Assembly (NCBI RefSeq): GCF_048593235.1
Contig: NC_133622.1
Span: 228,687,198-228,751,197, forward strand
Length of the DNA: 64,000 bases
Direction of reading: 5' to 3'
Source: Sminthopsis crassicaudata
Taxonomy: Eukaryota
Notes under the pieces: model-generated
The model's input: only the letters and a program-made list of their open reading frames with translations
The model's database searches: none
What the model was told of the DNA's origin: nothing
Shown here: one piece after another, positions 1-64,000 of the stretch
Position numbering within the stretch: position 1 is the stretch's first letter
Layout of the letters: each line of letters starts with the position of its first letter
Translations under genes and position numbers: made by a program

Positions 1-267
1 ACTTTAGCCTGGATTTCTCCCTTCATGCCCAAGGAAAACAGGGTGTTTTCAAGGGGTGAAATATACTCCTTTTTAAACGTAGAGAAAGATCTAAAAAGAA
101 TAAGGGTGCAGAAGTCACAGAATTATAAGATTATAGATTTAAATATGTAGGGGTTTTAGAAGGTACCTATTTCAGTCTTTACTTAGTGAGGGAAGAAATA
201 GATAGATAAGATGTAGGAGAGGGGACTTCAAATTCATCTTCTCCAAGTTTAAATTGAACATTCTTTC

Positions 268-270
<3 letters not shown>

Positions 271-337
<67 letters not shown>
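271..337. repeat. Compound (TA)n(TG)n microsatellite
   Basis: Direct reading: 15 TA units followed by a TG run. Confidence 0.95.
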
Positions 338-338
<1 letters not shown>

Positions 339-2023
339 TGTATGTATAGTTATGATCTAAGCAGCTTAAAAACCTAAAATACTTTAAATAGGTCCTATAA
401 CTTTAATTAGAATTTATTCATTTATTTATTAGGAACTGAGGGATTAGACAAATTTCATCCTTTCCTTTAGTGTTTCTTACCTTTATAGTTTGTGATCCAA
501 TTGCCCTAGTATAATCTAGAACAACTTGCTATTCTTCATCCACTTGTTCTTTTTCTTCTTGTGGACAGTCAGATTATTTTGAGAGATATTTAAATTTATT
601 TTATAAGCTTGGCAAGATTCTAGAGCTAAAGACATCTTTTGTCGACAGTGGCAAACCCCTATGCTGAACTTCTTAAAGGTCTCTGTATTATGCTTTACAT
701 GAAGGCATATCTAATACATTTCTGTGCACTATGCTACAAAAGCTATGTCAAATCACTGGGGATACAAATAGAAAAGTCAGATGGCCCTATTCTCCAGGAG
801 CTCATATTCTCATAGCAGAAACTTTCAATAGCAAGTCAAGTGGGAAAACTCCCATGATCTTTAAAGTACAGCAGCTAAGGTGATGGTGACTCATCTTTTA
901 AAAATGTCCTTTCTACTGATAAAGTGATATCAATTTCTGTTATTGAACCAAATTTACATCTTGGTGTAATTTTTTTTTTTCTTTCTCCCCAGCTCTTCAA
1001 TAACTTCAATAAATAAAATTTGTAGACCTAATTACAGGTTACAACTTCATAGGGATTATTTCCTAAAATGATGGCTGAGGGCACTGAGCTACAAGCAGAG
1101 CCACAGTCAAGACTCTAGGGTTCTAAGTTCAAATTCTCTCCATTAGGTATTGGGACCAGTCTGAAGGTTATGTGGATAGTACCTAGCACATCCTACATCC
1201 AGTCTCCTCCTCAGAATGTCTTGCTGATTCAATTAATTGGCCAGTTCACCCTCTGCCTGGAACTTTGTTGGCAGCTGATTGGGATATAGTCTCTCTTCTC
1301 TATAGAACTTATCACCCTTGGTGATGGCAGTGAGACCAGAAGCAGGACCACGGTTGGGGCTTGGGGATGGGAGTACTACTATTCCCAGGGCTCTTGATAT
1401 TATCAATCTAGTGGTGGTAGTGTTTCATCAATTGTGGTTTGTTATGTTGAGGAACATAAACATCTTCTCCACAATGATTTCTCCTCTCAATCATGTCTAT
1501 TCATTTAGTGGCCCAGTGGATTTGTTGTTCTGAAGACTCCTGAATTTAAATAATATTAATAGGTGAGCTCAAGTCGTATCCCTGACACATTCTAGTAAGC
1601 CAAAAGGAATCATATACTTTTTCATCATCAATCACTAAACATGTATTTAGCACCTACTATGTAACAGATATTGAATAGGTATTATGATAAGCTCTGGAGA
1701 TGTAAAAAGAAGCAAAATTTCTAAAACTGTAAAGTTTAAAGAAAGCACCAACCTGAGCTGGGAGAAGAAGACACCTTATCTAGAAGTTCTTGATACAAAT
1801 GAAGTCATTTATTTGGTTTATGCCATGAACAATCGTGGTTTTTTTAAATGTTATCAAGATTTGGATAACTTTCAAAAAATTCATATGATTTTACCACATT
1901 CCTGGTACGTACTTTCTCAATGTGCTCTCCTGATTCAAATTCTTTTCAGAGAAGTACAGCACAGATTGGGTACAATATCCTTTAAACCTTTCAGTTAATT
2001 GGGTGATTATTAATATTTGATTA

Positions 2024-2165
2024 GGTAGCAATTGCTGCAATGAATAGATCAAATCTAGTCTCAGCTTACTAAGTATATGACCTTTAGCAGTCACTTAACC
2101 ACGGTTACCTCAGGTTATCATCTAGAAAATGACTTGGGGAAGGAAATAACAAAGCATCCTATTAT
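2024..2165 (+). mobile_element. Degenerate CORE-SINE (Mar1/MIR-like)
   Basis: Core-like 'agtcacttaacc...cctcagg..atcatctagaaaatga' followed by Mar1-type 'ggaaggaaataacaaagcatcc'. Confidence 0.5.
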
Positions 2166-2932
2166 CTGTACCCTAAAAGAGGTAACAAAAAGTCAGAAAT
2201 AACTGAACAGTAATAAAACATTCAGCAATTGTTGATATTCTCTTGGTCACTTTTTAATAATAATAGTAATAATAATATAATGTCTAACAACATAAGGTTT
2301 GAAAAACTATTACTTCATTACTATTACTTTATTACAATATATAATTGATAGGATTTGCATGTAGAATCCTTTATTTAGAATTAAAAAGGACTTCAAATAC
2401 TACATAGTCCAACTTGTGAATACATTGTTCGCCAATGTGATCCAGTGACTTGTCCAAGATTACAAAGATGTTAAAGAAATGAAAAATAAGTAAAAAGAGG
2501 AATAGATGGATGGACAGACAGAAGGATAGACAGACAGAAACACAGAGAAAGATACAGAGACACAGAGATGGGGGAAGGAAAGAGNNNNNNNNNNNNNNNN
2601 NNNNNNNNNNNNNNNNNNNNNNNNNNNNNNNNNNNNNNNNNNNNNNNNNNNNNNNNNNNNNNNNNNNNNNNNNNNNNNNNNNNNNNNNNNNNNNNNNNNN
2701 NNNNNNNNNNNNNNNNNNNNNNNNNNNNNNNNNNNNNNNNCAATTACTATGTGACAAACACTGTGATAAACATTAGGGATACAGAAAAAAGATAGTCCCT
2801 GACNNNNNNNNNNNNNNNNNNNNNNNNNNNNNNNNNNNNNNNNNNNNNNNNNNNNNNNNNNNNNNNNNNNNNNNNNNNNNNNNNNNNNNNNNNNNNNNNN
2901 NNNNNNNNNNNNNNNNNNNNNNNNNNNNNNNN

Positions 2933-3420
2933 CTGCTGTGAAAGACTTTGCTATTTGCAGCAATACAACGATCCAAGACTAGTCTGAAGGACTTAAACGT
3001 GAAAAATACTATACGTGTTCAGAGAAAAAAATGATTGTGTCTGAAGAGAGACAAAAGCATACATTCTTAAACTCTATTTTTGAGTTTTATTTTTGTTTTT
3101 GTTTTTTAGACAGGGGTGAAAATCTGTTTTATTTTACAACATGACATTTAGGGAAATGTTTTGCATAACTTCCCATATGCTTTCTCTTTGGGGAGGGAAG
3201 AGAGGAAAGAATATGGAGTTCAAAATTTTAAAAACATATGTAATTTTTTTTCCTTTTTTTCCATTTTCTTTTTTTTTTCTTTTTTTTGTTTTATTTTTAT
3301 AATTATAACATTTTCTTTGACAGTACATATGTATAGGTAATTTTTTTTGTAAAAAAATTATACGTAACTGGAGAAAATAAAATATTAAACAATAATACAT
3401 AAATAAATAATTGGTTTGTT
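2933..3420 (+). mobile_element. L1 3' UTR fragment
   Basis: 'gcagcaatacaacgatccaagac...gaaaaatactatacgtgttcagagaaaaaa' resembles the marsupial L1 3' UTR; G-rich tract and AATAAA near the end. Confidence 0.7.
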
Positions 3421-3579
3421 GGTTGACCTTCATTCTCAAAAAATCAGAATGACATCATTATGTTGGAATTAAGATATAGTATATACAACTTTGCCTGATG
3501 GGCTTGAAATGCTCTTCCACAGGGCAGGCAAAAATACTTATTAAGGCCAATTAGATTGGAGATATCTCTAAATTTGTGT

Positions 3580-4420
3580 ATTTCTCTTTTCTTTTGAGCT
3601 ACTGAATTCTATTTTCCTTTTTTTTGTTGTTTTTTGTTTTTTGTTTTACTTGACTGATTCTTGATGTCTCATTGAATCATTCATTTCCATTTGTTCAGTT
3701 CTGAGTTTTAGTGAATTTTTTTCTTTACTTTTTTTTTTACTTCTTTTTGTATTTGTCTAATTGAATTTTTAAGTAAATATTTGGTTCTATGTGTTTTTTT
3801 CCATTTTTTTTTCTTTTTTCATTTCACAAATTCTGTTTCTTAAGAAATTACTATCTTTTTCCATTTCACAAATTCTATTTTTTATGGCCTTATATTGCTT
3901 TTACCATTTCACTAAAGTCTATTTTGTGTTGTCTTTTTCAAATCCTCTTGAAAGTTCTCATTTCCTTTCCCCATTTTTCTTCCAGCTCTCTTTTAAGATT
4001 CTTTTTAATTTCTTCCAGAAGAGCCTTGTGAGATGGGGACTAGTTTATATCACCTCTTTGGGCTTCATCTGGAGATGATCTACTTTTAGTCTCCTCAGGA
4101 TTTGAAATCTGTTCTTCTCTTTCACCATAAAAACTATCTATGATCAGAGTTCTTATTGCTTTTTTGTTCATTTTTTTCCCCTAAAGTTGAGATCTGCTTT
4201 TAGGGCAGGGGAGGTTTTCCAAGCTTCATATACAAGCAGCAGCTGCTGTGCTGGTTCAGTGCTGATTCACTCCCACTGCTGGGTGGGCATCGCCAGGTTC
4301 CAAGAGATTCTCGTGTTTTGGGGTTCATTATTTAGCTTTTGTGTTTATGTTGGATGTGTTGTAATTTCTCTTGCAACCAGGACAGAATAGCCAAGTGAAT
4401 TCATCTATAGTATTCAGTAT
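3580..4420 (-). mobile_element. L1 5'UTR + ORF1 N-terminal fragment (decayed)
   Basis: T-rich top strand; reverse complement gives an A-rich coiled-coil ORF1-like sequence similar to the + strand copy at 41100-41700; GC-richer 5'UTR-like part at 4190-4420. Confidence 0.7.
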
Positions 4421-4454
4421 TTCTCTATTTGTTTGTATATTCTCTATTCTCATA

Positions 4455-5140
4455 TATCCATGAAGTCAACTTTTGTATGACCAGTGGATTGCCTGCCTTG
4501 TGAATCTCACATGGAGTACGATCAGAACCAGAAGTTTTCCCACCTGAAAGAAGTGTAATGGTATTCAATATCCCCTTTCTGTTGGAAATTCAGCTTGCTA
4601 AAACTTGATGTCAATCTATCCCTTCTCCTTATAATGATAGTCTATTAAATGCCAATGTGTGCTTCATGGGGTGCATCCACAAAGTTTTACTGAGTTTTGA
4701 TAAATGAAAGATAGTACAGTTGATAAGATGATTATGAGCTTCACAAGTCTTCAGGAGCAAGTGACTGTTTCTGTTGCTATTTCTCATTCAATTCTTTGCA
4801 AGGATGCCCTCCTATATCAGGTCCTGTGTAAATACTTTTGCATCAGAGTCACATAAAATTGTAAGCTTAATTTTTTGGATCATTGATGATAAGAATCTCC
4901 AGGTCTTCATAAATTTTTGCTTTTACTTCATCAGGGTTAATCATGATGGGAAAATATATGCATTAATTTTAGAGACATGATGCTTTCCTGCAAGTGGCAA
5001 TAACATTACCATGAATTTGTTCCTCACTCCTTTTGGTATGCATACAAGTTTATTACATTAATTTTGGTTGTAAACATATGCCAGCTTCATTGAACTCCCC
5101 TTCACTGTGACCACTCTAGTAAAATGTGTATCCAGCTGTG
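4455..5140 (-). mobile_element. RTE-clade LINE fragment (APE endonuclease joined to start of RT region)
   Basis: Minus-strand translation with stops/frameshifts gives AGYTFY*SGHSEGE, NPDEVKAKIYEDLE, LLLKTCEAH, SWMHP.KH.WHLIDY and SGGKTSGSDRTPCEIHKAG, matching RTE ORF motifs. Confidence 0.85.
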
Positions 5141-5144
5141 ACAT

Positions 5145-5675
5145 CAGAATTGATTGTCATATAGTCTTGTTCTTGCCGTGTACCATGATCTCCTGGTTCT
5201 GCTCACTTCACTCAGCAGCAGTTCTAAGTCTCTCCAGGCCTTTCTGAAATCATCTGCTGATCATTTCTTACAAAACAATAGTATTCCAGAATATTCTTAT
5301 ACCATAACTTATTTAACCATTCTCCAACTTATGGGCATCCACTCAGTTTCCTGTTTCTTGTCACTAGAAAAAGGGCTGCCACAAACATTTTCTCACATGT
5401 GGGTCCCTTTCTGTCTTTTAAGCTATAAACCCAGTAGAAACACTGTTGAGTCAAAGGGTATTTATTCAGTGTTTGATAACTTTTTGAACATAGTTCCAAA
5501 GTGCTCCCCAGAATGGCTGGATCCATTCACAATACCACCAACAATGTATCAGTGTCCCAGTTTTCCTCATCCCCCTTCAACATTCATCACCTTTTCCTTT
5601 CATCTTAGCCAATCTGACAGGTGTGTGGTGATACCTCAGAGTTATCTTAATTTACATTTTTCTGATCACTAATGG
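5145..5675 (-). mobile_element. L1 ORF2 C-terminus / 3' UTR fragment
   Basis: 'ctcctggttctgctcacttcactcagc', 'gggcatccactcagtttcc', 'cattcacaataccaccaacaatg' are reverse-complement L1 3' hallmarks. Confidence 0.9.
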
Positions 5676-5714
5676 GCATCTCCAAGGTTAACCATGCTCT
5701 CTAAGCATTCCACA

Positions 5715-5947
5715 GTGTTGCTCAGTAACTCTGTCACGTCCAACTCTTTCTGCTCCTATTTGATGTTTTCTTCATAAAGACTCTGGGATGATTTGTCATT
5801 TCCTTCTCTAGTTCATTTTATAGATAAGAAAACAGAGGCAAACAGGATTACATAGATCGTAAGTATCTTAGACTGGATTTGAACTCAGGAAGATGAGTCT
5901 TCCTTATTCCAAGTCCTGCACTCTATTCACTGTACAACCTAGCTACC
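5715..5947 (-). mobile_element. Mar1-type CORE-SINE
   Basis: 'catttccttctctagttcattttatagataagaaaacagaggcaaacagg...ggatttgaactcaggaagatgagtcttcc...cctagctacc'. Confidence 0.85.
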
Positions 5948-6111
5948 CAAATATGTGAATGGTCTATTACAAATAACCAATTTGTCCTATAAGAGACCTG
6001 CATTCAGTTTCTGGTTCTATTATACTCTATGACTTTGAGCCATACATTTCTCCTCTTTGGAGATTAATTTTCTTATCCATCAAACTGAGGTTCTGGACTG
6101 GATAATGTCAT

Positions 6112-6300
6112 AACATTTATATGATACCTTACGGTTTTCAAAGCACTTTATAAAATTATTTCATTTGATCTTCACAAAACTCTGTGAGCTAAGTATTATT
6201 AATACACCTCCATTTTCCAGATAAGGAAACTGAGGCAGATATTGGGTGACTTGGTTAGGGTCACACAGCTAGTTAAGTGTCTGAGAACAGATTTTACACA
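6112..6300 (-). mobile_element. MIR SINE
   Basis: 'ttttccagataaggaaactgaggcaga...gtgacttggttagggtcacacagctagt' core. Confidence 0.8.
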
Positions 6301-7479
6301 AAATCCCAATTCAATCCAGAGGACCCCCTAGCTGCCTGCTTAAGGTCCCTTCTAACTCTGGTACTCTATCATCATGGTCTGAACTTCTCTAGAGTAGTAT
6401 TTAATATAAACCCATAATTTCTATGTTCATTTCTAGCTATATCATTCTGTGATTTTAGACATAAATATCTATTAAAATGTGTTTTAATTCGTGTTTTTAA
6501 AGAGGGAATTTTTCCCCATAAGAACGTATTGCATAGAATATGTTTTGTCCAAGGATGAGAGGTCGTCATCACAGGTTCTGTCCACACCTGGAAATTAACA
6601 AACTCCCACAGGTGCTTGCAATGCAGAATACACTTGAAAGAAGTTTCAGACATTATCAGCAGCATGAATCACTGAAGCAAAGTGATCCTGAAAGAGTGAG
6701 GAGTTCAAGCAAAAACTCCTTTCCTTTGAGAGTGCATCTTTTCCTCTGGCAGCCAGTATGGAGTCTTCACTTGCTGTGCTGCTATTATTTTCAAGGCTGC
6801 AGTTCAGAGTCTTTGGTACACTGTGTTCTATAAGGATAGTCCTTCACTCTGAGCCTTCCTGAGGTTTCCTTTATTTTTGTTATTTTTTCCTTCTTTCTAG
6901 TAGAAAATATTTTATTTGTAAAGAAAAAAGTAAAAAGGAGGAGGAAAAAAGGTTTTGTTCTCCATTAAGGAGAAGTGGGACAGAAAGCTTCACTCTACAA
7001 TCCAGATGAAATTAAACTAGAATCTGTGGCACACAATGGCCTTCACTAATGTGCCCTCATCACAGGGCTCACTGCTCCCACTGTTCTAGATTTCTAAGGA
7101 CCGATCACAGCTGGGCTGTCCCTGTCACCGAATTTCCATGTCTGATTTAGTGACCATGAGATTAAATTTCACCTTACCCCAGACACTCATTTATTTCCAT
7201 AATGATTAGCACAACCTGCTGTCAGTGACTGATCATGACTCCTAATTTTTTTTAATTTTCTAATAAAGATGTACTTGTTACACATGTCTGTCCAGAATAC
7301 GGAGGCAATACGCATTTACATGCCAATATAAAAAGGTGGACCACAAATCTCTGGAATTCTGAAAGCTAATCTAATAAAAAAAAAACTGTCTGAACTAAGT
7401 AGATCTCTCACATCTCTTTCTATGTCATTTATTCATACAACCTTACCCATGTTCAGTTCATATATTCCTAAAACCCTGA

Positions 7480-7807
7480 TCTTTGTCATTGCCCTTTAGA
7501 AGGGTTGATAGCTCTCCATCATCTTTTTAGATATCACACAATTTCTTCTCCATGGCAATTAAAAGACTTGAAATTCTACCTCCAAACTATAAACTGATTT
7601 CTCACAATTCCCTTTCATACAATCTACAGTCCAGCTAAACTGGCCAGCTGGATGATATCTCTTCCCAGCATACCATCTCAGGTTTTCCCTGGGCCCGGAA
7701 ATGTACTCCGACTTCATCTCTTCCCCAGGGAATCCCAATGTCTCTGAAAAGCTCATCTCAAGTATTGCTTATTACAAGAGAGGTTTCTTCCTATCCCAGA
7801 TTGCTAA
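7480..7807 (+). mobile_element. L2 3' fragment (target of the LTR insertion)
   Basis: 'ccagctaaactggcc', 'aaagctcatctcaagt', 'tttcttcctatccc' resemble the L2 3' region. Confidence 0.55.
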
Positions 7808-7813
7808 AATCCC

Positions 7814-8345
7814 TGTTAGGATTACTAGGTGAGAACTCAGGTTGTCTGGACAGTGACAAGGTGATAACTCAGGTTGACTTGACAGTTCTCTGGCTCAGAC
7901 CTTTGGTTTGGGCCTTTAAAGGGAGTTTACACCTTAGGAATTCTAAGAGGAGAAAGCTCATTGGTTGGGGTACTTCTTCCCAGAAGCCCTTGCATTATCC
8001 CACGGCCATTCTCTGGGAGGATAAAAGAGGACACCACTCCAGAGATAGGAGAAGTCTCTGCACTATATCAGGCTTGACGGGGCTCTCTGCAGGAAGGGAA
8101 GTCACTTCTTTGGACAAGAGTTAAGGGCAACTGCCTGGATACAATGGTTCTCTACAGGAAGAAGAATCTGTCCGAGAGATATGAGTTGACACAACAGATC
8201 TCTTCCCAGAGAGCGATAGGCAGCTTCTGGAGACAACAGCATGCTACAATTGGCGCCCAACATGGGGCCAGGACTTTTCCTTATCCTGACAAGGACTTAT
8301 TCTGAGCCCTTCAGAAGAGCTAGACTGGATCATAGCAAATTCCCA
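7814..8345 (+). mobile_element. ERV class II (betaretrovirus-like) LTR-type element with internal PBS, flanked by 6-bp TSD
   Basis: Starts TG (7814), ends CA (8345); AATCCC at 7808-7813 and 8346-8351; reverse CCAAT (ATTGG ~7960), TATA-like GATAAAA (~8020), 32-bp-period repeat in U3, PBS at 8251. Confidence 0.85.
8251..8268 (+). promoter_or_regulatory. Retroviral primer-binding site, tRNA-Lys1,2 (CUU) type
   Basis: TGGCGCCCAACATGGGGC versus canonical TGGCGCCCAACGTGGGGC (17/18, one CpG-type change), preceded by ...CTACA-AT. Confidence 0.92.
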
Positions 8346-9669
8346 AATCCCCCNNNNNNNNNNNNNNNNNNNNNNNNNNNNNNNNNNNNNNNNNNNNNNN
8401 NNNNNNNNNNNNNNNNNNNNNNNNNNNNNNNNNNNNNNNNNNNNNNNNNNNNNNNNNNNNNNNNNNNNNNNNNNNNNNNNNNNNNNNNNNNNNNNNNNNN
8501 NNNNNNNNNNNNNNNNNNNNNNNNNNNNNNNNNNNNNNNNGTATTACTTTTACTTCATATATATATATNNNNNNNNNNNNNNNNNNNNNNNNNNNNNNNN
8601 NNNNNNNNNNNNNNNNNNNNNNNNNNNNNNNNNNNNNNNNNNNNNNNNNNNNNNNNNNNNNNNNNNNNNNNNNNNNNNNNNNNNNNNNNNNNNNNNNNNN
8701 NNNNNNNNATATATGCTTCTTCTCTGGAAAAACTGATGTTCCATTTAGTTAAGAACTGACTTTTCTCCTGTTTTTATTGCTGTTGATGGTTTCATTGTGT
8801 TTTTTTCAGAATTTTGTATCTCCATAACAGTATTGTGCTTGATACATAGAAGGACCTTAATACTCAATGGATATGCATTGAAATATAAAATGTCTTTATA
8901 TTTTCCATGTATCCCAATCTTATAAAATAGTATAATTATATAATGATATCTCATCCCCACTGTGTTTTTAAAGTAAAATACATCTTAAACAAATCGAGTT
9001 TCATTGACATGAATAAAATTATAAGATTCATGTAGTGCATAGAATATACTTAAACATTTTTCCTCTTGTATGAACTTAATTGGGTTTAATTGTACTTTCC
9101 CCTTAATTATCTAACAGTAATGTTTTAAAGGCAGATTTGACAAAGCAAATCAGAATTATTCTTACATGATTCTATGTATTCACTATTTAATTCCATAGTA
9201 TTGAATTTTTGTCTCTGTCTCTGTCTCTCTCTGTGTTTTTGACTTTCTCTCTGCTTCTTTCTCCCTCTGCTTCTGTCTCCCTCTGTCTCTCTCTCTCTCT
9301 CTATCTCTGAATAACAAGAGATTCCATTACAATATTATATTGGAATTTCAACTAACTTTCATATTAAATTTACATAACAACTATATGACCTCATCACGGC
9401 TTAGGAGATTCAGTGAAAACAGATTAGCAAAGTAAATCAAAACCCACCAAGCCCAAGGACCATTTCTAAAAGAGCTTATTTAGTTTATCTGATTTTCTGT
9501 TCACTTTTCACCAAAGGGTTATTGTGAGGCTTCCAGTTCTAGCTTAATAAAGTTTAATTTGTACCAAATTAAAGGTTATTTGTTATTTAAGAAATTGAAT
9601 CAAAAGCCCCTACACACAAATAATTTTAAAAAATCACCTGTAGCAAATGATGTGTTTGTAGGCAGTAGA

Positions 9670-10224
9670 TGATGAGCTTTAGAGAAAGCACCAAAGGCTG
9701 AGGAGTTCACTTAGGTAAAGAATTCTCAATGGCCGTTCTCTTTAGCAAAAGGTAGGTTTATATAGGAAAAGAGATCACAGAAAAATGAAGAAATATGATA
9801 CACACCAGAAGTGGTAAATATGAAATAGAGTGGAGAGAATATACTTGGTTTTAACAATAATGATGGAATTGGCAAGTTCACTAGTGTAATCCACAATTAG
9901 CCACGAGAAAGGAAACACCCTATGAGCTTGGGGAATTCTCTTAGCTGACAGGCTAAATTTTACAAGGTATTTAGCACCCTAAAAGGGTTATTAGTGATAA
10001 AAAGAAGACAGACATCATAAGGCATGGTGGGGGATTGATAGGAGAACATGGTGGGGAGAAGAGAAAAAACGCCACATGTTATGAGGGAGGGGAAAAGGGA
10101 AAAACAGCACAAGACAGAGTGTCATGGTGGACTGACCTACAGGATTTGGTAAAGATGGCATGATTAATCCCAGGGACATACTTTAATTCAAATCCTAGAA
10201 TCCCACTAACTAGATGTTTCATCA
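9670..10224 (-). mobile_element. Solo LTR (old ERV family), copy A
   Basis: TGATG...CATCA termini; clear homology to 12026-12652 ('agcaccaaa', 'aagaattc', 'taggtttat', 'tttagcaccct'). Confidence 0.65.
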
Positions 10225-10404
10225 CTTAGTTTGTGAGGGTCTTGTATTCCTTATTTTTGAAAAAAAATAGGTTTGAATTTAATGTCTTCAAATGGGGGTT
10301 GAATCATACCAATTTATAAGGCTTATCACAGAGAGCATTCCTCTGAATCAAACAACAATTATTTATTAGGTGCCTACTGTGTGTCCAATAATTAGAATAC
10401 AAAT

Positions 10405-10600
10405 AGAAAGAGAAAGGACTGTAGGATCACAATGTGGATCACAACATAGCATTCTCACTCGTTTTGTTGTTGTTCACTTGCATTTTGTTTTCTTATTCAT
10501 TTACTTTCTTTTTTTTATCCGATTTTTCTTGTGCAGCAAGAGAATTGTATAAAAATGTTTATACACGTTGGATTTAACATATATTTTAACATGTATAACA
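10405..10600 (+). mobile_element. L1 3' UTR fragment
   Basis: 'tgtggatcacaacatagcattctcactc...gatttttcttgtgcagcaaga...ggatttaacatatattttaacatg'. Confidence 0.75.
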
Positions 10601-12025
10601 TGAATAAATATAACAGAAAATAAAATAGATTCTAAACTTCTAACNNNNNNNNNNNNNNNNNNNNNNNNNNNNNNNNNNNNNNNNNNNNNNNNNNNNNNNN
10701 NNNNNNNNNNNNNNNNNNNNNNNNNNNNNNNNNNNNNNNNNNNNNNNNNNNNNNNNNNNNNNNNNNNNNNNNNNNNNNNNNNNNNATATAAGCATGTGAA
10801 ATATATATACACAAGATGATTTTGGTCTTGGTTTATTTTGATTTTTTTTTGGTTTCTATTATTAAGGTTTGATTTGGGTATGAGAGAAAGCACTAGAATC
10901 TATAGCACCAAAATAGCTTTCATATATATTAGGAAGCAGAATTTTGAAGAAAATGAGAAATTCTAAAGAGATGAAGGTGAAGTAAGAGTGCTTCCAAGGC
11001 AATGGGGGGAAAAGTTTATGAGGTACCAAGATAAGACGTTGGCATATGGAGTGGGGGTGTCAGCTTGGGAGGACCACCCTTTTGGCTGATCTGCAAATTG
11101 GACTAAGAGAAAGGAGAGCGTAATAAATAGTTTGAGGCAAGTATTTAAGAGTTTACAAGCATAAGTTGAACCCTGAGCATCTTGTTATTAAAGGCCCTTT
11201 CTAGCTTAAGATTCTGACATATAGAAAGTTTTTTTTTTTTCCTTTGGGAAGCATCTTAAGCAACAGATATGAATCAAAATTATTTCTGAATCTGCCACAT
11301 TAGTCTCCTGCCTTTGAATGGCTTTGTTTTAAATTGACTTTTATTCTCTTTATATTCATTATATTTATTTTTGTCCTGGTTTCCTCCTTTTGAATATAAG
11401 CACCTTGTTATGAGAAATTGTTTTATTCATTATCTTTGGATCCCTAGTGCCTAGCACAAGAACTGGCACTTAGTAGGCATTTAAAAAAACAATTGTTGAT
11501 TAATTGATGAAAGTCACTACTGCTCTTTTGATTCTCTATTGACCTTTGAGGCAAATCCCATATAATTGTCAGTTCAGAATTACATGCCTTTGTGTTTCAT
11601 GCACAATCACAGAATGGCCTGACAAAAAAGAAGGGAGATAAAAGAATTATCTTCATAAAGGAATTATCTTCATTATTAGAAATAAGCCTTCTAATAAAGC
11701 AGCCATTGTTGAGGAAAGAAAAACTCTAATGTATGCAAAGAAGGCAAAAGAACTCTGGTTTTGAAATCAGTTGATTTGTTTTTGGAAGTTTTTTTTTTTC
11801 CTTCTATTTTCTAATAAAGCCTGTTCTTCTCCCTTCATTCCTTCCTAAGAGGAAAGTCTATCACCTACAGTTTTACTCCAAAGGCTTATAAAGATGTGTG
11901 ACACATTAGCATATGCCTGACATGCTGCAACTGTGACCAGCAGAGCATGGCGTTCCCCATCCCTCCCGAAGGACCTGTTGCTCTTATGGCAAAAGATAAA
12001 GCAGTGGGGAACTGCAATGGACAGC

Positions 12026-12652
12026 TGATGGGGTTCAGGAGAGCAATTAGCACCAAATGCTGGAGCTGGTGCAAGCACACCAAATAATGAGATTTGGCAG
12101 CAATTCACGCATGAAGAATTCACAGTGACTTTCTCATTCGCAAAAAAGATAGGTTTATTTATGAGATGAGGTTATGGACAAAATGAAAAGGTAAAATAGA
12201 CAGCAGGGATGGTAAATTTGAAGTAGATTTGAGAGAACATTTAGTCAGCAAGGAAAGGGGTTTTTAACTATTCATGATAACAAAGACAGGTTCTCAATAG
12301 AACTCACAATTAACTAGAAGAAAGGTAATAAACTATGAGGGGGGAGAAGGCCATTGACTGTCAGTCAGACTAAATTCATAGAGCAGTTTAGCACCCTGAA
12401 AGAGGTAGTTAGATATAACTAGGAGAAAGGCACCATGGGACAAGGGAAAGGAGATGGGGAAAAAGACACCATGAGGTAGAATGTTGTCACAGGCTAACTC
12501 AAAAGGGATTAGGCTGTGGGCAGATTTATAGGGGAAATTTAACCTTGGTTTCCTGATTGGTTACCATAAGGCAGGAGTACCCAAGACGACCTCAGAGATG
12601 GGACTGTAAAGTTGAGCTAATTTCCTTCATGTGTCCTTCCATGCTTTCATCA
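12026..12652 (-). mobile_element. Solo LTR (old ERV family), copy B
   Basis: TGATG...CATCA termini; minus-strand AATAAA at 12154-12159; homologous to 9670-10224. Confidence 0.65.
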
Positions 12653-12771
12653 GGGTCTTATCAAACTCTCTCTGCCAGCCTTACCTACTTACCTGGATCC
12701 TCACCACAGCATGACAAAATCCTTTGGATCAAGTCAAAAAAATCTCTTGATATTCAGTTGATTTCTACTTC

Positions 12772-13240
12772 TTTGTCTTTCATTTCTAAAGAGGACTAAT
12801 CCAGAGGGTAACAACGTGCATGTAAATTAGACTTTACTGAAGCAGAGTTGTGCAAAGTCACCCTCCCTCTTTCTTCCAGAGTCATCATGGACTAGTCCAG
12901 AGACAGGACAAAAATCATGATAACGGATGATGAAAAATTAAGAGGACTCTCAGTGGCCTGGGAGGCAGTGGATGACCTTGCCATCTTTAATGTCTGACAA
13001 AGCTCTAAGCTCTCTTCAGCATCTGCTTCAACAACTTCCATAGTCATTGGAACAAAGTGTTCACATCTGCCCATTCTGCCAGGGGAAATTTTCATATGCT
13101 TTGGGTCGAAACCTCCCTAACTCACTGAAGGTATGAGGATAGTTGGTTACACTCAACCTGATTTAACTGCCCAGATAATTAATGACTTGTGGCCACTGCA
13201 CATGCTGCACAGCTTCTTGGAGCCATAGGTGAGAGCTGGG
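12772..13240 (-). mobile_element. RTE-related marsupial SINE (WALLSI/RTESINE-like)
   Basis: 'ttgtgcaaagtcacc', 'gcagtggatgaccttg', 'cagcttcttggagccataggtgagagctggg'; related copies at 26930, 36470, 45965, 58240. Confidence 0.75.
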
Positions 13241-15669
13241 TAAAAGATGGTAAACATCATAAAAAGGAAGGAAGGAAGGAAGGAAAGAAAGAAAAAAATC
13301 ATAAATGATAGGAAATTACTTATTACTAATATGGAAATGATTTCACAATCAACTGATGAATGTCAAATACTACTTACATATCTTTTTAATACCAAATCAA
13401 AAAGAAAGGATGGAAAGACAAAGAAGAACCAGAATAAACAAAGAAATTGTCTCATCTGAATAATTGAAATTAATTATCATGTGAAGCAAATGGGCAACTA
13501 CCAAGCCCTGATACTTTATGACATGGAAGACTTTTCTTGAAAATTTTCAGCATTTTTCTTTGATACAAGGTATTATGCTCCTATATTTCCCTTCACAGGT
13601 CTTTTTTTCTGTATCCATTCATGATTGGAGTTTCATTTATTTCTGATTAGATGTCTTATTGCCTACCAGCTTAATATCTCTGTTCCAGCTGGACATATTA
13701 TCTGCTCCTAGTTCAGCTTCTCTAGTAACATGGTTATACCAGTGTGGGTAAAAAGGTAGGGAGAAAGAATAAGGTATTCTTTTCTTCCCTCAAGAAACAT
13801 TCTCTCATGGAGCTGACTCTTATTCTGGAGCTAAAAATCTTTCACTCTTTTCAGCAGAATATTGATCTACATTAAAGTGACTGACTCATTGCTTATTTTA
13901 ATTTATACACCACTTATATACACCAATATATATAATATACACATCACTTATTTCATTGCTTAGAGCTTCCAACTAAAGTCTCAAGAGGGGCCTGTTGAGA
14001 TAAAACTGGTTTATTATAATTTCTTTTTAGCCAATGATGCCTTTTCTTCTTGAGACAACCAATAAAGGTTGTCTCTATAGGGGAAAATTTAGATAATACA
14101 AAACACAAAACATAATTTAAAAATAAAATAAGAGATTTTCAACTCAAAGGGATCACAAAATGTAAACTCAATTTGTTAGTGAATCTTAAATTTCATCTTG
14201 TATGTTCTATCCTATGATAACAGTTGAGTTGCAAGGGGGTAATTACATCTCTCGTATTAAAAAAAGGAGGTAAGGTCACTGACAACTGATGAAATTAGGA
14301 AAGTTGATGTAAAGAATGTGACATTTGAACTAAATATGGATGGAGCTCTAAGGATCACAAGTCAAGAGAAGGAGTATTGAGCTGCATAACTGTTTTCTCA
14401 TCTCTATGAAGTATTTATGGCATGATCTAGATACATATCAAAAGGCTAACTTTGATAAAAGTAGGAGAGGAATATAGTCAGACTTCAAGAGATGATTTCT
14501 AAATCAGATCACATCTATGTTGCTAGAGTTAATTGAGACTCAGCTGAAGGGATAACTAGATTCTACTGTTTATTTTTTATAGGTCATAGAGGTAGAAGTT
14601 GAGTTGGTAGCACAAAATATAATCTCTAAAGACTTTCCCCTAGTAAAATACTTCCTGTGCATATATTAAACTTATCCAATATTCTTTGACAGATACAACT
14701 GCAAAATCAACAATTTAGTCATCAATTAATTGTTAATATCAAACGGGACATTCCTCTTTTGCTTAGTTGCCAAAGAAATTTTCGTGTAAGTACAGCTCTT
14801 ACTCTGTTCTCTCCTTATTTAATGTTCTCCAGGAGTTTCCTATTATCTTAAGGTTCAAATATACAGTGTTCTGTAGGTATTTAACATATTTACCACTCAA
14901 TGCACTACAATCCTACTTGTGGTTCTTCACACATTACACTCAATCTCTAGATTCACCGTATTTGCATTGCCAATAATGTTCTACTTCCTCATTTTGATTT
15001 AATGGCTTTCTCAGCTTCTTTTAAGATTCAGCTCAAATCTTAACTTCTAAAGGAATACTTTCTCATTCTCATTCCTGCCTACTGTTATTAGCACTTTCTC
15101 CTCTGGGATTTACACACACACACATACATGTGTTATATATCACATGTGCTCAAACATTCATATATGTATAGATACACAGTGCATAAACATCTGTGTGCAT
15201 ATAAATCTGTGTTTATATGTGTACATGTGTGTACATACACATATGTGCACATAAATACAAATTATATATCTGTGTGTATATATTTGTTTCCCCTATAGAA
15301 AATAAGTTCCTTTAAGGCAACGACCATATTCTTCCTTTTCTTTGTGCTCCTATCACTTAACACAGTGCCTATTACATGGAAATTTCTTGTTGATTAACTT
15401 AAAATGTACAGTGAAATGAATCCTGAATTCATTAGAAAAAGAAAGACTCAATATATTTTACATTTAGGTTATTGCAATGTTTTCAATGATTCTAAGTTAC
15501 AAACTACATTTTAATATCATTAATCTCACAATGATATTGTTTTCCTAGAAATAATTGAATAGTAGGATCTAAGTAATTTAAACTCCAGGTGAACAATAGA
15601 ATAATGAAAGAAATAACAAAGCTAAGGTAGAAGTGTAAGTCAGTTTTGCAAAGGGCATTATCACGGATT

Positions 15670-15890
15670 TTCAGACCTGGAAAAAATGATGGACCAGTTA
15701 TGAAAAGGAAGGACAACAAATTGACATCCTGAGAACTACAAAGTCATGTCCACAAAATATTCAGCAACTTGGAAACAAGTCTCTAGATGTTGGGATGATG
15801 CTTTTTGAATGATTTGTAGGAGAACATGGACTCATTTCTCAAGATGAGACATGAATGAAGAACATTTTGCACAGGTGGAAAGAGTTTCCA
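15670..15890 (+). mobile_element. Ancient RTE-type LINE 3' end fragment
   Basis: Weak similarity ('aaggacaacaaattgacatcc', 'gaacatggactc...gatgaga') to RTE-X 3' ends. Confidence 0.35.
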
Positions 15891-16129
15891 CACAATTACA
15901 GTATCATCATAACAAAATACATCTTAATTTGCAGATTGAAGTGTCATTTTTACTCGGATGCATGAAGGTCTGGATAATTATAGACAATAATGAGCTAAAG
16001 GACTCTGATAGTTAAATTTCTGATTCTCTCCCTCAATGAATGTCTATTGGTATACATCTTGATTGGCAGGTGAGGCAGATAGTGAGAAAAATGATTTTTA
16101 AGCAACAAAATATCACAAACATAGAAGAT

Positions 16130-16380
16130 ATAATGAACATTTAAATAGCACTTTAAAGTCTGCAAATATATCTTATTTCATCTTCACAACAATCACAGAA
16201 GATATATTTGTTATTATTCCTAACAATAATTTTTATTATTGTATAGTATTACCCTCTATTCCTATTTTACAGAAGCAAGCTTGGGAAGAGAAAGATTAAG
16301 TGACTTGACCAGCCAAATAGTTAGTAAATGATTGAAACATGATTTAAATTCAAATTTTCCTGCCTCTGGGTCCAGAATTC
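16130..16380 (-). mobile_element. MIR SINE
   Basis: 'atagcactttaaag..tgcaaa', 'ttcatcttcacaacaa', 'attaagtgacttgacc', 'gatttaaattcaaat'. Confidence 0.65.
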
Positions 16381-16481
16381 AGTGGAAAGGATGGAGATAA
16401 ATTAGAATCATTGGATTTATGGAATCGAATCATTGAAAAACCACTTCAGTAAGACACTGATTCTCCAATAAATGATAAAAG

Positions 16482-16482
<1 letters not shown>

Positions 16483-16517
<35 letters not shown>
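16483..16517. repeat. (ATT)n microsatellite
   Basis: Direct reading. Confidence 0.95.
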
Positions 16518-16523
<6 letters not shown>

Positions 16524-17051
16524 CATATTCTCTTCCACTTAAACTTGAAAGCATTGTGATCAAAAATTAACTTTTGGAATGTCTAACCACTAGGCCAGTT
16601 AAAAAGCACAATTCAACAAAGATTATTTATTACACAAAGCATATTTTATTAATTGAATAAGAAAATAATAAAGAACTTGAGAGGCAGGCAACACACACTA
16701 AAAGCTTTGCAATTCTCCATAGACTATATAGAGTAGAATCCTTTCATGAATAGAAAGGTATAAGTAGAAAATAGAAAGAAGTAGAAAAGGTAGAAGTTTA
16801 AAATACCACTTCTTATCTTTTGTCCTTGTATATAAAGTTTATCAACCTCTTCTACTTCTAACCATGTAACACTGACAAAATCTTTGGCTTCTCTAAGCCT
16901 TATTTTCCTTAACAAGACATTGATAGAAGAGTATGGGCAGAGAGTGGATGAATTGATTGCTAAGGTCATTTCTAACTCTAAATTCTGTGATTTGCTATTC
17001 ATTGTGAATAACTTTGTTGTTGCCACTGTAATTGTTATATTGGTAGAGTCA

Positions 17052-17052
<1 letters not shown>

Positions 17053-17120
<68 letters not shown>

Positions 17121-17258
17121 CAGAGAGAAAGAGACAGAAAGACATAGATAAGTATGTAGGTAGATATAGGTACCTAACACCTAGATATAGATACCTCTCT
17201 ACCAACAGACAGAGAGATCACATAGATAGATAGTTACATATACCTATGATGAGATAAT

Positions 17259-17308
<50 letters not shown>

Positions 17309-17345
17309 TAGACAGACAGACAGCTAGGATAGATAGATAAATAAT
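17053..17345. repeat. Compound (GATA)n/(GACA)n microsatellite region
   Basis: Two pure GATA arrays (~17053-17120, ~17260-17310) with a degenerate spacer. Confidence 0.95.
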
Positions 17346-17899
17346 TAGTATATACACATACCAAAATCCTTTGGCTTATTCCTTATGAAAGTATCCCAGA
17401 GGCTTGGAGCACTGCAACAATAGATTTAGTGTATCTTATTGTAATTTTTAGATTGTAAGTTTCTTGAGAGTGATAGAGTATCTCTTGACTCTTTTTGTGT
17501 CTCTAGTGCTTAGAAAAGTGACATAGTAGTCACTAAATAAATGTTTATTGATTTGTTGTATAAAAAGGAGAGGAATTACTGTTTCTCTGATAGAACCTGA
17601 AATTCTATATGGAACCAGTAGTCAAAGAAATAATCCTGAGATTTCCAGATATTAAAACAAGCAAACAAAAAAAAAGTAAATTAAAATTAATTTTTAAAAA
17701 ATTAGAAGTTGCATTCTGGGTTTGGTTTTTTGGGAAGTTGAAATTAAAGAAGGAATGGGGGAAAATTAATCCAGGAAGTCATTCAAACTTTATTTATTTG
17801 AATTTTATATATACTTATCTATGAATATATTATTTCCTCAAATAGAATATACGACCTTTGAGGGTAGAGATGCTTCTTTTTTATGCTTGTAGGCTTAGG

Positions 17900-19829
17900 T
17901 CTTTGGGAGGATTCTGTGATGTAAGTTGGTAAATTTCAAGCTCTCAAGAATTCCTCCGCAAATGGAACACGTTTGTGTCTCAGAGTGAACACAGACTAGT
18001 GAAAAATCAAGAAGACATGGGGAAGAACTGGGCTCCTCCTGATGAAATTCAAAATCTGAGGAAAAACTCTGGACTGAGGATGAAGTCATGTGAAGTGCAA
18101 ACACCTCCCAGTTAATTCCCAGAAACACCAAGGGGTTTATCCCGGGATAAGCTGCATTTGGTTGGAACCACAGAAATTTTCACCCCTGGACTATTTGTGG
18201 AGTCAGGGTTTGAATCTGGGAATATTGAGGCAACTTCTGCTGATTAGGAACCTTAGGCCTGGCTGTGCTTCTGTGAGAAGGAACCAGCAACCATGAGTGC
18301 AAAAGCAGGGGCACAGGGATGCTGCTGCCTGTGGGCACTTGCAGGAAGGTGGAGCTCTTGGTTTGGGGATACAGGTCAGAGGGGAGAGCTGAAGTGAAGC
18401 TAGAGGCACCTGTCTCCCATGGTGAATGGTAATCATTCCCATGTTTAAAGGTGCTTACTTTAATCTCTCTTCTTTAAAAAAAAATGAACCATCAAACAAG
18501 AATTCCACCATAGAAAATTAATATGGGAACAGAGAATACTGGAGTTCATGTTCAGAGGAGGATACTGAAGTAAAATAAACTTCTACCCCCAAAGAATGAT
18601 GTGAAATGGCTCCCTGCCTGATGAGAATTTATAGAAAAACTCATAAAAAGAATTCAAAAATCAAATGAGCAACATTGAGGGAAAAAAAATAAACCTTCTA
18701 AGAAACACAAGAAGATTATGAAAAAAAGCAACTAGAAAAAGAGAGATAGAGTCTCAAAGACAAAAATAACTTTGAAAATTAGAATTGGGCAAGGGGAAGC
18801 AAATGAAGCTATGAGAGACCAAAAAATAACAAAACAGATTCTAAAGAATGAAAAAAAATTAGGACAGAATGTGAAACATCTTAAAAGAAAAACAGGTTAT
18901 CTGGAGAACAAATAAAGAAGAGAAAATATAAGAAAAATTTGACTGCATAAAAGTTGTGACCAAAAAAAGAACTTTGACAAAATAATTCAAGAAATAAATC
19001 CAAGAAAACTGTTCTAGAGTGATAGAACATGAGGGGAAAGTAGAAAACCAAATAAATGCATTGATCATCACCTCAAGGAGATCCTTTGTGGAAAACACAT
19101 AGGAATACTATTGCTATATTTTGAAATCCCCAGATCAAAGAGAAAATTTTACAAGAAATAAGGGGAAAAAACTCAAATACATTGAAATTACAATTAAAAT
19201 TATACAGGACATAGTAGCCATAATATAAGACCACAGGTCCTGGAATCATATCTACTGACAATCAAAATAAGTATGCAGGAAAATTGTCTATAATATTGAA
19301 TGGGAAAAAATGAACATTCAATAAATTTGCAGATTTTCGGACTTTCTATCAACCAAACCCTGACTTAAAAGAAAATTTAACATATAAGAGCTAATATCAG
19401 AAATCAATTTCAAAAAAGTTAACATGAACATTTTTTTTCTTTTTTTTATATGGGACAAATATACTATATGTTTAAGATTGACAACAGGCTAGCTCAAAAG
19501 ATACACTGGGACAGAATTAAGGTAAAAATAGTAATGATGTTACCGAAATGAGAAAGAATAGATACAAAGGCATTAGAGAAAGGAGGAGGACTTCTAGTTC
19601 TGAAAACCTACTCACATTGTGAATGGATTAAATAAGCAACATTACATATATACCATGAAGGGTGTAATAACCTCCAAAATCTATAAAGAAATTAGGGAGG
19701 AGGGTTGGGAGAATGGGGAAGCAAAAGGTTGTGGCAAGAAGACAAAAGAGGGATCCTAGGGTGGGGGGGGAGGTTAAGTAATAGCAAAGCAAGTTGAAAA
19801 GAATTAAAAGAAAGAGTCAGCAAGGAAAG

Positions 19830-19877
<48 letters not shown>

Positions 19878-20170
19878 ATATATCCTTTCTTAACTATATT
19901 CTGGTTGAGGGTGATGTAGGGATAAAAGGGGGAAACCAAATAAAGTAAAAAAGATATGCAGCAAAGAACTAAAGAATAATTTAAAAGGAAGTAAAGAAAA
20001 GATGGATACTCATGAATATAATTTCTTCTACTAATATATATGTACATGCATAAACATATATAATTTCTTGAATTGGCAATTTTTAGTTACATACTTTGAA
20101 TCCTTCCTTATGGCCTGCTGGGCACATGACAGTGTTCTCTTTCATTTTGTTTTGTTTTGTGTCTTTGTAG
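17900..20170 (+). mobile_element. L1-derived 5'UTR + ORF1 element with non-ORF2 3' tail (HAL1-like)
   Basis: GC-richer 5'UTR (17900-18450); decayed A-rich ORF1 (~18480-19400, e.g. 'gaaaaacaggttatctggagaacaaa', 'ataattcaagaaataaatccaagaaaactgttctagag'); purine-rich tail with (GT)n; no ORF2 endonuclease motif follows. Confidence 0.7.
19832..19874. repeat. (GT)n microsatellite
   Basis: Direct reading. Confidence 0.95.
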
Positions 20171-20289
20171 ACCTAACGCATTACCTGGAACATAGTAGTA
20201 GGAACTTAATAAAAAACTTGCAGGAAAAATGCAAGAGAAGCAGTTTAATCCCTACTAAGGTATCTAGCAAACAATAAGAAAAATTCACC

Positions 20290-20520
20290 CTTATATAGCA
20301 CTTACAAAGTATTAGACACTGTGCTAAATACTTTACAATTATCTCATTTGATCCTCATATAAACTTATTATTATTCCTGTTTTACAATTGAGGCAAATTG
20401 AGGACAAACAGGATAAAGGGATTTTCCCAGAGTCACACAGTAATAAGTGTCTAAGGCTGAATTTGCTCAAGTCTTTTGAAAACAGAGCCTTTCTTTTATA
20501 CATTGTGCCACTTAGTTGTT
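20290..20520 (-). mobile_element. MIR-type SINE
   Basis: 'tatctcatttgatcctca', 'gaggcaaa', 'cccagagtcacacagtaataagtgtctaaggctgaattt'. Confidence 0.75.
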
Positions 20521-21859
20521 CCTACTTTATTCCAATACTGCATTTAGCAATACATGCTGAGGATAAAAATGAAAAAGTCACTTCCCAAAAATTCTAATGA
20601 GGAATAAAACATTTAAATAAACAAATATATACATGATTTTTTTTTCTGGGAGAAGAAGAATATTAGCAACTGTGGGGGAGGTCAAGAGGAACTAGAAAAT
20701 GTCTGAAGTAAGACTTGGAAGGAAACTAGGGATTCTAAGAAGAGGAAATCAGGAGGTATCACATTCAGCCATGACAGAACAGAGAACAGCTGGTTAAAAG
20801 GCACAAATTTAAAGAGATAGACTTTGACCTTCAGCAACGATTAGAAGAATTTCTCACCTAACTGAGAAAAAAAAAAGTTTTGTTTGAAAGTTGAAAGAGG
20901 TTTACTACTTGCAGAATGAGGTGACATAATAAACTCTCCCCTCTATCATCATCTTCATTGACCTGAATATTATTCAGTGTCCATTTGACCCAGTTGATTT
21001 TTCCCCTTGGGTAAATTGAACTCTAAAATGGGGGTACTCATTTTTTTACAGTTGGTTTTACATGCTACCCCCCTTAGTCAAATATCCATTGCATCTTTTC
21101 CCAATATCAGCCAGAGACAATGTCATGATTTAACATCCACATTTTTAATGATGAAATAAAAATATGTTCAAAGAAGTTGTGTCATGGATTTGCAGTTGCC
21201 TATTAAATCCCTGACATTTATCCTAGGGCTCTCAGAATAATAACTTGGGGGTGGGGGGGAAGAGAAAAATCATCATTTTTTTGTTTACACTGAGAGGTTA
21301 CTGAGGTGGAAAAAGCTATTAGGATCCAAACAGGGAGGTCTGATGCTTCTTACTTATTCCATGGGGCTTTGACGAGATCTGATTCATATTCTAGTGGATT
21401 GGCCTTTTGTGGCCTGCTGAAAAGCCATAATGCCTCTGACAGTCAGAATGACTGCATCCCAAATGCTCCTTTTTCTTCTCATTTCCATCTAGGCACTCCT
21501 CAGAGACTGACTTTATTATTAGAAAGTCAAATGCAGCGGCTGCAGGTTTGATCTCCTGTTTCCTGCAGCAGGGCCTGCTACACAGTGCTGCCACCCAGGA
21601 GAGATTTATGTGATGGCCCTGGTTCATCCATGCAAGGGCACCTGTTGCTCTTTCTCTTTTCTCTTTCCTGACAGGCTTTGTTTTGCAACTCCTTCCTTCT
21701 TTTATGTTTAATGAATTTGCAGGAAGAAACCTGGAGCTGTATATCATTTTTTTTTTGAAAATCAGAATGAATCTCAGTATTGATGATGAAAAACTAATAA
21801 TGAATAAAATAAAGATGAGAAGAATACAATGAAATATACTAAAACATAAGTACTATTGA

Positions 21860-22080
21860 AATTTATATAGCACATTAAAGTTTGCAAGAGAATTTATATG
21901 TAGTTTCTCATTTGAGCTTCATGATAATTCATGAGTAAGATAGGATGGGTCTAAAGAACCCCATTTTGCAGATGAGAAAGAAAGGATGAGACCAGTTATA
22001 TGACATGCTCAAGACTGCTCAGAGATTAATTTTGAACCAGATCTTCCTGATCCCAAGTCCAGTACTCTATCCACTATGAT
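21860..22080 (-). mobile_element. MIR SINE
   Basis: 'atttatatagcac..taaagtttgcaa', 'ccccattttgcagatgagaaa', 'tcttcctgatcccaagtccagtactctatccact'. Confidence 0.75.
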
Positions 22081-22585
22081 ACTATGCAATGGAAACTCCT
22101 TTATAAGGAGATAATTTATATTTATAATCCTAGTTCAGTATGAAGATGGTAATTGTTATATAGATTCCTAGATATTTGCAATTTTAAGCTTTAAGAGCTT
22201 AAAATGGACACTGTGTATTTGGAAATTATGTATTTGTGTTTATGTGATTTCATGGGAATAAAAAACTACAAGACATGTTCCCTACTTGTGCAGAGAGGGA
22301 ATTTGTTCAACACAAAGTCTTTGAAATTTGTTTGAGGACTAAGTTAACTTGACCAGCATCACACAGATAGTATATGTCAAAGATAGACTTTCATCCAAAT
22401 CTTCCTAATTCTGAGTTTAATTTTTTACCCATTAGTCATACAATAATAATTTTCATGACCAACACTACTACCATCATCACCAGCATCAAAATCATCTCCC
22501 TCATCATCACCACCACCATCAAACTCCTTAGTGTTGTTTTTGCATCACTTCTACACATAGAAAAAACATGGTCAATGGACAATTA

Positions 22586-22810
22586 GCCGGCAGAGTAAAT
22601 AGAGCACTAGGCCTGAAGGCCTGAATTCAAATCCAGCCTTAGACACAAAGCTGTACAAACCTGGCATGTCATTTAATCCTGTTTGCTTCAGTTTCCTCAT
22701 CTATAAAAATGAGCTGGGAAAGGAAATGGCAAACCACTCTGGGTATCTTTGCCAAGAAAATCCCTAATGGCATCACAAAGAGTTAGACATGACTAATGCA
22801 ACTTAACAAA
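22586..22810 (+). mobile_element. Mar1-type CORE-SINE
   Basis: 'gaattcaaatccagccttagacac...cagtttcctcatctataaaaatgagctgggaaaggaaatggcaaaccactctgggtatctttgccaagaaaatccc'. Confidence 0.9.
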
Positions 22811-24225
22811 TTTCTCTGGTCAAGCATAACAGACTATTGAAGTTGTTCACCTAATCCTTCTTTCCTGGAATAAAATAGAAACACTTGAAAAAAATACAAA
22901 AAAGAAACAACAACAAAAAAAAAAAAAACTATAGCCACGAAGACTACAAAATCATAATATTTAAATCAGGGAGGAAATCTGTTCAGTTGTTTTAATTTTC
23001 TTGCTGATGAAACTGATATGTCACAGGGGCTTGCTTTATGGGGGAATAACCTATATGTATATTCCTATACTAGGATATTTACCCAGGTTCTCTAGCTTAA
23101 AACTCATAGCTCTATCTGTGAAACAGATTGGGGACACCAGATTTTGGTTACTTTGAGGGCAAGGTTCCTATTCCACTTAGTTTGATATAAAACAGAAGAC
23201 CCATAAGATAAACATAAAGCATCAATGTGGTATTTAACTGTAAAATATATTTAAATCCTTTATGAAGTGTACATATGTCTCCAATTAAAAAAAAATAGAT
23301 GTGGTAATTGTGTGAATAAACAAATTAGTTATTCCACTGAGGATTTTAAATACTTTCAATGTAGATGAATTTAAGGATTTCAAGAATGTGAGAGGACTGG
23401 AAGCTAGAAGGCACCTTTGTATAAAGGAGCAGAAGAATAGATAGGGAATTTATCTTTCTTCTCCACATTGGTAATGTAGCTTTTGAAGGTGACTTATTAA
23501 ATCAGTAGGTATACTGCATCTGATGGAAAATACATTCCAAGAAGACAAGGTTAGATAGACAGATTCACCTGAGGGAGGAAGCTACTTCAAAGTACAGGAT
23601 TCTTGTCAGCAAATAATAAAACTGGCCATAGAAAGAAATTGACCCTGAGAAGGCCGCTGAAAAATCTACCAAGCAGAAAGACTGTACCCAAAAGAACTTT
23701 GTGGGACAATTCTACATAGAAATGATACTTTCAGACTGTATGGCACTAGAAGTCATGAAATACCTTTGNNNNNNNNNNNNNNNNNNNNNNNNNNNNNNNN
23801 NNNNNNNNNNNNNNNNNNNNNNNNNNNNNNNNNNNNNNNNNNNNNNNNNNNNNNNNNNNNNNNNNNNNNNNNNNNNNNNNNNNNNNNNNNNNNNNNNNNN
23901 NNNNNNNNNNNNNNNNACAAATGTTTCACTACCATTATAGTCTAAGTTTGAACCCACTCTTCCCATGAATGTTTTGTGTATTTGTAGGAGATTGTATACT
24001 AGTTTTGAAAGGGGATGATGCTATTCTTTGATGACTTTGATAAAAAAAAAAAATTATGTTTATTGGCTTGTGGCAGATGGGAAGCAGACTGGTTAGGGCT
24101 AATGGCGACCTAGTATTAGGAATGTGGACCTAAATATCTCTATTTGTACTGGTGACCCCCCTATAAATGTGAGTGAGACTTGGGGGAAAGGGATATAATC
24201 CAGAGATTTTTTTTCCTTATTTTTA

Positions 24226-24535
24226 TTATAGTTTTTTATTAACAAGATATATGCATGAGTAATTTTTCAGCACTGACAATTATAAAACCTTTCGTTCCAA
24301 CTTTTCCCCTCCTTCTCCCCCACTCCATCCCCCAATGGCAGGTTGACCAATACTTGTTACATATGTTAAAGTATAAATTAAATACAATATATGTATACAT
24401 GTCCAGACAGTTATTTTGCTGTACAAAAAGAATCAGACTTTGAAACAGTGTACAATCAGCCTGTGAAGGAAATAAAAAATTCAGGTGGACAAAAATAGAG
24501 GGATTGGGAATTCTATGTAGTGGTTCATAGTCATA
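24226..24535 (-). mobile_element. Relatively young 5'-truncated L1 3' UTR
   Basis: T-rich tail then 'atggcaggttgaccaata...gttattttgctgtacaaaaagaatc...agggattgggaattctatgtagtggttcatagtca'; near-identical to 61378-61845. Confidence 0.85.
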
Positions 24536-25179
24536 TAGAGGAGATATTTTGACACAAGTAAAAGCTTTCTATATTATAATCTTTGTAACTATGTATTATA
24601 TCTCATACTTATATACCAATGAAATCATAGAGTTAGTGTATAATGTTCTAAACTAGGTACTTCTTTTAATTCCATGTTGCTTAAAGAATGATAATTTCTA
24701 TCAACACCATTCCATTTCAGCATCCAGGAGAGCAAAGGACTGATTGCTTTGAACTAGTTTTGTTTTCAATCTAGTCCATCACTTTAATGGACTTTAATGC
24801 GGAAAATAGTGGGGTTAGTGAAAGGTAAATATTGTTCACAAAGCTAGTGAGGCATCCAGAACCCAGGCTTTCACAATAGTTTTCATTATTCATCATTGAA
24901 GAAATGCTTCTTATAATCAATAATAAATAATTTCACTATCAAACTAAGTTGCCTCAAACAAACTTTTCTCTTTGAAGCTTTTGCATAACACCCTTTTGAC
25001 ACAAAATATTAAGAGCAAATGCACTTAGAACAACTTCCACCAATATTAGGCACCAATACAAAAGGTTCATTCAAAGAAACAGATGAAGGTAGAAAATAAA
25101 AACAAACAAACAAAAAAACAAAAAAATATATACTTATTTTTCCCTCTCTTGATTGGGAAAGGGAAGGAAAATACAGCAA

Positions 25180-25420
25180 ATGGCACAGTGCATGGAGGGC
25201 CAGACCTGAAGTCAGAAAGACTCATATTCCTGAAGTAAAATATAGCTTTAGATACTTATCTGTGTGAAGCCGAGAAAGTCATTTAACCTTGCTTGCCTCA
25301 GTTTCCTTATCTGTAAAGTGACCCAGAAAAGAAAATGACAAATTACTTCAGTATCTTTGCTGAAAAAAATTCCAAAATGGGATGATAAAGATTCAGAAAT
25401 GGTTGAATGGCTGGACAAGA
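25180..25420 (+). mobile_element. Mar1-type CORE-SINE
   Basis: 'gaagtcagaaagactcatattcctg...gcctcagtttccttatctgtaaag...cagtatctttgctgaaaaa'. Confidence 0.8.
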
Positions 25421-51515: not shown

Positions 51516-52099
51516 ATCCATGCACACATTAATAAAAATATGATTTGATATGGTATTATATAATTAATATAATATAAATCTGGTTAGCGAGTCTCAGGCA
51601 GGATTTTAATTGAAACCTTGTGAATTCCAAGTCCAATGCTCTGCTATAGCAATAGAAATAAATCCCTATGGTACATATTGACTTAGAAAACCACAAATTA
51701 ATATTATTTATGTTTTTCCATATTTTGTGTATTTTGTCAAACATTTCCCAATTTGGTTCCATAGGAAAACTATGTAGATTATTCATATCATGAGAATTAG
51801 AAACATTTTCTGGACATTTAGATGGACTCATGTCAACTTTTGAAAGGGACAGATGAGTCACATAGAGTGCACAAACAGGGTGAGTAGCAAACTGCTTCAC
51901 CATTTCTCAATGATTTTATGGATAGACTGAAGTTTTGGATCTGTATGGTATAATAGACAAAACAATGAACATCATCTCAATATCATCATTATCTTCAAGA
52001 GATTTGAGTTATATTCATGGAATCCTAGGTTTATAATTGGAAAAGGATAGGGGGAGTAGGTCTGCACCTAAAATTTTATTTCTAAGCAGATAGAAACAT

Positions 52100-52330
52100 G
52101 GTCGATGGAGTTCTGGACTTGTAGTGAGGAAGTCCTGAGTTCAAACCCAAAATCAGTTCTTTACTAGTTGTGTGGCTTTAGATATTTAATTCTTTTTTGC
52201 CTCAGTTTCCTCATTAGTAAATGAGGATAATAATATGGGAGTTGATTCAAGGATAAAATGAAATATTTGTGAAGTGCTTTGTAAACCTTAAAGTGCTAAG
52301 GTCAACTGTTATTATTAATGATAAAAAATT
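52100..52330 (+). mobile_element. MIR SINE
   Basis: 'gaagtcctgagttcaaaccc...gcctcagtttcctcattagtaaatgaggataataat...gtgaagtgctttgtaaaccttaaagtgct'. Confidence 0.85.
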
Positions 52331-55300
52331 GTTTTCTACAAAATTATGACTACAACTTAAAGTGGTAGGTAAGTGCCCAATGCTCTGAGATTTAATTAAC
52401 CCAGTGTCAACTTGGTCAGTTTGTGTCATAAGGAGATCTGGAATCTAGGCTTCTCCTGGCTTCAGGTCCAGTTGTCTCTTCTCAATATCATATTGTTTCT
52501 TTGAGGGTAGAGGGGATTTTAAATGTTATCTCATCTAAAACTTTCATTTTACAACTGAGGTGGATGAACTCCCAATAGAAAAATAAATGACTTGTCCAAC
52601 CCAGTAAATAGCTGAGTGATGTGTCAATGGAAAGGTATTTAATAAAACCGATGCAGTCACCAGACAGCCATAAGTTCAAAGTTTTGTCATCTATGAAGGG
52701 AAATGCTTGGTCTCAATGATCTCTAAAGTTGTTTTTACTACTAATAGCCTAGGTTGTAAGAACCTTTCTATTTCTAACACTCTTAAAGTTCTAAAATGCA
52801 GAATCTTAGAATAAGTGAGATATCTAAGATTAGCAACCAGAATTCCTCATTCCAACTGATCTATACATGTAATAGTGTTCCAATATGTGGTCAATGGTTA
52901 TCATGTCACACTTGATATCTCCTTCTTCACTAAGTTCTTTCACTCAGTCTTCATAGGCAAAGAACTCGAACCTCTTCACTATCCTTGTGCTATTTTTTCT
53001 GGATATTTTCTGACTTATTCACATCCTTCTTTAACACAATTCTCCGATATCATTTGACTCATTTGGTGCCAACTATGTGCCAGATACTGTGCTAAGCAGC
53101 AAGGAGACAAACAAGGGTGAAAGTTAAATCCTCCTTTCAAGGAGCTCACTGTCTAATGAAGAGATCACCATGCTAGGAAAAAGAATCTATTCAAAGTTTT
53201 GTACTTTATAAAATAGTTGAACATATATTTTTACAGAGCTGAGGGTAACACACATTATGGATTTGTGTCTCATTGATAAAAAAAAATAACAAAAGTGATC
53301 ATTTATTTAGTTTGTAATGCCTGAATACTTTCCAAAAATTATCTTTTGGTTCTTGTGAGGAAGATACTGTTATTATCTGATATTCGTATAAACAGTGTTT
53401 GAGACAAACTATTCACTAACATCTGACACAGTCTTCAAATCCAAGTCTTTCCAACTCCAATCCAGTCCGTAATCTATTACTTCACAATAATTAATGTGTA
53501 AAGCTAGTCATCTGTACATATTGATTTTTTCTTGTTTAATCCTATAGCACTCCTTAAAATTAATCCAAGGAATGATCTGTGATTAAAAGAAACAAGAAAG
53601 TCACCTTCTCTGGAAACACTGACTAGAGAATGATCTAGGAAGCAGAAGATCTAGATTCTCCTCTTTGTTCTTCTTCTAAGTAGTTAAATAACTTCTGTTA
53701 CCATAATATCATGGTATTTCTGGGTCTCAATTTCTTAATGTGTAAAAAAGAGAAATTTGGCTTAGACAAGTATCTTGTAGCCTATACTATATAGTGAAAT
53801 ACTTATATATCAAAATGTATATTCCAAGCTAGCTGATCAGGATATGTAATACTTAAATATTCCAAATTATTTGATATTTCATCAATTGGTTGTTTCAAGA
53901 TATCCAGGCCTTGACTTGGCTGTAACTGTTTCAGATGGCCTATGTCATACTACAAATTTACTACAGGAGATCCAGTCAAGAAAATGGAGACCTTCCTCAA
54001 TTTCTCCTGATATTTTAAGGATCTCATAGAGCACTGGGGCTGACATCCCTCTCAAATGATCATCAATGATCAAATGATTAGCCATCTTTTTTAATCATAC
54101 ATTTCTCTGATGATATCCTGCTTCATTATATATTGTATATATGTATATGGACATATGTGTGTATATCCATCTATCTGTGTGTGAGTGTTTTAATATGTAT
54201 GTATACACATGTGTACAAATACACATATATGTGTTTATATTATATGCATAGGTGTTCATATAAGTGTAAATGCATATGTATACACATGTATGAGTTTATT
54301 TTAATTTGTTTTTAATTCATGCATTTTATCAACCAGAAAAAAAGAAAACTCACATTAAGAAATTCTATTTTAAGACAGATTATGACAGTATTACATTAAA
54401 TATGCATAATAATATAATTGTAGAAATTGGAGATAATCGGCATGATTACACTCCTTTATTACTTGCTTTTCTTTTTCTTTCTTTTTTTTAAAATTCACTT
54501 AAGTTCTTGTATAGTCTGTAGATAGACTAAGGAAAAAGAAAGGGCTCTCCATACTAAAAGGTTAAAAAAGAATAGAGGGAATGAAGAGAAAAAAAAGACA
54601 GAAGGGATGGGCTTCTTTGAAAGCTTGGGGTGGGGATGGGGAGACTTCAGTTATGACTAAATCTTTAAATATGGCTGAAAGTTGTTTTTTTTCACTGACT
54701 TGATCCATTATCTCTCTAAATTGCTTCTATAAATTTTATATGTATAACTCTGGAAAGCTCTCTTTTCTCACCTATAAATGGGAACAATGATGCTGGTANN
54801 NNNNNNNNNNNNNNNNNNNNNNNNNNNNNNNNNNNNNNNNNNNNNNNNNNNNNNNNNNNNNNNNNNNNNNNNNNNNNNNNNNNNNNNNNNNNNNNNNNNN
54901 NNNNNNNNNNNNNNNNNNNNNNNNNNNNNNNNNNNNNNNNNNNNNNNNNNNNNNNNNNNNNNNNNNNNNNNNNNNNNNNNNNNNNNNNNNNNNNNNNNNN
55001 NNNNNNNNNNNNNNNNNNNNNNNNNNNNNNNNNNNNNNNNNNNNNNNNNNNNNNNNNNNNNNNNNNNNAAAGACCTATTCTCTATCTATGAAACCATCCT
55101 GACACTCAATTGCAACCTGCATGCAAACTAATTTCAAGATGAATATATTGCTAATGAATGGGGCTACCAGATTACCTATAAGAGACGGCCCTTAATCTGG
55201 CCTCTGAAATAAGCTATGGTAAGTGATAATGAAAGCGTGTTCCAGATCAGTAGATTATCATAATATCCCTGGGAAGAGGAGAAATGAGCCTGAGCTAGCG

Positions 55301-56319
55301 TGTTGGCCACAGATATAGTTAAAGAGAAGGGAGGCAAGAAATGTGGAAAAACAAAACAAACAAAAATCAAAAATCAGTAACTAATGACAACAGCTTGGAT
55401 TTGAGGAATGAGGAGAAAAGGAGTTAAATGGTCCATTTCAATACTGGTTATCCAGAAGGACAATGGGGCCATCCCCAATCTCACCAGGAGATTTAGAAAG
55501 AAGTACAGGCTTTGAAGAAACAGGGATTTTATTCTCTCATAAACTAAAGCTAAATGTGTTGTATTACTAAAGATAAATGAAGATATTCCATCTAGCATTC
55601 TATTCTGCTTTGCTTTCCATGTATATACTTATGCACACATGTTCCACATCTTATGTGATTCAACTCCTAAATATCTGAAAAACAATAATTTTCAATCTCT
55701 CCTGAGAGATGGACGCTAACCTTTGTCAAGTGATTTTCCCTTGATTTACTCTAAATGTATATTTAGAGTAAATTCAGAATTGATTAATAAAAGGAGGATG
55801 ATATTCAGTTCAAAAGAAAAACTATTGTTCTTCCTAAAAAAGAGAACTTTCAACCAATATTTTTTACATCAGCTTTCTCCTCTATAAAATACTGCCTAAT
55901 ATATTATTAGCTTTGTTGGCTACTCTATGCCACTATTGATTTACACTGAGCTGAAACCATTTGGTCTTTTTTTTTTCCTCCATGATTTCCTGTTTAGTCC
56001 CTTTTTATCCATCAAAGTGCCATCTTCCATAGGCAAGCAAACAGAAATTCAACCATGCACATGAGTTTATTATAAATTGGTCACTCATTGGGCAAAGGAA
56101 GCACACAGGATACTTCACTTCTGTGATAGTCACTCTTTGGGTCACAGAATCCTTGTAAACTTGAATATATCATGACTAATTATAAATATATTCTGGAATC
56201 TACTTTGGGAACTGACAGGCAAATGTCTGGCTGGAAGCTCCCAAGGACAATATTTTAGGTACAAATATTTTTAATAATAGTAAAACAGAGAGGGATAAAC
56301 ATTTATTAAGTACCTACTA

Positions 56320-56500
56320 TATGCCAAAAATTGTTAAGTGCTTTGCAAACAATATTTCATTTGGACCTTGTAGCAACTCCATGAGATTAGTCCTTTTATT
56401 GCCCCCATTCCACAGAAAAAAAAAAAAAAAAAAAAAAAAAACTGAGTCAGACAGAAGCAAAATAACTTGCCCAGCTGGTAATTAAGCAATAGCATGACAA
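56320..56500 (-). mobile_element. MIR SINE
   Basis: 'aagtgctttgcaaacaatatttcatttggaccttgtagcaac...actgagtcagacagaag..aacttgcccag'. Confidence 0.7.
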
Positions 56501-56639
56501 CAAAATCCACCCAATGATCCATTAAGGAACATGGCATATATGCAGATATTAGGTAATGACCTGACTAATCAACCCAGAGAATGGAACATCTAAGCTACAA
56601 GTATAGGATCACGTATTAGGATATGGACAGAATCTCCCA

Positions 56640-57860
56640 GTCAGTCAGTAAGTGTTTAGTAAATATTTACTATATATTAGACACTGCGCTAAAACTAAAA
56701 ATATAAAGAGAAGAAAAGACAGTTCCTGAACAGTAGGGGAGAACAAGCAAATAAATATATACAAAATATGCTCTTCACAGAATAAATAGCAGAGGGAAAG
56801 AACTAATATGAAAAGGGTTTGGAGAAGACTTCCTGAAGATGGTAGGATTTTAGTTGAAACTTGAAGGAAACTAGGGAATCCAAGAAACAAAGCAGAGGAA
56901 GGAGACGGTTCCAAGCATAGAGGTTGGCCAGAGAAAATGCCTGGAGTCAGGAGATGGAGGTCTTGTTTGTGGAATAGCTCGGAGACCAGAGTCCTGGATC
57001 AAAGAGTATTGGAGGGGAAGAAGCTTTAAGATATAAAAGGATTTGAAATCTGGGGAGAAGTTGATAAATAGTCAAAGGATATGAACTGACAATTTTTCAG
57101 ATGAAAACATTAAAACCATTTCTAGTCATATAAAAATGCTCTAAATCACTAATGATTAGGGAAAAGTAAATTTAGACAACTCTTGAGATACTAGTACACA
57201 TTCTTAAATTTGACTATGACAGAAAAAAAAAACCATAATGATAAATGTTAGAGAGGATGTGGGAAAACTGGGACACTAACACATTGTTGGTGGAGTTATG
57301 AACTGATCCAACCATTACAAAGAGCAATTTGGAACTCTGCCCAAAGAGCTGTCCAACTGTGTATATCCTTTGATCCAGGAGTGTCTCTACTGGTTCAGTA
57401 TGCCAGAAAGATCTTAAAAAGGGAAAAGGACCCATATGTGCAAAAATGTTTATAACAGTCCTTTTTGTCATCCCAAAATACTGGAAACTGAGTGGATGCC
57501 CATCAGTTGCACATGTTTAATCTGCATTAGATTTTTTGCCATCTAAGAGAGAGTGGGGGGAAAGGACGGAGAAAAATTTAGAATACAAGGTTTTGCAAGG
57601 GTGAATGTTGAAAACTGTCTTTGCATACATTTTGAAAATAAAAGCTATTATTAAAAAAATGTGAGGAGAGGAGACATGTTATGAAAAGCTTTGAATATCA
57701 AAAAGAGGATTTTTTATTTGATGCTGGAGGTAACTGAAAACCATTGGGGTTTGCCGAGTAAGAAGTATAAGTAGGACCATAATTTTCAGTGAAATCATTT
57801 TGGTGGCAAAATTAAAGATGGTTTGGATTAAGGAGAAGCTTATGGGAGAAGGCATATAGT
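56640..57860 (-). mobile_element. L2 3' region, split by an L1 insertion
   Basis: 'tcagtcagtaagtgtttagtaaatatttactat...gagaagacttcctgaagatggtaggattttagttgaaacttgaaggaa' resuming after 57660 with 'gttatgaaaagctttgaat..caaaaagaggattttttatttgatgctggagg'. Confidence 0.8.
57061..57656 (+). mobile_element. 5'-truncated, internally deleted L1 with decayed 15-bp TSD
   Basis: ORF2 C-terminal sequence ('gataaatagtcaaaggatatgaac', 'ggatgtgggaaaactgggacactaa'), AATAAA + A tail; flanks AAATCTGGGGAGAAG (57046-57060) / AAATGTGAGGAGAGG (57657-57671), 12/15. Confidence 0.88.
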
Positions 57861-58239
57861 ATAACATCTCCCACTTTACCACTGATGAAAATGAGAGATC
57901 TTAAGCGATTTGCTGAGGGCCATGAGGGTCTGTAGTAGATTCAGGTGTGATTCCAAATATAGCTCTCCTTCTAATAGACTGTGATGCTTTCATAGGAAGC
58001 ATAATCTAATTCAAAATAAGGAAAACAATGGCATCCTTTATTTTGGAAAAAAAACACACACCAAAATAACAGATAAAAACAGTAGATTATGGTACTGATT
58101 CAGTGTCAGGAAACATGAGTTTATATCCAGACTTTACAGGTTACCCTATGTGTGATCCTGGACATTTTCCCTTCTGGACGATAGTTTAGTCATATGTAAA
58201 ATAAAAAGGTGGAAAATAGACCTCAAAAGTCTGTCTTCC

Positions 58240-58530
58240 AGTCATTGAAGTCCAGTGACAGGACAAAAATCAAGAAAAATTGTGACGGCTAAGATGCAGT
58301 GGATGACATCTTCAATAGTTCATCAAGTTCTAAGAACTTTATACCGCCAGCTTCACCTAAAGCCTTCATGGCTTTAACAAAAATGTCCTTATCTGCCTAT
58401 TCTAAGGGGGAGAAAGTAGTCTTCATATGCTTGGGGTAGACATGCTCCTCCCCAACTCATCAAGAGACTTGAAAACTATTGGTGGCCCTCAATCTAATTT
58501 AACCAGCTTGTTGACATGATTTACTGGGGA
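58240..58530 (-). mobile_element. RTE-related marsupial SINE (WALLSI/RTESINE-like)
   Basis: Homologous to 12772-13240: 'ggacaaaaatca', 'gcagtggatgac', 'gtcttcatatgcttggggtagaca'. Confidence 0.75.
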
Positions 58531-60364
58531 ATGTTCCCTGTGCAGGTAATAGCTTGTCACTCTTAGATGAGAATTAGGTTATTTAAATATTTAAATTTGA
58601 AAAATCAGGAGCTCGGTGGTTGGCTGACTTAGGTTCCTCTATAAAATGTTGAATTTAGGAGAAAAACACTAGTAGGGAAAAGGGACTGGAAGAATGAGTG
58701 AATATTCTCAGGTGAGGAGGCTCCAGGTCCCAGGGGCCTTTCCAGGATTAAACTGAACCAAACGTTGTAGACTAAACAATTATAAAAAAATGACTTTCTA
58801 ATAACTAGACTTACCCCAAAGTGAAATTGTTTGCTCCAAGAGAAGTTTTCCACCACCAAAAGCTTTCAAACAAATGTTGGATACCCACTATTTGTTGATC
58901 TTTTAGGATGCATTCTCACTTAGATAACTTGTTAGATGTAGCAGCCTCTGAGATTGCTTTCGACTCTGAGATTCTTTGAACATATTAGTTTTTTTTTTTT
59001 AAAAAGGAATATATTATTCCTAGGTTTTAATCATCTATTTTTCCGTAAAGTTACACATTTGATTCCTATGGCAACATTTATCCAAAAAACCCATATGAAG
59101 GTACAGATATTAATGCAGATAGTAGCTAACTCATGAATCTATTAATAGAATCATTGAGGAACAGAAAGATTTTTTTACAAGGTTAACAAATGCAGAATTT
59201 GAACTTCCAAGTCCTCGGCACGTATTCCAAGCAGCAGCGAGGGTCACAATTTTCCATTCCTTCAGAACGTTAAAAGCTTTGTTTCTGCCAATCCCTTCAG
59301 TAGCACTATTTAACTCATCACTTTGAAAGCCACTCTGATAAGCAGATACCTTGAGAACTGAGGGAGCTATTTAAAAAAATAAAATCTGTTTTGGAGTCTT
59401 AAAAATTCCATTATAGAAGAGTCACTGAAACAGGAAATATTCCAACTGTTCAAAAAAGGATTTCCTAAGAGAAATAGAAGAAAAGTATTTTTTCCATTGC
59501 AATTAATCAGAGGAGCACAGGTTTAACTATTTCCATTTTATAAAAATGCAGTTATTAAAAAAATTAAATAAAAGTAGTCTTGTGCTCAAGCAAGGATTCA
59601 TTGTTCTTTAATTCTTCATTAAATGTCTACTGTAAAACTTTGGGGAGAATTCTATACGCGCCTAGTATATGGATAACTGTGGTGGTATAGATTTAAGGAT
59701 ATTAAGCACAGATAAGAATGTCTTAGGAAGTTATTTGTATGTAAAAATGAAATATGAAGCTCAGAACATTCCACGCACAGTCCAAACAGCTCAAACAGAC
59801 AGTCAAGGCTATAAATGTTTAAGTCTTAGGTGCTTTTTTCAATTCAAGCTTATAATAAGTTTCTGAGTTTCTCAACCAGAGGCCTTTTTGTTCTCAGCTG
59901 TTGGATGTTTCCAAACTGGAAAGTGAAGATTAGTCTTTGCATGCTTCCTAACAATCGGAAAGGCAAATAGGCCAGTAACCTGTAAGCTATGAATGAAGAA
60001 ATCAAAAAGTAGAAGTGCTAAATGTTATTTTTTTGCCATAATTTTGCAAAAAGTTGGAGACAAAGCCTATAAAATAACATACAATCTGGAGTTCTGATTT
60101 GAGTTTTGTTTTGGTTGTTGCCTACTTTCCCAATTCTCCATTCCCATCGTCTTCAAGCAACCATCCCACTCCAAAGTTTCAACCAAGTATTACCTAGCAC
60201 TTTCACTGCCCCTTGAGAAATTCTTGATCCACATATAACAAATTTCCTTTCATTTCTTAACTCTTTTCCTCTGACACTCTTTCCATTTTACTGAAACTTG
60301 TCTTTCAGATGACATAGCCTTACTGCACCTCTGCTCATTCTTCTTATTTTACTGATTGAAGTGG

Positions 60365-61090
60365 GAGAATCTGATTATCTTTTATTCTTTTTCTTATTAT
60401 TTTTTTATTTTTCTTATTATATTTATTTTATTTTATTTATTATTTCATTTTCTCCAGTTAAATATTAAGGAAAATTTAGCATTTATTTTTATGAGATTTT
60501 GGATTTCCAATTTTTCCACCTCCCTCCTCATCTCTTCTGAAGATGGTAGTCAATTGGACATAGAGTACACATATGATATGTAAAACATATTTCTATGTTT
60601 CCATATTCTACAGTTGTTAAAAGAAAAAACAGAAAAAATAGGAGTAAATAAACCATGAAAAAATAAAATAAGTGGGAAAAATGTTTCAATTTATATCCAA
60701 AGTCCATCATTTCTTTATTTGGATATAAATAGCACTTTCTTTTCCAAAACATTTTTTTTTTCTTGTCTTGGATCATTGTCCTGCTGAGATGAACTATCAT
60801 TAAACAATGTGGCTGACGCTCTATGCCATGATTTCCTGGTTCTGCTTATTCACTTTGTATCAGTTGGTACAAATCTTCTAACATTTTTATTTGAAATCTG
60901 TCTATTCATTATTTCTTGAGGCATAATATCATTCCATTCCATTCATAAACCACAGCTTATTCAAACATTCTTCAAATGATGGACATTCCCTTGATTTTGC
61001 AATTCTTTGCCACTATGGAAAGGACTACTATGCGTACTTTTTTGCACATGTAGGTCCTTTTCCCTTTTTTGTGATATCTTTGGGATCTAG
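60365..61090 (-). mobile_element. Older L1 3' fragment
   Basis: T-rich tail, 'tttcctggttctgcttattcacttt', 'caattctttgccacta', 'gcacatgtaggtccttttccc'. Confidence 0.8.
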
Positions 61091-61377
61091 TTAGATTACT
61101 TCGGACTCCCTTTTTTCACTTCCAAATTCTTTCTCAGTAATATCCCTTTCTTAGAGGTTCATTCTGTTCATATCTAATCACACAAACTCTCCTTCCTTCA
61201 TCAATGAGACTAGTAACTAGCTCATAATTCTTATCTCCCCCCCCCAGTCCTTCCTCTCATAGTAGGATACTTCAGCATACATATTAACTATTTCAAATAC
61301 CATAATACCTTGGTTCTTCCTCTTATTGACTTCCCATGTCTTAGCATACATATACTCCTTTCTTGAACATATAATTC

Positions 61378-61845
61378 TCTTTTTTAATTTTTTTTTTTTT
61401 ATATATACATGGGCAACTCTTGGGCACTGACAATTGCAAAACCTTTTGACTTTTGTTCCAACTTTTCTTCTCCTCACCACCCCCTCCCCCAGATGGCAGG
61501 TTGACCAATAATTTAAATACACCATATACATACATGTTCATACAGTTATTTTGCTGTACAAAAAGAATCATACTTTGAAATAGTGTACAATTAGCCTGTG
61601 AAGGAAGTCAAAAATGCAGGTAGACAAAAATAGGGATATCGTGAATTCTATGTAATGGTTCATAGTCATCTCCCAGAGTTCTTTCGCTGGGTGTAGCTGG
61701 TTCAGTTCATTACTGTTCTGTTGGAACTTATTTGGTTCATCTCATTGTTGGAAAGGGCCACGTCCATCAGAATTGATCATTGTTGTTGAAGTATATGATG
61801 ATCTCCTGGTCCTGCTCATTTCACTCAGCATCAGTTCATGTAGAA
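61378..61845 (-). mobile_element. Younger L1 3' UTR
   Basis: 'ggttcatagtcatctcccagagttctttcgctgggtgtagctggttcagttcattactg...ctcctggtcctgctcatttcactcagcatcagttcatgta'; retains CpGs. Confidence 0.9.
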
Positions 61846-64000
61846 CACCTAATTCTCATCATTTCATAGTACTGGATCTGAACATTTGAATCAAGATAGA
61901 TGCATTGCCTCCATATCAGTCTCTTTCAATTCTACCTTATAACTGAATTTTTTTTTCTTTCTTTTTGGCATGTGGTTGAATGTGCTAGAGGATTCCTTGA
62001 ATCTCTGAGCTGTGATTCCTTCCTGGGACACAAATTATAACCAATGCGTGCTTACCCAGTATATGGGAAGTTAATCAATTCCTTCCCATAATTTGCCATA
62101 AGGAATACACTCAATTTTTTTGTGAATACCTCTCATTCTCTTAACATTGCAAAGACCCTAACAGAACAATTAAGCTATCTTATCTATCAGTTACTACTAT
62201 CTCTATATCACATCTTGATTTTCCAGTAATAAAATTAAATGCAAACATCTATGTTTAGTAAGTGTTTGACATCCTTTATTTCACTTCACCCATGTAAATT
62301 TTTGTTTGTTGAAGCTGAAAATTTCCCTGTTCCTCTCCACCCTGTGCCACTTCATTATCCTAACTCAATCTACTACTGCAATATTCATTAAGATCCAGGA
62401 AACAAAAGTATTCTCTTACAAAATTCATCCAAAAGTAAATAATTTTCCTTACACATGATCAATGCTCATTTTCCTGATTGACAAGTTTCCACTTACACAA
62501 TTTGAGNNNNNNNNNNNNNNNNNNNNNNNNNNNNNNNNNNNNNNNNNNNNNNNNNNNNNNNNNNNNNNNNNNNNNNNNNNNNNNNNNNNNNNNNNNNNNN
62601 NNNNNNNNNNNNNNNNNNNNNNNNNNNNNNNNNNNNNNNNNNNNNNNNNNNNNNNNNNNTTGGGCCACAAGTTAATACTGTTCATAGCTTTTTAAGAAAG
62701 GATCTCCCAAAGAAGGTGAAGGTAATACTGGAAAAAATAATGTTGGGAAGATATTTTTTTCAGTTTCAGACTGAGATTGGATGCTCCAATGGATCAGTTT
62801 TCTTTAATTGTTCATTGCCCTTTGAATTCATGACCTCTAATTTGGTTTCAATGAAAGCTATCTAGACAAAAGGAAAGTGTGCTATTTCTCTCTGCCCTCC
62901 CAAGCTAATTCACACAAGAAGCCCATTTATTTAAAAGACTTTTTTTTTAATTGCCATGTTACATAAGGGAATATAAAGACTCAGTTTTAATAAAACAAAA
63001 GCCTCTACTATCGGCGTAGTACAATGAAATCCTTTGAGTTTGTGATATTAAAGAAGTAATATTTGATGACTGAACAAACTAATGTAATTTTAAGTACAGA
63101 TGAAGTGTAATTCTGCTTTTCCAATGTTGCCAGAGGTAGGGTGCCATATAAAAATGACATAGAAAAGAGGCAGCATGACATATTTGAAAGAGTATTAATT
63201 TTGAGATTAGAATTCATGGAAATGAATTTTACTTCTTCTATTTACGATACTATAGCTTTGCTGAAACATTCGGGGATCTGTTCTAAGTGACAAATCTTGG
63301 TACTCTTTCAGAATTTGTGCCCTTCGGATTGTCACCTCCCTGGTCACAGAGAGTGAGAGTAATGGAAGTCTCTATGAGAGGAGCAAGAGCTGTGTGCCCA
63401 GGGCCATTGAGATAGTGTTTGAGGATGAATTAGAACTTGTATTTTTCCATGATTCCAAGTCCAATGATCTATGTACAGACATGGTTGAGCTGATCTCATA
63501 AGAGTCAATTAGGTCACGAAGAGAAAAAGAGGATCCAGAACAAAGTCATGGAATGCATCTTCAGGGGGTATATATGATCATCTTACAAAAGAGAGTGGGA
63601 TTGTGATAGGAGAAACCAAAGAGGAAAAAGTTAAACAAACAACAAAAAATAGAATAAAGAATAGAAGGAAGGATGGTGAAGATTATTTCATATCAGAAAA
63701 ATCAATCATTCTGTTCTTTATTCCCCTGTATCTTTACAAAACATGGCTCCTCCCTGTGCCTCAGTTTACCCATCTATAAAATAAGAGATTTTGACCTGAT
63801 GGTGGTTCAAAGGTACTTCCACAGTTTAGAACCCTTTAATTCCATAAGCAGTACAAATATGAGTAGATTATAAGGTTTGTTTATGTTTGAGGAAAGTGGG
63901 AGATATAATTTAAGGATAGAAAGGGCTTTAGGAATAGCATTATGATGAAATGATTCATGGCCAATATTATCCTTAGTTGTTCAATCAGCTTGTATTCTAG

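Follow-up and report, generated by a model that had tools for sequence, protein, structure and literature searches.

An extended solo LTR with an internal primer-binding site, from a class II endogenous retrovirus family with two tandem primer-binding sites in Sminthopsis crassicaudata

Retroviruses are taught as having one primer-binding site (PBS), which fixes the U5 boundary of the long terminal repeat (LTR). The window, the whole 64-kb stretch of Sminthopsis crassicaudata DNA analysed here, contains an LTR-type element with a lysine-tRNA PBS inside its own boundaries, which raises the question of how a primer site comes to lie within an LTR. A sequence-only reading of the window had placed the element at 7814–8345 between perfect 6-bp duplications and had offered two explanations: (a) a lineage that shifted priming to a downstream PBS, so that every solo LTR now carries a relic site, or (b) a one-off integration of an aberrant cDNA. 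All of the letters that it cited are present (AATCCC at 7808–7813, TG at 7814–7815, GCTACA at 8243–8248, AT at 8249–8250, CA at 8344–8345 and AATCCC at 8346–8351), as is the 17/18 match of 8251–8268 to the tRNA-Lys1,2 PBS, with the 18-mer taken as printed in PMC8775094. The 3' boundary and both explanations required revision.

Boundaries and parts of the window element

Judged by its letters and those of its relatives, the element at 7814–8337 is a lone end-repeat (solo LTR) in the extended form of a high-copy, env-less class II endogenous retrovirus (ERV) family. Its parts and flanks are as follows.

7808–7813, plus strand: 5' copy of the target-site duplication (TSD), AATCCC, of the 6-bp size seen in sister copies.
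7814–8337, plus strand: solo LTR, extended form, 524 bp, TG...CA, with no polypurine tract (PPT) on its 5' side and no second PBS (PBS2) on its 3' side.
7814–8248, plus strand: part equivalent to a short LTR (U3-R-U5), ending GCTACA, where short LTRs end (21/29 sampled copies and proviral 3' LTRs).
8249–8250, plus strand: AT spacer from the first CA end (att1) to the first PBS (PBS1), by its letters and by sister copies.
8251–8268, plus strand: PBS1, TGGCGCCCAACATGGGGC, complementary to the 3' end of host tRNA-Lys(CTT) at 17/18 positions (PMC8775094, PMC1084362 and host genes).
8269–8337, plus strand: 69-bp spacer, which is leader in short-LTR proviruses and ends in the second CA (att2, 8336–8337).
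8338–8343, plus strand: 3' copy of the TSD, AATTCC, matching at 5/6 positions with one C-to-T change.
8344–8353, plus strand: target DNA belonging to the following unit of an 8-bp tandem repeat (AAATCCCC-like), which contains the 'terminal CA' and the second AATCCC of the sequence-only reading.

The 532-bp unit of the window was searched against its own 3.24-Gb genome, giving 6318 first-look candidates, of which 40 were scored (90–94% identity), and junctions were inspected at 29 other loci found with this query. All 29 copies begin TGTTAGGATTAC..., most with one 42-bp U3 tandem unit more than the window copy, and all 29 contain ...GGACCATAGCA or a close variant, the equivalent of window 8337. 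Since sister copies end at this point and a 5/6 TSD lies there (AATCCC/AATTCC, a match whose chance probability at a fixed position is ~0.005), the element is 7814–8337 and its TSD carries one transition. The joined flanks (7807–7813 plus 8344–8353) read AAATCCCC AAATCCCCC, an 8-bp tandem repeat, and the perfect AATCCC found 8 bp downstream is therefore the next repeat unit of the target. The proposed end at 8345 thus gives way to 8337 (...CATAGCA), shared by 29/29 sister copies; a 6-bp TSD does exist, although the perfect second AATCCC is no part of it, and the 77 bp counted after the PBS become a spacer of 69 bp. An end of this one copy at 8345, produced by integration of an aberrant right end with eight extra bases and a perfect AATCCC duplication, would account for the 6/6 match between 7808–7813 and 8346–8351 and for the CA at 8344–8345, but is extremely unlikely, given that bases 8338–8345 occur in none of the 29 sister copies, that they are unlike the proviral continuation (ATT and PBS2), that the 5/6 TSD falls exactly at the family end and that, in a tandem repeat of this period, another AATCCC is to be expected exactly 8 bp downstream.

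The 5' side of the element is unrelated DNA without a PPT, 8337 is not followed by ATT and PBS2, and these features, together with the 5/6 TSD, mark a solo LTR. The 64-kb window holds no further copy of the family. A run of N begins at 8354, just past the 3' flank. Among sequencing runs, those with a large share of matching words were all of the same species, other organisms accounting for ~5% of words. None of the contigs assembled from runs spans or skips the insert; two contig sets (X1 and X2) cross the junction of the 5' flank and the LTR, and a third (X9) matched no more than a 40-bp repeat in the flank. The window copy is an older member of the family, with the full 69-bp spacer and at most 94% identity to any other copy among the 40 scored. 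Its sole PBS1 mismatch is an A at 8262 instead of G, a CpG-type change, and the perfect 18-mer is present in a sister copy (L010). A minus-strand reading of the element as a tRNA-derived SINE or strong-stop retroposon was rejected: ARAGORN called no tRNA in 7000–9500, and the neighbour of PBS1 is proviral leader.

Two LTR ends and two primer-binding sites in one family

Past the equivalent of 8337, 14 of the 29 copies continue into ATT (ATG in one) and a second PBS. The other 15, in which unrelated DNA follows directly, are extended solo LTRs, with a perfect 6-bp TSD at the second CA in 10, a 5/6 match in 2 and a shifted or unclear TSD in 3. PBS2 reads TGGCGCC(C/T)GAACAGGGAC or differs from it by one or two letters, and is perfect in L003 (as far as that copy runs), L009 and L023. 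The order at the 5' end of the family is U3-R-U5...GCTACA-AT-PBS1-spacer...(C/T)GCA-ATT-PBS2-leader-gag, so that two complete PBSs stand in tandem in one genome. The spacer from PBS1 to the second CA measures 50–69 bp across the family. Short LTRs are ~435–470 bp long and end before PBS1; extended LTRs are ~524–559 bp long and end before PBS2. Solo LTRs of each form exist, as do proviruses in which both LTRs are of that form, and perfect 6-bp TSDs lie exactly at the respective CA. The sequence between the two PBSs is missing from both LTRs in short pairs and present in both LTRs in extended pairs, as in the products of a dual-PBS element. We note that the second CA is separated from PBS2 by three bases (ATT) rather than the usual two. 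The spacer was also considered as a diverged duplicate of the U5 end, and this was discarded: the local alignment score of 12 was reached by 74% of 2000 shuffles.

Short LTRs are the prevailing form. The 10 kb behind eight 5' LTRs was fetched to find the corresponding 3' LTRs, which lie behind a polypurine tract (...AAAGAAAGGGGGAGA directly before TG) and end GCTACA, the equivalent of window 8248; 5' and 3' flanks agree in L034 (GTTTCC) and L036 (AGGAAT) and disagree in L033. Among 30 PPT-anchored 3' LTRs none passes the first CA: 16 reach it, 4 are truncated or odd, and the alignments of the other 10 break off near query position 217, so that inspection of the end covered 20. An unbiased sample was drawn with the part common to both forms (window 8050–8248) as query; of its 29 copies, 21 end at the first CA, 3 end at the second CA with flank beyond, and 5 run on to PBS2. 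The 21 short-ended copies comprise 5 behind a PPT, 6 with a perfect TSD at the first CA (L071, L077, L081, L085, L086 and L089), 1 with a TSD shifted by a base (L074) and 9 others (8 of a U3-variant subtype), the inspection of 5' ends having covered the first 12. Proviruses with short LTRs and a perfect TSD at the first CA are L034, L036, L003/L076 and L186–L190. The last five come from eight young short proviruses that were fetched, and were the informative ones, all with a perfect TSD at the first CA (5/5). Their LTR pairs differ at 0–1 of ~465 positions, and they are of a roughly 3-kb, gag-only type, like the extended proviruses. Their leader consists of PBS1, a short spacer, the second CA, ATT (varied in 3/5) and PBS2, and is the same as that of the extended proviruses. 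Because most copies end at the first CA with TSDs there, PBS1 is a working site and no relic, and on these junctions it appears to be the main primer site of most copies. The strong form of idea (a), in which every solo LTR carries a dead PBS, accordingly fails on the outcome that had been set against it beforehand, as most copies end at the equivalent of 8248 and TSDs are found there (7, of which 6 are perfect).

Extended proviruses were sought with an exact pattern running from the PPT and LTR start through the first CA end into PBS1 (...TACAATTGG), which gave 45 matches and none in a reversed control. Of 30 inspected, 25 pass PBS1 and a spacer shorter by 19 bp to ...CCAGACCTT(C/T)GCA or a near variant and then enter unrelated flank; the remaining 5 comprise L114, with the full spacer ending CATAGCA, 1 with an unclear end, 2 that continue into PBS2 and 1 odd copy. 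The upstream 10 kb was fetched for 12 of them, and in 9 a perfect 6-bp TSD links the 5' flank to the DNA that follows the second CA. The 10 measurable extended LTR pairs differ at 0–5 of ~530 positions, extension included. Most extended proviruses are ~3.6-kb elements that keep gag (Gag_p10, Gag_p24 and zinc knuckles) and lack pro-pol. Both of their LTRs thus include a PBS and, as the sequence-only reading had suggested checking, a second PBS follows, after ATT. Idea (b), a one-off aberrant cDNA, is refuted, because the extended end recurs at dozens of independent loci flanked by TSDs and in each of the two LTRs of proviruses.

The two sites correspond to two lysine tRNAs. PBS1 and PBS2 match the tRNA-Lys1,2 and tRNA-Lys3 PBS 18-mers, respectively, given in PMC8775094 and PMC1084362. 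In the host genome, the complement of PBS1 positions 4–18 forms the 3' end of tRNA-Lys(CTT) genes (ARAGORN calls at 3/12 loci), and that of PBS2 positions 4–18 forms the 3' end of tRNA-Lys(TTT) genes (calls at 4/12 loci). Variation of PBS1 and PBS2 among copies is mostly of the CpG type. Two extended proviruses, L135 and L138, carry the Lys1,2 18-mer at the PBS2 position, as would be expected if a mis-paired primer had been copied. About half of the copies have a changed PBS1, with one substitution and one extra base; this changed site has four matches in the host genome, none of them called as a tRNA.

Primer-site choice and LTR form

The proportion of the two forms among 3' LTRs was estimated from exact patterns. 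LTRs preceded by the PPT and with GCTACA at LTR distance number 132 for the U3 type ACTAGG and 400 for ACTAAG, with no match in reversed controls, and the 45 extended 3' LTRs divide into 40 ACTAAG, 4 ACTAGG and 1 ACTAAA. The extended share is ~8% (45 versus 532), a rough figure because the pattern counts are not nested and exact anchors are required. Twenty ACTAAG 3' LTRs outside the extended list comprised 19 short copies and 1 extended copy with a changed spacer. By these counts, the window repeat is ~90 bases longer than roughly nine of ten sister copies. The expectation that dispersed LTRs would carry a putative target for tRNA-Lys(CTT) fragments survives in part: about one LTR in ten of the family, not every LTR, has the full complementary site at a distance from any provirus.

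A tree was built from 3' LTR bodies selected with one common anchor, 31 of them extended and 19 short. LTR form changes 16 times on this tree, compared with a shuffled mean of 15.4, and 72% of 1000 shuffles were as low; both starred clades contain both forms. The tree is star-like, with 38/47 inner branches unresolved, and so has limited power to detect clustering. The short and extended forms are interspersed on it, and LTR form would not be heritable, as part of the explanation that follows.

In standard reverse transcription, strong-stop DNA is a copy of the RNA from its 5' end up to whichever PBS serves as the start, and this stretch is hence found in both LTRs. The window element is very probably the extended solo LTR of a two-PBS class II ERV, made by a minus-strand start at PBS2, of tRNA-Lys(TTT) type, and not at PBS1. 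Priming at PBS1 would yield the short LTR. With priming at PBS2, the LTR would come to include PBS1 and the spacer, and the cut by integrase would then fall at the second CA. With transcription starting at R and polyadenylation at the R/U5 border, either kind of provirus would give the same RNA (R-U5-PBS1-spacer-PBS2...U3-R), and because this RNA would be identical, LTR form would be reset in each cycle and not inherited, which agrees with the mixed tree. The internal part of the window copy would have been lost by LTR–LTR recombination. We infer the use of PBS2 from its products, the LTR ends. Idea (a) is thus borne out in so far as proviruses have a PBS2 of tRNA-Lys3 type beyond the true end of the extended LTR and the window copy is best read as PBS2-primed; it does not hold for PBS1, which is no relic, or for most LTRs, which lack PBS1 (21/29 end at the first CA, and 0/30 PPT-anchored LTRs pass it). 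The changed PBS1 persists in short-LTR proviruses with 0–1 LTR differences, an observation that the simple model does not predict.

A permanent shift of lineage has some points in its favour. A sub-lineage would always prime at PBS2, PBS1 would be a dead relic within U5 and extended LTRs would mark that lineage, in keeping with the common occurrence of a changed PBS1 without a matching tRNA gene and with the U3 type ACTAAG shared by 40/45 extended 3' LTRs. However, ACTAAG comprises ~400 3' LTRs, of which ~40 are extended, and 19 of 20 others fetched are short; the two forms are interspersed on the tree; short-LTR proviruses with 0–1 LTR differences have the same leader; and extended copies fall into at least three sequence subtypes. 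A shift of this kind is already largely refuted, and we consider it very unlikely.

The older subtype to which the window copy belongs (full 69-bp spacer and CATAGCA end) bears on a further alternative, in which an extended LTR would arrive ready-made as a 'solo' that was never proviral. Both PBSs would be primed on one RNA, and plus-strand strong-stop DNA would pair with the short minus strand started at PBS2, giving a linear one-LTR DNA with both att ends that would integrate directly. In this subtype, extended solo LTRs (at least 15) far outnumber extended 3' LTRs (1), and of 21 exact-pattern copies 1 is a 3' LTR. The one provirus of this subtype found with an extended 3' LTR (L114/L132) has flanks that show no matching TSD, and the step from provirus to solo LTR is therefore least documented for the window's own subtype. 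Against direct integration, extended LTRs flank proviruses, 9/12 of which have a TSD, and extended copies make up 3 of the 19 flank-ended copies for which no preceding PPT was demonstrated, a fraction compatible with ~8% among 3' LTRs, so that no special integration route is needed. We know of no one-LTR linear integration intermediate of such a kind. As extended proviruses exist, direct single-LTR integration is unnecessary, and it is highly improbable as the origin of the window copy.

A start at PBS2 is thus the preferred origin of the extended form, and a broader reading of the family may be built on it. One retroelement genome would keep both primer sites in working order, one per lysine tRNA and each paired with a separate integrase end, and LTR length, fixed afresh at each round of replication, would not be inherited. 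The redundancy would serve as insurance against host defences that target the PBS, such as PBS-binding KRAB zinc-finger repressors and 3' tRNA fragments, with PBS1 free to drift, as the changed site in about half of the copies would illustrate, while PBS2 keeps the element mobile. We offer this broader reading as a tentative and rather doubtful one.

Family identity and related systems

Longer copies of the family encode gag, protease, reverse transcriptase, RNase H and integrase. Pfam domains in the open reading frames (ORFs) of L032 and L033 are Gag_p10, Gag_p24, Gag_p24_C, zf-CCHC, RVP, RVT_1, RVT_thumb, RNase_H, Integrase_Zn and rve, and a non-exhaustive search of ORFs of at least 100 amino acids in these two copies returned no env domain. 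The gag-pro-pol domains, TG...CA LTRs and lysine-tRNA PBS place the family in class II, the betaretrovirus-like ERVs. Perfect 6-bp TSDs were recorded in 10 extended solo LTRs, 6 short solo LTRs, 9 extended proviruses and 8 short proviruses. LTR pairs with 0–1 differences suggest that the family was active recently.

These properties resemble those of marsupial endogenous betaretrovirus 3 (MEBrv 3), described from Dasyuridae by Harding et al. (2024, PMC11334065) as an env-less gag-pro-pol class II element. In the main text of that paper, MEBrv 3 was amplified by retrotransposition and has a high copy number, a representative LTR of 469 bp and some identical LTR pairs. The family described here is likewise env-less, with gag-pro-pol, and abundant (at least 532 3' LTRs by exact pattern), and its short LTRs are 460–471 bp long. 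It would fit MEBrv 3, a likeness drawn from the published description and not from sequence alignment. The published account differs in giving one LTR length; its main text describes neither two primer sites nor two LTR forms, and the terms 'PBS', 'primer binding' and 'tRNA' do not occur there. A literature search that covered few subscription journals, with the supplements of PMC11334065 outside its scope, found no natural ERV with tandem dual PBSs and alternative LTR ends, a result that is provisional; it turned up only Gypsy and Ty3 and citations of engineered two-PBS vectors.

Partial likenesses exist in three other systems. The closest analogue may be a set of engineered vectors based on MLV and HIV-1, with two tandem PBSs in the leader, that Voronin and Pathak reportedly described in J Virol in 2004; either PBS is said to start the minus strand, and a start at the downstream PBS is said to carry the intervening sequence into the LTRs. 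The present family would share with them the tandem leader PBSs and the products of each site, and differs in being natural, in using two different tRNAs, in having a second CA placed for integrase and in having left hundreds of germline products. Simian endogenous retrovirus (SERV) is described in PMC8775094 as switching its PBS between tRNA-Lys3 and tRNA-Lys1,2. The same two tRNAs and 18-mers are involved here, and L135 and L138 likewise have one in place of the other at one site; SERV differs in having one PBS position and a fixed LTR boundary. Drosophila Gypsy and yeast Ty3, in the account of PMC1635307, have two PBSs at opposite ends of the RNA for one tRNA, and in Gypsy only the 5' PBS is needed for cDNA synthesis. 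They share with the present family more than one tRNA-complementary site per retroelement RNA, and differ in having no alternative LTR ends.

The family would thus provide a natural record of primer-site use, a subject so far approached mainly through engineered vectors. LTR length directly reveals the outcome, and the hundreds of germline products left by the two tandem PBSs, each for a different tRNA, point to usage in a ratio of roughly 9:1. The family may also help to establish whether host silencing directed at the PBS favours redundancy of primer sites. LTR length classes need not mark separate families, which is of concern for repeat annotation because the short and extended forms would receive separate consensus entries and leader sequence would be annotated wrongly as LTR. 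In the window copy itself, reading by eye alone picks out a CCAAT-like ATTGG near position 7962 and, at 8020–8027, a TATA-like GATAAAAG.

Primer-binding sites

About half of the family copies carry a changed form of PBS1, the tRNA-Lys(CTT)-type (Lys1,2) primer-binding site that follows the first terminal CA, with one C-to-T change and one extra base.

Changed PBS1, examples among many further loci: L002, L008, L009, L102, L104, L186-L188

No host tRNA gene matching the changed site was found when genome hits to the variant were checked for tRNA calls. The changed site nevertheless persists in short-LTR proviruses, whose LTRs stop before PBS1, with 0-1 differences between paired LTRs, and simple priming at PBS1 by tRNA-Lys(CTT) does not predict its presence in such young proviruses. 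One element, L191 (= L150), has the changed PBS1 in its 5' leader versus an unchanged PBS1 in its extended 3' LTR; its flanks mismatch each other, the one on the 3' side consisting of LTR-like sequence, and this element is probably a recombinant or a nested insertion.

At PBS2, the downstream site that follows the extended LTR, two loci have the tRNA-Lys1,2 18-mer replacing the usual Lys3-type (tRNA-Lys(TTT)) site:

L135, about 6845-6870: Lys1,2 18-mer at the PBS2 position
L138, about 8406-8430: Lys1,2 18-mer at the PBS2 position

Both are extended-LTR proviruses with perfect target-site duplications, and the substituted 18-mer looks like the signature of primer copying, that is, of a PBS switch. 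The 3' LTR of another locus, L109, stops at the first CA and is followed by AT, the 13 initial letters of the Lys3-type PBS and then unrelated DNA; this end may be an integrated terminus retaining a partial primer copy or, alternatively, a deletion.

Gag-only elements and apparent tandem copies

The most recently copied members of the family are elements of ~3.6 kb that retain gag (p10, p24 and zinc knuckles) and lack protease, reverse transcriptase and integrase; with this coding content they would be reliant on longer copies for enzymes.

L130, 6972-8794: example locus
L129-L140, L186-L190: sister loci

At L100 and L127, an extended LTR lies behind a polypurine tract (PPT) and is followed immediately by ATT, PBS2 and leader; these loci look like tandem element pairs with a single LTR in common. 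Three family LTRs at G000:C3:644064269-644074144, each PPT-preceded, on one strand and <10 kb apart overall, suggest either a tandem array at this locus or a segmental duplication.

LTR body variants

The U3 region contains a tandem unit of ~42 bp (window 7829-7890; 5' ends of L003-L029), of which the window copy has one fewer than most copies. Ten of the 30 PPT-anchored 3' LTRs match the window LTR only as far as ~position 217, and may represent a subtype with a differing R-U5 or interrupted copies.

3' LTRs aligning only to ~217: L044, L048, L055-L058, L062, L063, L067, L068

In an additional U3-variant subtype, with both short and extended ends, alignment begins only at query position 134.
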